Part shown: in pieces, positions 1 to 64,000 of the stretch | Numbering within the stretch: position 1 is the first letter of the stretch | Layout: each line of letters begins with the position of its first letter | Source of the DNA: Picochlorum sp. SENEW3 | Lineage: Eukaryota | Assembly (NCBI GenBank): GCA_034226945.1 | Contig: CP120459.1 | Coordinates: forward strand, 744,001-808,000 | Direction: 5' to 3' | DNA length: 64,000 nt | Notes under the pieces: generated by a model | What the model was told of the DNA's origin: nothing | What the model saw: only the letters and a program-made list of their open reading frames with translations | The model's database searches: none | Program-made: the position numbers and the translations under genes

Positions 1-80
1 CCTGGAGTCCTCACAATTCTCTGCTTATTCGACTTGGTCGCGTAGCTATGCCTACGGCGATAGGTCAGTCTCTGAACCAT
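1..80 (-). CDS. RPL34: 60S ribosomal protein L34 (eL34), first coding exon; gene runs off the window start
   Basis: Minus strand from ATG at 80 reads [27 protein letters not shown], the conserved eL34 N-terminus. A probable 5'-UTR intron spans ~110-462 (GTTCGC...ATGCAG), with TATAAAAG near 514. Confidence 0.95.
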
Positions 81-146
81 GGTGCTCTCTGTATCCTCTC
101 AATATATACCTGCATAGACACATATAGTGTTATTTATAATTATATT

Positions 147-284
147 GGCATCAGATCGGCGCCTATTCATGGGAGGGCAGTATGGCATAGAAGAGGCTAA
201 TGGCGTCGCCGTCACCCCCACGGCTCTTTCCCATACACGCGAGTCCCTTTGGAGTCATGAATGCCTGGATTTCATCAGCATACC
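147..284 (-). ncRNA. Candidate intronic box C/D snoRNA (~138 nt) in the RPL34 5'-UTR intron
   Basis: Minus strand GGTA-TG-CTGATGA (box C, 272-278) ... CTGA (box D, 151-154)-TGCC, with a terminal stem in K-turn spacing and a long internal self-complementary region. It lies in an unusually long intron of a ribosomal protein gene. Confidence 0.6.
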
Positions 285-813
285 TTTATATGTATATATA
301 TTGTTCTATGGAGTGGCATGCGTCGAATATTTTTCTTCTTTCATGATGGACGAATGGGTCCCTTGCTGGCGTCGTCGCCTGCGAGGAGGGAACGGTTCTC
401 CATCCATGGCGATGGGGAGTCTCAATCGATCAATTCACATTGGACAAAGTAATTCGGCGAACCTGTTCTTCTTCTGTTCATTCAGTCTCTGACGATGCCA
501 TCTCGTCTTTTATACACTGGATGGAATCTCATGGTAGTTGGGAAGTCATCTTGATGTTCGTAGGACGTTTGGAGTGGAGGTCGGTGCGTCATACAGACAG
601 GGGGAGGTGAGTGTGCATGACCTTGGTTGGTCAAAATTCTTCTCTCCACTAAGACATACTGCCTCCTTCCGCTACTGATAGTACTAAATAATGGCAGAAT
701 GTATAGGAGATTTGATAAACTAGTCTTTAATAATGACGAGAAATGGACGTGCGTGTCTCGGTGTTTTCTGTTGAAAATTCAACCGAGTGCAGATAGGGTT
801 TGTATCATGGCGT

Positions 814-2967
814 ATGAGTAGAATGGTCAGAAATTTAATAATTAGGACACATGAGAGGGAGAGTTCTGGTGCTGTTGGGAAGAATTCTCCCTCTTCTGTG
901 ATGAATCCAAAGGAATCTTTCATTATCGACGAGACCAGGCGTGTCTCGAATGAGCAAAGGAGGAGGGGTGATTGTCATCGCCGTAGCAGTAGTAGTAGTA
1001 GTAGCTGTTGTGAGGATGCTGCTATAAATGGTGGTGGCTGGGGGAGTTCGTCAGTTGTACGACTGTCGAGTCTGTGTGTTGGGATGTGGAAGAGTAGGAG
1101 ACATGCGTCTCTGTGGATGATTATCGCGCCGAAGCGAGACGCGTTTGTGTTTGTTGTGGAGCATGAAGAGGTGGATATTGGTTCCGGGGTGTTGAGGCAG
1201 CTTGGGGCGGAGAGTCCGTTTGCTTCATCGAAAAAGACGCGTGGGACTCAGTCTGTGATGCGTGGGGTGAAAGATGAAGGACGTGGCGATGGCATGTCAG
1301 TTGCATTCGAAGTGAGATTTGATAGTGTGATGGGAGTTGATTATAGTAATCCTCTTGTTCGGAAAGGGAGGATGGTGGTGGAGGCATGCCATGTTGCGAA
1401 GAAGGAGTTTCCAAGTATGGATGATGTGTTGATGTATTATTATTGCTGTGATGAGGAGAAGCTCGCGACTCGCAAGTGTTCTTGTAGTGTAGATGAAGAG
1501 GAGACGCATTCGTGTCGCGATACGGATGTGGAACGGGATAGTATGCGGAAGAGTTTGTTGTCGTCCATGGATACAGTGGCTGATGATGTGTCCTTTGAAT
1601 TTGATACTGTGTGCGATCCACATGCATACAGAGATACAGTTAATAATAATAATAAAGAAGAAGAAGAGGTACAAAGTGGCAAAACGACTCTTGGGATGGA
1701 GAAGAATGGGACACATTCCATTGTGACGATGGACAAGATGCAAGCACGCGAGGGTTTCAGGAATCCTGCTAACAAAGACGATGTGAAAGAGCGAGTGGTC
1801 GAGGAGTATGATACACCTGTCAAAGTATACTCGTTTCGATCGATTTCTATTGAATGGACTGATGTTCATGTGCCTTGTGCACTGTTGCCAGTGTTTGAAA
1901 AGGACGAGAGGTTGTTGAAAATGTATGAGAGTGGTCTTCCGACATGGGCCAAGCTGCTTCCTGCATATGGCTTCTATTATAGACCATGGTTGAGGTCTTT
2001 GACGTGGATTTTATTTTATTTATTCTCCATATTTTCATTGGCTGTGGGTTTCTGGGACTTGTACAAGACATTGCCTGGGTTGCAAGAAATGCTTGCCAAG
2101 GTTGTAGGCTCGTTGTGGTTGCCACCGACAGCGGTACTGCAGTGGATCGAGGAGCACGCTCAGATCCGATTGTCTATTCTTTTGACATATCTGTTTGGGA
2201 AGAGTGAGATATTTTTATTCGTGATGAAACATGCTGGACCTTGGTGGAGGAGTGTGTGTGCATTGGTGGAACCTTTGTACGGTAGTACCATGGGTCCTAT
2301 ACTGCTATTTGTGAAAGTTACTGGATTTCAGGTGGTTCAGTTGACATATAGTGTTGCGAACAGTACGGTAGTTCCTGTCGCAGTATTCCTTAGAAATGCA
2401 TGTGGAGTGGTTTTGACCCCACTGTTGTTGCTATGGCGATTGGCAAAGCAGTCATGGTCTGCATTATCGCTCATATGTGCTACATTCTTTTCTTCTGGAT
2501 CGGGGCCAACGGCGGTCACAGGTGGCTGGCTGTTTTGGGCATTGCCTGCAGAGGCTGTGCGGGCATCATTGGTTCGATCTCTCCGGGCTTTAAATGCTGT
2601 GTGGAAGTTTACAGTCAATGTTTGCAATGGAATATCGAGGCATCGCCTGACCCTTTCGAGACGTTTTCGTCGATGGAGGATTAGATGTACAGATCAGTTG
2701 TCTCGCATTGCCATGATCCTGTTTTGGAAGATTGTCGACTTTTTCATGGGCGTGTATGACTACTTGCCCCGCTCCTCTCCATCCAGGGCTTCGAGTTTTC
2801 AAGAGCATGGGAAGGATTCTTTTGAAGAATCATGTACGCCTCCTCGTACTTCTGTGACGACTGTCGAGCAGTCAAGTCTCTCTTTTTCAAATGCATTTAT
2901 GAGCGAACATGGCCTTCGGCAAAGACAAGCACTGGAAGATACTGCTGAATCAAAGATTAGATCATGA
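814..2967 (+). CDS. Uncharacterised membrane protein
   Basis: Long uninterrupted ORF (first ATG at 814; true start uncertain) with hydrophobic helices after an ESGLPTWA..YYRPW..VGFWDLYK segment. TGTAA follows downstream near 3008. Confidence 0.75.
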   Translation: MSRMVRNLIIRTHERESSGAVGKNSPSSVMNPKESFIIDETRRVSNEQRRRGDCHRRSSSSSSSCCEDAAINGGGWGSSSVVRLSSLCVGMWKSRRHASLWMIIAPKRDAFVFVVEHEEVDIGSGVLRQLGAESPFASSKKTRGTQSVMRGVKDEGRGDGMSVAFEVRFDSVMGVDYSNPLVRKGRMVVEACHVAKKEFPSMDDVLMYYYCCDEEKLATRKCSCSVDEEETHSCRDTDVERDSMRKSLLSSMDTVADDVSFEFDTVCDPHAYRDTVNNNNKEEEEVQSGKTTLGMEKNGTHSIVTMDKMQAREGFRNPANKDDVKERVVEEYDTPVKVYSFRSISIEWTDVHVPCALLPVFEKDERLLKMYESGLPTWAKLLPAYGFYYRPWLRSLTWILFYLFSIFSLAVGFWDLYKTLPGLQEMLAKVVGSLWLPPTAVLQWIEEHAQIRLSILLTYLFGKSEIFLFVMKHAGPWWRSVCALVEPLYGSTMGPILLFVKVTGFQVVQLTYSVANSTVVPVAVFLRNACGVVLTPLLLLWRLAKQSWSALSLICATFFSSGSGPTAVTGGWLFWALPAEAVRASLVRSLRALNAVWKFTVNVCNGISRHRLTLSRRFRRWRIRCTDQLSRIAMILFWKIVDFFMGVYDYLPRSSPSRASSFQEHGKDSFEESCTPPRTSVTTVEQSSLSFSNAFMSEHGLRQRQALEDTAESKIRS

Positions 2968-3367
2968 AATTCCATATGACACCCTTATTCTGCTTTAGCT
3001 TTCGTTATGTAATATCGTGATTGAGTGAAGCATTCTTGACTTCAAGTTCAAAGCTTGAAAGCGTAAAAATTCAAATATTGTCTGACCTTTTTTTGCAGGC
3101 TGAAATGCTTCTGTTTCTTCCCATGGTTTCCAGTCGTACAATAAATTTATATTTGATTATGTACATCTGCTTTGGAGCGACTATTGTGGGTGTGAGCAGC
3201 AAAAAGCGTTCGATACTACAACGCAACAACCAATTGGAACTGTTGTTTACGATCGTGGTCAACTTTTTTGGTCAAAGCCTGGGTGAAATTTGAATTTCAG
3301 TTTGACCGTCCATGGAACGTCCTACTGCAGCAAGAATCTCCCTATGTAATGTAGATTTGTAAATTAT

Positions 3368-4558
3368 ATGAAAAGTATAAATACATTATATCGTGTGTTT
3401 GTGCCAATACGTCGTAGGAGAATAGAGATGAAAGCACTTGCAAGCAGAGAAGGAGGCGCAACCGTGTCGGTCAAGTATGGCCTAGTAATGGGTTGCACAT
3501 GCATCATTCTGCTTCTATTTATGCGAAAAAATCTTTACATGGGTGTACAGGTGGATTATCCTGAAGCGAGTGAGATCCAACGTGTGCCCAAGGTTGGAGG
3601 TCCTCTGAAGTTTGTCCAATATCGCCCCTCCAAAATTGAACAAGAATGGTATGAAAAAAGGTGGGTATATGAGAGAACTCCATCTGAAATCTGCAAAGAT
3701 TTGGGCTACCACACTGAAAAAATGCGTTCTTGGATTTCTTTCTTGGACCATGGGGACCATGACAATGGAGATGACTTTGACAGTGATGTATTTTCTCAAT
3801 TAGTTTTTGAAGACAAGAATGGAAATGAGCATAGAAAGATTATTGAGCCATTGATAGGACATTTTCGCCACCCTTTTGCACTGCCCAACTGTAAGCCAGA
3901 AGGCAATGCAGTACGGACACAAGATAGGTCTTATATTGCTTTTGGTGGAGCCTCCAGAGTGGACGATTCCTTTTACCCAGGAAAACGGTATCTATTTGAT
4001 TTGGGAACTGCAGCGTTTTGGACATCGTTACAGTATTTTATCTCTCGATACTCTGGGCTTGGTATTGAGTTTGACAGCATTTGGGCTTGGGAGGCAGAAC
4101 GAATGCCCAACTACTGGGACTATGTTCCACATGATGTTCAGGGAAAACTTCATTTCTACAATCAGGCCATCTCGTCGGATCTCACTTCCCCATCCCATCC
4201 ATTGAAAATACTCAAAACAGTATACCAACCGGGGGATTTCGTGGTACGTTGGACAGCAGTTATTGTTGGATTATATGCGTATTGCCAATTGATCCTGCTA
4301 CAATTATATACCTCCTCCTTCCTGGTACAGGTTTTAAAGTTAGACATCGACAATACCCCATTAGAAATGTCCATCATGGACGAAGTTGAAAGGGATGACG
4401 CCCTGAGAAATATGATTTCTGATTTTATGTTTGAGCTGCACTACAACTCCGCTGACATGCAGGTACATTTTGGCAGTCCAAATATGTCATATGCTGAGGC
4501 CCTCATGACGCTTCGAAGATTCAGAGAGCTTGGGGTTCCCTTACACTACTGGCCATAA
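3368..4558 (+). CDS. Type II membrane protein with a FkbM-like SAM-dependent methyltransferase domain
   Basis: N-terminal TM helix, YLFDLG motif I, and DFVV|LKLDID restored by removing an in-frame 87-nt intron at 4244-4330 (GTACGT...TACAG). Ends with FELH..HYWP. Confidence 0.7.
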   Translation: MKSINTLYRVFVPIRRRRIEMKALASREGGATVSVKYGLVMGCTCIILLLFMRKNLYMGVQVDYPEASEIQRVPKVGGPLKFVQYRPSKIEQEWYEKRWVYERTPSEICKDLGYHTEKMRSWISFLDHGDHDNGDDFDSDVFSQLVFEDKNGNEHRKIIEPLIGHFRHPFALPNCKPEGNAVRTQDRSYIAFGGASRVDDSFYPGKRYLFDLGTAAFWTSLQYFISRYSGLGIEFDSIWAWEAERMPNYWDYVPHDVQGKLHFYNQAISSDLTSPSHPLKILKTVYQPGDFVVRWTAVIVGLYAYCQLILLQLYTSSFLVQVLKLDIDNTPLEMSIMDEVERDDALRNMISDFMFELHYNSADMQVHFGSPNMSYAEALMTLRRFRELGVPLHYWP

Positions 4559-5327
4559 TCGTCCATGCAAAGGACGTATGAAACAGTAATATTTCTGATA
4601 TGACAGCTCACGCAAGGCTGCAGAGTGAAAGAGGAGGCACCTGTGAATAATAGGCTTAGACCCATGTAGAATGTAAGATAGGATGTGCATCTTCAAAGCA
4701 AAGATACGGCTCAGACTTGAATGCAAGTATCATCTGCAAACACAACCCTCTCGTGAGGTCGAATACCAGTACTACTACTGACATTGTGTGACGAAAGCAG
4801 CACACCAATCTGGACAGCATCTGGTCGAATTACCTCAACGCTTTCCATGTGTACCGAACTACAGAGTCGAATCAGAAAGCTAGGAATTGACACATGATGT
4901 AATATCAGTATAATAACACGACCTCTTCACTTCAATCCGCAACAGCCATCGCGTTGCCAGTGTGTTTGGGTGTGCTTGTGGACGGAGCCGTTTGCGCATC
5001 TCCGCCGGTCCCGGCGCACCCACGGGGCATACAAATCAAAATAGCCCCAAATGGGTCTCTTGCGGCATCTGGCGCCTCCAGTTCTGGGTGCCCAAGGCGC
5101 CCGATGTGTTCCGACCTGGTCGGGGAAGCTGGGGGAGAAGCTGCTGGCGTGCCCCATCCGACAAGGCCCGTGAGCGGCAGGTGGTGGCCTGTCCCGTGCC
5201 AGCCTGGCAAATTCAAATTTTGAATGTCACCGTGGATGGGCGTGGCCCCGTGCACAAACCAATTACCACTTGGATACTTTCAACCGGAAAAGAAATAATC
5301 TTTGAATCTTTTGTGGACAGAGACAGG

Positions 5328-6257
5328 ATGAGACGCTGCGTGAAACGAAGTGTGACACATGTGCTGCACGAGGTGCGTTTTTTGGAAAGTTTCGATGGAG
5401 GGCATGGCATGCGCATCTGCGTGCTCCATATTGTTTGATAAGCATATTGTGATGTTTTGGGCGTGGGTTCGTGGTGGTTTGTGCGGGGCTGGTGTGGTGC
5501 CTTCTCCAGGGTGCAGGCCGTTGGGCAGGGCAGGCTGGGAAGGGGGGAAGAAGGGTTGTTGTTAACCGCGGACGTGCCGGGGTCCCCGACGAGTTGCAGT
5601 TTGAACCCACAGGCTGTATTGGGGTCGCAGACGGCGCCGACTCACGCGACGTGGCTGTTTGTGTTGCAGGATACCACCACCATACCATCAGTGAGGACAA
5701 CAAGGAGGTCGAGCAAGAGGCAGAGGGTTGCCCAAGCCAGCAGCGAGGATTCTGCCCTCACCTCCTCCATTCTGGTGCCCCACAACGGCGACAAGGCAGC
5801 GGCGGATGCGACGACAAGGCAGCACGACATGGAGGCAGCCGAGAAGGCAGTGGTGACAGCCTTGGTGCGGTCCACCTGCCCCCAGAAAGGTGGCTTGCCC
5901 GTGGTGAGCGCAGGCCGCCCAAGGAGGCTGTCTGCCAGGAGGACCAAGTACGAGTTGAGGGAGGAGGAGGACACCAGGATCGCGTCGGCCGAGGAGCAGC
6001 GCTCCCGTCAAGCATGCGCGACTCGCACCGCAGGCAGCGGTGTGAACCATGCCCAGGTGGTGGCAGCAGCAGAGAGCCTGGTGCTGTTGAAGCACACAGT
6101 CCCCTCCAAGCGGGGATCCAAGCGGGGGTCCAAGCCCAGGTCCAAGGTGCCCCAAACAAGCTCCATGTGGTCCAACCTCGACCTCCTGGCGACGGCGGCC
6201 TGCGACATGAGCGGGACCCAACGGGCCACCAGGCGTGGGTTGAGGTCCAGATCATAG
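5328..6257 (+). CDS. GC-rich orphan basic, low-complexity protein (possible transcriptional regulator)
   Basis: Exon 5328-5372 (donor GTGCGT) joins in frame to acceptor TTGCAG|5670 and the long ORF ending at 6257. It contains AAAESLVLL and NLDLLATAA motifs and SKRG repeats. Confidence 0.5.
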
Positions 6258-6629
6258 GCACCTCCCACAGCCCACCACCCTGCCCTACGGTCCTTCTGTG
6301 GTCTTCTGTGGACAAACAGGACAAGATCGAGATGATACACAGTACAGGAGAACATCGAAGGAAGAAGAAATAGAAACTCAACACTGGACCAGGAGAGGAG
6401 ACTAGTCTGATGGAATGATACAGCACTGAAAACTCTTGCACCGTGTGAACATTTGATAGATTTGATAGATTTGATTGATGGGCCGATTTCTTTGGTCTGT
6501 TTGGTTTTAGTTGCTCGTGATGCAATACCGACGTATTGAACACGCATGAATGCTTTACAAAGGTTGAAACCTGTAACAACAACAACAGCAGCAGCAGCAG
6601 GATTACTTGCCAAAATACTGAGCATTGTA

Positions 6630-9232
6630 TCATTGCTTTTTTGCCTTCTTTGACCTCTTGGTCTTTTTCGGTTTTGCATTCTTCTTTTCTTCCATTTCAG
6701 CTTGCAACTCTTGCAATGCCTTTTTATAAATACCTCGAACCCGTTTTTTCTTTTTTTGAACTTTGTCTGCGTGAGGTGGCTGAGATTGACTTGAATGAAT
6801 TTCTTGTTTATCATCATTGTGTTCATTATCTCGTATCAACTCTTTCGTCTTCGATTTCTTCCGTTTTTTCTGTTGAGTAGGGGCAACTACGTCTTCAAGA
6901 ATATGCGATTTAAAAGACTCTCGCTGGATGTCTTGCTGTTCTTCTTCCTCGCCACTTTCCTCCTCTTGGCTGTCCTGTTCGACTGGTTTATTGATGACAT
7001 CATTAGATACCTTCTTCAATTTGCACACAAAAAATCCTGAAATAGTAAGATACGAAATATGTTAATAGAAACGATTTGCGTGGCATTAATTATGTTTAGA
7101 AAAAAAATGGAAACACCAAGCACTCTGTATAAATCCACAGTCTCCTCACAATCATTCAGAAGCAGAACTGACTTATAGGAGTTGTTTCTTCATCGTGCTT
7201 GTATCAATTAGACATGAAAGCATGTGTCAATAAAGTGGTAATCTTTACGTACCGTCCAAATTATGTGCATGGGGATAAAATCTGCGAGCCTCTTGGATGG
7301 ATGGATGGAATCTGAATTCTCTGTACCGAATGAACCCAGGTCTACCAAAATCCAATCCACATGGAACAACTTTCACGTTTCTCTTTCTCAGAGCATATTG
7401 TATCACATTTTCATTTTCCTCCACCATCATGGAGCATGTTGAATATGTCACATACCCACCAGTCTTGGATTTTGCATCGACAAGGTCAATGGCTGAGAGC
7501 AACAATTGCTTCTGCAAATGGGCACACTTCCAAATCTCATCTTGGGATTTCGACGACTTGACTGATGGATCTTTTGATATAACACCGGTTCCAGAGCATG
7601 GAGCATCCAGTAAGACTCTATCAGCAGAAAACTCTCCCAAGACCTTTGGTAGTTGCCTTCCATCATAGTTGCAAATAATAGCATTGGTGACCCCCATCCT
7701 TTGGATATTCGCCTTCAAGGACTTGAGTCTATCTACATTGATTTCATTTGCTATGAGAGTTCCTGTATTCCTCATGAGTGCAGCTAGATAGGTGGTTTTT
7801 CCTCCAGGGGCTGCAGCCATGTCAACCACCTTCTCACCTTCCTGCGGCGCAAGGGTCATCACTGGGAGAAATGATGAGGCGCCTTGAAGCATATAATGTC
7901 CAGCCATATACTCTGGAGTTGCTCCTATGGGAACTTGGGAGTCATATACAACGAGTCCTACTTTCGACCAAGGGCCAATTGGATCCAAACTCACTCCTCT
8001 ATTGATTAAAGATGCTGCCAATTCCCGACGCCTGGATTTGAGAGTATTAACACGAATAGTCACAGGTCGAGGCACTTCACATGCTTCAATCAGCTCCAAC
8101 GCCTCTGCTACAGTAAATAAACTCAGCATGGTTTCTACCATGAAGTCATTATATCCATAGTATGTGCAAATATCGCTTTTGAGTTGAGAAATGTAATCTT
8201 GACGTGATCTTCCAGGTTCTCGCAGTCTTTTAAAATCATCCAAAACCCTCACAATATCTCGAACTCGACGTTGGACCATGGCAAGGTCAGGCGCTGCTAA
8301 CATTTCAGATTCAATTTGCTGACCACTTGGCAGCGTGATGACCTCAACATCTTGGATATTTGTCTCCATTGCATCATCTCTAGCCATGAAAGCTGCCTCT
8401 TCTTCCGCCTCCTCTCTCTCAAGCCTCTCTGCTTCATCTAATTCTCTAGCTTCCCTTTCAATATCCATTTCTTTCTCGTCGCTATCTTCATCGCTATCCT
8501 CCTCTTCCTCACTGCTTTCAGCAGAGGAATCAAAGAGGTCCTGTTTCTGTACTCTTGTGTCCTCCTCCTCTGCATCGTCATCATCGTCGTCATCATCGCT
8601 ATCTTCCTCTCCCTCTTCTTCCTCGTCGTCGCTGCTCTCATCATTTCCCATGTCATGGCTCACACCATCACCCTCCTCTTCACTAGATTCACTACTACCA
8701 ACATCAGAGGATTCCTCCTCCTCCTCCTCACTTGACGATTCAATCTCCTCCTCTTCTCTCTCCTTCTTCTTCGCATTCTTTGATAAAGATTTCGGTGTCA
8801 ACCAACTCCTATTATGGTCCGTAAATCCCCCCTTCTTTGACCTCTGCTTCCCTCCAGGACCCTACACCACAACGGCATACACTCAATCCTCACGATAACT
8901 CCACACCATCTCCCTCAGAAACCCAGAAACATACCTTTTTAACAACTATCGTATCCATCTTCCTTTCAACCGGACTCTTTCCACTACATATAACAAACGC
9001 AACACTCGTGTCACATCGCATGCAAGACATGCTCTCACCCCCAACAGGATACCTTCACATTCCCTCATCCCTTACCACATCCAATGCATTAAGTAATTAG
9101 AATTACATATAAAGAAAATTCCAAAGCAGCATCTCACCTTTTCCTTGTTGCGGCTGCATCCCCTCCTCCATTCTTTTTCAATACGTTCCCATCCCGCTCA
9201 GGAGTGTACCGATTTTTCCTCGTACGAACCAT
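6630..9232 (-). CDS. NOP2: 25S rRNA cytosine-C5 methyltransferase NOP2/NSUN1
   Basis: Motifs DMAAAPGGKT, LLDAPCSG, YSTCS and HNLDG|FFVCKLKK, with an acidic N-terminus. Exons 9232-9138, 8983-8935, 8861-7253 and 7036-6630 splice in frame at GT-AG sites. Confidence 0.95.
7117..7201 (-). ncRNA. Box C/D snoRNA, U38/SNORD38/snR61-like, in the last NOP2 intron
   Basis: Terminal stem CAAGCAC/GTGCTTG, box C ATGAAGA (7187-7193), D' CTGA (7156-7159) and box D CAGA (7124-7127). The guide GTCAGTTCTGCTT is complementary to the conserved LSU rRNA segment AAGCAGAACUGGC. Confidence 0.85.
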
Positions 9233-9450
9233 GTTGAATTATACTCAAATATTAAATGAAAATTTCATCAGTATGGATGCTCAACGTCAACGCCATGCAG
9301 ATGCACAGGGGACAGCAACGTATTTAATTCCGAAAAGTCAGAATAACAAAATTTGATTCTCTTTGAGAACTGATCACTGACCGTATGGGCATACGCGGAA
9401 CCAAATTGAATGCATATTCATATCAAAAATTCTTTTTATTCTTGATTACC

Positions 9451-11214
9451 ATGCGTGGTATTGCTTTTTTCGTTATTGGTGTCCTTGCCCTTGGGGTGAC
9501 TGCCAGTGACGACACCCGGGTGGCTACAGGAAAGCGATTTCCATGGCCACTGACGTACCGAGTATCTTGGAAATTCAGTATTCCATATGTAGAAACCCTG
9601 CAAGAAGGGGGTATGGAGTACACGTACGAGGTTTTGCAGGATTACGAACAAGGCAGGCAAAAGGTTGTAAGGGACGGTGTCGAAACAACCATTATTGATG
9701 GTGGGTCCAAGGTGTCGTATCAAATCTTCCCTAGAGTTGATTCAATGGTGTGTTGGATATTCAAGGCTGATAAAGAGTCTGGTCCGACGCGTCGACTTGC
9801 TATGAAGGAGGGGAATGGTGGAGCTTGGTTGGGTTCTGAGGATGGACTTGGTGAGAGTGATCCCAGGGATTATCTCGGGTTTGTGCTTCCAGATCTGAGT
9901 GAAGATCGATGGAAATATCATGGAAGAAAAGATGGTGGGGACGTGGATGTGTGGGTATGGGATTTGACGGAAGGAAAGGACATGGACATGCATTACACGT
10001 TTTATGTGGATGCAAGGACCCATGCGCCTGTGAAGCTCGTGATGAAGGGTATCAATTTGTATACCGGGGGACATAAAGATATCTATATTGCTGATTATTA
10101 TGATTTTGAAGAAATACAGGGAGGATTTGCGCCAGAGGAGTTTCTGCCTCCTTCTGATATGTCATGTGAAAAGCAGGACGATGAGAATGGTGTACCTGCT
10201 GCCATGAGGACAATCTTCCACCAACATGCACCGTCCATGGGATGGGGGCACAGAGAGTACGATGTATATTCTCACTCGTTTGGTAGGAGACATGGTAATC
10301 AGGGCGAGTATGAAGAGCGTCTTGGATATTTCTTGAAGAATTCAGAGTATATTCGCACAAAGGATGACACAGCATCATTTGAGGTTGGCCATAACCATTT
10401 CATGGATTGGTCGGATGGTGAGTATGCAGCTCTCTTGGGGCATCGATACACAAAAGACGAAAATACTTCGCGTATGGTGACGCTTCGTGATCTTGTGAGT
10501 TCTGAGGACTTTTTACCTGGGGAGGTATCATGGAAAGGCTCAATTGCAGATGCTCCTCCAAAAGACCAGGCTGCCTGTGGTAGCTGCTGGGCCTTTTCTG
10601 CAATCGCTGCGTTAGAATCTGCGGTGTCTAGGTGCACTGGAAAGCAGCATTTGCTATCGGAACAGTCGCTGATTGACTGCAATTGGGATGAGAAGAATAC
10701 TGGTTGTTTTGGAGGGGAGCAGAAGAGAGCCTTTGAGTGGGTGTTTCATAAGAAGGATGGGGGGTTATTCTTGTCAGATGATTATCATTATAAGGGTATT
10801 AATGATTTCTGCCAATCAAAGAAAAAAAATGATGCAAAGATTCGTGCAAAGGGTGACTATAAAATTGTAGAGTCTGGAGAGAAGGCAGTGATGGCTGCTC
10901 TGGCCTTGAAAGGACCATTGGCTGTATCTGTCGATGCAGATGATCCAGACTTTCGTTTTTATACAAAGGGCGTGTATTCAAACTCTAAATGCCAGATGGA
11001 TCCAACCAAATTGAGTCATGCTGTGATTTTAAGTGGATATGGTGTTGATGAAGCGACAGGGAAAAAGTATTGGTTGGTGAAAAATACCTGGTCAAAATAT
11101 TGGGGTGAGGATGGTTACATTCGCATTGAAAGGGAACCGAATGATTGTGGTATAGCATCAGAAGCCCAGTATGTTGATATTGATTGCAAATCTTTGAAGA
11201 GTCTTGATGTCTAA
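9451..11214 (+). CDS. Papain-family (C1A) cysteine protease with N-terminal extension and I29 propeptide
   Basis: Signal peptide from ATG 9451; DQAACGSCWAFS (catalytic Cys), SHAV (His), YWLVKNTWSKYWGEDGY (Asn), and an NHFMD propeptide motif. Confidence 0.93.
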   Translation: MRGIAFFVIGVLALGVTASDDTRVATGKRFPWPLTYRVSWKFSIPYVETLQEGGMEYTYEVLQDYEQGRQKVVRDGVETTIIDGGSKVSYQIFPRVDSMVCWIFKADKESGPTRRLAMKEGNGGAWLGSEDGLGESDPRDYLGFVLPDLSEDRWKYHGRKDGGDVDVWVWDLTEGKDMDMHYTFYVDARTHAPVKLVMKGINLYTGGHKDIYIADYYDFEEIQGGFAPEEFLPPSDMSCEKQDDENGVPAAMRTIFHQHAPSMGWGHREYDVYSHSFGRRHGNQGEYEERLGYFLKNSEYIRTKDDTASFEVGHNHFMDWSDGEYAALLGHRYTKDENTSRMVTLRDLVSSEDFLPGEVSWKGSIADAPPKDQAACGSCWAFSAIAALESAVSRCTGKQHLLSEQSLIDCNWDEKNTGCFGGEQKRAFEWVFHKKDGGLFLSDDYHYKGINDFCQSKKKNDAKIRAKGDYKIVESGEKAVMAALALKGPLAVSVDADDPDFRFYTKGVYSNSKCQMDPTKLSHAVILSGYGVDEATGKKYWLVKNTWSKYWGEDGYIRIEREPNDCGIASEAQYVDIDCKSLKSLDV

Positions 11215-11239
11215 GTCAGCTATACAATAACACCATTGT

Positions 11240-11997
11240 CTATTTGATCAACAAGTCAAAATGATTGCCTCCAGTGAAAAGCAATCGAACGGGTCTTCTT
11301 GGAGGGGAATCCTTCGTACCTTTTCTATATTTTTCTCCATATTTCTGAATTACTGTAAAACCTGACGTCCCACCGTACTCAGAATCAGACAAATAGACAA
11401 AAATAGGAACCTTTAACATCTGTGACAGGACCATCATCTCAGGCTCACCTCCCCAGAATGAAGGAGATTGAATCCTCCTACAATAATTCTTTAAAGTATC
11501 TTCTGCCTCTAGTGCTATCACAGCTTGTCCAAATTGTCTCCTTCTCTTAGGAGTCCGGCACAAAGCCTCTGCGACAGCCAGGCGCAAGTTGTCTGCTTCT
11601 CGCTGTTCGGCATCAGAACCTAGAAATCTCCCCTGATTACGAGCCAATCCTAGCGCAATCGCTCTAAACATACATTTACCATCACCTCGGACTCGAATGA
11701 CACGCAAAGACTTTTCAATTCTCGATGATGCCCTGCATAATCCATTCGAATGAGTCACTTGTTGCAACAAGACATCATCTTGAGAGCAACATAACATGTC
11801 ACGTACTTGGCCAACGTAAATAGGGGCATTCCCAACCTCTTCTCTGCTAGAAAATCAGTAGATGAGGAAATCGAAGCCATCAAAAGTCCTGGATTTGACT
11901 CCTGTTCAACCCTGGAAAACTGCAGCGTTCCCTGGCTCCTCACCTCAAGAGTCGGCAGACGTACCGTCTGATCGCATATAAATGAACAATTTCTCAT
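11240..11997 (-). CDS. OTU-domain deubiquitinase (plant OTU3/4-like)
   Basis: VRGDGKCMFRA, FWGGEPE and GNHFDLL motifs. Intron 11733-11806 joins the upstream exon in frame. Confidence 0.88.
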
Positions 11998-12202
11998 TCT
12001 GAATCAATTAATTGTGATGAATAAAAAATCTTTGGCCCAGAACGGGCTTGTATGGGTGATATTATCGCATGTGGGTACCCACATGCCTGTGCTTGCATCT
12101 CAGCCTTGCTGATGAGGTTGCTCCAGATGGTAGTAGAATCGCAAATCAGAGCAGGATTTACCGTTTCCAATCCAGTTAATTTTATATAATAGGACAATAG
12201 AG

Positions 12203-14104
12203 ATGAATGTATCCCGTCTTGGCCAAGTAAGGTCGCATCAGAGGGTGCAACACATTTCAAAATGCGCTCAGGTCAAGGGCAGAAGAATCTCCCTCGACAG
12301 AGTTTGCACATTATCTAGGCTGCGAAAGAAAAAAATACATTGTTCAGCAGCGGGTGACCAAGAGAAAGGCGTCCCTGAAGAGCAGCGTAAGGGCCTCGGT
12401 GCAGTCTTGTCTCAGTATCAGGTGCCAGATGTTGCCATGGCGAAGCAAATGGGGTTGGATCAGGAATTGTTTGAAGCAATCATGGAGCTTCCAGGGACAA
12501 CCGATGTCCGCAGTTTGAAATCGCGGTTGATATCTCTGGCGAAATGGAATAATAAACTATCAAAAGGCACACTCCCAAAGGCAGAGGAGCTCACCTGGCC
12601 AGAGGAGCCATTCAGATCAAAGTTTTTGGAGACACTGCGGAAATTAGGCATGGCACGTTTTACTCAAAAGCACCCTAAGCTTTTAGGATCATTGATGAAG
12701 CAGTTTATGCAGTTGGCGAAAGAGTTTGAGATCGAATCCATGAATCAAAGTTTGGAACAGGAGCAATCCAAGCGTCCAGAGCAGACGCCTCCTCCATCAT
12801 CTATGAATCAGGAACAAAGTCCTGAAAATCAGGAAGATCAGGATTCTGGTAGTGGTCCATCTCAGGGAGATCAAAGCTCTGAACCTGGTGAGGAGATGGA
12901 CGAATCCGAAAGTGGGGATATGTCTAGAGAAGAGGCACGTGATGATCAATTGCGTGTTGACTTGGATGAAGGCAGTGAGAGTAATGCTGTTGGAGACGAT
13001 GATATGGACGAGTCCTCGGGTTTTGCAGAAGATCTAGCAGAAAAAATGTTGCAAAAGTTCGAAGATGACTGGTCTCCAGCATTGGATGCACTTGAAGCAG
13101 CAGAAAATGCTTTTGATGATATTGACCCCTTGTTGGATGGGCCAGAGGGATTTGATGCATCTCAGTCTGTGTGGCATAATTCTGGATGGCGTGAGCTTGC
13201 GTCTCTGAGGAAAAAGTTGGAAAATTTGAAAGAATTACGAGATTTAGTCCGATCGTTGGGACGAGGAGGAGGAAAGGGGCCAATCAGAAGAGCACCTCAG
13301 CAGGTTTTCCAACCAGGAATGCCTCTTGGCGTGATCCGCTCGGAGGAATCCCCAGAGGAAACAAGAGGTTTGACTAGATCTGGTGATATTTCAAGGATGC
13401 TTCCTGTGGAAGCAAGATTGTTGGCTTCTAGCCGGATGAAGGAGAAGGCAGGAGAAGCCTCTGCATCCTCAAAAGCTAACCGGAGGCTTTTCATGGCAAG
13501 GCGAGCAGAGCGAATGTTATTGAGCTATGAGAGGGCTGGATGGGTGGATGATCAACCATCTAAAGTAACTGATAGGTTAGAGCTCCGTCCAGCCTCGGAA
13601 ATGGGCCCCATCATTGTTTGTTTAGACACCTCTGCATCCATGCTTGGACCACGTGAAACAGTTGCCAAATCTTTGACTTTGGAATGTATGCGGGGTGCCA
13701 TACGACAGCAAAGGAAATGTATTGTGTATGCATTTAGTGGTCCAGAAAATGTGATGGAGATAGAGTTGGATATTGGTCAAGAATCGATCAACAAATTGTT
13801 ATCATTTCTGACCATGTCCTTCTCAGGTGGTACTGATGTTGATGCTCCATTGGCATTGAGTTTGGAGCGGTTGGGTCGAGAAGAGTGGAATCTTGCTGAT
13901 ATTCTAATGGTAACAGATGGGGAGATACCACCACCTGACGAAGATATTTTGCAAAAACTGAATGCTGCAAAAGAAGATCTGGGCCTGAACGTCCATGGAC
14001 TTTTGGTAGGCAGAGTCACAGAACCAATTGAGCAGATTTGTTCGGATATCCATGTCTTCAAGTCATGGAATGTCGTAGATAGTTCTTTTAAGAGTTTATC
14101 CTAA
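12203..14104 (+). CDS. VWA-domain protein, ViaA/YieM-like, with putative organelle transit peptide
   Basis: MIDAS motif CLDTSASM, GGTD, LMVTDG, and an SGDISRMLP motif upstream. The N-terminus is basic and Ser/Arg-rich. Confidence 0.8.
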   Translation: MNVSRLGQVRSHQRVQHISKCAQVKGRRISLDRVCTLSRLRKKKIHCSAAGDQEKGVPEEQRKGLGAVLSQYQVPDVAMAKQMGLDQELFEAIMELPGTTDVRSLKSRLISLAKWNNKLSKGTLPKAEELTWPEEPFRSKFLETLRKLGMARFTQKHPKLLGSLMKQFMQLAKEFEIESMNQSLEQEQSKRPEQTPPPSSMNQEQSPENQEDQDSGSGPSQGDQSSEPGEEMDESESGDMSREEARDDQLRVDLDEGSESNAVGDDDMDESSGFAEDLAEKMLQKFEDDWSPALDALEAAENAFDDIDPLLDGPEGFDASQSVWHNSGWRELASLRKKLENLKELRDLVRSLGRGGGKGPIRRAPQQVFQPGMPLGVIRSEESPEETRGLTRSGDISRMLPVEARLLASSRMKEKAGEASASSKANRRLFMARRAERMLLSYERAGWVDDQPSKVTDRLELRPASEMGPIIVCLDTSASMLGPRETVAKSLTLECMRGAIRQQRKCIVYAFSGPENVMEIELDIGQESINKLLSFLTMSFSGGTDVDAPLALSLERLGREEWNLADILMVTDGEIPPPDEDILQKLNAAKEDLGLNVHGLLVGRVTEPIEQICSDIHVFKSWNVVDSSFKSLS

Positions 14105-14124
14105 TGCATCTTTTGAAAATTAAT

Positions 14125-15545
14125 TTAAGCTTTTGTATTATTACGAGCAGATGGATCCATCTGCCCAGATTTTATCATCAAGCCCTTGGTTTTACCAATC
14201 ACCATCTGCCCAGTATCTTGCACCGCCTTTAAAAATGCCCTTCCATAATATAAAAAGCCATGTATTACTTCCAAAACAACCTTTCTGACTTCATATTGCG
14301 CAGCTTTTGTTGTGTTCACAAAACCATGTGGTCGACTCAGGTCCTGGTACTTGACAGCCTTTTTAGCAGCTTTACCGGACGACTTTTCATCCATAACAGA
14401 CCGTGCCGCCATCTGGGCTGCCAATTGGGCATTTTTCTCTGCTTCTTCTTCAGCCTTTTGCGCCTGGCGATACGACTCTAAAATGGCCTCTCCTGCCTTT
14501 CTTTCTAATGCATGCTGACATTTGGTAGACGCCTGAATAGCACGTGTTGCAGCTTTTTGGGCTTCTTGTGTCGCTTCTGATGCAATTTGAGCAGCTACAG
14601 ATGCTTGATGAGCAAATGTAGCAGCTTGAGAAGCTGCCTTTGCCGACTTTTCGGCCCTGCTCTTCATCTCAGACACACTCATGCCTCTTGGTGCACCAAG
14701 AGGATGATTTGCAAAAGCCTCATCATCAGAGAACAGCGAATCCCAGTCATTATACGAACTAGTCGCTCCATCTGTACCTTTCTCATCCATAAAATCAACT
14801 CGAGCCTTCAAATCATCATACCGTTTTCGCTGTGCCTTCATCTCATCCTCGGCAGAGCGAGCAGCATCTGGCCCCCGAAGAGGTAAATATGGTTCCTCAA
14901 TATCTCCGCTTTTTGTCTCGACTGTAGCACTAGACTCCATCGCATGCTCTTCATTCTCATCTGGCCAACCCGTAGGATATTCTTGTGCAGTCTCTTCTCT
15001 AGGAACCACAGGGGCATACACAGAAGGCTTTCGATGCCCCAACCCAGCCTTCCTGTGTGCTCCAGACATGAACTGTCTCACCCTCCCGAGCCCTACTTGA
15101 AACCCAACAGTAACAAAGATTCCAACAGCAATTAAGAGTAAAGCAAAAGGAGCATCTCCTGCATCACACCAGGTGGTAATACAGTATCAACAAACGTCCT
15201 GAAAAAGCAAGGCTCTACACTCAAACAGAAACTTTCGAACGTACGTTTGAAAATCGATTGCTCGCTTCCCTTACCACTTGCTCCACCCCAGTCATCAATC
15301 GTATTTTCAGAATCGTCTCGTCTCGTATCATCGCCATGAGCTGCCGGGCAGAGAAGTCTGTCGCGTCTCAGTCTTGTCTGAAGTGTCCTTCCCACACCAA
15401 ATGGCCGCTGGTGAGCAAGGGACACATATTTTACTCCATTACTAGTAGTATATTCTACGTTTAATGGGTTCTGAGGTCGAATCCACCCTCGTACTGGCCT
15501 GGTCATCCCTATTGGGTCGTGTCGGAGTAACATTTTTCGACACAT
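14125..15545 (-). CDS. Hypothetical protein (transit-peptide-like N-terminus, one TM helix, Ala-rich coiled coil)
   Basis: Two ORFs are joined in frame by intron 15159-15244 (GTACGT...ATGCAG). TM segment FALLLIAVGIFVTVGF. Confidence 0.7.
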
Positions 15546-15595
15546 CGTGAACCCTTTCGATGCTCGGGGCAATATCGAATCCAATGAATTAAATA

Positions 15596-18299
15596 TTACT
15601 CATGTAAAAATGTGGATAATTTTTTAATTGTTCTGAGGCGGACCGAGGTGCTCATCCCAAGAGATTTGGCAGCCTGGAGAACCAGCTGGACATCAGCTGG
15701 GAATGTGCTGGAAATCTCGTCACATTCCTCCTCCGTCACGGTCTCTTCCTCTTCTGTTTCATGTTCATTAGATGGCATCGTTTGAGAATCCTGAACATAG
15801 GGAGAGAAGGCCAATGCTCGGGGGCCTTCCACTTTGGGTTTCTTTTTGCTCTTCTTTGATGTCTTTGATCTTGTACGTTTTCTGCCTAGGACATCTGCAA
15901 TAAATTCCTGTGGTGATTTCTTTCCATCTGGAATGCATTGTGCGATTCTAGGATCGCGATTTCTGGTCGATGATGGATCATACCAGTCATTGTTCGAGAC
16001 TGGCAATGCTGGAAATGACGCCAATTTTGTTGATCTACATAACAACAAGATGAATTTCAGTATACTGTTGGATTGCATGCCAAGGTATTCACTATCATGT
16101 GCCAACGTACTCGACAAATTTCCAAGCAGGAAAGGGACGTATCTCAAATGGAATACGCTCGGAAGTATCCTTTAGCGACGCTTCATTGAGAGTCTGCTCT
16201 ACAAGTCTATAGATTGGATAGCGAAGCTTTTGATGAACAGCTTCTGTAATTGTATACTTGTACTCCGTTGTGCTCAACTCCTGATCGTCCGATACTCTTG
16301 GAGTGACATCATTAATCCTATCAGATAGTTTGACAAGTGCTGGGTTTGCTCGCCAGGGCGGCAGGAAAATACTGTGATTCACTGAACACACAGTACAGGC
16401 TCCTTCTCCAAGGGAGTCTCCGCGCAGCTTTCTTGTATGACAATGAATAAAGTGAGCAAGCATGGACTTGATCGTAAAAGGGAAACAGGTTTTTACGATG
16501 GCAGTAAATTGTCGCCTGGCAATATGGCACGACCAGGCTGTGCGCATGCCTTCAAACCAGCTTGCTTCACCACTCCAGTCATACAGACACGAGCGCAAGG
16601 CTTTGAGTTTTCTATTCAAATCATTCGAGCCACTCTCTTGTTGTTGTTGTTGTTCTATGGATAGACTGAATTCGATATCCTGAATCACCGAATCACCGAA
16701 TTGACGTCGCTCATCCGTCAACAGGACGACATTGTAATGATCATTATGATCTTCTCCTTCACCTTGTGATGCACTGTCATGATTGGTTCCTTGCATTTGA
16801 GCGTCTCTCTCCTCAATAAACCGCATCAGACAACCATCGAATTCGTCAATGGATGATCCTAATTTCGAATGTTTCAAAATCTTGCCAGCTTGTAGGACGG
16901 TAGGATCCTTCTCCATCAAGGGCTCTAGTGGTTCCACTTGCATGCTCCAGTACTCATCGACAAATCTTTTGACATCTTCAATAGGTACATTCCTCTCGTC
17001 CAATCCATACTTTTCATCCACATCACCATACTCCCTCATTATTTGTTTCTGTATCGTTACAGACAAGTCTCCAGCCTTACAGGCTGGGGGCATACCTCTG
17101 CTAAGAATCTCAAAGACCCGTTCCCGCAGCTGCCCCTGTGGCCCAGACCACCGTGGAGCTTTACATTTTGGGCAAAATCTCTGTCTATCCGGGTTTTTCG
17201 ACCCACAAATAGTAGAGTCTTCTAATCTGTTGAAACACGTCCATCGGGGTATCTTGGTTCTTTTTACTCGCTGATTTAGAATGACAGACACCGTCGGTCG
17301 CTCATCATATGGGACATTGGGTATCCCCCACCTCTCATATTCCTCCTCACTTTCTTCTTCTTCTTCGTTTCTACTATTCTTTTGATTGTGATACTGATGC
17401 TTTAGTATCTGCAAACCACTTGGTTTTTCGCTCAGTGGGTCAGAAACGCTGCCAAACGTCTCTCTCCTACGAGGAACATCCAACACAGCAGGCTTCAAAC
17501 GATCCGGCAACCTTCCTTCTCGAATAGCGGCTGTCGTCAAACAATAATGACCGCACCCTTTCAAACGACATGTTCGACACGCCCCACAACGCAACCCCTT
17601 GCCCAGTCTCATACCATGACCAGACACTGGCTCATTCAGCTTGGAAGCAAGTGCAGCCACCGTCTCACCATCAACACCACCCAACTGTGCCTCCCATTCT
17701 TTCACCGCTTCCAGTGCCAAACAAGGTATTATCCTGAATCCCTTATCCTTGATACAATTAACGCACATCTGACATCGCTTTTTGAAACCAATAATGCCCT
17801 CCACCACCTCTTTGGGCACATTGTCAATCTCTGGAATAGGCAGCTTTGGAATCTTCTCTGGTGCCTGTGCAAGTTTCATCAACGTTGCATAATCCTGGTC
17901 TTCTTCATCACCTTCCCTCGAGGGAAGCCGTTCCCTATGCTCAGCCTCGTTGTCATCCTTTCTCCCCTCTGACTGCTCCCAACTACCTGTCCTCTTCTGC
18001 GCATTCTTCCCACCCTTCGGAATCCCCGCACGGCTCCCATGGGGATCATCTACTATAGCTAAATGAGAAAGATCATGATCCTTTGGATGACCGAGAAGCC
18101 GTGGCCACGTCCTGTAAATCTCCCTGGTATTCCTGTATTCTTCCCTAGCCCACTCACCCAGTAACGACGCAACCACCTTTCTGCATTATAGTACCACCAT
18201 GCATCATTGCATATCGATACATATCTAAATAATAGAGTATCATTGGATTCAGGCGTACCTGTACTCTTCCGCATCCACAAATTTGTCTCTGCCGTCCAT
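15596..18299 (-). CDS. Probable nuclear protein with two CXXC-like Zn fingers and a RanBP2-like Zn ribbon
   Basis: KKRCQMCVNC..PC, RCGACRTC..YC and WTC..C.SKN..FCPKCKAPR. Introns 18181-18258 and 16035-16110 join three exons in frame; basic NLS-like tail. Confidence 0.75.
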
Positions 18300-18588
18300 G
18301 CTCAGCCATTCAGAGCGCCCTTGCTATCGCAATTACATATGCATATGACACCTGTCTTTTCATTAGAAAGATTGCGGTCTGTATCCTACATGAGGTTGGG
18401 TTCGATTCAAATACGCATTCTTCTTCTTAGATTTGAAATAAAATTCATCCCTATGAATTTTATGGGAATTTCCCCATGAACTGGGATGAACCACAGGCCT
18501 GTTTAATTCAAATAATAATATGGAGACTCTCTTTTGTTGAAGAGGGAAAAGGACAGGGCCCGGCATTGTTACCATCATCATCATCATC

Positions 18589-18825
18589 ATGGGGGTTAAA
18601 CAATATAGCCTTGTCAAGGGCTATTCCGTTGCTATTATTTCCCTCTTGTCTGGGGCTGCGGTTGTCCATCAGATATACAAACCAGATTTAGTGCGTGATT
18701 CTATATACCATGTGATGGAGTTGCGATTGATCAACGTATACGAGTATGTGCAGAGAATACCTGTTGGGGCTGCTGCTGGTGAAGAGCAGAGTGCTGGTCC
18801 AGCGGATGGCGGACAACAGGAGTAG
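18589..18825 (+). CDS. BRAWNIN/UQCC6 (DUF4516)-like mitochondrial microprotein
   Basis: Removing the in-frame intron 18691-18753 gives a 57-aa product with a TM helix and GAAVVHQIYKPDL|RIP, matching the GAxVVHxxYxPDLxIP family motif. Confidence 0.8.
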   Translation: MGVKQYSLVKGYSVAIISLLSGAAVVHQIYKPDLVRDSIYHVMELRLINVYEYVQRIPVGAAAGEEQSAGPADGGQQE

Positions 18826-18983
18826 TAGTAGTAGTGACATATTCTCATGAGGATACAGTATCACTTACAATACCATACATGTAATGCTTTGTGAGGGAAA
18901 TATGTTTGCTGCAGGTTGCAGCACATGTACATCCAGGGGATTTGACTCAGAGACATGCATATTGCCAAGAATTCAGCGATTCC

Positions 18984-19791
18984 TTAGTTTTCCAAAAGGC
19001 ATTCCTTGCATGTTGGATCGATAACCTTGTTCTTGAACTTGGTCTTGCAGCATCCAACACAGTTCTCTGGGCCCCTACTGATGCATGTGGCTCCTGGTGG
19101 TCCCTCTCCGTCCTCAACAGTCCAGAAAATTGGGTATCCTGGGTGGCATGCCTTTTTGTAGCAAGAGAAGTCATTGAACTGGTAGTTCTGGAACTTGGTC
19201 TCGCAGCAAGCCACACAGTCCTCAGTGGTGTCGCAAGACTCACCAACCAGGACGTTGGTCTTCAACTTTGGATAGCACTCTGGCTTGTAGCAGGATGGAT
19301 CGAAGTAGCTGTTCTCAGAGAATTTAAGAGCGCAGCAAGCCTTGCAGTCCTCAGTGGTGTCGCATCTGTCTCCGAGGATGTCACCTTCTTCGCAGCCTGG
19401 ATCTGCACACGTCAGGTCCACCTTGCCAAAGTAGTTCTTAATCTGGCAGCACTTTGTGCACTCTTTGTACTCAATGCAGTCCTTGCCATACAAAGAGAGA
19501 ATCTCAACATCTCCGGCCCTGCATACATGAGACTCGACCAAGGTTGAAAAATTTTCCCGCCAACAGGTGCTCTGTGGCGTTGACCGCCAACACGATGCCA
19601 GCGAGGCCGATCAAATCACAGGCATCGGTCATGTACGCAATCAATTTTACTAATAGAATATAAAAGTGCATGTATTATTCGAGTATAAAGGCAAGTACAG
19701 ACACACGAACCAGGCGTTGACGTGTTGCGACATACCTTGCGTTTCCGGCAAACAAGAGAGCAATTGCAGCAATAGTTGTGAACTTGAACAT
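18984..19791 (-). CDS. Secreted cysteine-rich protein with four 6-Cys repeats
   Basis: Signal-peptide exon 19791-19736 (MFKFTTIAAIALLFAGNAR), intron 19519-19735, then four C-x5/7-C-x2-CC-x13/14-C-x2/4-C units. Confidence 0.8.
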
Positions 19792-19970
19792 ATTGACGAT
19801 GTTTGAATGAATTGTATGCTGTTTAAAATATGGATAGTAGAAAATTGTAATGATTACTCTACCAATGTGCGCATCTCTTGTGTGTGGCTCCACGAGATTC
19901 TCGATCAGCTCGAGGCATATGCAGCTGCAGTAGGAGTCAAACGGTGGTTGACCCTACAACAAATGGATTC

Positions 19971-22900
19971 CTACTCACCCAAAAACAGTTTGAATTTTTC
20001 ACGAATCTTCCTCACATTTTCTTCGCGTTGAAACTCATACGTTGTCATGATTGGCATTCTGGATGCAAGCTCAGATGCTCTCTTTGTGTTGAGAATTTCG
20101 TCTGCTGTCATGGTTCCTGTCAATGGTTCCTGCATAGCCTTCTTCAATCTCTCCCGCACTGCAGCCGCTTCCCCTGGCCAATCTTCAATATCACTCTGTA
20201 TAACAATGTGCTCGTCATGCTGCCAAAGGCGATGCATGCCAATTTCACCATCATCATATGCCACAGTGTGTTCTGTGCTGACTGGATCATACCAGCAAAT
20301 GACGCCCTCAAAGTACTCCTCATCTCCATCCCACCACACAGCGATTCGAGCGCCAATGGCATCTTCGCCACAGATGGCTAGTTGTGCTCCGGCATGACCA
20401 CCAAGGGCCGATGCTGTCATTCTCTGTGTCAAACAATCATGTCTCTTTGTACCCTGCATAAGAATCAAACAAACAAGATGTGGAGATACATGCTGGTCGG
20501 TTGGATGTACTCTTGGTAGAAAAAGACACGTACCACATAGGCATTCATACATGTTCTGCAACGACCGCATCTGCTCTTGAGGTCAACGCTGGCTGCAGCG
20601 GCAGCAGCTCTAGTCTGTCGCATCTTGTCAGTGGTGAGGCTGCTCTTCTTTTGTTTGACTTTGTGTGATTCGAGAGCATCCTGTAGTGCATGGCCGAGGA
20701 GATCGCTGTACTTGAATTTAGTATCTTTGATAGCAGCATGTGCCTCCTTTTCGTACTTTGTTCTGTGCTTGTCCCATGGAAGCAGGTCATCTGGGTGGTA
20801 CCACTGCCATTTCCCTGTGTTGATTGGGAAATACAAAACCAGTACCCTTCTGTGCTCAGAGCCTTCAGAATCTTTGGTGTCCCACATGCCATCGAGGGAT
20901 GTGATTGACGCTTTTTTCTGCTCAGGAGTCAGTTTGCTCAATGCATCTTTTGGCAGAGTCCTGCCAAGAGGCATGTGTTGAGGGTCCAGGACTTCTCCTG
21001 GCCAATATATACCAGACATAGGTTCTGGAGCCCATACAATGTCTCCAACCATTTCTGAATCGTCAATTATGCCCTTGAGCCTCGTAATTTCAACAGACTA
21101 CAGAAAGAGAGAGTTGCATGTGAACACACAAATAGGAATACAATGATTACGCCATGTGCCACCACATACCTTTGACGCAATATCCATACTCGAACCAGAC
21201 ATTCTTCTGAGAATATCATTCGATATATCCCAGCCTTTTTCTCTGAGACGATGAATGTATCCAGCCTTTTCCTCAGCAGAAGGACTCCGGCCAACTTGCT
21301 CAATGAAGTCATCCAAGGCTTGATATGGGCATGTGATTGGATATTCAGAGGATCGCTTCACAGCAAAGGCACCGATGCCACTCTGCCACCACGCAGATTT
21401 TGGCCATGTTGATTTCTCCCATGTTTGCACCTTTTCTTTCGAAGAGCTTTGAACGAGTCCTTTCCTGATCTTTTTGACCATTCGCGCCTGAAAGGCATCC
21501 TTGTACACTTTCAAATCGCTTCCTGATTCAGAACCAGAGACTACAGGCCTCTCCCCTGTTTTCATCGGAGTAATAGCACTTGGCTCTGAGTCTGATGCGG
21601 GTCCCTTGTCTTGACTGGTATGAGACGATTTGGAAGAACTCTTCTCAGCGCCTGGACTCTCAGTGTCGGTGCCTGTTTTGCCTGCAAGCTGCTCCACATC
21701 TTGAATTTCATGCAATTTTGCTCTCTTAAACTCTCGACTCTCTTTAAAAGAAAATATTGCAGCCTCCTGAATCTCATCTGCAGTAATAAAGCTCCAAACG
21801 TTTGGTCTCCTGCAAATCACACACATGCATCAGTGTCAGTCATCTTGATAGATGCAATGCAAATTTCACCATATTCTGCACACGTACTTTAAAACCTGTT
21901 GTTTTGGTTCAGGTACGCCTTCTTTGAGAAGATGATGTATAGCATGATTACCCTGAGCGAGCCTGTATTTATGCGCATATGGATGCATGAGACGCTCTCC
22001 AAGCCACCGAGCAACATGTACAGTAACAGCATTCCCCAACAATTGCCACCTCCTCGACGAATGTGTTTCCAAATCCATCTCTTTGTACGGAACTCTTCTG
22101 TGCGCAGAAACGCCTTCTGCAGTCACAGGGAAACACGGCTTTGTCCAACCTTCTGGGAAGCCTTGCAATCTCTCTGCATCCTCCACACGCAACATGCCAG
22201 TTCGCCCATCCGCGAGGAGCAACAAGATACGATCATTCGCCGTCGTAAAAGAAGGTATGATATCTTCACCGGGTCTACATCTGCATTGAATAGTATATTA
22301 TGATATGTCGAACGTGCATACAAGATAACAATAATGATGAACACATACATGGCACACCCCAGATCGATAGCGAACGATACATTCTCATTAGAATTCCGCT
22401 GCTTTAACGTCTCAAGATGACACTCGTAGCATTCATTGTCCTCAAACAATTGCTTGCAAGATCCTGGACATGATTGCATGCCTTGGGAGAGAAGCACATC
22501 TCTGGCATCCCCATGCATTGATGCCACAATGAAAACACGCCTCCGCCTCATGGGCACACCAAACCCTGCATCCACACCATGGATTTGTATGTATCAGCGC
22601 TCTCCTTGTCTATTATATAATATTTCCTAGGAACGCACCTGCTGACGAAACAACCCGATATGCCCACGATGAAAACCCAAGATCCATCAACTGCTGCACC
22701 ACAAAGGCAATGGCTGGAGGCTGATCATCCGCTCGATCCAACAGTGCTTCCACCTACACACATGCATCATTCTTATTTATTGTACATGATGAGAGCCAGA
22801 TGCTATACTACTACTGAAGCATCTCCTCTCACATGGTATAAACACAAGGCCAACATACATTTTCCAAAAGGACCCAATTCACTGGCCTGTTTCTGTCCTT

Positions 22901-23602
22901 GGCAACTTGCAACAAACGAAACACATGCCTCACCAAGCCAGTACTCTGCATCATTATCATCATTATTATTATCGCATGGTATATATACATCAAGTTGGGG
23001 AACAGCATACCTGGCCTTCCAATCCCCTTCGCAAACCAGCCCTGGACACATCAATACATGGAAACCCTGCCACCAACAGCTCCGTATCCTGCATACATTC
23101 ATCTTCAAAATCTTCATACGAGAAAATAAAATTGAGAAAAAATTGGGTCACATACATCTGGCAAAGCTTCCACAGCACACACATCATGAGACAACCGAAC
23201 ACCAGGAAAATGCTCCTTCAACACCTACACCACACAACAAACATTGGCAACTCGTACCAACACATCCATCATGAACGAGTACAACCATACCTGCCTCGCT
23301 CCTGGATCACTCTCACAGAGAAAAATCAGTTCATGACCAGCCTGCAAGACACACACACACACCCGTCAATCCACCACCATGCACACAGAGCATTCAAATC
23401 ATGGTTACAGTTATACCCGACCAGCGCCGCGTGTACTCCACTACTGCGCAGTCTTTGTCCTACTATTTCCCCAACCATAAAAACCCATTTCAAATAACAG
23501 ACTGTACGTGATTCATATGCAGCCAAAACACACCGTGACTCATACCTGTTCAAGCCCATAATCCAATCCTCCAGCACCAGAGAACAAACTAGCGAATTTC
23601 AT
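19971..23602 (-). CDS. DNA (cytosine-5) methyltransferase fused to PWWP, CXXC and Tudor/PWWP-like domains (chlorophyte-type)
   Basis: Spliced motifs: I (SLFSGAGG), IV (GFPC), VI (LLEN|V), VIII (PMRRRRVF), IX (ERLQGFP) and X (LGNAV). These are followed by GDIVW..YWPG, RCGRCRTC..HDC and IAVWW..YDDGE. At least 10 introns; a further exon ending at 19905 is possible. Confidence 0.9.
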
Positions 23603-24225
23603 CTCAAATAGTATCGACTACACCGAAGAAAAGTATATAGATATCAGGTGATTTAGAATGTATATTCAAACATGCACGGTGACGTCACCTGAGCAAGGCA
23701 ATGTTGCGTCAGAGTCCTGACGGGTCTGGAGGCGCTCTTTCTTCCCTCCGAAAGCCCTTGTTCCACTGGCTGATTGGAACAATGACTGCCCAGGACTCCT
23801 TCTTCCTTGCCTCCACATGTGCTCATCCGATGCATGATCCAGTGTGTCTGATGGTATTCATAGAGAGAATCAGTCGCCCTTCTTCCTGTGACAGGTACAT
23901 GTGGCATGTACATGCCAGAAGAGTGGTCCAAGTGTCCAGACGAATGAATGAACAGCAGCCAACCTGGATGCCTTGGTATCTTTTTCTTTGGCGTAAAGAG
24001 GGGAAAATTTTTATTTTGAATTCAACATAAGCCAATACGTACGTATAATAGGGCATTCTGGGGGCTGTCGTTGCACCATTCTCTGCTCAAGGACGTGAAC
24101 GAGTTTGGTCCAATTTGATTCGGTATATATGGTTATTCGATAACTATTCTTCCACTAGATATTTTGATCTGGGTATAGGACACGTCTGCTGTGAAATACC
24201 CTCAGGGATTGACCAGAGAAGGGCG

Positions 24226-25936
24226 ATGCATAGCCAGACGACGCCAGGTCGACAGGGCGAGGAGCCCTTGAGTGATGAGGCTTTGGAAGCGATGCGAGGT
24301 CCACATATTCATCATGGACCAGCGACATCGGTCCAGCAGGACGATAGCATTGCGGCTCAGGTGAATGAGCATAACAATGCAGAGCGTTACAGCACGGTGG
24401 ATGACGTTCTCGAGAGTCGACAGCGATTTTCTGCCACAAACATCAACATTCCATTCCAACAACGACATCAGCAGCAATTTTCATCGGTGTCGGTGTCTGA
24501 GGGAGTGGCTTCTGCCGGACATCCCCCAGTGGCAAGTTTGGATCGCATGGGGGAGTTTGTACCAGGAGAGGTTGGGCTGACTGGGATGTATGAGGGTGAG
24601 GCAACTGGGATGTATGACCCAGTGGGGGCGTGGCATGGGTATGTGGATGCGGATACGAATACGCCGACAGCCACGCATGGTCCAAGGCCTGGGGGGCAGC
24701 AGGAGCAGCAGGATGATGGGTGTGGGGCGGCGAGTCCGATGGATGTGCAGGATTTTCGGAAAAGTCGGGATGGGTCTGTGTTTGGTGCCTGTAGCGATTT
24801 GGAGGGGAATGAGAGCACTGGGCAGCAGATGGATGGCGTTGGTGCGCAGCAAGTATCATCTGAAATGGCCATGGTGACTGGGTTGAGCGATGGGGAGAAC
24901 GAGCAGCCGTCGTTGGCTGGGCATCGTCGAAACACAACGGAACCTACAGATAGTAATATTGGATGTATTGGTCTGGGGAATACTGGTGGGGAGGGGGAGA
25001 TTCAGGCCAGTGCATCATTTAAAGATAGGCCATCAGATGCTGATATTATAGCATGGGAGAATCAGATACGCGAGGGGGAGGCGAATAAATCCCCTCTGAT
25101 TGGAAACAAATGCTCAATTGATACTCTGTGGGATGAGTATGCGGCGGGGAATGAGGTTTTCAAGGCCAAGATCACCACTCTTGCATCGACATATGGGTCA
25201 ATCAGGAGGTCTCGAGGGGATGGAAACTGCTTCTTTCGATCGTTTATATTCTCATATCTGGAACACTTGGTACAGACGAAGGATGAAGAAGAGAAGAATC
25301 GAATGACATCTACACTGACGTCGTTGCGCACGTTACTCGTGAAAGCTGGATATGAAGAGTTGGTTCTTGAGGGGCCAATGGAGCTCCTGCTTGGCATGCT
25401 GTCTTCGATTCAAGATTCCTCGAATCCTCTTAGCATTGAAACACTGGAAAACAATATGAGGTCTGAAGAAATTTCGAACTATATTGTATTTTTATTGCGA
25501 ATCATAACGAGTGCGGAAGTGAAAGACAAGGCAAACTTTTTTGCCCCATTCATCATGGTATGTTTGCTTGATGTGCCCTTGTTGTACTGGACACCCACGT
25601 CAATAGCCATACTTGTTTCGTGTACAGGGGCTGACAGATATGGCTGTTGATGAATTTTGCTCAAAATGTATTGATCCCATGGGCGAAGAGAGCGAACATG
25701 TTCAGGTTGTTGCTCTCACCAATGCATTACGAGTGCCCATCCGTGTGGTGTACTTGGACAGGTCTACCATGGCCGCGAGTGGAGCATCGAATACATGCGA
25801 TTCATCAGACAGCCCTCTGAGTGCTGATACGCACGACTTTATCCCTGAAGGATGTTCTGTTTCGGCGGATGACATACGAGTGCACCTGTTGTATCGCCCA
25901 GGCCACTATGATATTTTGTACAAGAAGAATTTCTAA
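24226..25936 (+). CDS. Otubain-family (peptidase C65) deubiquitinase with a long disordered N-terminus
   Basis: RGDGNCFFRSF and LLYRPGHYDILY motifs; intron 25558-25627. Confidence 0.92.
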
Positions 25937-26063
25937 CTTTTTATTTTTTGTTACACATGAAAATCGTGTGAGACAAATCACTACCTACGCAAATAATATC
26001 TTTTCATTAAAACACACGTGTTTCTGTTACGCACTGCAGCATCTCGTAGAGGAGATGTTGCAA

Positions 26064-26753
26064 TTAATCTCCCTTTCTGCGGAATGAGCATCCTTCCATA
26101 AGTCTAGCCTTTCCTCCGGTTGGCACACACAGCACGGCGTTGCAGCTAGGGCACACTACTACAGTTTGGGAGTGGCTGAACACAGTTGTTCTGCAACAAA
26201 TACATGGAGATCATGGTCAGGACACGAAGACATGCATCATCGAGGGCGGCGTCCATGGTCGGGACAACAGACTCGGACTTTATCCGTCATTGCGCAATCA
26301 CATCTATTCAACGTACATAGAAAAGCATCCCTGGCATTTGACATCCATGAAGTATGAGTTTGGGGACTCTACTAGGCGCTTCAGTTTGTGGCTGCGCTTC
26401 TCAAATTCCGCGGTAGGGTGCAACAAGTCGACATCGCAAGCGAGAACCTACAGACAGAGTATAATGACCATATTAGTATAGTATTTTATTATTCAGTCCC
26501 AGACCTTTACTATGTGGCACGGGTGCTCTATGTGAGAAGAACATCGTTCGCCGGCGAGACGGCCGACCTGGACATTCACCCAACGACCCCAAAGGACCAC
26601 ACGGATGAACATGAGGACAATAGAATAACATGTAATTCTTATTGACACCATGTCACAGTCCAATATGGCTCCTTCTTCGGGCACACCACGAGCAGTCTGG
26701 ATGCGGCTCCACCATCACAGAACGGGGCCTCTTTCGTATTGAAGACGTACCAT
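26064..26753 (-). CDS. RPS27: 40S ribosomal protein S27 (eS27)
   Basis: Not in the ORF track. Exons 26753-26751 (ATG only), 26447-26317 and 26190-26064 give 86 aa: [50 protein letters not shown]. Confidence 0.96.
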
Positions 26754-26925
26754 TTTGATCGAATCTTCTAAATTGGCTGACTAGATTGTGTTTATCAATT
26801 GAAAAGGGGCTACGAAAGCGGTTTTTGGAGCCAAAGTATGCACAATGCCGCCATCCCACTCGTGGTACTGTGAATGCCGATTGATAGGTACTGTGAATTT
26901 CTTTACATTGTCATATGTAGTATCA

Positions 26926-27851
26926 TCATCCGGTTGTGTTTGATGTTGTCGGTGTCCTGTCCGTGATTTCTTCAAACGCTCCCTTTCCGAATAAGACGCC
27001 TGCACTGACGGCTTTGTCATACTTGGTGCGCCTCCTCTCTTCAAATTCTTTGAATCCCTTGACAGCTTCAATTTCTTCCATACTCACAGGATTGCCATGT
27101 AACGCCAAGGTTTGAAGCGATTCGCAATACATGAATATCGCGGAAGGAACACTTTCTATTCTGTTGTTCTCCGCTAGAATCAATCGAAGGCGTTCGAGCT
27201 TGGCAAGATCAACTGGCAGTTTACTAATTGAATTGTCAGAACACCTCAACTCTTCCAAAGTACGACATCCAGCAATACCACTCGTTATAGACCGCATCTT
27301 GTTGGAAGATATATCAATGTACTTCAATTGCTTCAGGTGGGATATACCTCTCGGCAATCTACTGAGTCTATTGTGAGCCAAACTAAGCCTTTCCAGCTTG
27401 ACAAGCTTGCATAACGACTCTGGCACATCTACCAATCTATTATGATCCAGAAGCAACACCCGTAGACTCTGCATCATTCCTATCTCATCTGGAATGCTCA
27501 GAATCTTGTTATGGGACAGACCTAACCGATTGCAGCTCACCATCTGCCCAATGTACGGGGGAATTTCCCGAATCCCATTCTTACTTCCGTCCAACAAACG
27601 AACTTTCTTTGGATTTACATCTTCTATTTCGGCAGGAAACTCCTGTAACATCCATAGACACGAAAATACGTGAGGACAGAAAGTCTCAACTCCATGACCT
27701 CATCGCAACAACCACGCACCTGTAATGAGGACGATCGGAAGGCTACAGTCCCAGTCTTTTCCCATAGATCAATTCGTTTACTAAAACTGCGCTTCCTAGT
27801 ATCCACCACAAACCCGTCGGGTTGCTTCTGTCTTCCAAAACAGTTACCCAT
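26926..27851 (-). CDS. Leucine-rich repeat protein (LRRC57-like), putative N-myristoylation
   Basis: MGNC N-terminus, repeated LxxLxLxxNxLxxLP units, and intron 27643-27719. Confidence 0.88.
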
Positions 27852-28507
27852 TGGCGTACCCTAATTTCTCCCTTTTCACCCCACCATACGGCGTATTTGC
27901 GTATTTTGTATCACTATATCTCAAATTTTTTTTATTGTATGACAGTAGGAGTACTTGTATGTCTCCTGAATGGCACAGCGCTGCGTGCTCTGCGTGGCAT
28001 CGGTCACCGGCCTCATCTGACCGGCTCATATGACACTCGCAGATAAGGCGAGGACCTTTCGTCCGAGGCTGTCCTACATGTGGCAATCGCGTACATCATG
28101 AGCAAGATCGACACAAGATATCAATCATCTGTAGCAGAGAATGTGCAACCTCTCATCTAGGCATCACATGTGCATTCATGCACTCCTGCATGGGCAACTC
28201 CACAGTCCTGTCGAACTGCTGGTGCCTCGGATCTTCCGTCACCTCGGACAGATCAATCTCCCATACAAAATCCAGTATTTCCCCAGTTTGAGAGCGCATT
28301 GATAAGTATCCACTTTTAGTCAGCAATACTTGTTGACAATATCTGTGCAATTGCATGCCTAGGACGTGCCTGCGCGATTCTGGCAACTAGCACGGCGCGT
28401 TTGTTTGTCCTAGAAACTGGACAACTACAACAGTTTGTTCGTTAGTGACTGAGAAGAACGACTCATATTATTTCAATTCACGCCCAGGGTTTGTCAACGC
28501 GCGTGCT

Positions 28508-29815
28508 ATGACGGAATCTGGAATGGTGGGAGGAGCAGTCGAGCACTTGGTCGAGAGAGCCCCTCCTGTACAGGAGGATAGCGGCGCCAAGGAATCCGCT
28601 CCTGATGATCGAAGGAACAACATGCCTACAACTCTTGGGACGGGATCCTCCTTTTCAGATGCAATGCAGCAATATTTTGGAGGGGATGCATCCACTCAGC
28701 AGGAAATCATGTCCAAAGTGGAGTCTCTAATCCACCAACATAATGTCTCATTGACAGCACAGCAGGAAAAAGAAAAGACTGAAAATACCGATAACCTTCC
28801 GGGTTTATCGGTCAATAATCCACTCGAGTCGACTGTGATTGCCAAGAATGGTCCGTTGCCGCAGGGTATGGTTCCAGAGTCTGTGACGACAACCATGCCT
28901 GGGCAGAAGAAAAAGAGACAGCGTGCTCGAGCCAAACCACAGGACGGTACGAGAGAACGCCAGACTTCTACATATCGTGGCGTGACACGTCATAGCAGAA
29001 GTGGGAGATTTGAGGCTCATATTTGGGTCAAGGAATTGCGTCGTCAAGTATACCTGGGAGGATACGAGCATGAGGAACACGCAGCTGAGGCCTATGATAT
29101 TGCTGCTCTGAAGAGTAAAGGTCGCACGACGAAAATCAACTTTGATATATCAAAGTACGAAGATTTGTTGGATTGTATCGATAGAATGACCATGGATGAA
29201 TTGGTGATGGCTATTCGTCGCCAATCACAAGGGTTTTCCAGGGGAACCTCTACATTCCGTGGAGTCACTCGACATCCAACTGGCCGTTGGGAAGCGCGAA
29301 TTGGAATTCCAGGATCAAAACACGTGTATTTGGGTCTGTTCACTGAAGAAATAGGTGCCGCACGGGCGTACGATAAATCCCTTGTTCGGCTGAGAGGAAA
29401 AGGAGCATCAACAAACTTTAGTCTTGGGGATTATCGAGAAGAACTGTGTGATTTCCACAGGCTTCAGAGTAAAATACTTCAAGGCGATCCACGAGTGATG
29501 GAAATCACATCCAACCAAAAGCATTATGAGGCGTGGTTGAAGCATGGGTCCATGGCACACCCAGTCCTCCTCAATGATGACGAGAATGCAGCTCACACCA
29601 AAAGCCTGGTTGAAGAAGATTTGAACATGGTCAAACGCATGATTGACCAAAATGGAAGCACACCATCTCATGCGTGGTTCGATGGAAATGGTCTGCTTGC
29701 TGGTATTGAATCAAATGAAATGCTTACCCGACAGCATCACACTAGTGATCCTTCTGTTGGCCCAGCCCTGGAAGCATTGAAAAGAGCAGCACAATCAACC
29801 CATCACGCTACGTGA
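28508..29815 (+). CDS. Double-AP2-domain transcription factor (AP2 subfamily)
   Basis: YRGVTRH..FEAHIW..QVYLGGY..AAEAYD, linker RRQSQGFSRG, and a second domain FRGVTRH..WEARIG..YLGLF..AARAYD. Confidence 0.93.
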   Translation: MTESGMVGGAVEHLVERAPPVQEDSGAKESAPDDRRNNMPTTLGTGSSFSDAMQQYFGGDASTQQEIMSKVESLIHQHNVSLTAQQEKEKTENTDNLPGLSVNNPLESTVIAKNGPLPQGMVPESVTTTMPGQKKKRQRARAKPQDGTRERQTSTYRGVTRHSRSGRFEAHIWVKELRRQVYLGGYEHEEHAAEAYDIAALKSKGRTTKINFDISKYEDLLDCIDRMTMDELVMAIRRQSQGFSRGTSTFRGVTRHPTGRWEARIGIPGSKHVYLGLFTEEIGAARAYDKSLVRLRGKGASTNFSLGDYREELCDFHRLQSKILQGDPRVMEITSNQKHYEAWLKHGSMAHPVLLNDDENAAHTKSLVEEDLNMVKRMIDQNGSTPSHAWFDGNGLLAGIESNEMLTRQHHTSDPSVGPALEALKRAAQSTHHAT

Positions 29816-30324
29816 GACAGAGCATAAATATTGTTGATGTTTATAGACACCAGAACGTTCTGATGAAACATTGCTTTTGCTGTTTATTTGTTTGTTTTTT
29901 CCCCACACAAGTCCATTTGCGTTTTTGCTCCATGTTTTTTATCCATCAAGTTGACACATCATACATGTCGGCAGACTCCGTCACTCTGTAACAATCTGCC
30001 ATGTGATTCCTAAAGATCGTCACATGATACATCGACACGCATGATTTCATCAATGACCTCCAAGTCATGCTCTTGACTGCCAGTGCTGTAGTAATCCTCC
30101 AGCGACAGGTTCCCTTGCAACTCGATTCATGACATGGTAGCATGAGCCTATAATCAGCCTCGCCTCCTCCTCACACCCGCATTTCTATAGAAAATAGTAC
30201 ATAGACTGTGTTTAGAAACGCAGTACTATCGCAGTTGTTGCCTTTCTTCTCTTTTCTCAGCGAGACCGTGAGGAGGGCCACTCTAGGACGACTTGTAGAC
30301 TGCGTTGACTGATTGCTGTACACA

Positions 30325-32755
30325 ATGTCTACATCAGTAGCAACAGATACCACTAATGTTGCAAAAACAGTGACAAAAGCCTCATCTGTACAGAAAGATG
30401 GAAGCCTTGCGTCATTTGCAACATTTGCCTGTATGACTGTGATTTGCGTCTTAGCTTCAAGTGTACGTGTATTTTATGATTTTACATATTTTAGAATGTC
30501 CTAAATGACGAAAATATGTTCTGCAGGTTCGTCTCTTCTCTGTGATCAAGTATGAGAGCGTCATTCACGAGTTTGATCCGTACTTCAACTATCGGGTCAC
30601 GCGATTCCTCTCAAAGAAAGGATTCTATAACACATGGAACTTTTTTGACTCATTTACCTGGTATCCTTTGGGGCGTGTGATTGGTGGGACCATGTATCCG
30701 GTACGTCCCTGCTGGTGCCTTTTTTCCTCCTTGCTGCTCTTGCATTGAATTGTCGACAAAGACGATGGCATTATACTCTTCATATGTTTACAGGGGTTGA
30801 TTTTCACTGCTGGCGCGGTCTGGAATCTGTTGAATTGGTTGAGGATACCAATTCATGTCCAAGAAGTGTGTGTGTTTACTGCTCCAGTGTTTGCAGCTTT
30901 TTGTGCCATTGCAACCTTTCTCTTTATGAAAGAAGTGCGGGGAACTGGAGCTGGTTTGGCATCAGCTGCCCTGATATCGGTTGTACCATCGTATATTTCT
31001 CGGTCGGTAGCTGGATCGTATGATTTGGAGGCTGTTGCCATATTTGCACTCATGTTTGTCTTCTACTTGTACGTCAAGACTTTAAACACAGGGTCGCTGG
31101 CATGGGCATCTGCATTATTCTTTGGGTATTTGTACATGGTTTCTTCATGGGGAGGATATTCGTTCATCGTGAATCTGCTTCCAATTCACTGTTTAGCTTG
31201 TATTGTGTTTGGAAGAGTCTCATATCGATTGTATGTGGCGTATGCACCATTTGTGATTCTGGGAGCCTTGGCTGCAATGAATATTCCAGTCATTGGATTC
31301 AATGCCGTGTTAATGTCCGAGCATTTTGCATCCTTCTTAGTGTTTGGACTGTTGCACTTGGTATTGGCAATCAAGTATACAAAGCAGGTTCTGTCGCCAA
31401 GTGCGTACAATGCAGCAAAGAGGGCTGTTGTCTCAGGTGGTGCAATCCTTGCTTCCATTCTGATTCTTCTTATTGTCAGCTACGTGGCTGCATCTCCTAC
31501 ATTTGGATGGACTGGGCGAAGTTTATCGCTTTTGGATCCAACGTATGCGTCCAAGTACATCCCCATCATTGCATCGGTGTCTGAACATCAGCCTCCAAAC
31601 TGGTCCATGTTCTTCTCAGATCTCCATATTACCAGTCTACTGGCTCCTGCTGGAGTTATCATGTGTTTCATGCCTCTGACAGATGCGTCGCTCTTCCTCG
31701 TGTTGTATGGAGTCACAGCCGTGTACTTCTCTGGGGTGATGGTTCGTCTTATGCTTGTTCTTGCACCAGCTGTCAGTTGCTTGTCCGGACTTGCATTGTC
31801 TGAACTCCTTGGATATCTTGGACGATCCCTAGTTTCCACAGAAGCAGAAAATTCAGAATCGAAAAAAGAAGAAGAGGAGGTATCGTCGTCGAAATCATCA
31901 CAGAAGGCGAAAAAACAAAAGGGAGCTGCTTCTGCTGCTGCAATGGCCTCGACCAGAAAAAAGGTAGGCACCAGGCATCTTCTGTCCAAGGATGTGGCCA
32001 TCGTTGGCTGTATTGGAATTTCGCTCATGCTAGGTGTGTACTATAAACACGGAGTTTATATTAGTGGGAACATGTACAGCGCCCCATCGATCGTTCTTCA
32101 GAGTGGAGGAAAAGTTTTTGATGATTTCCGTGAGGCATATGCATGGCTCAGACACAACACACCTGAGGATGCCAAGATTGCATCATGGTGGGATTATGGA
32201 TATCAAACGACAGCCATGTCCAATCGAACAGTCCTGGTTGATAATAACACGTGGAACAATACCCATATTGCAACTGTTGGTAGGGCCATGGCGTCTCCAG
32301 AGAAGAAGGCATGGGATATTCTGGAAAGCCTAGATGCAGACTATGTCTTTGTCATTTTCGGTGGTGTGATTGGATATCCTTCGGATGATATCAATAAATT
32401 CTTATGGATGGTACGAATTGGTGGCGGAGTCTTCCCAGATATTCGAGAATCTGATTACCTTGATGCTGAAGGACGGTATCGTGTTGACTCTGAAATGGGC
32501 CCAGCCCTTCGAGAAAGTTTGGTGTACAAATTATCCTATTATAGATTCTGGGAGCTGTCACAAGGTCCATCACGAGGAATGGATCGTGTTAGAGGCACAA
32601 CCATCGGATACATGGACTATGAGTTGGAATACTTTGAGGAAGTCTTCACAACAACCCATTGGATGGTTCGCATTTTCAAAAGAAAGCCAGCACCAAACGC
32701 TGATTTCGGCCTTGAAAACTCGTATGCCAAGTCATCGTTTAGGAAAAAACAATAA
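30325..32755 (+). CDS. STT3: Oligosaccharyltransferase catalytic subunit STT3
   Basis: [21 protein letters not shown] and DDINKF motifs; introns 30463-30526 and 30701-30793. Confidence 0.97.
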
Positions 32756-32802
32756 TAGATGTATAACAATGTAGTCATGTCACACGTATTCAATACCGTC
32801 AT

Positions 32803-33489
32803 TCATTCAGGCAGAAATCCTCCTCCTGTCAGGTCCACCTCGTCAGATGCAGCGGCTGCTTTGCGTCTTTGCAGCCTGTCTGCTAGCATCTCTCGAGCAC
32901 GCACCAATCTTTGTCGCCTCTCCTCCAGTGATAGGGTAGTGGAATCTCCCCATAAAGAATCCTCCCGTTTCTGTACCTCTTCCTTTAGATCATCAACACT
33001 CAGCGCTGCAAGCTCTTCTACATCATCCTCGTCGTCATGCGTACTATTGTCACCGTCATATGGATTGTCTTTGCCATCCCAAGAATCCCACCACACATCA
33101 TCATCATGAATATCACTCTCAGCTACTACCACTGCTGCTTCTGATCCAAGGTGTGAAGAATGTCTCCTGCATTGCTGCAATATACGAAATGCCTTCTCGC
33201 AGTACTGCTTGGCTTCCATCCGACACTTATCTGGATGAACAAGCTTGGCAAATGTCCCATACCGCTCCATAAAATATCTCTCGTCTCCCCCCTCCAAACC
33301 AAACTTGAGTAGTTCGGCAACTGCCTTCAACTGCCTTCTTCTCAACACTGCATCCTCCCTGCTCTCAGCATGCAATATCTGCGTAAAATCTTCATCTGAT
33401 ACAATTTCTATTGCTTCCGAGAATGCTCCTCGATCAAAACAACCAACGACGGTGTCTTCGAGTTGGTATTTTGAACTCAATGCAGCCAT
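32803..33489 (-). CDS. J-domain-like (DnaJ) protein
   Basis: YGTFAKLVHPDK..AFRIL (HPD motif) in a 228-aa ORF. Confidence 0.7.
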   Translation of the reverse strand: MAALSSKYQLEDTVVGCFDRGAFSEAIEIVSDEDFTQILHAESREDAVLRRRQLKAVAELLKFGLEGGDERYFMERYGTFAKLVHPDKCRMEAKQYCEKAFRILQQCRRHSSHLGSEAAVVVAESDIHDDDVWWDSWDGKDNPYDGDNSTHDDEDDVEELAALSVDDLKEEVQKREDSLWGDSTTLSLEERRQRLVRAREMLADRLQRRKAAAASDEVDLTGGGFLPE

Positions 33490-34124
33490 GCCTCCAGGTC
33501 AGATACGCCATAGGGAGAGATGGATGAACTTTGTGTCTATCAATAGTAATAATTTGATAAAATGTTCAGTTTTAAACAAGAACAGGGGGAATTATACAGG
33601 TGGCTGGTCTGAAGGCGATTTCACTGCCCTCTCCATGGAGACTGGCCCAGTCCGTAAGGATTGCTGGGCTCAAGGTATCAGCACAAAACTTGCTGCTGTA
33701 TGCACGTACATTGATTTGTGACTAGATCTTTCTCTATGTACCGCGTTATCTCTCCTATCACTCTCATCTATTTTCCATGTCAATGTCCTCTTCCTCTATC
33801 ATCAGCTTTCTTCTTCACAGGAACCACACGTGCTGTCCCAACCAACCTGATTCCTCCCACCAGACTTGCTGTTCTTGTCGCGAACCCAGGAATACGAGCA
33901 GATGTATGTATACTATATGTTTTATGACAAGGTTTGTATTGTAGCATAGAGAGTTGTTCAAGGGCAATGGACAATTCCCACACACGCTGCTTAAGAAATA
34001 CGACTGCAGTTCTGGTTGGAACATGCTCTCCCTGATTTACATGCGCATGAAGAATGAGATCATTACCGTTTTCCATTTCAAACAATCGTTACTCATGAGA
34101 AACAAATAGCCTCTCCGTGGCTCC

Positions 34125-35087
34125 TCATAAGAAAGCAAACAGTTGCAATCCCAGGGCACCAATAGCCATGGTTGGCAAGAGCATTGGTGATCCAGACGAT
34201 GGTGCAGACTCTTTGATGCCGTCTAATGTCTGAAGTTTGAACGGAATACAATTGACGTTAGCAAACAATCCTGTGGAAATATCTTCAGGATATTCATACA
34301 TATGCCATGCATTGTTGTTGCTGTCTCTAATGATGAAACTGAAGCAATCATCACCCACCAGGTATGGGACATGAGTCTCATTCGTTGTCAGTGTGACATT
34401 CTCCCATGCTGACCAACCGTCGGGAAAAACGACTGAATCTAGGTTGTTTTTCCAGTCTTCATCAGTCGCCATCTCTGATTCTGACGTCTGGAGGGCCCAC
34501 TTACCTCCGTAGTTGTCTGTGACAGAGGCAAACCATGGAGGAATATAATTGTAATCTTTGCACTGTTTGGTCATGACCACTACGACAGTGCCAGGAGCGG
34601 CATCCACGTCTGATACACCACCAGAAGTTCCAGAACTTCCTGAAGAAGGGTATGTACCAGAACACAGTAACTCTGCAATGATTGTCCACTGATCAGTTTC
34701 AGAAATCTCCGGGATCACGACATTGTAGACACAATTTTCTGTGCAGTTGGCAGGAGCCATAGGAGATCTTGAGTCACAAGTTCCATTATTCCCAGGAGCA
34801 GAGTAATCCGTCGCTGACAATGCATATGGAGCAGGCAAAGGGTCCGGCAAATCAGAAGCTGGGGTCTTGCTGTAGTACTGTGTCGAGTTGGCTTGGTTGG
34901 TGATTTCCGTCCAGGTCGCCCCCCTGTCACCGTAACTGCAGTTCACCGCAATTGGACCACAAACAGCATCTTTGCAATTCAGCAGCTCAATAATATCAAT
35001 CAACTCTGTTGATTCGGCGCGAACACCACGTCCGATATGGTACACCAGTACCACAAGCACAACTGTAGCAAGACGTCGGAGGTACAT
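34125..35087 (-). CDS. Secreted, probably GPI-anchored cell-surface protein of unknown function
   Basis: N-terminal signal peptide, acidic Cys-containing body, Ser-rich omega-like site (APSSGS) and a hydrophobic C-terminal tail. Confidence 0.75.
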   Translation of the reverse strand: MYLRRLATVVLVVLVYHIGRGVRAESTELIDIIELLNCKDAVCGPIAVNCSYGDRGATWTEITNQANSTQYYSKTPASDLPDPLPAPYALSATDYSAPGNNGTCDSRSPMAPANCTENCVYNVVIPEISETDQWTIIAELLCSGTYPSSGSSGTSGGVSDVDAAPGTVVVVMTKQCKDYNYIPPWFASVTDNYGGKWALQTSESEMATDEDWKNNLDSVVFPDGWSAWENVTLTTNETHVPYLVGDDCFSFIIRDSNNNAWHMYEYPEDISTGLFANVNCIPFKLQTLDGIKESAPSSGSPMLLPTMAIGALGLQLFAFL

Positions 35088-35525
35088 CGCTTTTTTCCAG
35101 GCAACAAAGTACTAGTACTTTTTTTAATAATAATAACAAGTTGATCTGTTTGGCGAATGCCAAATTCTATAGCCTTGGACCATGGGTCTTTTGTGGCAGG
35201 CCTCGCGTCGCTCGCCAGTCTCGGTCGGTCGTCCGTAGGGCTCCCTCGGTCGCCGTGTCGGTTGGATGGAACACGTAGCGTAATCGGCTTCTAACCGTAT
35301 GGGTGCGTAGCGTAATTGAGAAACCCTAATATCTCATTTAGAACTGCATGATGTGCCATGCATTGATTCTTTCAATAAGTGCAGAATGTACATACATGTA
35401 TACATACATGTGCATATATGATGCTATTACATCAACCTCTTTCGGAAGTATTGAGTTGCTGGTCTCGTAGGATAGGAGGATGTCGGTAGGAGAAGTCAAC
35501 TCTCTCACATCACAGATCGATGGTA

Positions 35526-35588
35526 CCACGTGCACTTGCACGTGGACCGGTACCGGTATTGCATGGTTCCGGATCTGGATCGATCCGG
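35526..35588. promoter_or_regulatory. Cluster of palindromes including two G-boxes (CACGTG) in a divergent promoter region
   Basis: CCACGTGCA-CT-TGCACGTGG (35526-35545), ACCGGTACCGGT (35546-35557) and CCGGATC..GATCCGG (35569-35588). Confidence 0.4.
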
Positions 35589-35743
35589 GGATGATGCACG
35601 GCTGGATTGTCCGTACACCCGCCGCCAGAAAAATAAGGCCAAAAGCAAGGATACAACGGTCAGAATACAATTATTTTACTAAATTGAGCGAAAATAGAAC
35701 GCCTTTTTCTTATTTCTTTCAATATCCACACCAATCGGCTTGT

Positions 35744-36349
35744 ATGGAACCTCGCGTTGTGGACCCCCAAAGTGGTCAGCTTGTCCGCCTCAATTCTGGC
35801 AGGGGGGGACAGCAGATATATCAAATTTCCCTCTCTCAAAATTCACAAGCATCAACACCATCACGTGCAGCATCACTTCAGTGGGGAGCCGGAGCTGCGG
35901 AATGGTCCTCTTCCTGTGGTGATTGCTGTGACGATTGTGGGATCTGCTGCAAAGGGTTCTGGTGCCCGTGTTGTCTGCACGGTGATATCAAAGAGCATGT
36001 GGATGGTGTAAGGCCTGAAAGTGGAACGTATACTGTGCTCTGCTGCATTCAGAGCTGGTGCTGTCTGCCATGCTTCAACTGCACAACATGCTGCTCTGGC
36101 AAGCCTCTTCGGTCAAAACTGAGGAGAATGTATGGGCTTTCAAAATCAGGCGGATGCTGTGGAAGTGATTGCTGTACTCATTATTGTTGCCACGCATGCG
36201 GTCAGTGCCAGGAAGCAAGGGAGATTTGGTTCAGGGGTGAGGCATTGAAAACAACTTTGGCTTCTACAACCCCTGCGGCAACAACTCCACCTCCCGTTAT
36301 CATGATGGAACCGTCACAAAAAAGAAGAAAAACTATCTGTAGGATATGA
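35744..36349 (+). CDS. PLAC8-family Cys-rich protein (probably the N-terminal part of a fusion with the downstream DNase II)
   Basis: WSSSCGDCCDD..CC..FWCPC, LRRMYGL and DCCTHYCCHACGQCQEAREI motifs. Confidence 0.88.
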   Translation: MEPRVVDPQSGQLVRLNSGRGGQQIYQISLSQNSQASTPSRAASLQWGAGAAEWSSSCGDCCDDCGICCKGFWCPCCLHGDIKEHVDGVRPESGTYTVLCCIQSWCCLPCFNCTTCCSGKPLRSKLRRMYGLSKSGGCCGSDCCTHYCCHACGQCQEAREIWFRGEALKTTLASTTPAATTPPPVIMMEPSQKRRKTICRI

Positions 36350-37550
36350 AGTTGCATTTAAGAATGGGAGAGGAGAAGAAAAAGACGGAAACCATTACAC
36401 TGGTCTGGAAAGTCAAATCTTCATCAATGGTTCATCAGGTTGGCAATTCGAACAGGATATCAACGACTGGATCAAATCAAAACTTGCAAATAATACTTGG
36501 GATGGAGTTTTGGCATATAATGATCAGAGTGATAAAACGTGTAAGGGCCATGCAAAAGGAATTGTTGTTTGGAACAAGCAGTATGTTGGCTGGCTTATTC
36601 ACTCAGTTCCTCATTGGCCTTCGTTTTTCATCAGAAAGGCAGAAGACAACTCAATTTACTCCTCCAAGGGTACAAGTACAAAAATAGAGGGAACTGTGAA
36701 CGTATTGCCAAGCCTTCCAGACAGCTGCAAGAGAGAAGGCCAATCCTTCATGTGGAGATTACTTGACAGGAGAAAAAGCTATCGCAAAGGGAGCATTAAA
36801 AACGGACATGGTATTGTGGACGAAGATACACCGGTTTCTGATGTGCTGGAAGAAATTTACAAGGTTGTCAATGCCATTGGAGCATGTGTCGTGACAGAAT
36901 TTTTCAGTGAGAATGCAGAGAAGGAATTGAATTTGTACCATCGTGATGCTCAGTTGAATCCTTCCACTGAAATGACTCTGCTGTCGCTGTCCCCTGATAC
37001 AATCCCTTCAGAAAGTCATCTGGTGCATGTGTTTAAGACGGGACACTGGGTTCCAGAAATCGATTCCTCATTGATCGATAAACACGTTGAGAAGAAGAGC
37101 AACAATCATGATCACATCACAAATGCTCCCGACTTTTACAGGCATGGGCTGCTTGAAGGATTTGGCCCAATGGTGACGAAAACACACGTTGCCAAAACAG
37201 ATGAGAAAAATGTCAAAAGGCGTGATGGTCAAAAAATACGCAACGGAAACAATCATCCATACTATTGTGACGCTCTTGTCCAGAAGGCTGACACATCCTG
37301 TTTTCAGGTGGTCCGTGGCCAAGAAACAGGACACGAGTTGCATGGGGAAAACGACCATTCGAAAATCGCCTACTCATCTCAAACCAATGACGGACTTAAG
37401 TGGGTATTTGTCGGAGATTTGAACAGAAATACCTCCCAGGGATTGCGAGCTGGTGGTGGCATCCTGGTCAAGGATCAAATGTTATGGACCCTGTTTCAGA
37501 AGAGACTTAAAAACATACAGCCCAAACCTGGTCTTGAGTATGACTTCTAA
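36343..37550 (+). CDS. Deoxyribonuclease II (PLD superfamily) domain lacking its own ATG
   Basis: AYNDQ, GHAKG, WLIHSVPHWP, DHSK and WVFVGDLNRNTSQ..RAGG. The frame is open from 36306 but has no ATG upstream of the first catalytic motif. Confidence 0.88.
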
Positions 37551-37909
37551 TCAGCAGAAAATACAATCAAAAACTTACAGACAATCAGAGGCCCAGTTGC
37601 ATTTCCCACTTTAGACGCACACACGTACTTGTTGTCCTACCAAGGCAGAATTTTTCAAAATTTCAAAATGTAAAATTCCGTATTACAATACTTTTAGTTT
37701 AGATGTCCCGACCCTAATTCCCCCATCAACCCCGTGACGTGACGGATCATTCGAATGAATTCATTCACGTCGACTCAGGTATCAACATCTCCATCACCGA
37801 CATACGTGTTGAGGACAAAATTGAGCACATCCAGTATCTTTTAAATTTACTTTAATCGATCGTTGCATCGAGTTCTTCCCATTCCCATCAGAAGACAGCA
37901 ACGGCGATC

Positions 37910-39160
37910 ATGCCCAGCCTCGGTGGACTCAGCGACTTGGTCGCTGACGCCGGCGCATATGCAGAAGACAACAAAACAACAGTTGCAATTGTCGGTGGAG
38001 TAACAGTATTTGCTGGAATCAGTCTCTATATGAAGCGATCGTCGAAAAGGACCAAACCGGGAACCTTTGAGATTGGAAGTGGTTCTGTAGATCGCTCCAA
38101 AGTGCAGGATGAGGTAAACGATTATTATGACGAATTCAATACTCTGGAACGTGGAAAAGGAGCGGTTATTGACAGAAAGGAAAAGGTTGCCAACCTTGTT
38201 GACAAATTTTATTCCCTGGTGACTGATTTGTACGAGTGGGGGTGGGGAACATCCTTCCACTTCTCTCCTCTTCTTCCAGGAAAGGATTGGCCTGCATGCG
38301 AGTCTGCGCATGAGGGTAGAATTGCTGCATTGATTGGTCTGGAACCAGGGAAGACTGCGTTGGATGTTGGATGTGGGGTGGGGGGACCTATGCGTACGAT
38401 TGCTGCAACCAGTCAAGGAAAGGTGACTGGAATTACCATCAACCAATACCAGGTGGATAGAGCTGCCTATCATAATTCAAGACTTGGACTTTCTCACCTC
38501 TGTAGCCCAGTTCGAGGTGATTTCTTGAATATGCCTTTTGAGGACGAGTCGTTTGACGGAGCCTATGCTATTGAGGCTACATGCCATGCCCCAACTGTAT
38601 GTGCATCTATATTGAATAATCATCATCGTTTCTTCTTCCTGATGCATATCAATAATGAACAATATTGAATACTAATGCAGTTGGAACAAGTGTACAGTGA
38701 AGTGTACAGATGCCTGAAACCAGGAAGTGTGTTTGTTGCATATGAATGGGTCACGACACCAAACTACGACGAGAAGAACGAAGCACACGTGGCCATCGCA
38801 GATGAAATTATTATCGGTAACGGCCTTCCAAACCTTCGATCATGGAAGGTGGCCGAGGACGCAGGAAAGAATGTCGGGTTCAAATTACTCAAGAGTAGAG
38901 ACCTTGCTGTCAAGGCAGATGGATCCCTCACACCCTGGTGGCACAGGCTCTCCACCAGTCTAAAAATCTTCAAGTTGAAAGCGAAATTCAACCATTCCCT
39001 GGTCACAATCGCCGAGTACCTCGGCGTCGCTCCCAAGGGAATGATCCAGGTGCATCAAATGCTCGTGGACACGGGCATTGCCCTGATTGAGGGTGGTGAG
39101 CAAGGCCTCTTCACCCCAATGCACATGGTGGTCTTCCAAAAGGAATCGGAATCGAATTAA
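37910..39160 (+). CDS. Sterol 24-C-methyltransferase
   Basis: YEWGWGTSFHF, LDVGCGVGGP, IEATCHAP and YEW motifs; intron 38597-38680. Confidence 0.95.
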
Positions 39161-39186
39161 ACATTGTAAACATATATATTTGATCA

Positions 39187-39789
39187 TCACACATCATATG
39201 TCGACCCCTCCGGCGGCTGTGGCAACTTTCTATTATGCGGTTGGGCCATGTCCCTTCGAATAGCAGTCAACAAGCTCTCCAGTGTACAGGATGATGTCCA
39301 ATTCTTGATGGGTTCAAAATGCTTGTAATCTAACCGACCCCGCTTGTCTACCCCATTCATATGTATACGCGTCACAAACCTCACCTTTGGTGGCTCGTTT
39401 GGATACGCAGCACCACACTCAATATCCAGCGTGTAAATACGGCAGTCATGCACTGTCCCAGGAGGACCGATAATCGTCCCAGTCCAATGCGTCATGAGCA
39501 TATCATCAGAATTATTCAGCCCATAGCTCACCGTCCCATCTCCAATACCCTTCTCCCCTCGTTCCAATTCTTCCAGCAACCTAAAATTCCGCGGCACTGT
39601 ATACATGGAGAATACTAATCATAAGAATGATGAAAAGAAAGAAAGAGAGGTCCCTCTTGACAAGAAGAAGAAGACCAGCAAACTCCACCTATGCCATGCC
39701 CTCGTCGCAGCATGGTGTGATTTTTATTGGAAATGAATACAGAAATACGCACCTACAACATTCTGTCCCTGCCCAGGAACTCGATACAT
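39187..39789 (-). CDS. UEV1: Ubiquitin-conjugating enzyme variant UEV1/MMS2
   Basis: [21 protein letters not shown] and KLPQPPEG motifs. First exon 39789-39753, intron 39597-39752. Confidence 0.95.
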
Positions 39790-40093
39790 GGCTGATTACC
39801 GACAGACAAGACGAACCCCGTCGATCGCTGGATGACTGAATGTGATTATCGAATACGACTACGCTAGTAGTAATAAATACTAAATATGTTACATACATGA
39901 CACACACATTTGAGTCATTTGTACCGACAACAATGAGGACCATGAAGTCCATTCCTCGTTGAGAATCTCGCCAGAGATCTGAGAGATCTCAAGATCTCTC
40001 TCTAATAAATAGATTAAAAATGCAATCCTTGGTGCATGGACACTAGCCACGTATGCCATTACATAAACAAAAAAATTCAAAGTATGAAGCATC

Positions 40094-42388
40094 ATGGTGT
40101 ATTGTAAGCATTGCCGAAAGGAGACGGACGTCGATGTGGACGACGCCAAGGGAATTTCATGCTGTGTCGATTGTGGAAGCGTTCTAGAGGACGTTGCATT
40201 TTCTGTGGATGTGACATTTCAGAAGGATGCTGCTGGAGAATCTACTGTAGTAGGTCAATTTGTGAATGAAAGTGGTGTGGCGAGGGGTATCGGTCGAATT
40301 CATGGAGGTCGAGTGTATGCGTACCAAGCAGAGTCTCATGAGCGAGCGCAACAGCGTGGGAGACAGCATATAGCACACTTGGTTGATCAGTTAAAGGTGA
40401 AGCCGCGAGAGGAGAGTATAGATTCGGCGCACCGGGTGTACAAGCTTGCATTGCAAAAGGGGTTTACGAGGGGTCGAAGGACGAGTCACGTGGCTGCAGC
40501 GTGCTTGTATCTGTTATGTCGGCAGGATGATAAGCCATTTTTTTTGATTGATTTTTCAGATATACTTCAAGTGAGCGTGTTTTCCTTGGGGGCGGTGTTT
40601 CTTCAGTTGGCCAAGTTGCTGCGGTTGGAAAACCAGCCTCAGTTTACAAAGCCGGTGGATCCGTCTCTGTATATTCATAGGTTTGCGGATAAGATGGGGT
40701 ATGCTGATGATGTGCTGAAATCTGTGTCTCAGACGGCGATGCGGCTTGTGGCGTCGATGAAGCGGGATTGGATTCAGACTGGGAGGAGACCGAGTGGGGT
40801 GTGTGGGGCAGCATTGTATATTGCGACGCATTTGCATGGGGAGCCTCGAACGAAGCGGGATATTGTGAATGTAGTGCATATAGGGGAGTTTACATTGTCG
40901 AAGCGGTTGAATGAGTTTGCGACCACACCGGCAGGAGAGATGAATAAGAAGGAGTTTTTGAAGCATTCTGAGATGATGGAGAAGCAGGAGAAGATGGCTA
41001 TTGAGAATGCGCGGGGGGAAGAGGCGCCAAAGAATTTGATTGGAGGTTGTATGCATTTACCGAGTGGTGTGGAGCATTTTAGGAATGGGTTGTGTCGAGA
41101 GTGTTATTTGACATATGTTGGATGCTCTGGAGGGTATGAGGGAGCCAATCCACCGTCATTTTCAAAGAATAGGGAGCGGGAGAAGGTGAAGCAATTGCAG
41201 CTGCTTGAAGATTCTAGTACACATGGGGATGATGATGGCGATGGTGATGGTGAAGAAGGACAGGAAGAAAAGGAAAACGGTGAACAGGAAGACAATGAAG
41301 AAGAGCGTCCTCGCTTGAGGAGGAGTAGCAGGAGAGCACGGGGTGTGGAAGGCCATGCTACACTGGTGTCAGATGATGGTAAGATTGATTCTGCCACTGT
41401 TTTGGCAGCGGAACAGTGCGTGGAAGGGTTTGATGTTGCTATAGCGCATGCGGAAAAGGCGGATGCCAAGAGACGGAGAGGGGGCATGTCTACTGCAGCT
41501 GCTGTGGCTGCTGCATCTGCGTTTGCGGTGGAGGAAGCGGCTGTTGCTGTCGGAGAGTCAAGAGATATGATCATTGCTGCTCAAGGCAACTCTCTTCCAC
41601 TCTCTGTGGTTGGAGATTTTGCAACAGAGGATGGGACACAGGCTGATGCGCGGGATGATGACAGCCTTTCGGATATCAGCGATTCTGAGATTCTCATGTA
41701 TATTGCAGAAGAGGAGGAAGTTAAATGTAAGGAGGAGATATGGAATATGATGAATCAAGATTGGATGGAGAAGCAAGCGGCAAAGGGAGCTGCACAGGAG
41801 GCTGCCCTACAGGCTCAAGAAGAGCAGAGAAAGGCCATGGAACAGGCAGCTGCAGCTGGTGTACAATACAAGAGAGGTCGAGGACGACCTCTTGGGTCCA
41901 AATCAAAACCAAAAGCAATAGCAACAATGCCACCTGCAGAGACACCTCAGGAGGCTGCGATGAGAATAATAGATGATAAGAAGCTGTCCAGTAAAATTAA
42001 TTACTCTGTCTTGGCAGAGCTGTTTTCCAGTGATGCACCTGAGCAACCTGGTGATGACACAGGAAAGAAAAAGGAGGCACCGAAGGCTCGAACAGTTGCC
42101 TCAGAGAAAAAGGCGGTCAAGGGAGATGTGGCAGTGGACAAGACCAGTGCAGGACTGTCACCACGAAAGCCTAGGAAGAATGCATCAGCGATGCTGCCGC
42201 CTGGTCCTAGTAAAAGGATAAAATCAACTGGTAAAACATATCAGCGCCTAGAATCGCTGACTGGAACGCACGCATCGCCTTTGTCAGCGCTATCAAACAT
42301 TTCATCACTGAAATCAGCCAGAAAACCCATGGGTATTGGAGGCATTGGGGCCATCAGGCCAAAATCTTCTGCAAAGAAGAACACTTGA
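40094..42388 (+). CDS. BRF1: TFIIIB 90-kDa subunit BRF1
   Basis: Zn ribbon, two cyclin folds (FTRGRR, DPSLYIHRF, MKRDWIQTGRRPSG), and the C-terminal W..N..W and LSSKINY blocks. Confidence 0.95.
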   Translation: MVYCKHCRKETDVDVDDAKGISCCVDCGSVLEDVAFSVDVTFQKDAAGESTVVGQFVNESGVARGIGRIHGGRVYAYQAESHERAQQRGRQHIAHLVDQLKVKPREESIDSAHRVYKLALQKGFTRGRRTSHVAAACLYLLCRQDDKPFFLIDFSDILQVSVFSLGAVFLQLAKLLRLENQPQFTKPVDPSLYIHRFADKMGYADDVLKSVSQTAMRLVASMKRDWIQTGRRPSGVCGAALYIATHLHGEPRTKRDIVNVVHIGEFTLSKRLNEFATTPAGEMNKKEFLKHSEMMEKQEKMAIENARGEEAPKNLIGGCMHLPSGVEHFRNGLCRECYLTYVGCSGGYEGANPPSFSKNREREKVKQLQLLEDSSTHGDDDGDGDGEEGQEEKENGEQEDNEEERPRLRRSSRRARGVEGHATLVSDDGKIDSATVLAAEQCVEGFDVAIAHAEKADAKRRRGGMSTAAAVAAASAFAVEEAAVAVGESRDMIIAAQGNSLPLSVVGDFATEDGTQADARDDDSLSDISDSEILMYIAEEEEVKCKEEIWNMMNQDWMEKQAAKGAAQEAALQAQEEQRKAMEQAAAAGVQYKRGRGRPLGSKSKPKAIATMPPAETPQEAAMRIIDDKKLSSKINYSVLAELFSSDAPEQPGDDTGKKKEAPKARTVASEKKAVKGDVAVDKTSAGLSPRKPRKNASAMLPPGPSKRIKSTGKTYQRLESLTGTHASPLSALSNISSLKSARKPMGIGGIGAIRPKSSAKKNT

Positions 42389-42446
42389 AATGCATGCATA
42401 GAGATTTATTTAAATATTGTTTCGCAATGTAGAAAATCATATTGTC

Positions 42447-45400
42447 TTAGACATCAACATCCGAGTCACTCTCCGAGAAATATGGAAAGTCGTCAAATTC
42501 GTCATCCACGTCCTCATCGTCTTCATCCTCTTCCTCACTGCCTGCCGGCTGGAATCCTTCGAATCCGTACTGATACCCATCTTCTACCTTCAGGTAAGGG
42601 TCTCCAAAGTAGTTTTGAGTTGGGTTTGGTGCATCTGGTGCGTCTAGAACGCCTCCCATCGATGCAGAGAATTCATCTGCAGAGTACATGGATGCTTGCT
42701 CGCCCGCATCTCCATCAAAGGCATCTTCTCCTCTGCTCATTGCTTCCTTTAGCAATTCCCTCATAACCTCAACGTGTGACATAGGAGGAGATTGTTGTGC
42801 TGCTTGACGCATCAAAAGGCCATTTGGACTAATATCAGGATGAATGTCAACTTCCGTGATGACTATTTCACTAGTTTCTGCGTTGATGAGAAGAGAAATC
42901 TCTGCAGCGCCACTAAGGCCCAATCTATCTGATACGAGCTGCAGTCTCAGCATTGTATCACTCGTCATCTCTTCAGATAAAATAGATGGCGGAGGTGGGG
43001 TCAAGTCAAAGAAAGGCCCGGCCAGCTCGTCATCTGTGACTTGGACAACACTCGTGCTCAATCCAAGGCAACGCATTGTTCCTGCTCCACCAAGAAGACA
43101 CCCTTTGGCCTCGAGCCAATTATCTTGTGTTGGCCAGCAAATTGGACCATATAATTTGTCCTGGATTGTTGTTTGATCGTGAGAGCCACCTCGTAAAATT
43201 TGTACAGGCTCTGCCTCAAGGAAAGGCTCTATGACAAACTGCGTTGGTGGGGGAAGTGGCATACGAATGTCTACCGCCTCAGCAGTTGTATCATCAGCAT
43301 CGATTGTTTCCATCCAATTTTGTACAGCATGGTAGTACAGCATCAGATCTTTTCCACTCTTCATTCTCAACATTCCTAGTCCATAGTCAGTTGCAGGACG
43401 AATGACCATCATCTTGTCATCCCATGCACCGAATAACCTGTTGAAGAATTCGTTCGCAGAGTCTTCAGTCTGACAAGTTGCCCTGAGTTCTAAGGCTGAA
43501 ATCGAATGGGCTGGAGGAGCCGAGATAATTGATCCATCATAGTTGACTGCATCTGTCAAGGAGCGGAGTAGCTCTGGGCGGTCCAGACAGAGTCCAGCAG
43601 CTACATTAGACGGGCCAGTGTATGGTACGCCAACTTCATCCATCAATTCTTGGATAGGTCCATATGCTGAGGGATGGCCAGGCAAGACCATGAGAATCAC
43701 GGCACATTTCTCGGAGGCTGCTACGACCCAATCCTTGAGGGACAAATACCGAGGAACTCCTGGATTCCCTTCAACTGCGAGAGAACCACCCCATGGAGCT
43801 CTATATCCTTCAATAGAGATTTCAGTATCCTGAAAAGAGGATTTCGTGGCATCAAGGATTTGCTCTATTTTGTGAAGATCATCTCCAGGCTTTCTTGAAA
43901 CCGTGGTGAGTCTAGAAGAGTCGGCTATACGATCAATGGAGCAGCGCATGTCTTCCACGGAATCCCTCACAATATTGGACCCGGCCAATCTCCATACACC
44001 TCTTCCATTCAGATCTTGTGGGGGCAATGGATCAGGGTGCTTGATGCGAGCTGGGTGAAGATAGGGCATCTCAGCAAATAGGAAATCGTCAGTTGCACCA
44101 CTCTTAAGCACATCTTCTCTGAGAGAGACAAGCTTTTTTAATCGCTCGTCATTTCTCAGGCCTGCATTTGGTGGATCAAGCATGAAAGCTTCCAAGAGCA
44201 AATCTGGTGCACCTTGCAGTGCCCTCATTGCTGCAGCAGCTGTGTTCAAGGATTCCTTTCTCTGGTGCCCTTCACCCCCACAGAGAATCCAGACCCTTTG
44301 ACGACATGGATGGAGACCAGGGAATTGTTGCGACAAGATACTAGACATATCTGAGAATGTCTCCTGATCAGAACTCATTTCATCCTTCTCATTCAGAGTC
44401 GCGACGGTTTGTTCCAATGCAGCCTCAATCTCATCCTCTCTAGGAGCACTGGTTGCATCATCATCTACTATTGTCTCAGGCTCGTCCAGGTGTGCAAATA
44501 TTGGCTCTTTGTCCCATATTTCGACGATGTCCTTAATCGCCTCGAAAGATATTTCCTCATCTGAATCGCTGAGTTCTGTGCAAGAGATGCCAACCCAATC
44601 CTCATCAGCATCCTTGACCTCATCCTGAGATATAAGCTGCCCTTCCAGTTCTGGAAGATCGAGGCGTCCTGCAACCATGGATACAAGCTGTCTTGGAAGC
44701 CAGTTCCAAGAAAGTCCAGAAGCAAACAGCTGCTGAGCTAGTGTACCCAATTTACTTTCAAACGATGGGATCAGACCAATATCCCCAATGACTACTCTGT
44801 ATGATGTTCCATCATCACTGAGAAACGTGTTGACCTTGTCCACATCTAAAGATTCTGCATCATTAAGTCCAGAGTACTTGCCTTGAGGGGGCTCTGGTAG
44901 AATAGGACGAGCTTTGCTTTGCACCATCTCTTTCTGTATATCTACTCGTGTCCTGTCATCAATTGGCACGCCAAAAACTTCACCATATCTGACCTTTGGT
45001 TCAGCTTTATAAAAATCAACCACAGTCATGGACCCTAGATCTTTGTCAACAAGGTTTCGTTCAGCTGTGGCTCGCTCTTTTAATGCATCTTGCTCCTTTT
45101 GTAATAGCGAGGCCATCGACTCGACCTTGAGGCTGGAGTAATTCTCATCATCAATTTCTGCAACAACCTTTTCGCCCGACTCAAAAGCTACCAGGGCATT
45201 TTTATCATTTTCCATTTCAGTTAGATCAATTTCAGGGCAAACGATAAGCGTTATTCTTGCAAAATCCTTGAGACCCATATCTTTGAAAATACGCACGGCT
45301 GAGAGCCTTGCATGGTTTGACAACTCTACCGGAATGGACCTTGGTGGTGTATGGTGGCGAATCTTCCTACTATCAGATAAATCACCATCTTGACTTTCAG

Positions 45401-47864
45401 CATGAGGTGGCACTAGTATATCCTCTGTTTTAAAGCTGATGACTCTTTCCAGCATGCCCACATCATACTCACCATTCTGATACACAACCTTGGACACTTC
45501 AATATCTGAAATGCTGATGCAATCATTGATATCAAAATAATCTATCTCTGTTGGTACAAGAGCTACAGGACCTTCTTTTGTATCCACAACATGCACCTGG
45601 AGATGGACGGCGTCCTTATAAATTGGCTCAATCCGAATGACTACATCCTTGAACCCATCTGTGTCTGTTTTCAGTGCATCAATCACTTCTATGCATGCAT
45701 GTAGCCCTCGGCAAACAATTGACAAAAGTTTCTCCTGCCCTTGAATTACCTCAATGCTGAATCTTCCAATGATTGAATCATTGGGGCCCTCATGGATCCA
45801 TTTGGCGAGGAGATCTTCAGCTTCAGATGCATGATCATGTTCCAGCTCTAAAACTGGCATTGATTGGTAGCCTTTGGACATTGTCTTCTCTAGGAGATCT
45901 ATTCTACCAGCTTTCTTCGAGACAAACTCTGGATTGAAAGCATTTAGTGCACTATGTTGTGCAAGAGAAGGATTCGACGCAGAGGGTGTTCCTAATGGAA
46001 GAAGAATCCTGCTGCTTCCTGCAATTTCACTCATTGCCTGCATACTTCTATTTCTCTGGCCAGGCAATAGTGCATCAAGCGCAGCTGCATCATATCCATA
46101 TAGTTCCTCCCATGATAATGCAGTGTATCCACAAGCTGCATCATCATTGGATCCAGTTCTAATTGGATAGAGCACCGTTACACTCACTCCTTGCCTCAAA
46201 AGTGTAGCTGCATGGTATGGCTCACTTCGAGGTCCCTCTCCCATTTTATTCACGACCGCAATGGTAAATTCATATGCTGTACCGGGCTTTAATCCCTTGA
46301 CAACAATATCTTGCGACAAGCCTGTAGCAACAACCTCTTCTCCAGCTTCCTCTGCTGGCTTTGCATACACCTTGAACAAGGTTCCCAGTGGTGCCATCGG
46401 AGCTGAGACTGTTGCAACAACGCCATTCACAGCAGGGGTCAGATACAATATCTCAATCATATCAGTTGGACGCTCTTCGCAATCAAAAGAATCCAAATCC
46501 TCCTCCAAATTCTCCTGACCATCTGAGGAGGTGAAAGGCATTAGTGTCCCCCAAATCTGATCAGATTGCAAGTCTGGCAGAATTTCTCTTGCCGACTGGA
46601 TCGATTTCTCCCTTTCTTCAACCGTCAATCCATCACAAATCAAGGTCACATCCAACGTTGGGTCAATCGTTTGTGTCACTGCATCTTCACCTTCAGGTCC
46701 CTGCTCATCAGATTGGGTACCACTCTCTTCCCATTCTGAATCATTTGGCATCATTGCTGCATGAATCCACTCCTCGACCAGCGCATTTGCAAGCCTCGAA
46801 TCAGAATCTTCTCCAACCGAAAAGCTCGCAAGTCCACGTGCAGCTAGCGCTTCATACGTTTCCTCATCATCCAACTTGGACACAGCAGCCTCAGCATACT
46901 TGACCAACCTTCCCAATCCCGCATGAGCATCTATCACATCTCTTCTCAATACATTTGTCAGCCGCTCCACAAGAACCTCAGAAGTCCCATACACTGGCAA
47001 ATTCCTTGCCAGCAACGCAGCTCGAAGATATGGCAAATCCATCTCACTCACAGATGCCATTGTTTTCTGTGCCTCCCGCAAATCAGCAGCCATTGCTCTA
47101 TTAGGGGGCCTTGGTGGCACATCAATCGTTGCCTCCTCCAATTCTCTACGAGCTGCCTCTTCCGCCTTATCAGCGAGTATCTTTCTCTCCCTTTGGGCAT
47201 CATATTCCACCAAACGAGCCAACAGTTCTGCCTTGTTGCCCTTGGTAGGAAGATTCCTCTTCTGACACAACTGAATCAGTCGCTTTGTATTCAACTTATC
47301 ATATGCTGATGTCGTTGGAACAACATCCTGAGATATGGCTCCATCTACCACAAGCATGGCAAATGCCAAACCAATAGCATCATCCTTATCATCAGGCATC
47401 ACCACCTCCCTCTGCTTATAAAACTTTGCAAGTTCTCCCTCACTCATCGCTGTCGGCAGTTTCACCCTCCTTCCATACGATCGTTTATCCCAAACTGGCT
47501 TCCCTAACATTTCTCTCACCTTCCGTATCAACTTTGCCCTCAAATTATACTTCATATCCTTACCTCCCAGTCCATTTAGTTTGCACATAGACTTGAGATC
47601 ATGATACTCGACATCATTCTCACACAACCGCATATGAAAGTCATGCAATTGATCCATCGTCATATCCTCTAATATGAAGATCCTTCTACCATCATCAACA
47701 CTTCCTCCAGACATGCCACCTTCTCCCCCTAAAGCAGCAGCACTGCCAACATGCACCCTTGCACCAGGGCGACCCTTGGTACCAGGCAATGACGCCCCAA
47801 CTCCCCTTCCACATAACCTCACCATGTGCGATCGTGACCCGAGAGACCTGCAGACAAACGACAT
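42447..47864 (-). CDS. Large SAP-domain + FN3 protein with degenerate tandem D-Ala-D-Ala ligase (ATP-grasp) domains and putative plastid transit peptide
   Basis: SAP repeats (LIQLCQKRNLPTKGNKAELLARL; LRAALLARNLPVYGTSEVLVERL) and FN3 (GLKPGTAYEFTIAVVN..GEG). DDL-like segments: VTLICDG..EREKSIQSAR, VWILCGG..RKESLNT and IQELMDEVGVPYTGP. Confidence 0.8.
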   Translation of the reverse strand: MSFVCRSLGSRSHMVRLCGRGVGASLPGTKGRPGARVHVGSAAALGGEGGMSGGSVDDGRRIFILEDMTMDQLHDFHMRLCENDVEYHDLKSMCKLNGLGGKDMKYNLRAKLIRKVREMLGKPVWDKRSYGRRVKLPTAMSEGELAKFYKQREVVMPDDKDDAIGLAFAMLVVDGAISQDVVPTTSAYDKLNTKRLIQLCQKRNLPTKGNKAELLARLVEYDAQRERKILADKAEEAARRELEEATIDVPPRPPNRAMAADLREAQKTMASVSEMDLPYLRAALLARNLPVYGTSEVLVERLTNVLRRDVIDAHAGLGRLVKYAEAAVSKLDDEETYEALAARGLASFSVGEDSDSRLANALVEEWIHAAMMPNDSEWEESGTQSDEQGPEGEDAVTQTIDPTLDVTLICDGLTVEEREKSIQSAREILPDLQSDQIWGTLMPFTSSDGQENLEEDLDSFDCEERPTDMIEILYLTPAVNGVVATVSAPMAPLGTLFKVYAKPAEEAGEEVVATGLSQDIVVKGLKPGTAYEFTIAVVNKMGEGPRSEPYHAATLLRQGVSVTVLYPIRTGSNDDAACGYTALSWEELYGYDAAALDALLPGQRNRSMQAMSEIAGSSRILLPLGTPSASNPSLAQHSALNAFNPEFVSKKAGRIDLLEKTMSKGYQSMPVLELEHDHASEAEDLLAKWIHEGPNDSIIGRFSIEVIQGQEKLLSIVCRGLHACIEVIDALKTDTDGFKDVVIRIEPIYKDAVHLQVHVVDTKEGPVALVPTEIDYFDINDCISISDIEVSKVVYQNGEYDVGMLERVISFKTEDILVPPHAESQDGDLSDSRKIRHHTPPRSIPVELSNHARLSAVRIFKDMGLKDFARITLIVCPEIDLTEMENDKNALVAFESGEKVVAEIDDENYSSLKVESMASLLQKEQDALKERATAERNLVDKDLGSMTVVDFYKAEPKVRYGEVFGVPIDDRTRVDIQKEMVQSKARPILPEPPQGKYSGLNDAESLDVDKVNTFLSDDGTSYRVVIGDIGLIPSFESKLGTLAQQLFASGLSWNWLPRQLVSMVAGRLDLPELEGQLISQDEVKDADEDWVGISCTELSDSDEEISFEAIKDIVEIWDKEPIFAHLDEPETIVDDDATSAPREDEIEAALEQTVATLNEKDEMSSDQETFSDMSSILSQQFPGLHPCRQRVWILCGGEGHQRKESLNTAAAAMRALQGAPDLLLEAFMLDPPNAGLRNDERLKKLVSLREDVLKSGATDDFLFAEMPYLHPARIKHPDPLPPQDLNGRGVWRLAGSNIVRDSVEDMRCSIDRIADSSRLTTVSRKPGDDLHKIEQILDATKSSFQDTEISIEGYRAPWGGSLAVEGNPGVPRYLSLKDWVVAASEKCAVILMVLPGHPSAYGPIQELMDEVGVPYTGPSNVAAGLCLDRPELLRSLTDAVNYDGSIISAPPAHSISALELRATCQTEDSANEFFNRLFGAWDDKMMVIRPATDYGLGMLRMKSGKDLMLYYHAVQNWMETIDADDTTAEAVDIRMPLPPPTQFVIEPFLEAEPVQILRGGSHDQTTIQDKLYGPICWPTQDNWLEAKGCLLGGAGTMRCLGLSTSVVQVTDDELAGPFFDLTPPPPSILSEEMTSDTMLRLQLVSDRLGLSGAAEISLLINAETSEIVITEVDIHPDISPNGLLMRQAAQQSPPMSHVEVMRELLKEAMSRGEDAFDGDAGEQASMYSADEFSASMGGVLDAPDAPNPTQNYFGDPYLKVEDGYQYGFEGFQPAGSEEEDEDDEDVDDEFDDFPYFSESDSDVDV

Positions 47865-48597
47865 GATGATACAGTGGTGCCTTGTCCCCCATACACACAG
47901 CACAACGAGACAGTCCAAATAGCCCAAGCAACTCACCTGTACCGATATCCACTCGTCAAACGACGTAATGTCATAGAAGACATCAGAGAATGAACACCGA
48001 TGCGTCCATTGCTACCCAAGGCACTCGTACGCCAAGGCACCACTGTTGGCGCAGCATGACCACCACGCAGCAACAACATCCTCTAAATCACCCGTTTCTA
48101 CCACCAGATCTCTACTAAATACGTCAATAATCGGTTTCAGTTATCAAAAATACGAAAATATCTATATATCCAGAGTAAGACCGTCGTTGAATGCAGCTCT
48201 CATAGTCATGCAATACAATACAGTCGATTTTCGATATTATCAGATGACAGGAGCACTATAATGAAAGACGAATGATTCACAGTTGAAATTTGGTATCCAT
48301 GACTGCCCATAGGTTCAGATAGCAATCCTCCGATTGAGTGGAGGTTTTATATGAAATGTTCTAAGTAAGAAACTTTAGGTGTTTCCAGATCCTTTTGGAA
48401 ATCATCATCATCAAGCATGAAAATTCTCCAATCAATGAATTATATAGTATTAGCAACTGTAACTATTCTACTCTATACTTGGAAAATCAGGCCATTGTGA
48501 GGGCAGACCGAGAGTAGAGGTTTTTCAAGAAGAGAGCAAGAATCTTCGATACTCTGTAGGTCCTATACGGGCGTAGAATATTTACTATATTGATAGG

Positions 48598-49026
48598 ATG
48601 TCGAAAAAAGCGTTAGCAGCAAAGATTCGACTAGTTATCGAGGCTGGACAGGCCAAGCCTGCTCCACCTGTGGGTCCAGCTCTGGGTCAAGCTGGTCTCA
48701 AAATTATGGATTTTTGCAAAGATTTTAATGCAAAAACGGCTGATATGAAGCCTGATGTGCCCGTGTCAGTATTAATTAACGCATATGAGGACAAGACGTT
48801 TGATTATGTTATGAAAACACCGCCAGCAACATATTTTATTAAAAAGGCTGCTGGGATATCAAGTGGGGCTCAAAAGCCCGGTCATCAAGTAGCGGGAAAG
48901 ATATCAATCAAGCATTTATATGCTATTGCGGAGGTGAAGCAAAAGGATACACCTCATATTGGGATGGAGTCCATGGTGAAGAATTTAATGGGGACATGCA
49001 AGTCTATGGGGGTGCAGGTTGTGTGA
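48598..49026 (+). CDS. Ribosomal protein uL11, probably mitochondrial
   Basis: AGQAKPAPPVGPALGQAG..FCKDFNAKT..KTPP..KKAAG. TGTAA follows downstream. Confidence 0.95.
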   Translation: MSKKALAAKIRLVIEAGQAKPAPPVGPALGQAGLKIMDFCKDFNAKTADMKPDVPVSVLINAYEDKTFDYVMKTPPATYFIKKAAGISSGAQKPGHQVAGKISIKHLYAIAEVKQKDTPHIGMESMVKNLMGTCKSMGVQVV

Positions 49027-49079
49027 TGAATGATAATTAAATATGTAATGTAATACTGCTATTGTCATTGTTATTATTA

Positions 49080-50369
49080 TTATGAAGGCATGTGCTGCTG
49101 TGGTGCTTTCCATCGCCATATTTTGACCTTGCCAAATTCATCCCCAGAAATCATGAGGTTTCCTTGAGGGAATCCTGCCAGGGCGCGTGCATTCTGAACA
49201 TGACTGAGGGACCCTCTGTCCACGAATGTCGGGAGTTCAAAGAGTCTGATTGTATTTTCTGAATTATAGGAAACCATCAACACTGCTTTCCCTTCCAAAT
49301 CAGCGACACCACACAGGCATAGAACACCATTCAACTGCGGGCCTCTGCTTGAATATGATCTGCCACGTCCTCTTCCCTGCTGCTGTGATTCTTCTTGTTC
49401 TGGATATACATAGATAGAGGAGGGATTCACCACATTGCCTGTTGCAGGATCTGCAGGCTCCCAAATCTTAATCTCTCCATCTAAACTTCCACTCATCAGA
49501 TGTCCTTCCCAAATTAACAAGGACATGATGGCTGGGTGCTGAGACTTCCGATGCGCTTTTATCAATGTTTGTTTGACAACACCTGCTTCCAAATCCCACA
49601 CTTTAATGGTTCCTGCAGTATCCCCGGAAAACAGAAAGGGACCCGAGGTGCACATGCATGATACTGATGCGCGATGCCCATCTTGCCCAGCAGCCTCAAG
49701 CACAGCTGCGCATTCAAATGCTCCCGATGCAGGATTCATCTTCCACACGCGAATACTTTTATCTTGACCGCCACTAAACAGCATGCCATTCGCCGCCGCC
49801 AAGGCAGACACCTGCCCAACATGCCCATCTAGAATAATATCTTGCATGGTACTCATATTCCAAATTCTAATCTGCCCTTGCCCTCGAACAGTTTTCAAAC
49901 CAACAAACAAAAAGCCTCCTTCTATTAATATACTGTCCACTTCTCCACCCACTTGCACAGTACTCTGACACTCTCCACTCTGACAATTCCACACCCTCAC
50001 AGTCTGGTCATGACTTCCTGTAAACAACTGTCCGCTCCCCGGATCCAAGCACATACACGTCACCTTTTTCCGATGTCCTTTCAAGTCAGATACAAATTCA
50101 ACATCCTGTGGAAGCACATGAGACCTATTCCCAGAAGTATATCCACCTCTCCCCCGCCTCCCTCGTCCACCCCAATATCCACCCCCTCGCCCGCCAGATG
50201 CATTTTGCTGATAATAATTTGGATTAAATTGATTCCCACTATATCCACCCCTATTTGATGACGAATACCCTCCACCTCGCCCTCTGTTGGACGAGTAATA
50301 TCCACCTCCACCTCTGTTCGACGTTGAATACCCTCGTCCTCGACCTTCTCCGGTATCCATATGCACCAT
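49080..50369 (-). CDS. WD40-repeat protein with an RGG-rich N-terminus (ZFWD-like)
   Basis: Multiple GH..LFSG..D..I.VW repeats, with RGG/YGG repeats at the N-terminus. Confidence 0.9.
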   Translation of the reverse strand: MVHMDTGEGRGRGYSTSNRGGGGYYSSNRGRGGGYSSSNRGGYSGNQFNPNYYQQNASGGRGGGYWGGRGRRGRGGYTSGNRSHVLPQDVEFVSDLKGHRKKVTCMCLDPGSGQLFTGSHDQTVRVWNCQSGECQSTVQVGGEVDSILIEGGFLFVGLKTVRGQGQIRIWNMSTMQDIILDGHVGQVSALAAANGMLFSGGQDKSIRVWKMNPASGAFECAAVLEAAGQDGHRASVSCMCTSGPFLFSGDTAGTIKVWDLEAGVVKQTLIKAHRKSQHPAIMSLLIWEGHLMSGSLDGEIKIWEPADPATGNVVNPSSIYVYPEQEESQQQGRGRGRSYSSRGPQLNGVLCLCGVADLEGKAVLMVSYNSENTIRLFELPTFVDRGSLSHVQNARALAGFPQGNLMISGDEFGKVKIWRWKAPQQHMPS

Positions 50370-51138
50370 TGTGTTGATATAAATACTATGTCACTGTAGA
50401 AATACCTATTGCGCAATGTGTCGTTGTCTAATAGGTCGTATGCAGCGAAATTCCATGAACTCGATTAGAAATGACTGCGACGATCATCGGCGTGTATCAC
50501 AGAGGACACATAACAAGCTCTATGAATTAGTAAAATATGGTTCAATTATGCAATCAAATTGGAGAGTATGAATGAATGGGAGCAGATACTCCGTATTTTA
50601 GAATTTCATTGCGATGGGTATCCACACAATGGGATCGCATGCATTTGATAAAGGCGTTTTGAATACGATTTCTACAACATAAAGGGTAAAAGAATTTCAA
50701 ATTGTTGCCACTGTGCGCTTCTTTTGTGGTTCGAGAGGACTCTCATTCCATTGGCGTGGGTCAAGCACATGCACAAGCGTTTCTGCCTTATTGGAGAGTT
50801 TTACCCATTAAATAGTACATTTGGTTGGAATAATAATTTTCAGTATTATGTGTGGTATGTATTTGTGTTGGAATTGGAGTCGTAGGTGTCGGAGTCACGT
50901 TGAGCAGCTTTTTGAGTTGAGCGAGCTCTGATGGGTGTATATGGCGTTGATTGTGAATATTGTCCATGTGTAGTGGATGCGTGTTTGTTTGCTGAGTTGC
51001 TGTGAGTGCATGGTGCATCCAAGAATAGGAGGACACGAAGGGCTTTGTTTGTGTGGTGAAGAATTGAGCGCGAAAGTACAACGATACGGCTAGAAGTGAC
51101 GAATTGACATTGTATAAAAGAGAATAGTGTGTGTTGAG

Positions 51139-53049
51139 ATGGATGCGGTCGCCTTGGGAGGTCCTTGCTCCGCTCGGGTGCACAGGGTGCCACTGGTGCA
51201 GCGAGTGAGAGTGCAGAATGCCGTGGTCTGCCGTCCAGGCATGCGACGAGGGTTACCAAGGATGCCTTTGGTGCAGTGTAATAGTTCACCGGAGCGACAT
51301 GAGAAGGAGAGGCAGATGATTCCAGAGCCACAGGCTCATGGGTTTGGAGAGGCTGTTGAACACCAGGTGAAAAAATTGGACGGTTTGTGGGGGCAGTTGG
51401 TGCCGATGACGTTTTTATTCTTTATGATGGCGTTTGTCAATACAATAATTGATAGTTTGAAGGATTCTTTAGTGATCACAGCAGTAGGAGGAGGGACAGA
51501 GGTGCTACCATATTTGTCCTTGTATGGTGTTTTGCCCAGCTCTGTGCTGTTTTTAGTTGTGTATTCGTGGGCTACTCGGAAAATGTCCCGCGAAAAGATT
51601 TTCAATGTGACCATGGGTGGATTTTTAATGTTTTATGCGTCGTTTGCTTTGGTCTATCCTCACCATGAAGCTCTACATGTATCATCACTTGCGGATTCTT
51701 TGCAGCAGGTGCTTCCAGCAGGGTTTTCTGGTCTTGTTGGAATGGTTAGGAATTGGCTTTTCACAGCATTTTACTGTGTTTCAGAGCTATGGGGAGATGT
51801 CGTGCTGAGCTTGTTGTTTTGGGGACTGGCGAATGAGACAACGTCCATTGAGGATGCACCTTTGTTGTATCCCCTGTTTGGTATCGGTGCAAACATTGCT
51901 CAAACCTGTGCTGGGCGATCCTTGCGTTTGATATCTCAAGTGAGCGATTCAGTTCTAACGTATACACAGCAGGTTCAGCTGTCTGTTACTGTGTGCGTCC
52001 TCATTGGTGTTGTCATTGCTGCAACGCATACCATGATTACGAGGACATTTGTGAAGAATCCCAGAGGCTCAGCTGCTGATAGACTGCGTCATTCCAAAAT
52101 AGGGCATAGTAGCAATGGAAGTGTGCAACATAATGCAGATGTTGTGATAGATAATGAATCCAGCGTGCCAGGATTGAATTACTGCAATATTCAGGATCGG
52201 TCTGAGACCGAGGCAGTAGGTGAGCCATCCACGAGTGCCGAGGTGCAAGAGGCGAAGAAGGAAGCGATGGGCCTGAAAGAGGCTTGGTTGTTCCTCGTTA
52301 AATCACCCCAGATTAGGTGTCTAGCAATTATGGCGCTTGCTCAGGGTCTGACAAATCGCATTTTAGAAGTCTCGTGGAAGCACTATTTGCATGTTTTGCA
52401 CCCCAGTCCTGTAGCATACGCAGCATTCTTGGGTGACACGGCGATGTGGACAGGTGCCGCAACAGGATTGCTGATGATCTTATCTCCACTTCTATTTGAT
52501 CTTATGGGCTGGAGGGGTGTTGCGTCGGCTACGCCGAATATCATGCTGTTGGGAGGCATACCATTTTTCTGTTGTTGCATTATTTTTTCCTTCTTCTCAT
52601 CAACCGCGCTGGGATCTGGTCTAATATCATTACGAGGTTTGGTTCTCACAGGAGCATTGTTGCAAGTCTTCTCTCGTGGATCAAAGTTCAGTCTTTTCAA
52701 ACCAGCTGAAGAAATGGTGTATATTGGACTGGATGATGAAAGTAGAACAAAGGGCAAGGCTGCTATTGACGTTGTTGGTGCCCAGTCTGGGAAATCTGTT
52801 GGATCAGTTTTACAACAAATGATGCTCATTATTACTGGAGGTTCTGTTTCCGGAATCATTCCTGTGTTAGCGATATTCTATGTCACCATGTTGTACCAAT
52901 GGAAGGCGTCAGTGAATGACTTGGCAGAGCATGCAGATCCCAGCCATGTACACAGGGCATCTGTCATGGCTTCCCTAGATGACGAGGACGGCGATTCCTC
53001 ATTGCCTGTAGATAACATTTCAAAACTTACATCTGGTGCAAATGCATAG
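51139..53049 (+). CDS. ATP/ADP nucleotide transporter (TLC/NTT family), probably plastid
   Basis: LKDSLV, SELWG..LFWGLANE and KFSLFKPAEEMVYI..RTKGKAAIDV motifs; transit-peptide-like N-terminus. Confidence 0.93.
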   Translation: MDAVALGGPCSARVHRVPLVQRVRVQNAVVCRPGMRRGLPRMPLVQCNSSPERHEKERQMIPEPQAHGFGEAVEHQVKKLDGLWGQLVPMTFLFFMMAFVNTIIDSLKDSLVITAVGGGTEVLPYLSLYGVLPSSVLFLVVYSWATRKMSREKIFNVTMGGFLMFYASFALVYPHHEALHVSSLADSLQQVLPAGFSGLVGMVRNWLFTAFYCVSELWGDVVLSLLFWGLANETTSIEDAPLLYPLFGIGANIAQTCAGRSLRLISQVSDSVLTYTQQVQLSVTVCVLIGVVIAATHTMITRTFVKNPRGSAADRLRHSKIGHSSNGSVQHNADVVIDNESSVPGLNYCNIQDRSETEAVGEPSTSAEVQEAKKEAMGLKEAWLFLVKSPQIRCLAIMALAQGLTNRILEVSWKHYLHVLHPSPVAYAAFLGDTAMWTGAATGLLMILSPLLFDLMGWRGVASATPNIMLLGGIPFFCCCIIFSFFSSTALGSGLISLRGLVLTGALLQVFSRGSKFSLFKPAEEMVYIGLDDESRTKGKAAIDVVGAQSGKSVGSVLQQMMLIITGGSVSGIIPVLAIFYVTMLYQWKASVNDLAEHADPSHVHRASVMASLDDEDGDSSLPVDNISKLTSGANA

Positions 53050-53069
53050 GTGGAAAAGAATCATGTAAA

Positions 53070-54671
53070 TTAGTCATCATCTTCAGCTGCTTCACTATCA
53101 AGAGCATCCAGGACCAACTTTTTTGATATCAAATCCATGTACTCTTTATCTGCCTCGGATGATGTCCGACCTTGGATGTCATCGGTATCTTGCTGTAATT
53201 CTTCATCTTCCTCATCGTCCGCATCTGCATCATCTGCATGTGCACTATTGCTCCATGCATTCTTATTCTTACTCGTGCTCCCTTGTGCAGACCCTGGCAC
53301 ACTTACGCTCCCCATCTTATCTAGATCGATAGATGTCTTTGCACTTAAACTTTGCTGTGATTCTAGCCTTCTACTCCAGATAGAATTGGTATTGTCTAAA
53401 TCCCCATTGTCAGGCACAGCAAGCGCCATTGTATGCCTTCCTCCTGCAGCAGCACAAACCACCCACCATCGATCAGTACCCCCTGGAAGCTTCACCTCAA
53501 CCGGGCTCACATAATCCTTTTCTGTACCCGTTCCCAGTCTTCCAAATGATCCCCTTCCCCATATCAGTACTCTCCCTTCATCTGTCACCACAACAGTATG
53601 AGTCCCACCACAGCTTGCTTCCACAATTCTCAGTCCCTCCAATCCCTCAACCTTGGTAGGTCTTAATCGACTTGCACCAGCAGGATCCCCTAATCCGAGT
53701 CTTCCATGCTCACCCCGTCCCCATACATACACTTCTCCATCCTCTGTAATGGCCAATGAATGCCACCCACCTGCTGCTATATCTGACACCTTGACTCCAA
53801 AAAATCCCTCCTGTATCAAGGTAGGAACAGTCATATTAGATGTTGTTCCATTTCCAAGCTGACCGTAATCATTGATTCCCCACGAATACATCTCACCGTT
53901 AGAGGTGAGGGCCAGGTTATGAAAAGCACCACACACTACCCGAACAAAATTCCCTGTGCTATCAATCCTCTTTGGTGCCCTGTTGACAGTCATCGAAAAA
54001 TCCCCCCACTGCTCACCCCACATCCAAATCTGCCCATTATCTGTCAATGCTACAGAATGCATACCACCCGCATCAACCTGAACAACCTTTAAATTCGTCA
54101 CACACTTTTGTGGCTGCAACAAATCCCTCGTCCCTGGCTCTGCATCACATTGATTATACTCATTGCCACCCCACGCCCAGCATTGACCATCAACATCTAC
54201 AGCAAGCGCATGCCACCCGCCAACGGCAACCTGAACAACATGTACACCCTGCAATCCCATAATCTTGCGTGGCTTTGGCATGCACTCCTGATGTCCTTGT
54301 CCAAGAGTCGCGCGATCATTCCAACCCCACGAATACACCTGACCATCAGCTGTCACTGCCATGGTATTTCGACTTCCCGCCACGATCGGAGACGCTCCAA
54401 ACCGTCTCCCTCGAAATCGAGTCCCCAAAAGTCCCTCAATAACTTTGGGAGTCAACACATCATCGAACGAATCGTTCACCAGACCCAATTGCCCATCTTC
54501 ATTCACCCCCCATCCAAAACATACAGTCTCCACTGGAGGAGAGTACACAAAGCCAGGCAAACCTTTGCAAATAACCCCAACGTCAGATTCTTCTCCACTA
54601 CATGCAAACTCCTCTTCCTGTTCTTCCTCCTCCTCGTCTTCTAGGACGTTGGAGTACCTATAATCATCCAT
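53070..54671 (-). CDS. RCC1-repeat protein
   Basis: About seven WG.N..GQLG / .AGG.H repeats. Confidence 0.93.
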   Translation of the reverse strand: MDDYRYSNVLEDEEEEEQEEEFACSGEESDVGVICKGLPGFVYSPPVETVCFGWGVNEDGQLGLVNDSFDDVLTPKVIEGLLGTRFRGRRFGASPIVAGSRNTMAVTADGQVYSWGWNDRATLGQGHQECMPKPRKIMGLQGVHVVQVAVGGWHALAVDVDGQCWAWGGNEYNQCDAEPGTRDLLQPQKCVTNLKVVQVDAGGMHSVALTDNGQIWMWGEQWGDFSMTVNRAPKRIDSTGNFVRVVCGAFHNLALTSNGEMYSWGINDYGQLGNGTTSNMTVPTLIQEGFFGVKVSDIAAGGWHSLAITEDGEVYVWGRGEHGRLGLGDPAGASRLRPTKVEGLEGLRIVEASCGGTHTVVVTDEGRVLIWGRGSFGRLGTGTEKDYVSPVEVKLPGGTDRWWVVCAAAGGRHTMALAVPDNGDLDNTNSIWSRRLESQQSLSAKTSIDLDKMGSVSVPGSAQGSTSKNKNAWSNSAHADDADADDEEDEELQQDTDDIQGRTSSEADKEYMDLISKKLVLDALDSEAAEDDD

Positions 54672-55396
54672 TATATTGCTTATTGTAGTACCACGGGTGT
54701 ACTAGAGCAACAATTGAGGCCAAGCAAACCCGAGAGTGAATTGTATTCTCTACTAATGCAGACAAAGAAAACACAGTCCTCCAGTCGTTAATTGTATCCA
54801 CTCAAGGCCTCAACTCCATCATCTAGATTTTAAGTTTATTTGGAAACAATCTTGGGCCGCAATTCGATGCCAACAAAAGAAGGCAGATTCTTCCTTAAAA
54901 AAATAGAACAGAACCACTCCAGGCTGCTTTCGCGGATATTCAAGTCTGATGTGATACCGGAGACTGTTTCACAACATTAAAATAGGAAAGTACATGTCCA
55001 GTATACCAACTTTGCATCGGTGAAGTAGAATACGGGCTAACAACAGTCATCGAGCGCTGAGAAATTTAACAACAACGGTGCGGTTTTTTACATGCGGGTT
55101 TTGGGGGATTGATAGAGATAAAATGGTATTATTTTACTAACAGTAGTGTTGGTTGGTGTCTGCACAGCCTGGTGTGTTTATTTGATCAGGTCGTTCCGTC
55201 AAGCATTCGACACGGGCGGGTTTGCCTTTATTTGTGGGTGTACCGATTGGGATGCATGGCATCATTTTTTACTGAATACTGGATAACGTTTTTACGCAGG
55301 TGTTGTGACCACCGCACGCGTGGTCAACGAGAAGAATAGACGAGAGACATCCAAACAGGGAAAGGGTTGGTTGCCTCGTAGATAAAATCGATTAGG

Positions 55397-57187
55397 ATGC
55401 CTGCGGATGACGATCATATGAAGAAGAAGGATGATGGGGATGCGATGCCGGTGCCTGAGAAGGTTCAGGTGGGCGGGAGTCCCGTGTATTTGATGGATAA
55501 GAAGCTTGGTAAGGGTGGATTTGGTCAAGTGTATCTTGGGAAAAGGGCACAGGCGACAAAGGATACGGAAGGAGCGAATGCGAATCAGGTGGCGCTGAAA
55601 TTAGAGCATAGGACCAGTAAAGGCTGCAACTATGGGCCTCCATATGAGTGGTCTGTGTATGGGGCACTGGGAAATGTGCATGGGATCCCCAAGGTTCACT
55701 ACAAGGGCAGACAGGGAGATTACTACATTATTGTCATGGATATGCTTGGTCCTAGTCTTTGGGATGTATGGAATACGCAAGGACAACAAATGTCTCAAGA
55801 AATGGTGGCGTGTATCGCTGTGGAAGCGATTGCTATTTTGGAACGGCTTCATCAAAAGGGTTTTGTGCATGGAGATGTCAAGCCGGAGAATTTTTTGCTT
55901 GGTGCTCCTGGAACAACGAATGAGAAAAAGTTATGGCTGGTTGATTTGGGACTGGCAACGCGCTGGAGGGATTTGCTGTGCGGAACGCATGTGGAATACG
56001 ATCAGAGGCCAGATGTGTTTCGTGGAACAGTCAGGTATGCATCTGTCCATGCACATCTGGGAAGAACAGCGTCGCGAAGGGATGATTTGGAATCATTAGC
56101 ATATACTCTTTTATTCTTACTCCGTGGAAGGCTTCCATGGCAGGGATACCAAGGTGACAATAAAGGATTTTTAGTGTGCAAAAAGAAGATGGCAACATCG
56201 CCTGATGTTCTGTGTCGATACAGCCCGCCACCATTTAGAAGGTTTACTGAGGCTGTTATTAATCTGAAGTTTGACGATGATCCAAAATATAGTTCATATA
56301 TGGCATTGTTTGAGCCTTTATGTGGACCTCCTGGACCTTCTAGGCCGCTGATGATAGACTTGGAGAATCGTGTTGGTCAAAAGAGAGCAAGGGATGGGCA
56401 AGCTCCAACAGATGATGAACTCGATCTCCCAGCTTCGAAGAAGCGCGTCCGTCTGGGTCTTCCAGCGACACAATGGATAACAGTGTATAATGCACATAGA
56501 CCAATGAAGCAACGTTATCATTACAATGTGGCAAATAACAGAGTATCCCAGCATGTGGAGAAGGGCAATGATGATGGGCTATTTGTCTCCTCTGTGGCAT
56601 GCTGCCAGGATCTTTGGGGCTTGATCATGGATGCAGGAACTGGGTTCTCACAGCAAGTGTATTCATTAAACCCACACTTTTTGCCAAAAGACTGGATCAT
56701 GGAGCGATGGGAAGATGGATTCTATATCACAGCCATGGCTGGATCTGCTGGTGGATCATCGCTGGTGGTCATGTCCAAAGGGACTCCTTATACGCAGCAA
56801 AGTTATAAAGTATCCGAATCTTTCCCATTCAAATGGATCAATAAGAAGTGGAAGGAAGGGTTTTATGTCACATCCATGGCAACATCCCACTCCAGATGGG
56901 CAGTTGTCATGTCTAGAAATGCAGGATTTGTGGACCAGTGCGTAGAATTAGATTTCCAATACCCATCAGAGGGTATTCATAGGCGATGGGATGCTGGATA
57001 TAGAATTACATCGTGTGCTGCAACGCCTGACCAAGCTGCCTTTGTTCTCTCAGTTCCAAAGAGGCGTCCAGGAGATGAAACCCAAGAAACGCTCAGAACA
57101 AGCGCCTTCCCATCGAGTCACGTCAAAGATAAATGGGCGAAGAATCTATATATCGCCGGTGTCGCGTATGGTAGAACTGTGAGTTAA
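55397..57187 (+). CDS. Casein kinase 1-like kinase of the MUT9/MLK/PPK clade
   Basis: [17 protein letters not shown] and HGDVKPEN motifs, plus the clade-specific C-terminus ([31 protein letters not shown]). Confidence 0.95.
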
Positions 57188-57192
57188 TTATT

Positions 57193-57940
57193 TTACACGG
57201 ATAGATACTGTAACCCTAGTGCGTCACCCCGTTGCTCAATGTGCTCGCCTAGTGTCTCCACGACACGCGTCCACTGAGGTCCAAATCCTCGTATATCAAT
57301 GATGCGTTCATCCTTCTCATGTGTTGGAGACGATGACGTCAACCGAAATGACAGCTCGACCCGTTCATCTGGCACCAGCCCCAAAGGCTCCAGTACTTGA
57401 GGCCATTCAACAAGACACACACCAGACCGCACCGTATTATCGAAACCTAATCGCTCAACACCACTATACTTTTCATCTAAAAGTCTATATAAATCGTAAT
57501 GATGAATCATTGGTGGGCCATCATTCATACCAGAGTACATGTTGTGCAACAGAAATGTAGGAGATGGAACCTCCATCTCCTCATCATCCAACGCAAAACG
57601 AATAAATTCCCGACTGCAACAACAATGTTCATAGTAGTACTCATAATATTTGAAACGCGTCGCATGCATTACCATACCTAAAATAACTCTTTCCAGCTCC
57701 AACATCACCAAACAGCAGGTAACAGTCCCCAGGCATGCACTTTTGCCTCGCAAAATACGCCGCAAGAACAGCTGTCGCGTCTTGTGATGTCGATAAAACC
57801 TGTACTCGTGCACACAAAGGCCCTTGATCTCCACCACGTGATCCTAGACAGCGACAAACAAGAAACTCCTGCCCTCTCCTTGGTGGGTGTCTCTGCAGAC
57901 ACCTTGAATACTGCAACACAGATCGAACAGCTCTATTCAT
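57193..57940 (-). CDS. tsaE: TsaE/YjeE-family P-loop ATPase, probably organellar
   Basis: GDVGAGKS, VPSPTF, HYDLYRL and LVEWP motifs; intron 57614-57677. Confidence 0.92.
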
Positions 57941-58277
57941 CCCCTTTTGAATTCATTTTATGAAAACATTTTATATCGTAATTTAATGAAATATCAAACA
58001 ATCGACAAAATATTCTCAATCATCCGAAATATTCCTAATTTGAGAGATTTTTCAAACATCTAAAATACAGCAGTTGAATGGCCCATTGTTGATTCGATAT
58101 CAATCTGACAGGATCCTTGGCAAAATCAATTGTGAGTGTATCATTATGGATCACCTCTGACTATCATATCGGGAGAAGGACCGTGTCGTGCATTGTCATC
58201 TTGTTTTGCAGCCAATTGTACCAAAGACCCAAGCATGTGGTCTTCTTTTTCTTCTTCGTAATCCTTGAAGAAGAATT

Positions 58278-59442
58278 ATGGATAAAAACAAAGAAATTCC
58301 TGTGTTTCCAGGTGCCACACACGCGAGTGTGGTGAGGGCCCATGAAAAGGACCAGGGATACTTGGGAGAGTTCAATGCTCGTTGCTATGACCTTGTTCGA
58401 CGGATTCTCGGTTCTCATACTGCCCTTTTGTGGCGACGGTATGTCATCATGTGTGTCGTGGTATTGGCATTGGTCTATACATGAAGGGTCGTATGGGTGC
58501 AGGGAAATCAAACTCATGTCTGATATGATGTATTACCATCAGACAATTGGCTGTGGTACGAGTACCTTGGGGGAAGAGTACTGCTCCATCATGAGGGTGG
58601 ATTCCAGAACAAACCATTCTATTGGAAAATTGAGGAATACCATGCTGGCCATGCTTCAGGCTCTTAGTCCGTATGTTGATGATGCTGCCGAGGCATGGCA
58701 TGAGAGGCAGCGAGGGGGCATGCCAGACATGTCTGTTGATGCGCAGTTACTGCGGGTATCGAGAAGTATGAATCGATCGAGTCAAGAGCGAACTTCTAGA
58801 TATATTGCATGGATGGAGCGCTTGTATACGCGTGCTTGCGAGAAGGCGACGCAGATGGTCTCTGGACTCCCAGGGAGGGACACTGGTGCATCCATTCTTC
58901 TGTGGATTGTCGAGCACAAAAGCACTCTATTACGGATGCATCTCGCTCTTTTTTATTTATGTAGAGTATATTATCACATACCCAAACGAATCCTGGGTAT
59001 ACGGTACCGAGGATATGGGAGACATGGGAATGCCAGTGAGCCTGTGACACTGTATACCATTCTGGGGATTTTGTTACTCTCTCAGGCTTCATCTGCCGCG
59101 TTGATGTGGGCTATAGGTATGGTACATAGAAATGATAAAAGAGATGGGCGTATTGCCGAGCAGCAGACCAGTGACGGTGTTGCGTTGTATGATTACCAAG
59201 GGAATGTGGTTGTCAGGGATTTGATGGCTGACCACATGGAAATGGACCATCCATCGACGAGTCACGGACACAAATGCCCATTATGCCTATCACAGAGGCA
59301 AGTGCCGACTGCAACTCCATGTGGACACGTGTTCTGTTGGACCTGTATTGGCGAATGGTGCAGCAAGAAACCAGAGTGTCCCCTCTGCCGATCCATGGCA
59401 TTGCCATCACAACTCGTTGTGGTCAGGCATGCTGACTTTTAA
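58278..59442 (+). CDS. PEX10: Peroxin PEX10 (RING finger)
   Basis: VRAHEKD, TLGEEY, HLALFY..YYHI.KR and a C3HC4 RING; intron 58439-58502. Confidence 0.92.
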
Positions 59443-59529
59443 TTTGGTGCAATGATGGTTTAAAAAATATGGACAAAAAAATACATGCAAAGAAGTCAGA
59501 ATAACACAAAATAATCCAGTATGGCACAA

Positions 59530-60027
59530 TCATATTGACAAATTCAGCAACACAATGGCCAACCCAAGGAAGGACATCATCATGTATTGGACAGAACTGA
59601 TGCTCTGCAGCTGCTTTTCGTCCTGCTCCAATGATAACCATCCCGGTGTCATCAGTTCTCGAGAAGAAACTCTCCGTGGTGTTGTATCGCATGGTGATGG
59701 TCCACAATCATTATCATCATGGCTATCATCACGATGCGTACGCATCGTACGAGCACGTGGAGTTGCCACGTATTCCGAACTCTGCTGGTTCAGAGTCTCT
59801 TCCACCCACTGGGACACAAACTCGTCTTTTCTCACACGCTGTGCATTTGCAGAGCGTTCTACTCTTCCATGTTTATCGTGTGAAGAATAATCGCCTGCCT
59901 TATCGACCGAATGTATCCACAGAGAGTCAATATCCCTACGCCTCTCACAGTTCATCGCATCGCGTTTGTCCTGGACTTGGGTAAAAAACACCTCCCGATT
60001 GGGTGTCGTATGACACTGATATGACAT
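59530..60027 (-). CDS. Hypothetical tail-anchored protein
   Basis: ATG-initiated 165-aa ORF with a single C-terminal hydrophobic helix. Confidence 0.55.
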   Translation of the reverse strand: MSYQCHTTPNREVFFTQVQDKRDAMNCERRRDIDSLWIHSVDKAGDYSSHDKHGRVERSANAQRVRKDEFVSQWVEETLNQQSSEYVATPRARTMRTHRDDSHDDNDCGPSPCDTTPRRVSSRELMTPGWLSLEQDEKQLQSISSVQYMMMSFLGLAIVLLNLSI

Positions 60028-60798
60028 GCCTATATATAATTATCGATAATTCTTCTCAGATGAATCAAATACGCAGAGAACGCATCGCAGAAAGCCTCAG
60101 TCGTAGAAAATCCTTTCCCGTACAACCAAGGTAGCCTCTGTGACACGACTTGATCGGATCGGACAGCAGTTTTTGATCTTTCACTTTATAATTGATGTAT
60201 TGTATACATCTGCTTGAGGTATATTGTCGGTCTAACAAGTAAAAAGTTGTAGAACATGAGACCTACGCGTACTAACTTAGTAATATACCCTATCGAGCCC
60301 TACCCTTGATGGGACACTATTCCATTTCACGACAAGGGTCTCCTATTGCATAAAGTTTCTTACCATTCTTCTGCAGATTTCCCTCTTGCTTTGTCTGTAC
60401 CGGGGTTTTGAGACTGTATATGCTGTACCCAAGGTTCTGCGCCCACTATGTGTGCATGACCATGGCCATGCATTCGCAGATTGACGCTCATGCATGCATG
60501 CATGGTGTACGCGTTATTATTATTCATCGAACCATCCAAGAGTATCATTGTCAACACGCGGACTTCCACGAGGGCATACACAAAGATGAGGAAACTGCGT
60601 CATCTACACGTCACCATTTTTTTGAATACATTCATTCACAACGTGCATTGTGCATTGTTCACGCTGATCATTCTTTCCAGTTCGTTCTTTATTGTTTTGG
60701 TGCAGTGAAGCGCTGACTCGTGAAACCACCTACGCGTCCAGAAACATCCATCTATACGAGTTCACACATTGTGCATTCCGCGTTTTTGTCTATATTGA

Positions 60799-61494
60799 AT
60801 GCTCTTGACCACAATGAGGCCTGATACCGGTGTGCTTGGCATAGGAAGGAATACCAAACAGAAACGCTTGCTCCATGCGGGTATTTCACCTTCGAGTGGA
60901 TTAGATTCCTCGCAATCAAAAGCTTTTGCTGGATATACGTGTGTGGGATTGGTGGGCGCTAAACCTCATGAGGTGTGGGACATGATTAGTGAACCCTCGA
61001 GGACGTGGGCAAGTTGGCTGACCTCGGTGAGCTCCGTGCAAGAGGTGGACAGTAGACCGCTGTCTGAGGATACACAAGAGTATGAAGTGATTCAAAAAGC
61101 CATCATGAGCTTGTGTGGATACAGCATGCAGGCAGACATGCATTTGGTGGTGCATTCGAATGCCTCTAACAAACAAGTGACCTTCACACTCAAGAAGAAG
61201 AACAAACTCATGCGTTCAATTCAGGGGAGGTTTCAAGTGTGGTCATTGGGAGATGGAAAAGTGATTAAGGAGCAACTTGGGCACTTGAACGCGGACGAGT
61301 TGCACGATTTGTTGGAGAAGCATGGGGTCGATGATCACCAGCTTCAGGATGTCTCTGTTGTTCTTTTGGAACAAACAGTGAATCCATACATGTCTCCTCC
61401 TCCCGGCTTCAGGGGAATGTTGAGGCGCCATCTTGGCAACCACTTTGAATCTATGATTGCTGACTTGCAAAATGCTCCATTTGCAATGTCATGA
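60799..61494 (+). CDS. SRPBCC/polyketide cyclase-like domain protein
   Basis: AKPHEVWDMISE, VTFTL..LMRSIQGRFQV and LEQTVNP..PP pattern. Confidence 0.65.
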   Translation: MLLTTMRPDTGVLGIGRNTKQKRLLHAGISPSSGLDSSQSKAFAGYTCVGLVGAKPHEVWDMISEPSRTWASWLTSVSSVQEVDSRPLSEDTQEYEVIQKAIMSLCGYSMQADMHLVVHSNASNKQVTFTLKKKNKLMRSIQGRFQVWSLGDGKVIKEQLGHLNADELHDLLEKHGVDDHQLQDVSVVLLEQTVNPYMSPPPGFRGMLRRHLGNHFESMIADLQNAPFAMS

Positions 61495-61641
61495 GCATCA
61501 TGATAATATGTACACACTTCCCGCGAGTAGGGTGCTTTTTGAATTGGATACTGTCGTCTTATTTCTCATATATAGTATCGTCTATTTGATGTATCACAAA
61601 ATATCAACAAAATAAAATATATTCCGATGGAGCATGAAAAT

Positions 61642-62601
61642 CTAGGTTGATGACCTCTCGAGCAACCAGTCTATAATGTCTTGACAGACTTTGTCATTCC
61701 CAGGCTCTTTTACCAACACATGCCACATCGAATTCACCAGTCTCAGCGTCTTGTCCTTCGATATACTCTTTGTGTATAATAATTTCGACCCGTCTGGATC
61801 GCACATCGTATCAACCTCTGAATGGAACACCAAGAATGGCGAGTCAACTCTGTCCAACTGTGTCATCACCTGCGCCGTCACTCGCAAGTATTCATCTGCA
61901 TTTCTCACTCTTGTATTTATATGCGACACCAAAGGATCCGCGTCCCATAATTTCTGAATTTCTGGATGTACAGTATTCTTGTCCGTCGCCAACAAGGCCA
62001 GCGTTGGTGCACACCATGACAAAAACCTCCCAACAGGCCTCAGATATGGATTCAGACCCTTCCTCGAGACCCTCTCCAGCGACAGCATGGGTGCTAAGAG
62101 CACCATACCATTAAATAAATCTTTGCGCTTCATCACGCAGTGCAGTGCAATGCAACCTCCAAGTGATATACCAGCAATATACATGTTTTCTGTGGGATGG
62201 GACGAGGCAACAGTCTCTGCATACTGAATCACATCATCCACATAATCATCAAAAGATTCTACATAAAATCGTAACCCATCTCTTCCCTGAGACAGACCAC
62301 ACCCTTGAAGATCAATCCCGCATACTGTAATGCCTTTATTGTTCATAGCCTGAACCCATGAATTCTCATACCGAGGTGCCTGCCCAGGCTCATCAACAGC
62401 CAACACTTCAAATTGCAAATGTGCACCATGTCCGTGAACAAATAGTAAAATAGGATCGTTTGCTGATGGATCAGAGGAAGCAGAAGGCCAATAATACGTT
62501 TTCAATTCGAGGCCTTGCCTGTTGACAAGCACATCCGTCTTCCCTCCATGGGGACCCATGTTGAAAGCATCGCATGTATCATAGACAGAATCATCCATCA
62601 T
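61642..62601 (-). CDS. Alpha/beta-hydrolase (lysophospholipase/monoacylglycerol lipase-like)
   Basis: FVHGHG, GISLGG nucleophile elbow, HSEVD (Asp) and MWH (His). Confidence 0.93.
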   Translation of the reverse strand: MMDDSVYDTCDAFNMGPHGGKTDVLVNRQGLELKTYYWPSASSDPSANDPILLFVHGHGAHLQFEVLAVDEPGQAPRYENSWVQAMNNKGITVCGIDLQGCGLSQGRDGLRFYVESFDDYVDDVIQYAETVASSHPTENMYIAGISLGGCIALHCVMKRKDLFNGMVLLAPMLSLERVSRKGLNPYLRPVGRFLSWCAPTLALLATDKNTVHPEIQKLWDADPLVSHINTRVRNADEYLRVTAQVMTQLDRVDSPFLVFHSEVDTMCDPDGSKLLYTKSISKDKTLRLVNSMWHVLVKEPGNDKVCQDIIDWLLERSST

Positions 62602-62818
62602 GGCAATGTATACATCTATCTACAAATCAATGTCTACCCGTCCATGACGATGCACCAACCATGTAGAAGAGGAAATACTTTTTCTTAAATGTCTTTATTA
62701 CAGACTCTTGCAGGAGCCAATTGGCTGAGATTCCCCCGACAAGAGAAATCCTTGATTGTTAGACATCATGCCGCGTCCTCTAGACGTGATTTCCAGTTGA
62801 TAATATATTTTTGTAATC

Positions 62819-64000
62819 ATGCTGACCACGGTTGGCCGTAAATCGGTGTCTTGGCTGAGCCAACGCCGAGGGTTTGTGGCGAGTGCAGCTGCTGCGGTAG
62901 ACGCTGTTGTCGACAAGGCAAACTCTCCATTTCTGAGATTTGGAAACCCTGTTCCTACAGATGTTGGTATGAACCAGTTTTTGCCCCATCTGCCAGAGAC
63001 CAAGGTGCGTGTAGATTGTGTTCGTGCTTTGATGGTCGAATTGACTCACGTCCGTGTATTGACTCGGGTTGGGATTGATGGTAAATATAGGTGACACATC
63101 TGTCGAATGGAATGCGGGTGGTGAGCGAACAGGTTCCAGGGGCAACCACATCGACTGTGGGAGTTTGGATTGATGCTGGAAGTCGATATGAGACTGATAC
63201 GACGAATGGTACTGCTCACTTCTTGGAGCATATGGCATTCAAGGGGACTGAAAAGAGAAGTGTGAAGGATTTAGAGGTTGAGATCGAGAATATTGGGGGG
63301 CATTTGAATGCGTATACATCCAGGGAGCAGACCTGTTATTTTGCCAAAGTGCAGAATGGGCATGTCGGGCAAGCTGTGGATATCCTTTCTGATATTCTTC
63401 AGAATTCAAAATTAGAAGAAAGGGCTATCGAAAGGGAACGAGAGGTGATTTTGAGAGAGATGCAGGAAATTGAGGGTATGCCTGAAGAGGTTGTGTTTGA
63501 TCACTTGCATGCCACTGCATTCCAACACAGTCCTCTGGGACGGACGATTCTTGGTCCAGCTGAGAATGTGAGGGGTATTACACGTGAGAATTTGGTGGAT
63601 TACATCTCAAAGAATTACACAGCTGACCGAATGGTGATCGCTGCTGCTGGAGGGGTGGATCATGATACTCTTGTCAAGGCAGCAGAAAAGCACTTTTCAA
63701 AATTACCAGAAAAGGGTGTATCTACAGCCGAGTTGGTGAAGAATGAGCCAGCAGTGTTCACAGGAAGTGAAGTGAGATTGAGGGATCCAGATCAGCCTCT
63801 TGTGCATCTTGCCATTGCTTTCCAAGGAGCATCATGGAGTGATCCTGACTCCATCCCGCTCATGGTGATGCAGACAATGCTGGGCACCTGGGACAAGCAT
63901 TCCGCTGCTGGGAGACACACTGGGTCCAAACTTGCTGAATTGATCGCGACAAACAATTTGGCCAATTCCATGATGGCATTCAATACAAACTATCATGACA
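62819..64000 (+). CDS. Mitochondrial processing peptidase beta subunit (M16), truncated by the window end
   Basis: Presequence, intron 63005-63090, and AGSRYE..GTAHFLEHMAFKGT and LNAYTSREQT motifs. Confidence 0.95.

Follow-up and report, generated by a model that had tools for sequence, protein, structure and literature searches.

A 64,000-nucleotide stretch of the Picochlorum sp. SENEW3 genome (contig CP120459.1, positions 744,001 to 808,000; hereafter the window, whose numbering is used throughout) raises a question about DNA methylation in green algae: does one gene join a bacterial-type cytosine C5 methylase to chromatin-reading domains, and if so, what might the protein do? An earlier note on this sequence had proposed such a fusion. 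We found that the gene is real and expressed, but that it is not a new kind of system: as judged from its host, its PWWP domain, and a core that is neither DNMT1 nor DNMT3, the protein fits the ChloroDNMT lineage, an assignment made by description and not from a tree.

One gene and one spliced transcript

Our model of the gene (Table 1) runs on the minus strand from an ATG at 23600-23602 to a TAG stop codon at 19971-19973. Its 10 introns are 204, 66, 67, 65, 105, 73, 68, 78, 72, and 80 nt long, in order, and every one begins with GT and ends with AG. In public run X3, a single intron-free contig (2,946 nt, from 19825 to 23663) covers all 11 exons, which form one open frame. The nine joints listed for this contig correspond to introns 1-3 and 5-10. 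The joint for intron 4 is absent from the list because of a repeat filter; there, the contig has exactly 198 letters, which is the combined length of exons 2, 3, and 4. Because one intron-free contig spans all of the exons, the catalytic and reader parts are on the same mRNA: they share one gene and one spliced transcript. This is the outcome that the earlier note had expected from cDNA, and its claims that the gene has at least 10 introns (there are exactly 10) and that the readers are C-terminal to the catalytic domain (the PWWP and Tudor domains are in exons 10 and 11) were also borne out.

Could the two parts be adjacent genes that were joined by mistake? Gene models at this locus are indeed unreliable: the SENEW3 database entry WPT16348.1, whose first 885 amino acids align to our model and are identical to it, is a chimeric model of 2,235 amino acids that merges four genes, and another database model (P0002) holds only the C-terminal 444 amino acids. 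However, the X3 contig carries the 11 exons in one frame, and neither a stop codon nor a long gap lies between the two parts. Also, our 917-residue model is 97.9% identical, with no gaps, to the independently annotated KAI8106218.1 from Picochlorum sp. BPE23 (917 amino acids), and at least six relatives at 57-60% identity share the same order of parts. The chance of a mistaken fusion seems negligible to us; instead, our model corrects the chimeric entry.

Table 1. Features of the methylase gene in the window, listed in the direction of transcription
Feature	Coordinates	Strand	Evidence
5' UTR, at least	23603..23663	-	X3 contig to 23663, collinear with genome
Whole gene	23602..19971	-	Own model, 11 exons, 917 aa
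Exon 1, residues 1-19, start codon and motif I (FSGAGG)	23546..23602	-	Model; X3 joint 23340/23545 (+1)
Exon 2, residues 20-36	23291..23341	-	Model and X3 contig
Exon 3, residues 37-59	23156..23224	-	Model and X3 contig
Exon 4, residues 60-85, motif IV with catalytic Pro69-Cys70	23011..23088	-	Model; PF00145; M.HhaI alignment
Exon 5, residues 86-114	22859..22945	-	Model; X3 joint 22751/22857 (+2)
Exon 6, residues 115-153	22639..22753	-	Model and X3 contig
Exon 7, residues 153-225, motif VIII (Arg160, Arg162), first part of target-recognition region	22349..22565	-	Model, X3, alignment
Four-cysteine cluster in target-recognition region (Cys185, Cys189, Cys198, Cys201)	22420..22470	-	Alignment A1
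Exon 8, residues 225-356, rest of target-recognition region, motifs IX and X	21888..22280	-	Model and X3
GNAV (motif X)	22025-22036	-	In exon 8
Exon 9, residues 356-569, low-complexity linker, then "WPK" domain	21170..21809	-	Model and X3
C-terminal "WPK" domain of bacterial-type enzyme, residues ~484-560	21197..21427	-	Profile match
Exon 10, residues 570-757, PWWP with long insert and first three knuckle cysteines	20534..21097	-	Model and X3
PWWP domain, residues 587-713, motif IYWP	20666..21046	-	Pfam PF00855
Four-cysteine knuckle CGxCxxC...C (Cys746, 749, 752, 764), split by intron 10	20433..20569	-	Alignment A1
Exon 11, residues 758-917 and stop, Tudor and C-terminal helix	19971..20453	-	Model and X3
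RDM15/PDS5C-type Tudor, residues ~784-842	20199..20375	-	PDB 7de9_A
3' UTR, at least	19825..19970	-	X3 contig end at 19825

The number of introns had been described as exceptional beside neighbors with 0-3. The two downstream neighbors that were mapped each align as a pair of blocks, suggestive of a single intron apiece; a mean of 1.2 introns per gene is given for P. renovo in the text available of PMC6811619. As a recent oddity, however, the intron density did not hold up. Six of the 10 intron positions are common to relatives; shared positions include those of intron 2 (with locus L082), introns 3 and 8 (L081), intron 9 (L083), and intron 10 (L086 and L087). Since these positions recur, the high intron count is, by this comparison, mostly due to the retention of old introns. 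Recent gain from repeated "introner" elements was considered and rejected: the introns match neither each other nor anything elsewhere in the window, except for one 15-nt chance match (E = 0.005).

Two more public runs that are recorded as RNA, X7 and X8, cover small shares of the stretch and are silent on splicing. The contigs from X7 lie inside exons, with one exception that extends 45 nt into intron 6.

A bacterial-type core and its C-terminal domain

The catalytic domain begins at Met1 with its motifs intact, as had been claimed: FSGAGG (residues 7-12), PC (69-70), ENV (113-115, split between Asn114 and Val115 by the end of exon 5), RRRR (159-162), QGFPEGW (264-270), and GNAV (307-310) are all found. 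For motifs I, IV, VI, and VIII, the equivalents in M.HhaI line up with the algal residues, and in alignment A1, motifs I-X are invariant or nearly so (IX and X are invariant). Single exons score lower against domain models because the domain is split among them (exon 4 alone matches PF00145 with 20.9 bits, E = 2.8e-4). Among nearly identical relatives, P0001 (97.6% identity) scores 75.4 bits against PF00145 (cut-off 22), and P0016 (97.9% identity) scores 106.1 against TIGR00675 (dcm; cut-off 100.65). The best matches of the core among solved structures are M.HhaI, M.HaeIII, and M.MpeI. PDB searches gave 18 and 14 matches, and no chain of either DNMT1 or DNMT3 reached E = 0.01; the tRNA methylase DNMT2 was a weak match (E = 4.7e-4).

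The nearest noneukaryotic relatives are bacterial: all 80 of the loci that were kept are titled as bacterial, and a relative is encoded by 586 of the 605 stretches that matched. These relatives are 40-45% identical to the algal protein over residues 1-328. As far as sequence comparison can tell, the core is a complete Dcm-type C5 methylase that is closest to bacterial enzymes, so its description as bacterial in style was apt. The bacterial Dcm-type type II methylases (the P0143 family, from Gaiellaceae, Rhodococcus, and others) have the same order of motifs from residue 1 and have a C-terminal "WPxAAW" domain in common with the algal protein. Unlike them, the alga has spliceosomal introns, a linker of about 140 residues, a cysteine cluster, and about 350 residues of readers. 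This cysteine cluster lies within the target-recognition region; 13 of 13 relatives have it unchanged, and the aligned bacterial-like relatives do not have it. Because the eukaryotic members gained this cluster, their specificity has probably changed relative to the bacterial enzymes.

The domain that follows the core, which we call WPK, also has a bacterial counterpart. A profile that we made solely from tail sequences of 47 bacterial-like proteins matches residues 484-548 with 43.7 bits (at most 4.2 bits in 440 shuffles), and by this measure the WPK domain is inherited from bacteria. A disordered linker of about 140 residues is inserted between the catalytic core and the WPK domain: in a structural model of exon 9, pLDDT is below 50 at exon residues 45-94 and 79-93 at exon residues 140-205. 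With this model, Foldseek gave no match for WPK at E ≤ 0.001 (the best had E = 1.5), and VIA-align gave none with Z ≥ 5 among 48,161 chains; the VIA-align matches listed cover only a helix (residues 1-52), and failure to match a known fold is no proof of a novel one. A search of the protein Atlas with the WPK domain gave no usable match.

The C-terminal readers

The remainder of the protein had been described as PWWP, CXXC, and Tudor-like readers, and two of the three stand. The PWWP domain scores 34.8 bits against PF00855 (cut-off 25.6), and the Tudor domain matches PDB entry 7de9_A (phmmer E = 1.3e-9). In contrast, the "CXXC" region contains just one CGxCxxC cluster and one further cysteine, and it has no Pfam or fold match. 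Specifically, neither exon 10 nor exon 11 gave a zf-CXXC match (E up to 1), nor did any of four full-length relatives (E up to 0.1), and no CXXC structure was among the Foldseek matches listed for the model of a relative (P0121). The CXXC finger (PF02008) has two CGxCxxC clusters and eight cysteines, whereas the algal knuckle has four cysteines. The knuckle (CGxCxxC, a basic loop, and a fourth cysteine) presumably resembles the second zinc cluster of such a finger.

In alignment A1, conservation is highest in the reader module. The knuckle cysteines are invariant, and the stretch from the knuckle to the Tudor is nearly so among relatives that are 60-64% identical overall. The knuckle is modeled with pLDDT of 84-92 in a relative, and it always precedes this Tudor in members of the methylase family. 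In the PWWP domain, we noticed by eye a glycine three residues before the tryptophan, where many PWWP cages carry an aromatic residue; a PDB search with the PWWP exon alone found nothing at E ≤ 1 except for one chance match.

For the Tudor, the window protein is below the cut-off for PF21743 (PTM_DIR17_Tudor; 14.4 versus 27.2), but relatives are above it (28.4 for P0107 and 32.8 for P0149), and 7DE9 ranks first among Foldseek matches for the model of P0121 (E = 9.9e-5, TM 0.84, rmsd 1.1 Å). An aromatic cage is present (Trp798, Phe805, and Tyr823), along with acidic Asp825 and Glu827. These align to the Trp, Tyr, Tyr cage of RDM15 and to its Asp643 and Asp645, and the H3R2 contacts of RDM15, Glu647 and Gln654, correspond to Gly829 and His836 (RDM15 residues from PMC8184781). 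Because the H3R2 contacts are not kept and Asp645 is replaced by Glu, specificity for H3K4me1 is not assured. Single Tudors of this fold read different marks, such as H3K36me3 (PHF1) and H3K4me1 (RDM15; PMC8184781). In RDM15/PDS5C, the Tudor belongs to a cohesin-associated protein, whereas in the alga it belongs to a methylase and follows the four-cysteine knuckle.

How widespread is this arrangement? A methylase is combined with an RDM15-type Tudor in at least 22 of 150 representative relatives, which is a lower bound because our own profiles, built from close relatives only, miss divergent PWWP and WPK domains. One relative was found in Trebouxia, and the closest Atlas clusters are chlorophyte proteins with a methylase and a PWWP domain. 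ChloroDNMT was named in 2025, in one sentence (Mol Biol Evol, PMC12344493; also in a preprint). Like the window protein, it has a chlorophyte host, is a C5 methylase outside DNMT1/2/3/5/6, and often has a PWWP domain. As far as Supplementary Table 1 of PMC12344493 was accessible, it places ChloroDNMT in Chlorella, Coccomyxa, Ulva, Caulerpa, Dunaliella, Ostreococcus, and Micromonas, as well as in Nephroselmis, Klebsormidium, Mesotaenium, and Spirogloea, and Picochlorum was not found in it. In the searchable text of that article, ChloroDNMT is associated with PWWP only, and "Tudor" occurs zero times. Our analysis describes, in addition, the Tudor, the knuckle, the target-recognition cysteine cluster, and the C-terminal domain of bacterial origin. 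Three features are absent from the literature text that can be searched: a Tudor of the H3K4me1-reader type that hardly varies within the family, a cysteine knuckle found with it in every case, and a bacterial enzyme that has entered a chromatin protein in full, C-terminal domain included.

A possible function and its alternatives

The suggestion of histone-mark-guided methylation, also from the earlier note, is a reasonable one given the predicted domains. The explanation that we favor, with somewhat more confidence than doubt, is that the protein is a nuclear enzyme of the ChloroDNMT lineage whose readers guide the deposition of 5mC away from promoters with H3K4me3. The core would methylate cytosine C5 in DNA, with Cys70 attacking the flipped-out base and S-adenosylmethionine at FSGAGG. 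The Tudor would hold the enzyme on nucleosomes with a low-methylation lysine mark (our best guess is H3K4me1), and the PWWP domain may assist via H3K36 methylation or DNA. New methylation, probably at CpG, would be laid away from H3K4me3-marked promoters and would then be maintained by the DNMT1-like enzyme of the genus. An organelle enzyme is not expected, because the N terminus is not extended and a TAG in the same frame (23620-23618) lies just 18 nt 5' of Met1.

Such a function would resemble that of animal DNMT3, but built independently from a bacterial enzyme. DNMT3A/3B (PWWP-ADD-methylase) are likely a functional analogue: like the algal protein, they combine a cytosine methylase with a PWWP domain and a second reader of the histone H3 tail. 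However, their readers are N-terminal and include ADD, whereas the algal readers are C-terminal and have no ADD match in Pfam; nor is the DNMT3 catalytic domain close to the algal core. The available text of PMC12344493 considers it likely that PWWP was acquired independently.

Data from other algae bear on this proposal in both directions. According to the portion of PMC7593850 at hand, P. soloecismus has 12.1% CpG methylation, with a bimodal distribution, as well as a pair of C5-methylase genes that includes a DNMT1-like one. Methylated CpG is reported there at 4.95 per kb in gene bodies and at 5.8-6.4 per kb in promoters, terminators, and intergenic regions; because methylated CpG is no denser in gene bodies, strict targeting to gene bodies is argued against. 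In Chlamydomonas, H3K4me1 is described as the default histone state outside the starts and ends of genes, but the DNA-methylated islands are described as having no H3 lysine methylation, which counts against our proposal (both from accessible parts of 10.1101/2021.09.19.460975). However, Chlamydomonas is without ChloroDNMT in what is available of PMC12344493 Supplementary Table 1.

The readers might instead recognize repressive chromatin, so that the enzyme silences transposons or foreign DNA and is not a genome-wide writer that avoids promoters. Repressive 5mC on repeats and viral genes has been proposed as the ancestral eukaryotic role (available text of PMC12344493), and the text seen of PMC11463267 describes H3K4me1 as repressive in Chlamydomonas. 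However, nothing in our analysis links the window protein to repeats, and since Tudors of this fold read differing marks, sequence does not reveal which one is recognized; we consider silencing unlikely. It is less probable still, in our view, that the enzyme is a site-specific methylase that has kept a short recognition sequence of bacterial type, that it serves to mark the DNA of the alga itself (to shield it from virus-encoded restriction enzymes, for instance), and that the readers do no more than hold the enzyme on chromatin. Restriction-modification systems are found in algal viruses. The 40-45% identity of the core and C-terminal domain to bacterial enzymes would also suit this role, as would the Vsr mismatch endonuclease gene near one of the two bacterial loci inspected. 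Yet the enzyme has gained a cysteine cluster just where targets are recognized, and the readers are its most conserved part. We also searched viral contigs for six patterns of 8 residues taken from P0016, a narrow test that is sensitive only to close relatives, and found none. Furthermore, most methylation in P. soloecismus falls on CpG, and its distribution is bimodal rather than covering every copy of one motif, according to the part available of PMC7593850.

It is very improbable that the protein methylates RNA, or that it has lost catalysis and only binds chromatin. The weak match to DNMT2 is consistent with an RNA substrate, but all of the catalytic motifs are intact and invariant, and RNA-linked DNMT2 and DNMT6 are said to be without companion domains (PMC12344493, accessible text). 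Also, the bacterial relatives are DNA enzymes by genomic context; because the closest noneukaryotic relatives are bacterial, one with Vsr nearby, DNA would be the substrate rather than RNA.

A bolder version of deposition guided by the readers can be put forward, although we are rather doubtful of it as a whole: green algae that lack DNMT3 may have rebuilt its logic. The starting point would be a methylase of the bacterial restriction-modification type; an H3K4me1-reading Tudor would do the job of animal ADD, which reads unmethylated H3K4; with Tudor and PWWP together, the enzyme would act as the de novo CpG methylase and set up the bimodal pattern of the Picochlorum methylome; and the knuckle would be a new single-zinc contact to DNA or histone that travels with the Tudor. 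The locus would exemplify, in compact form, how histone reading can become coupled to DNA methylation independently and by convergence. The ChloroDNMT lineage is a candidate for establishing DNA methylation in algae without DNMT3, and the family has never been studied at the bench. This locus offers a clean, full-length gene with transcript support, and nuclear transformation is reported in the genus (P. renovo; PMC6811619, text available in part).

The methylase gene, its transcript and its introns

On the minus strand, stop-free frames encode a C5 cytosine methylase in pieces; PWWP-like and Tudor-like stretches come after it. Spliced at GT..AG sites, these frames form 11 exons separated by 10 introns (204, 66, 67, 65, 105, 73, 68, 78, 72, and 80 nt, from intron 1 to intron 10), with an open frame of 2,754 nt that encodes 917 amino acids. 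The start codon lies 18 nt downstream of an in-frame TAG, and the protein opens directly with motif I (FSGAGG, residues 7 to 12). The span proposed in the earlier note proved to be exact at both ends. The first five exons are tiny; because all of them begin and end in phase 0, the loss of any one by skipping would keep the frame. Intron 5 cuts the ENV motif between Asn114 and Val115.

Coordinates of the methylase gene, matching contigs, and neighboring genes (window positions)
Feature	Position	Strand	Size
Methylase gene (ATG to end of frame)	23602..19971	minus	917 aa
In-frame TAG upstream of the ATG	23620-23618	minus	
Exons 1 to 5	22859-23602	minus	57, 51, 69, 78, 87 nt
X3 spliced contig	19825-23663		2,946 nt
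X7 contig	22427-22610		
WPT16348.1 (chimeric model)	14128-23602	minus	2,235 aa
Cysteine-rich protein	18987-19791	minus	196 aa
P0015 gene	15599-18299	minus	851 aa (in BPE23)
Otubain-type deubiquitinase	24052-25650	plus	

We then considered whether the catalytic and reader parts are in one gene, as the earlier note had claimed. Of the 14 public sequencing runs listed by a search, 13 contain at least part of the stretch, and four were examined contig by contig. These contigs carry no information on expression level. Run X3 has no record of its type, and we guessed that it was RNA. A single contig from X3 lacks nine segments, each bounded by CT..AC when read on the plus strand, and these correspond, to the base within alignment slack, to introns 1, 2, 3, 5, 6, 7, 8, 9, and 10. 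The joint at intron 4 lies in a low-complexity repeat and no row was reported for it, but exactly 198 letters of the contig separate exon 5 from exon 1. This is the combined length of exons 2, 3, and 4 (51 + 69 + 78). The contig is about 2% different from the window, so it comes from another strain. Since this copy is free of introns and has exact splice-site ends, it is mRNA-like, which places the catalytic and reader parts on one transcript. Thus, the methylase is one expressed gene, and the idea of separate genes found no support.

In X10, the entire stretch is in a single contig with zero differences, and this run may be the source DNA. X1 is DNA-like, with contigs that pass through introns. 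In X7, which is RNA on record (a sediment metagenome), a contig enters intron 6 by 45 nt; this is either unspliced RNA or DNA that was carried into the library.

When exon 10 was searched against protein databases, 1,641 candidates yielded 13 proteins at E of 0.001 or better; seven of these have a precomputed match to PF00145, and five of the seven also have PWWP. The cluster includes KAI8106218.1 (917 aa, Picochlorum sp. BPE23), which is 97.9% identical to our model across all 917 residues without gaps. It also includes WPT16348.1 from SENEW3 itself, titled "Putative BsuMI modification methylase subunit YdiP." Over residues 1 to 885 of WPT16348.1, our model is identical to it except for one 32-residue gap where WPT16348.1 has a different intron 8; the transcript-like X3 contig backs our version. 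WPT16348.1 then runs on into three more genes of the window, which are annotated separately in BPE23. WPT16348.1 is a chimera of four genes, which merges the methylase with a small cysteine-rich protein, an 851-aa protein, and a fourth product; that these genes are separate is supported by the annotation in BPE23 and by the spliced contig. The GC content of the window (about 46%) is in keeping with the genus (46.2% is given for P. renovo in PMC6811619).

Ten introns is unusual for the genus. P. renovo is reported to average 1.2 introns per gene (PMC6811619), and when BPE23 proteins were mapped to two downstream genes, each was split into two matching blocks, as would be expected for one intron apiece. 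The introns have no sequence in common, and none recurs elsewhere in the window. To see how old they might be, we compared their positions to those in related metagenome loci (nine returned, seven mapped). Introns 1 and 2 are shared with L082 (about 55 to 60% identity), in which the remainder of the gene is a single exon; introns 3 and 8 are shared with L081 (65 to 79% identity); intron 9 is shared with L083 (about 50%); and intron 10 is shared with L086 and L087 (about 50 to 57%). Because these positions are common to relatives, 6 of the 10 introns predate this species. Introns 4 to 7 are absent from L081 and L082, which were the only loci compared there, and some of the mapped relatives carry extra introns that the window gene lacks. 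Read most simply, this gene kept ancestral introns in a genome that lost most others. As a guess, low expression would have given fewer chances for cDNA-mediated intron loss.

A bacterial-type catalytic core and its C-terminal domain

The catalytic domain had been described as bacterial in style, and comparisons to characterized proteins agree. A close relative (P0001, 97.6% identical) matches PF00145 from Pfam with 75.4 bits (cutoff, 22), and P0016, a 97.9% identical relative, matches TIGR00675 ("dcm") from NCBIfam with a score of 106.1 (cutoff, 100.65). Against all sequences in PDB, P0016 had 18 distinct matches at E of 0.01 or better, including M.HhaI (4.6e-12), M.HaeIII (1.3e-9), 4dkj and 8c56 (about 6e-5), DNMT2 (about 5e-4), and the Tudor domain of 7de9. 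No chain of DNMT1 or DNMT3 was among the 18. A profile of 13 relatives gave the same picture (14 matches, with 4dkj and 8c56 at about 6e-8 and M.HhaI at 3e-5). In the alignment to M.HhaI, Pro69-Cys70 fall on the PC motif, Glu113-Asn114-Val115 fall on ENV, and Arg160 and Arg162 fall on the arginines of motif VIII; what these residues do is well established for C5 methylases.

A scan of 1.84 billion representative proteins gave 25,655 matches at E of 0.001 or better, with 253 at 1e-30 or better. The top-ranked matches are long proteins (600 to 1,160 aa). Below about 1e-50, most are proteins of roughly 400 aa that are 40 to 48% identical over residues 1 to 328. One of these, P0143, comes from a large family of bacterial proteins: a relative is encoded in 586 of 605 matched stretches, and all 80 of the loci that were kept have bacterial titles, including Gaiellaceae, Rhodococcus, Solirubrobacterales, and Planctomycetota. 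We inspected two bacterial loci. In one, an unknown gene and a Vsr mismatch endonuclease lie directly downstream; the other is amid housekeeping genes.

The similarity to the bacterial enzymes extends beyond the core. After motif X, there is a variable low-complexity stretch (about residues 345 to 483) that is predicted to be disordered (pLDDT below 50), and this linker is followed by a conserved block that starts with WPK. In the bacterial-like proteins, and in several other eukaryotic members, the WPK block aligns immediately after the core. As a test, a profile was made solely of tail regions taken from 47 bacterial-like proteins, which were selected by length (340 to 480 aa) and the absence of the cysteine cluster described below; among these, bacterial origin was verified for the P0143 family only. 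The profile scores 43.7 bits against residues 484 to 548 of the window protein (for a nominal one million sequences, E = 1.2e-9), while the best of 440 shuffles reached 4.2 bits. Because a profile of bacterial tails matches, we conclude that the whole bacterial enzyme was carried over and that the linker was inserted later. As judged from sequence, the protein thus includes an intact bacterial-type DNA methylase with its own C-terminal domain. Neither structure searches nor a protein search assigned a fold to the WPK domain. In the target-recognition region, Cys185, Cys189, Cys198, and Cys201 are invariant in all 13 aligned relatives, and the bacterial-like proteins lack them; these cysteines of the eukaryotic members probably form a zinc site.

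The reader module and a possible mode of action

Two of the three C-terminal readers proposed in the earlier note hold up. PWWP is encoded in exon 10 (PF00855, 34.8 bits; cutoff, 25.6) and carries an insert of about 45 residues. Exon 11 is similar to 7de9_A (E = 1.3e-9), which is the Tudor domain of RDM15 from Arabidopsis with a bound H3K4me1 peptide (PMC8184781). We also modeled P0121, which is about 65% identical over the Tudor stretch, from an alignment of 23 sequences (mean pLDDT of 81, with 92 to 98 in the barrel). When this model was compared to PDB, 7de9 ranked first (E = 9.9e-5, TM of 0.84, rmsd of 1.1 Å over 54 columns), followed by the Tudor domains of PHF1, PHF19, and 53BP1. The third reader is not a canonical CXXC finger, which would have eight cysteines. 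Instead, a knuckle of the form CGxCxxC, then 11 residues and a fourth cysteine, lies just before the Tudor domain and is split by intron 10; its four cysteines (Cys746, Cys749, Cys752, and Cys764) are enough for one zinc. Pfam gave no match to zf-CXXC, and there was no CXXC structure among the fold matches listed for P0121.

From the knuckle through the Tudor domain is the best-conserved part of the protein, and it is nearly invariant among relatives that are 60 to 64% identical overall. The pair appears to move as a module: it is also found in P0104, and twice in P0149 (902 aa), which combines the C-terminal part of a methylase, the WPK domain, and matches to SAND (best E = 5.7e-5) with its two knuckle-Tudor units. 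Using profiles from close relatives, we found methylase and Tudor combined in at least 22 of 150 listed representatives. In the cluster of P0104 and P0245, the parts come in the order found here (methylase remnant, WPK, PWWP, cysteine knuckle, and Tudor), with an additional PHD-like end noted by eye. This cluster contains an entry labeled as Diacronema lutheri, a haptophyte; possible explanations are a truncated model, contamination of the culture, or a family that extends beyond the green lineage.

Which mark might the Tudor domain read? In RDM15, Trp616, Tyr623, and Tyr641 form the cage, Asp643 and Asp645 select for monomethylation, and Glu647 and Gln654 contact H3R2 (PMC8184781). These align, in the same order, to Trp798, Phe805, Tyr823, Asp825, Glu827, Gly829, and His836. 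So the aromatic cage is retained and the acidic pair is altered conservatively, but the arginine pocket is lost. Our best guess is H3K4me1 or another lysine mark with a low degree of methylation. The N terminus lacks an organelle-targeting extension, and the enzyme would modify nuclear DNA wherever its readers dock. The ADD domain keeps DNMT3 off promoters, and a Tudor domain that reads H3K4me1 might exclude this enzyme from promoters in a similar way. In Chlamydomonas, H3K4me1 is described as the default histone state outside the starts and ends of genes (10.1101/2021.09.19.460975), so a reader of H3K4me1 would hold the enzyme away from promoters. In P. soloecismus, CpG methylation is reported to be 12.1% and bimodal, with CHG and CHH both below 1%, and the methylated sites are spread across all feature types (PMC7593850), which counts against a simple gene-body model. 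The same report gives two C5-methylase matches for P. soloecismus, one of them DNMT1-like; the second is probably the ortholog of the window gene.

We view the gene as an additional member of a known but uncharacterized family, with descriptive features that were not found in the published text that was searched. In the literature searched, the term ChloroDNMT, for a lineage of chlorophyte and charophyte DNMTs, is confined to PMC12344493 and its preprint. "Tudor" does not occur in the text of PMC12344493, although the domain drawing in its Fig. 1c could go beyond the text. The second of the two parts of its Supplementary Table 1 records ChloroDNMT in 13 green species and gives 0 for Chlamydomonas, Volvox, and Diacronema; that part has no row for Picochlorum. 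The two passages on methyltransferases in the MSH6 preprint do not describe a fusion of DNA methyltransferase, Tudor, and PWWP in Chlorophyta. The window gene would be a good subject for laboratory study in Picochlorum.

Neighboring genes

The 196-aa cysteine-rich protein opens with a stretch that resembles a signal peptide and contains cysteine-rich modules in repeated copies, and a Pfam search found no family for it. Its mapping in two blocks suggests that its gene has one intron. Two places downstream of the methylase, P0015 has two cysteine motifs of the CxxCxxC type, similar to the knuckle that precedes the Tudor domain of the methylase; its only match in Pfam is a weak one to a zinc ribbon (E = 0.0057). 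The upstream neighbor matches Peptidase_C65 from Pfam (E = 6.2e-38) and has a long low-complexity N-terminal region.

Follow-up and report, generated by a model that had tools for sequence, protein, structure and literature searches.

A locus of the green picoalga Picochlorum sp. SENEW3 raises the question of how two overlapping reading frames, one for a Cys-rich PLAC8 domain and the other for a DNase II-type nuclease, come to be joined, and whether the joining is regulated. An earlier note on this DNA read the locus as a chimeric gene whose halves are connected by alternative splicing or by a +1 slip, yielding switchable isoforms. The locus lies in a window of 64,000 nucleotides, the whole stretch of DNA that was analysed, and all coordinates refer to this window:

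35744..36349, forward strand: PLAC8-frame open reading frame, ATG at 35744 and TGA at 36347-36349, 201 codons plus TGA
35903..36223, forward strand: PLAC8 domain, residues 54-160 (Pfam PF04749, E 7.8e-17)
35945-35971, forward strand: CCKGFWCPC, an instance of the CCXXXXCPC motif, residues 68-76, read from the translation
36224..36341, forward strand: interdomain linker, a conserved portion (FRGEALKTTLAS..PPPVIMME), then a K/E-rich tract that varies in length
36237..36342, forward strand: 106-nt GT-AG pair proposed as an intron, translated linker in relatives
36306..37550, forward strand: DNase II frame, +1 relative to the PLAC8 frame, 414 codons plus TAA (37548-37550)
36318..36332, forward strand: purine tract A6-G-AA-G-A5, with the frame break inside the A6 run (36318-36323)
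36339..36351, forward strand: 13-nt GT..AG gap by which the GenBank model WPT16357.1 bridges the frameshift
36549..36557, forward strand: first HxK motif, H82-A-K84 of the DNase frame (GHAKG at residues 81-85)
37356..37364, forward strand: second HxK motif, H351-S-K353 of the DNase frame (DHSK at residues 350-353)

The pairing of the two frames is not a matter of chance. Both Pfam matches exceed their cut-offs: the PLAC8 match (PF04749) scores 62.5 bits against a cut-off of 34.4 and covers profile positions 1-101 of 101, and for DNase_II (PF03265) the score is 77.5 bits (cut-off 23, E 1.4e-21). The DNase II domain proper starts at about 36342 (GYEVAFK). Its frame has no usable start of its own, because the first Met, residue 149, comes after the first HxK motif. 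The earlier note had described just this arrangement, a complete PLAC8 frame overlapping a DNase II frame that carries both HxK motifs and no start; the GT at 36237, the AG at 36341-36342 and the A6 run that it pointed out are also present, and both junction peptides that it wrote out follow from the sequence. When the intact protein P0162 of Picochlorum sp. BPE23 is compared with the window by tblastn, residues 1-198 match at 96% and residues 192-598 at 92%, in two matches that abut in frames 2 and 3 and overlap at 36315-36337. The window PLAC8 frame shares its start, MEPRVVDPQ, with the BPE23 models P0162 and P0164; its final 8 residues (RRKTICRI) are an out-of-frame tail. Four start variants of this frame were sought in the protein collection, with no exact entry for any of them.

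Comparison of protein sequences indicates that the fusion itself is real and, in the relatives, constitutive. All 12 proteins of relatives that were read cross the junction in a single frame. Ten of these are full length, and every one runs from PLAC8 into DNase II in one open reading frame (P0001, P0165, P0162, P0164, P0002, P0166, P0004, P0005, P0006 and P0171); the models of the other two, P0003 and P0167, begin within the linker and pass the K/E tract in frame. P0162 and P0164 represent both haplotypes of BPE23, whose genome is described as a phased diploid HiFi assembly at 199x in the available part of PMC9615354; the frame is unbroken in each, and their linkers differ by 6 residues. They share the N-terminus, both domains and the linker with the window, P0162 being 96% identical in the PLAC8 frame and 92% in the DNase frame. 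Their junction region reads ..SQKKEEKLSVGYEV.., and their linkers contain QKKEEKL and QKKEEKKEEKL in an uninterrupted frame, whereas in the window the run is A6 and the frame is interrupted. QKKEEKL in the intact relatives corresponds to A8; P0162 and P0167 give EPSQKKEEKLSVGYEV. That one gene encodes both domains, as a fusion lacking a signal peptide, is supported by the continuous frame of the relatives and by a hydrophilic N-terminus (see below).

The architecture is rare. Among about 5.8 billion proteins searched, it occurs in five 90%-identity clusters only, the named members of which are Picochlorum, and none of 148 further DNase II representatives has it. The earlier note knew of no described PLAC8-DNase II fusion. 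No description was found in the literature searched either, but an intact fusion had already been deposited in GenBank, where the BPE23 orthologues KAI8105595.1 (598 aa) and KAI8106210.1 (604 aa) are labelled ‘hypothetical protein’. At the DNA level, a protein-pattern scan and the degenerate pattern VGWLIHSVPxWP gave no match in JGI metagenome contigs, so comparison of splice sites and A-runs is restricted to run X1. Its contig of 855 letters, from a near-identical strain with 6 other letter differences, has AA inserted behind 36317, which produces A8 and keeps the frame.

In the window, the linker A-run is A6 rather than A8, so the frame shifts by one base and the PLAC8 frame ends 8 codons on. 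This frameshift is probably real, and either recent or heterozygous. A contig from run X10 (172,881 letters, word depth 58), assembled by a different program, is identical to the window over the 2301 bases compared, without mismatches or gaps and with A6 included, and the total contig set of that run, 13.3 million letters, is genome-sized, as expected from accurate reads. Run X10 is not fully independent: the window itself could derive from it, and its reads could have been those used in polishing. Furthermore, the SENEW3 assembly was polished with Illumina reads in four Pilon rounds and corrected by hand, according to the part of its description available in PMC11092101.

A residual homopolymer error is the main alternative, possible yet clearly the less likely: the strain would truly be A8-like and in frame, a nanopore under-call would have been kept, and the gene would be an ordinary intact fusion. 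Shortened homopolymers are the typical error of ONT R9 reads. The difference from the intact relatives is exactly a 2-base homopolymer shortening, all 12 relatives read in frame, and the SENEW3 assembly with the same frameshift was built from ONT R9 reads with Canu, Racon and Medaka (available part of PMC11092101). Runs X11-X13 of the same sample contain 0.97, not 1.00, of the sampled words, a count that does not reveal which words are absent. The DNase frame shows no decay, with 0 of 159 columns invariant across 7 intact fusions changed, and its terminal branch is short (0.018), findings compatible with either an artefact or a mutation of very recent date. The earlier note had held that an indel difference at this run would speak against a switch and for a constitutive fusion, and such a difference is what the relatives, in frame with A8, display.

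The GenBank model of the SENEW3 locus, WPT16357.1 (P0163), reproduces both window frames and the same frameshift. Its first 70 residues are those at 129-198 of the PLAC8 frame, its last 398 are those at 17-414 of the DNase frame, and one split codon separates the two blocks. The 13-nt gap that makes this possible is an annotation device and not a plausible intron; the annotation is described as the work of MAKER2 with Picochlorum protein evidence in the available part of PMC11092101. The locus is thus an annotation problem, a truncated model bridged by a 13-nt pseudo-intron, and a simple test case for homopolymer errors kept in a published assembly.

A far less probable alternative accepts the frameshift as real and restores the fusion by recoding: +1 ribosomal slippage on AAA-A, or polymerase slippage at A6, would yield a useful level of fusion and two isoforms. 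After a shift of one base, tRNA-Lys can still pair perfectly (CAA AAA AGA read as AAA GAA), and the DNase frame is undamaged, as would be expected of a frame in continued use. However, the relatives do not share the shift, all 12 being in frame, and AGA, the 0-frame codon in the A site, is used for Arg more often than any other (26% of 647). Moreover, the downstream 123 nt form no more stable a fold than shuffled sequences do (z +0.78; 155 of 200 shuffles at least as good), and a search for Rfam elements at E up to 1 found none. A6 is also short for efficient polymerase slippage. What survives of the second route in the earlier note is its frame arithmetic, since loss of one A has the same frame outcome as the two extra A's of the relatives; the programmed slip is not supported, nor is the switchable isoform, given that the relatives encode the fusion as one continuous frame.

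Least credible of all is the splicing route, in which a 106-nt intron at 36237-36342 would be excised from a part of the transcripts so that ..EIWFRG runs on into YEVAFK.., with PLAC8 alone made from unspliced RNA: although the GT (G/GTGAGG) and AG (TCTGTAG/G) are in place, their removal mends the frame and the genome does have introns, including one of 84 nt in a neighbouring gene at 38597-38680, the proposed intron is translated and conserved in the relatives, it lacks the GTATGT and TACTAAT signals of that sole verified neighbouring intron, and 91 frame-restoring GT-AG pairs of 40-400 nt surround the junction, so that one good-looking pair is expected by chance. Across 7 intact fusions, the first 26 linker residues are gap-free with a mean pairwise identity of 0.78, above the 0.65 of the DNase domain; the K/E tract that follows is gapped, with an identity of 0.54. 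Splice joints are absent from the contigs of all 4 runs compared, a result tempered by the fact that no run is proven RNA of SENEW3 and that absence from contigs is not proof. Runs X1 and X2 are RNA only by guess, X1 being ‘probably DNA’; one X2 contig continues unspliced for 52 letters past the 5' site. Run X8, oligo-dT RNA from a sediment metagenome, contributes two 151-letter contigs, at 35632-35782 and 36574-36724, that stop short of the junction. Uncovered stretches and contig ends, such as the adaptor at 37649 in X2, were not counted as evidence. A scan of the window for intron signals was too unspecific to give a consensus; the comparison of signals uses the one intron verified by eye.

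On balance, we favour the explanation that a single exon here encodes a fusion of some 600 residues in the order PLAC8, linker and DNase II, that this gene is conserved across Picochlorum, and that the window copy is a genuine frameshift allele, very recent or heterozygous, and not a regulated switch. The frameshifted allele would encode a 201-residue protein with PLAC8 only, and the nuclease could come from the SENEW3 locus only through a second allele, if any, or through rare slippage. If so, the allele would provide a natural knock-out or PLAC8-only variant for testing.

The best-known form of DNase II is an animal acid nuclease, either secreted or lysosomal. The C-terminal domain of the fusion appears to be an endonuclease of the DNase II type, within the phospholipase D superfamily and with two HxK motifs. 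Among 101 DNase II sequences, K84, H99, S100, P102 and K353 are invariant and H82, D350, H351 and S352 are at least 90% conserved; all of these residues are present in the window. The AlphaFold2 (AF2) model of the DNase II frame has a pLDDT of 85.6 and a pTM of 0.88. Its best Foldseek match in the PDB is 5i3e_A (E 3.6e-11, probability 1.00, TM 0.63 by target length); the top PDB matches are 5i3e and 5unb (E 3.6e-11 to 9e-10), and the next, Tdp1 and PLD2, are reached only at E >0.01. The first HxK motif aligns with GHTKG and the second with DHAK of 5i3e, and the roles of these motifs in DNase II are described in the available part of PMC5449587. Alignment and model together indicate that the catalytic residues and the DNase II fold are present, and the domain may well be an active enzyme. 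Cleavage would then proceed through a covalent phospho-histidine intermediate, independently of metal, and leave 3'-phosphate ends.

The structures belong to the Burkholderia thailandensis DNase II (PDB 5I3E and 5UNB; Varela-Ramirez et al. 2017, PMC5449587), which has the same fold and, like the algal domain, is without a secretion signal as far as the available text of that paper describes it. The two differ in sequence (16% identity) and length (414 residues in the alga, about 350 in the bacterium), and the algal protein adds the N-terminal PLAC8 module. Animal lysosomal DNase II alpha belongs to the same Pfam family and has both HxK motifs; the animal enzymes have a signal peptide, as well as disulfides and N-glycans on which activity depends (PMC5449587, available part). 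The algal fusion, unlike the animal enzyme, has no signal peptide, and across 5 fusions the nuclease domain keeps just one invariant Cys. Its N-terminus (MEPRVVDPQSGQ..) is hydrophilic, in place of the signal peptide that marks canonical DNase II.

The PLAC8 half resembles plant PCR and FW2.2/CNR proteins in its Cys-rich PF04749 domain, its CCXXXXCPC motif and its QXXRELK-like motif, here QEAREIW as read from the translation; the definitions of both motifs come from the available part of PMC12467093. Unlike the fusion, the plant proteins are small and stand alone. The first 165 residues of the PLAC8 frame contain 25 Cys. Closer relatives of this module are the stand-alone proteins P0173-P0177 (58-65% identity), which share the N-terminal stretch DPQTGQLVRL..SRAASLQWGA with the window; unlike the fusion, they end in a Q/P-rich tail and have no nuclease. 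Two transmembrane helices are described for plant members in the available part of PMC12467093. The best 19-residue Kyte-Doolittle mean in the PLAC8 part of the algal protein is 1.31, with no clear transmembrane helix there, and the most hydrophobic 19-residue windows of P0162 lie at residues 93-117 and 365-390. In the AF2 model of P0162, pLDDT falls below 50 at residues 31-97 and over most of the PLAC8 domain, as well as at linker residues 175-189.

By analogy with its plant counterparts, the fusion may be a membrane-tethered nuclease, its catalytic domain connected through about 40 flexible linker residues to an N-terminal, Cys-rich PLAC8 module of a kind that is membrane-associated in plants. 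Because the protein has a PLAC8 module and no signal peptide, it would probably act at the cytosolic face of a membrane and not in the lysosome. A green alga would thus have a DNase II that is barred from the secretory and lysosomal route and joined to a Cys-rich, membrane-associated module. Such a tethered nuclease might guard a compartment against incoming DNA, for example that of giant viruses, or dismantle delivered DNA.

Giant-virus homologues offer an analogy in their MG+Cys N-termini, which strengthens the idea of a membrane-tethered nuclease. The compact frames of giant viruses (IMG/VR, many GVMAG contigs) and fowlpox FPV032 belong to the same signal-peptide-less class as the algal domain and have an N-terminal membrane-anchor-like feature instead of a signal peptide. 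The viral proteins are about 240-330 residues long, and 27 of 34 begin with MG and have a Cys in residues 3-15, an acylation-like start seen in 0 of 79 other open reading frames in the same loci; the algal protein has PLAC8 instead. Together, the PLAC8 fusion and these N-termini point to an unstudied use of DNase II that is membrane-bound and non-lysosomal. More tentatively, DNase II enzymes without a signal peptide could form a class acting at the cytosolic face of membranes, whose anchor was gained at least twice, as MG+Cys motifs of the myristoyl/palmitoyl type in giant viruses and as PLAC8 in Picochlorum.

A giant-virus origin, suggested earlier for the algal nuclease, may or may not be correct, as the tree neither supports nor refutes it. 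A profile of the whole fusion gives 0 matches on viral contigs, and a DNase-only profile finds the viral relatives. The tree of 106 rows, built by a quick IQ-TREE method after removal of the first 185 residues of the fusions, includes 34 of 56 viral loci (hand-picked as long and non-duplicate), 45 of 148 representatives and 16 canonical enzymes. The algal domain is not nested in the sampled viral clades: it lies outside the main viral clade, in the midst of the representatives, and groups with three long proteins, P0014-P0016 (support 96). The canonical DNase II enzymes form a separate clade (support 100).

The two domains lie in overlapping frames, in DNA that is compact and eukaryotic in character (GC 0.43-0.52, few introns, long ORFs).

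34125-35111, - strand: upstream neighbour, a 328-codon ORF hydrophobic at both ends with many N-x-S/T sites, suggestive of a secreted or GPI-type surface protein
35744 (ATG) to 36347-36349 (TGA), + strand: PLAC8-frame ORF, 201 codons
36306 (open) to 37548-37550 (TAA), + strand: DNase II frame, one base downstream of the PLAC8 frame
36339-36351, + strand: 13-nt GT..AG gap that bridges the frameshift in WPT16357.1 (MAKER2 annotation)
37856-39160, + strand: downstream gene, presumably a sterol/SAM methyltransferase (..YAIEATCHAP..)
38597-38680, + strand: 84-nt in-frame intron of the downstream gene, with GTATGT, TACTAAT and CAG signals and an internal stop codon

The PLAC8 domain is full length, spanning all 101 positions of its profile (Pfam PF04749, E 7.8e-17), and includes a CCKGFWCPC motif. 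The downstream frame carries a DNase II domain (PF03265, E 1.4e-21) with catalytic motifs H82-x-K84 and H351-x-K353 and every family-invariant residue. Its earliest Met is residue 149, C-terminal of the first HxK motif, which bears out the earlier note's remark that this nuclease frame has no start of its own. The GT-AG pair (36237/36342), the A6 run (36318-36323) and both junction peptides given there also read correctly from the sequence.

Judged by their protein sequences, relatives settle how PLAC8 and DNase II are joined: in one continuous frame. A search with the DNase frame, covering ~5.8 billion proteins, gave 12 matches and placed PF04749 and PF03265 in one protein (497-650 residues) in five clusters; a second search, with the PLAC8 ORF against longer proteins, returned the identical five and no others. 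The domain architecture sought by the earlier note is real and, among the proteins searched, confined to these clusters. All ten full-length members examined run uninterrupted from PLAC8 through ..FRGEALKTTLAS..PPPV(I/V)MME.. and a K/E-rich tract to ..SVGYEVAFKNG.., and two shorter models that start within the linker (P0003 from Picochlorum renovo, and P0167) cross the K/E tract in frame. The named members, KAI8105595.1 and KAI8106210.1, come from Picochlorum sp. BPE23, whose genome, as the available portion of its report describes, was assembled from HiFi reads at 199x and phased as a diploid (PMC9615354). Neither copy is interrupted, and six linker residues separate the two. The window's PLAC8 frame agrees with relatives to ..MMEPSQK and its DNase frame from KEEKLSVGYEV on. 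In tblastn, KAI8105595.1 (P0162) matches twice, the two stretches sharing 36315-36337. A contig of 855 letters from sequencing run X1, differing in 6 other letters, has A8, with two extra A's behind 36317, and reads QKKEEKL in one frame. Together with the continuous relatives, this indicates that the frame break is a net two-base homopolymer shortening, in a linker of variable length among relatives.

Full-text literature searches returned only unrelated mammalian co-mentions of PLAC8 and DNase II, judged by listings, and no paper pairing Picochlorum with DNase II under either the full or the short enzyme name. The claim that no such fusion had been described therefore holds for the literature searched, and databases already list the fusion as a "hypothetical protein". 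The fusion is real and rare, and undescribed in that literature. Stand-alone PLAC8 proteins (P0173-P0177; 220-290 residues, 58-65% identity to the window ORF) share its N-terminal DPQTGQLVRL..SRAASLQWGA stretch and have Q/P-rich low-complexity tails in place of the nuclease.

We lean towards a real frameshift in SENEW3. GenBank protein WPT16357.1 of Picochlorum sp. SENEW3 comprises PLAC8-frame residues 129-198, one split codon and DNase-frame residues 17-414, so the published SENEW3 assembly has the identical frameshift. The model with its 13-nt gap is an annotation artefact; its first residue is an internal Met of the PLAC8 ORF (residue 129, MYGLSKSGG; window 36128), so that the CCXXXXCPC motif is missing from it. 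That A6 is a residual homopolymer error is possible but doubtful: the accessible text of the genome report describes an ONT-based assembly, which favours such errors, but also four rounds of Illumina polishing with manual correction (PMC11092101). A contig of 172,881 letters from run X10, built by a different assembly program, is identical to the window across 2301 bases at word depth 58, although the window may itself derive from this run. The run's contigs add up to the size of a genome, consistent with accurate reads. The DNase frame shows no decay (0/159 differences at columns invariant in seven intact fusions), which is compatible with an artefact, with a mutation that arose very recently or with an allele that is heterozygous; passages of the same report describe the strain as at least diploid (PMC11092101).

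Programmed +1 slippage at A6, one of two routes to the fusion suggested earlier, is unlikely, with a chance we rate as slight. Relatives lack the shift; AGA, which occupies the A site in the 0 frame, is used more than any other Arg codon (26% of 647); shuffled sequences fold as well as the 123 nt downstream (z +0.78); and an Rfam search returned no match. Removal of a 106-nt intron (36237-36342), the other route, is least credible of all, since the first 26 residues encoded there are conserved coding linker in seven intact fusions (0.78 mean pairwise identity, zero gaps, vs 0.65 for the nuclease domain; only the K/E tract is variable, at 0.54 and gapped), contigs of four runs show no splice joint at the junction, a contig of run X2 (RNA by guess only) continues unspliced past the 5' site, the verified intron at 38597-38680 is unlike the proposed one, and 91 GT-AG pairs spaced 40-400 nt apart would restore the frame, enough for chance alone to supply one that looks plausible. 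The switchable isoform, source of the earlier note's striking appeal, is left without support, relatives being single-frame fusions.

An AF2 model of the nuclease frame, built from a 101-sequence alignment (pLDDT 85.6, pTM 0.88), has Burkholderia thailandensis DNase II as its only significant PDB match (E 3.6e-11) and fowlpox FPV032 DNase II as its only match in a viral structure library (E 1.5e-7). In the solved enzyme, as the available text describes, the first His acts as the nucleophile on the phosphodiester, with water activated by the second (PMC5449587); by analogy, the same roles may be assumed for the algal histidines. Only one nuclease-domain Cys is invariant among five fusions. In the P0162 model the linker is predicted to be disordered (residues 175-189 have pLDDT <50), and confidence in the PLAC8 part is poor. 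Residues 1-30 (window 35744-35833) form two short strands and a helix (pLDDT 71-76), with the PLAC8 core behind them below 50. PLAC8 proteins are described, in the portion of the source available, as two-helix membrane proteins (PMC12467093), whereas hydropathy of the window domain is only moderate (maximum 1.31). Given the family's membrane link and 25 Cys in the first 165 residues, membrane association of the fusion is nevertheless plausible, perhaps via acylated cysteines.

Animal DNase II has a signal peptide, unlike the algal fusion. Scanning 1.84 billion representatives in full with HMMER yielded 339 matches at E <=0.001, only two reaching 1e-30; Pfam found DNase_II in 148/148 representatives, PLAC8 in 0/148 and a GRF zinc ribbon in 1/148. 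Compact relatives are encoded in 56 IMG/VR loci, many from giant-virus MAGs, for example:

L005, 1896-2735: viral DNase II-like ORF
L013, 1890-2726: viral DNase II-like ORF

Canonical enzymes begin with signal peptides; 27 of 34 translated viral ORFs open with MG and have one or more Cys within residues 3-15 (two or more in 22/34, e.g. MGSCFSCC), as do 55/148 representatives and none of the 79 other ORFs in those loci that are 150 residues or longer. This start resembles a myristoylation/palmitoylation-type membrane anchor; among the papers listed by a literature search on myristoylation of giant-virus DNase II, none contains both DNase II and giant virus. In a tree built by a quick method (106 rows), canonical enzymes form a single clade (support 100), and the fusions form their own (99), sister to three long proteins (96) and outside the main viral clade. 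The tree and the missing signal peptide place the algal enzyme in a non-secreted DNase II class common to it and giant viruses. Representative P0026 (458 aa) has two C-terminal GRF zinc-ribbon stretches and is, by its domain content, another rare fusion of this class, with a DNA-binding module.

Follow-up and report, generated by a model that had tools for sequence, protein, structure and literature searches.

A SAP-fused tandem D-Ala-D-Ala ligase homologue without its catalytic set in the green alga Picochlorum sp. SENEW3

Introduction

The D-Ala-D-Ala ligases (DDL) of streptophytes, such as Physcomitrium patens PpDdl and the proteins of Arabidopsis, Brassica and Coffea (∼950 aa), contain two collinear DDL units per chain; their catalytic set is intact in each half, and they have neither SAP nor FN3 domains. 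Knock-outs of PpDdl are described in PMC12681378 as producing macrochloroplasts. A second ligase of the peptidoglycan pathway has a documented place in transcription: in the land-plant plastid RNA polymerase (PEP), MurE (PAP11) contacts the SAP motif of PAP1/pTAC3 and helps to position this motif by the DNA entrance channel (PMC12681378, citing Vergara-Cruces 2024).

In green algae, chlorophytes that lack most of the peptidoglycan pathway have been scored as 'DDL present' (van Baren 2016; MacLeod 2023). Table S5 of van Baren 2016 lists for Chlamydomonas reinhardtii a Ddl entry (Cre08.g359500;Cre04.g233302), MurE (Cre12.g519900) and MurG (Cre12.g527950), with the others given as 'NF', and for Coccomyxa Ddl and MurE only. 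The C. reinhardtii MurE homologue Cre12.g519900 (CPP2) is reported in a preprint to form chloroplast puncta that are as quick to exchange with the stroma as those of the nucleoid protein HLP1 and are described there as distinct from nucleoids (bioRxiv 2022.05.31.493820).

Here we describe a DDL-derived gene in a window of 64,000 nucleotides from Picochlorum sp. SENEW3 (GCA_034226945.1, contig CP120459.1, positions 744,001 to 808,000), to which all coordinates refer. Searches of the full-text literature returned no description of a SAP–DDL fusion or of its decay, no localization or interaction data for such a family, no paper linking SAP domain, D-alanine and Chlamydomonas, and none with either C. 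reinhardtii Ddl gene identifier. The Picochlorum genome paper PMC6141220 contains one, irrelevant, mention of 'peptidoglycan', and PMC6704402 was likewise irrelevant. In databases, members of the family are labelled 'hypothetical', 'SAP domain-containing' or 'D-alanine--D-alanine ligase' only.

Results

The gene is spliced and under purifying selection

The initial annotation treated the locus, which lies on the minus strand, as an intronless open reading frame of ∼1800 aa. The frame exists (open over 42447..47936, 1805 aa if started at the ATG at 47864), but the spliced protein has 1847 aa. The ATG at 47864 falls within an 89-nt GT..AG intron (47848..47936) and the true start codon is at 48079. 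Exon 1 (47937..48079), with an in-frame stop two codons upstream of the start, encodes the start of the presequence (47 2/3 codons); exon 2 (42447..47847) includes the stop codon (42449-42447). Only the acceptor of the 89-nt intron gave an ortholog-like protein, and 1814 of the 1847 residues of the spliced model are identical to the annotated ortholog of Picochlorum sp. BPE23 (M9434_000175, 98% identity). Exactly 89 nt are skipped in RNA-type contigs of two runs from two studies, X1 (depth 120.6, side 255; its contig reaches 48230) and X7 (depth 2.9, side 63). From run X5 (probably DNA) no contig spans 47850-47974, and X11 contributes three short pieces only; neither bears on the intron. The gene is nuclear, spliced and transcribed.

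The 21 coding differences to contigs of related strains comprise 18 synonymous and three non-synonymous changes, and those within residues 60-285 are synonymous in 14 of 14 cases. Full-length orthologs with 54-98% identity occur in many Picochlorum-type records. The erosion of the catalytic motifs and the scores of DDL models below curated thresholds (see below) might suggest a decaying pseudogene or an annotation artefact; against 1847 open codons, an intron that is spliced in contigs of two studies, this bias towards synonymous change, the many orthologs and confident AF2 models, we give that explanation practically no weight. The data support a gene that is kept by purifying selection.

A conserved SAP module follows a presequence-like N-terminus

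The part under strongest constraint is the N-terminal SAP module (residues 60-310, 46935..47687), with 82-99% identity by sub-region among seven Picochlorum-type orthologs. Across Picochlorum species the SAP region is 88-99%, the core of the second DDL-derived half 67-75% and the first half 33-48% identical (54-64% overall). Two SAP motifs are supported, one of them sub-threshold, out of the two to four proposed initially. SAP domain 1 (residues 188-222, 47199..47303) scores 47.4 bits with PF02037 as a segment alone, well over the curated cutoff of 23.9 (E 1.4e-12); the whole-protein score has E 5.3e-14, and Pfam counts two SAP stretches there. SAP domain 2 (residues ∼280-305, 46950..47027) reaches 19.2 bits (E 9.6e-4) and so remains under the cutoff. 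The two further candidates, SAP-like stretches at 60-125 and 325-370, have no Pfam match. A search of the ESM Atlas with residues 55-400 yielded SAP leads only, at a score of 0.77, which is below trust level.

The first 89 residues of the spliced protein contain no Asp or Glu, 12 Arg, 11 Ser and 16 Gly, bearing out the transit-peptide-like start that had been noted. Between Picochlorum species this presequence is 10-25% identical, compared with the 54-64% of the whole protein; exon 2 encodes its poorly conserved remainder (P0001 residues 6-59, 47688..47847). By its composition the N-terminus looks like an organellar presequence, a measure by which plastid and mitochondrion are indistinguishable. 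The opposite end of the protein is an acidic tail (42450..42569), with 11 Asp, 8 Glu and no Lys or Arg in the last 40 residues.

SAP proteins are mostly nuclear, and SAP domains with an acidic C-terminal tail are common features of chromatin proteins. The same combination here would suit a scaffold or chromatin protein that is nuclear, or dual-targeted, and has left the plastid altogether. However, the acid-free, Arg/Ser/Gly-rich extension of ∼89 residues changes rapidly in an otherwise conserved protein, as organellar presequences typically do, and the ancestors of the protein are plastid enzymes. We consider a nuclear role improbable and favour an organellar location.

Two DDL-like bodies with an inserted FN3 domain

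By structure comparison of AF2 models, both halves have the three-subdomain ATP-grasp fold of DDL, in agreement with the domain parse and tandem arrangement first proposed. Half 2 (residues 1186-1715, 42720..44309) is an ATP-grasp body without the catalytic set. Its AF2 model (1185-1720) has a pLDDT of 88.6 and a pTM of 0.86, and all 32 of the PDB matches listed by Foldseek (ranks 1-48) are DDL/VanA-type ligases (E 2e-16 to 7e-15, TMt 0.70-0.81 among the matches listed). Half 2 thus shares the fold of bacterial DdlB, DdlA and VanA (Foldseek E ∼1e-16), but is only 10-14% identical to them, is longer (536 versus ∼310-360 residues) and has lost the catalytic residues.

Half 1 (residues ∼401-1065, 44670..46664) is strongly decayed and carries, in addition to FN3, another insert of ∼135 aa (881-1015). 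Its tail (1016-1065) was assigned by eye and from the profile alignment of the ortholog P0004 only. The AF2 model of residues 395-1010 (pLDDT 82.2) aligns with DDL chains over 232-274 residues (Z 10.5-11.4; model residues 7-484, around FN3), and Foldseek matches DDL chains at E 3e-6. The FN3 domain (residues 463-557, 46194..46478) lies inside the N-terminal subdomain of half 1, where the initial annotation had placed it. Pfam PF00041 detects residues 497-551 with 28.8 bits (cutoff 25), and in the model residues 463-557 form a β-sandwich that superposes on 3n1g_D (VIA Z 11.7, rmsd 2.2 Å, 93 residues aligned). Of 39 aligned rows, the 16 that carry this insert belong to the Picochlorum/Nannochloris clade; canonical DDLs lack it.

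Descent from a green-lineage tandem DDL is supported by sequence as well as by fold, as the first reading had it. Residues 1284-1687 of half 2 match the second half of plant DDL in BLASTP (E 9e-34, 25% identity), and residues 832-871 of half 1 also match plant DDL (E 5e-6). The likeness of half 2 to streptophyte DDL extends over 420 columns at 25% identity and includes a helical insert early in the half. A profile built solely from sequences matched directly by E. coli DdlB, with the query protein excluded, matches residues 833-871, 1370-1506 and 1621-1706 (full-sequence E 1.7e-28, within a set of only 181 sequences). General DDL models remain below their curated cutoffs, with 22.9 bits for PF01820 (cutoff 34.6) and 27.3 for TIGR01205 (cutoff 245.65); PF07478 gave no report for the SENEW3 protein at E ≤ 1, and is narrowly reached by the orthologs P0004 (26.8) and P0005 (24.6; cutoff 24). 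Sequence searches of the PDB returned FN3 matches and marginal DDL matches (3r23, E 0.2; 7u56, E 0.0043 with the family profile).

Decay of the catalytic set

Residues were compared using the numbering of E. coli DdlB, for which we take E15, H63, E68, K97, K144, S150, K215, Y216, R255, D257, E270 and N272 to be the catalytic and substrate residues. Within this set H63 and E68 are presumed to form the D-Ala site, K97 and K144 to be the ATP-phosphate lysines, and K215, R255 and D257 to act in phosphoryl transfer and Mg2+ binding. Of the 12 positions half 2 keeps E270 alone; both K97 and K144 are Arg. The full list of changes in half 2 is H63P, E68A, D69Y, K97R, K144R, S150Y, S151G, K215D, Y216E, R255E, D257S, N272D and G276D, and the equivalent of E15 is Q1201. 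Six of 23 positions compared (G64, G70, P145, E187, E270 and L282) are retained, and 17 of the same 23 in half 2 of Coffea. Half 1 lacks the H63-G70 loop, its K144, K215 and D257 have become Glu, Gly and Thr, the equivalents of E15 (E417) and R255 (R870) are retained, and E270 and N272 are unmapped; the mapping here follows a weak alignment. The eroded motifs reported initially are all real: HG..GEDG has become PGHPSAYG (residues 1395-1402), KP...GSS has become RPATDYG (1489-1495), RID has become RIT (870-872) and EIS (1655-1657), and ExN has become EVD (1671-1673). The residue table against DdlB likewise upholds catalytic decay in both halves. Thus, D-Ala-binding and phosphoryl-transfer residues have been lost while the ATP-grasp bodies keep the DDL fold.

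The pattern of replacement within the Picochlorum/Nannochloris clade (nine rows) is uneven. K97 and K144 are replaced by Arg in every row (9/9 each), E187 is kept in 9/9 and E270 in 8/9, whereas R255 and D257 are kept in none (0/9 each) and K215 in 1/9. Because the ATP-phosphate lysines are fixed as Arg, and E187, E270 and N272 (as Asp) are kept, half 2 may have kept the ability to bind nucleotide or a phosphorylated ligand. The loss of K215, R255 and D257, with replacements that vary between species, points to released constraint rather than to a new fixed chemistry.

These data bear on whether the protein is still an enzyme, either an ATP-grasp ligase with an altered substrate or a kinase- or ATPase-like protein, in which half 2 is active and the SAP module only positions it. 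Half 2 is well folded and its core well conserved across species, the clade conserves the altered residues of the pocket (P1395, R1429, R1489-P1490, G1495, E1585, E1671 and D1677), and some SAP-fused relatives have the full catalytic set. Set against this are the missing H63/E68 D-Ala site and the near-complete, species-specific loss of K215, R255 and D257, and we regard a surviving enzyme as very improbable. Within our preferred reading, that of a pseudoenzyme, Arg at both ATP-phosphate positions together with E187 and E270 leaves room for some ligand chemistry.

A SAP and tandem DDL family in Chlorophyta

Proteins with an N-terminal SAP domain followed by two collinear DDL units (∼1400-2900 aa) form a family in Chlorophyta. 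The members most informative for comparison are KAK9819932.1 of Myrmecia bisecta and an MMETSP protein of Tetraselmis astigmatica (∼1600-1900 aa). They share the order of SAP and DDL units with the Picochlorum protein, but match PF01820/PF07478 strongly (1e-25 to 1e-35), lack FN3 and have catalytic residues that are intact in both halves (H63, E68, K97, K144, K215, R255, D257, E270/D and N272). An 85-aa insert of the Myrmecia protein at the FN3 site was considered as a relative of FN3 and rejected, having no similarity to it. SAP with weak or no DDL matches was found in Volvox, Chlamydomonas incerta, Edaphochlamys, Chlamydomonas sp. UWO241, Chlorella sp. A99, a pedinophyte, Ostreobium and Bryopsis. 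Catalytic residues are decayed in the Picochlorum/Nannochloris/Chlorella lineage, in Chlamydomonas/Volvox and in a pedinophyte, and partly so in Bryopsidales.

The initial annotation read the SAP fusion as the mark of a DDL that had turned into a nucleoid protein. This argument does not hold, since the fusion is widespread in Chlorophyta and some of the fused proteins have their catalytic residues intact. The tether is thus older than the decay, and fusion alone cannot show such a conversion. As the intact members demonstrate, an ordinary enzyme role and a SAP tether need not conflict.

A gene tree was calculated by a quick method from 45 rows (37 second halves, E. coli DdlB and seven first halves, these from intact members only). 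First and second halves form separate clades (98*, 99*), and the decayed forms group together. The tree has many long branches and gave warnings. The clustering of the decayed forms may reflect long-branch attraction or an old paralogue, so that decay after the loss of peptidoglycan remains a hypothesis. Among short proteins, the decayed half 2 as query found 14 matches, all of them fragments or split models of the SAP–DDL family. With the intact half 2 of Myrmecia, the best 120 of 1543 matches were streptophyte DDLs or unnamed records, and none was a named chlorophyte or Picochlorum protein; as most records are nameless this is weak evidence, and a second DDL may still be present.

Discussion

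We propose that the protein is an organelle-targeted, DDL-derived pseudoenzyme scaffold, putatively tethered to nucleic acid via its SAP module, a reading to which we give about an even chance. In this model, the long basic, acid-free presequence would target the protein to an organelle, with the plastid as the simplest candidate because its DDL ancestors work there. The SAP module would tie it to plastid DNA or RNA, and the two dead ligase bodies, with FN3 and the acidic tail, would provide a folded platform for partners. The SAP tether would already have been in place while the enzyme was active; once peptidoglycan synthesis became dispensable in the lineage, the catalytic residues alone may have been freed from selection.

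The dead DDL could instead be a legacy factor of plastid division or of the envelope, which contacts the retained MurE homologue or MurG in stromal bodies and is linked by SAP to nucleoids for their segregation at division. The retention of DDL-like and MurE-like genes in chlorophytes whose pathway is incomplete (van Baren 2016, Table S5, where Ddl is the table's label) would fit such a function, as would the exchange of CPP2 puncta at the rate of HLP1 puncta; the same preprint, however, presents the CPP2 puncta as a structure distinct from nucleoids (bioRxiv 2022.05.31.493820). We judge this role unlikely, and retain the nucleic-acid-tethered scaffold as our working model.

Angiosperm MurE/PAP11 offers a parallel to that scaffold, being likewise a member of an ATP-dependent ligase family of the peptidoglycan pathway that is kept despite an incomplete pathway and is associated with SAP. 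The differences are that MurE is a Mur ligase and not an ATP-grasp protein, and that its SAP motif resides in a separate protein whereas here it is fused. A role in plastid transcription like that of MurE/PAP11 and PAP1/pTAC3 is only an analogy. We speculate, and hold it to be quite unlikely as a whole, that a SAP module of early chlorophytes tied DDL to plastid nucleic acid and so coupled the nucleoid to the peptidoglycan and division apparatus, and that lineages giving up peptidoglycan (Picochlorum/Chlorella, Chlamydomonas/Volvox) kept the dead scaffold to organize nucleoids or transcription, possibly with the punctate MurE homologue. If true, this would be an independent parallel, fused in cis, to the MurE(PAP11)–PAP1 SAP arrangement in the plastid RNA polymerase of land plants.

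The DDL homologues that we found in Picochlorum, Chlorella sp. A99, Volvox and Chlamydomonas-type algae all have the SAP fusion and lack the catalytic set, so a 'retained DDL' in these algae is no sign that D-Ala-D-Ala synthesis has been retained. The family provides a natural graded series, from intact SAP–DDL (Myrmecia, Tetraselmis) through partly decayed (Bryopsidales) to fully decayed forms (Picochlorum), in which one can ask what role a peptidoglycan enzyme takes on after the loss of the wall, and why it was tied to SAP beforehand. Both Picochlorum and Chlamydomonas can be transformed, which should open the question to direct tests.

Gene model and locus

The window is nuclear DNA from a green alga of the genus Picochlorum, and the gene lies on its minus strand; the hypothetical protein M9434_000175 of Picochlorum sp. 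BPE23 matches the gene's product at 98% identity. The initial annotation had described it as intronless, starting at ATG 47864; the open frame extends from 47936 to 42447 and yields 1805 aa counted from that ATG (P0001, whose residue numbers are used throughout). Exon 1 (48079..47937, minus strand) ends at a GTGAGT donor, and joining it to this frame removes an 89-nt intron, with a CAG acceptor ending at 47848, that contains ATG 47864. There is an in-frame stop two codons upstream of ATG 48079. The spliced product has 1847 aa (P0001 numbering + 42), and 1814/1847 residues are those of the BPE23 protein; the other acceptors in the 60-nt range scanned gave at best ≤ 182/1847 positional matches. 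Exactly 89 nt, bounded by GT..AG on the gene's strand, are skipped in contigs of two sequencing runs that belong to separate studies, X1 (depth 120.6, contig extending to 48230) and X7 (depth 2.9), both of which we guess to be RNA. The contigs could instead come from a relative whose DNA is without those 89 nt, but this is unlikely, given that splice signals are present and the orthologue is annotated. Apart from the start codon and the intron, the earlier observation holds overall.

The flanking genes are ordinary eukaryotic ones: BRF1/TFIIB (40094-42388, plus strand), WD40 (49080-50369, minus) and a TLC ATP/ADP transporter (51127-53049, plus). The last is a 640-aa ORF (PF03219, E 1.1e-117) and presumably a plastid nucleotide transporter. 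The BRF1-like gene converges on the gene studied here (stop codon 42447-42449), with 58 bp (42389-42446) between the stop codons, a distance that leaves room only for overlapping or very short 3' UTRs.

Domain organization and descent from D-alanine-D-alanine ligase

Direct comparison with DDL (D-alanine-D-alanine ligase) family models gave scores under the curated cutoffs, and PDB sequence searches gave marginal DDL matches. A plant DDL within Brassica oleracea P0019 aligns through its second unit with residues 1284-1687 (E 9e-34, 25% identity) and through its first with residues 832-871 (E 5e-6). P0019 (1893 aa) unites a complete tandem DDL with a Raptor N-terminal/HEAT protein, almost certainly a merger of gene models rather than a real fusion. 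Seeded solely with direct matches of E. coli DdlB and leaving the gene product out, a profile identifies residues 833-871, 1370-1506 and 1621-1706 (E-values refer to a 181-sequence set); later iterations are circular because the SAP-DDL family itself enters them.

The two DDL-like halves proposed from sequence are borne out by AF2 models. Half 2 (1185-1720; pLDDT 88.6, pTM 0.86) retrieved DDL/VanA-type ligases with Foldseek in 32/32 rows listed (ranks 1-48; E 2e-16 to 7e-15, TMt 0.70-0.81). For half 1 (395-1010; pLDDT 82.2, pTM 0.59) the top Foldseek rows are DDLs (E 3e-6), and DDL chains span model residues 7-484 (Z 10.5-11.4, 232-274 residues aligned). Model residues 69-163, which are protein residues 463-557, superpose on fibronectin type III (FN3) structures (Z up to 11.7, rmsd 2.2 Å over 93 residues), and Pfam scores this domain at 28.8 bits (cutoff 25). 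Since the DDL alignment flanks FN3 on both sides, FN3 interrupts the N-terminal subdomain of DDL unit 1; the initial annotation already had it within the first half.

Over its first 89 residues the spliced protein has 12 Arg, 11 Ser, 16 Gly and not one Asp/Glu, and the presequence is the least conserved part of the protein (10-25% identity among Picochlorum species); judged by sequence, the N-terminus resembles an organellar presequence in both composition and behaviour. Two to four SAP motifs had been suggested. One, at 188-222, scores 47.4 bits (Pfam cutoff 23.9), and a second, at ~280-305, reaches 19.2 bits (E 9.6e-4), under the cutoff; the SAP-like stretches 60-125 and 325-370 have no Pfam match. 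The C-terminal tail (window 42450-42720, residues 1716-1805) carries a conserved aromatic/Gly motif followed by an Asp/Glu run; Picochlorum species share 56-60% identity over this tail, for which no matching family was found.

Catalytic residues

Both halves were aligned to the DdlB-seeded profile and numbered as in E. coli DdlB, residue identities being confirmed on the DdlB sequence; for the numbered DdlB residues we assume the customary functional roles. The eroded motifs quoted at the outset were read correctly. Half 2 carries E15>Q1201, H63>P1395, E68>A1400, D69>Y1401, K97>R1429, K144>R1489, S150>Y1494, S151>G1495, K215>D1612, Y216>E1613, R255>E1655, D257>S1657, N272>D1673, G276>D1677 and S281>G1682, and keeps G64, G70, P145, E187, E270 and L282. 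Decay appears worse in half 1, where the alignment, a weak one, lacks the H63-G70 loop, shows K144>E705, K215>G827 and D257>T872, and retains only R870 and E417, the equivalent of E15; the position of its last strand and helix (~1016-1065) was judged by eye and from orthologue P0004 only. The catalytic set is intact in both halves of the Brassica and Coffea proteins, three ~800-aa tandem DDLs, P0038 (a 1180-aa tandem DDL), Myrmecia and Tetraselmis. Both the DDL ancestry and the loss of ligase capacity are well supported.

In the nine rows of the Picochlorum/Nannochloris clade the two ATP-phosphate lysines (K97, K144) have become Arg in 9/9, E187 is retained in 9/9 and E270 in 8/9, and N272 is D or N in 9/9. 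R255 and D257 are retained in none of the nine and K215 in one, with varying replacements. The residues performing the chemistry thus drifted freely, and part of the nucleotide pocket was re-fixed.

Selection on the gene

Full-length orthologues (54-98% identity) occur in many Picochlorum-type records. Among seven orthologues that are 54-64% identical overall, the SAP-bearing module (60-310) is 82-98% identical, the half-2 core 67-75%, FN3 59-69% and half 1 33-48%. Contigs of related strains show 21 coding differences from the window within 46900-48079, of which 18 are synonymous, including 14/14 in residues 60-285; the three non-synonymous ones are all in the presequence. The full-length orthologues, the regional conservation and the synonymous differences rule out a dying gene, and a dead, DDL-derived SAP fusion under selection is very probably what this locus encodes.

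A chlorophyte family of SAP-fused DDLs

The half-2 query found 269 matches at E ≤ 0.001 among 1.84 billion representatives. Thirty were scanned against Pfam, and 18 of the 19 long proteins among them (1357-2898 aa; P0028 is the sole exception) have N-terminal SAP motifs followed by DDL-derived units. Named members come from Myrmecia bisecta, Chlorella sp. A99 and Nannochloris (Trebouxiophyceae), Tetraselmis (Chlorodendrophyceae), Ostreobium and Bryopsis (Ulvophyceae), Volvox, Chlamydomonas incerta, Edaphochlamys and Chlamydomonas sp. UWO241 (Chlorophyceae) and one pedinophyte (Pedinophyceae). Streptophyte DDLs (Klebsormidium, Chlorokybus, Physcomitrium, seed plants) measure ~800-1000 aa and are without SAP. 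FN3 occurs only in the Picochlorum/Nannochloris clade (16/39 aligned rows); at its site Myrmecia has an unrelated 85-aa insert, and canonical DDLs have none.

In Myrmecia and Tetraselmis two SAP motifs occur together with strong DDL scores (1e-25 to 1e-35) and the full catalytic set in both halves; the Bryopsidales members are partly decayed, and the Chlorellales/Picochlorum group, Chlorophyceae and pedinophyte members decayed. The SAP tether therefore predates catalytic loss and is compatible with an active enzyme, so SAP alone cannot prove a change of job; by itself the fusion cannot show that the enzyme became a nucleoid protein, as the initial annotation proposed.

In a quick tree first and second halves separate (98*/99*), and the tandem arrangement is therefore old. 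A 9-row clade (98*) holds the window protein, and a 12-row clade (99*) unites it with Chlorella A99; decayed forms group on long branches, which gives no basis for choosing between one old paralogue and repeated decay. Four tandem DDLs of ~790-800 aa (P0058, P0060, P0076, P0083), with the full catalytic set in both halves and no N-terminal extension, have second halves that fall among those of streptophytes in this tree (group value 99*) and may bear on the origin of the plants' tandem DDL. P0038 (18 cluster members, ENA/Logan) has a weak Rho_N (SAP-like) match at 42-72 (E 0.00099), so a SAP-like front end may extend beyond the named chlorophyte classes.

Functional implications

DDL and MurE are described as persisting in chlorophytes without most of the peptidoglycan pathway (van Baren et al., 2016; PMC4815162). 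Table S5 of that paper has C. reinhardtii rows for Ddl (the table's label; Cre08.g359500;Cre04.g233302), MurE (Cre12.g519900) and MurG (Cre12.g527950), the rest being 'NF', and Ddl and MurE only for Coccomyxa; a preprint confines full toolkits to a few chlorophytes (MacLeod et al., 2023). According to the chloroplast atlas preprint (bioRxiv 2022.05.31.493820), the C. reinhardtii MurE homologue Cre12.g519900 (CPP2) forms stromal puncta whose exchange is equal in speed to that of HLP1 nucleoid puncta. Within the plastid RNA polymerase of angiosperms, MurE (PAP11) is in contact with PAP1's SAP motif, and Arabidopsis Ddl mutants are described as free of chloroplast defects (PMC12681378). Full-text literature searches found no printed description of a SAP-DDL pseudoenzyme.

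The SAP-DDL protein is a pseudoenzyme offshoot of green-lineage DDL. Its non-catalytic body may, from the residues it keeps, still be able to bind nucleotide or another anionic ligand. A more specific role, at the nucleoid or with the RNA polymerase, is a hypothesis. The most economical function would be nucleic-acid tethering in the plastid, a proposal to which, taken whole, we give an even chance.
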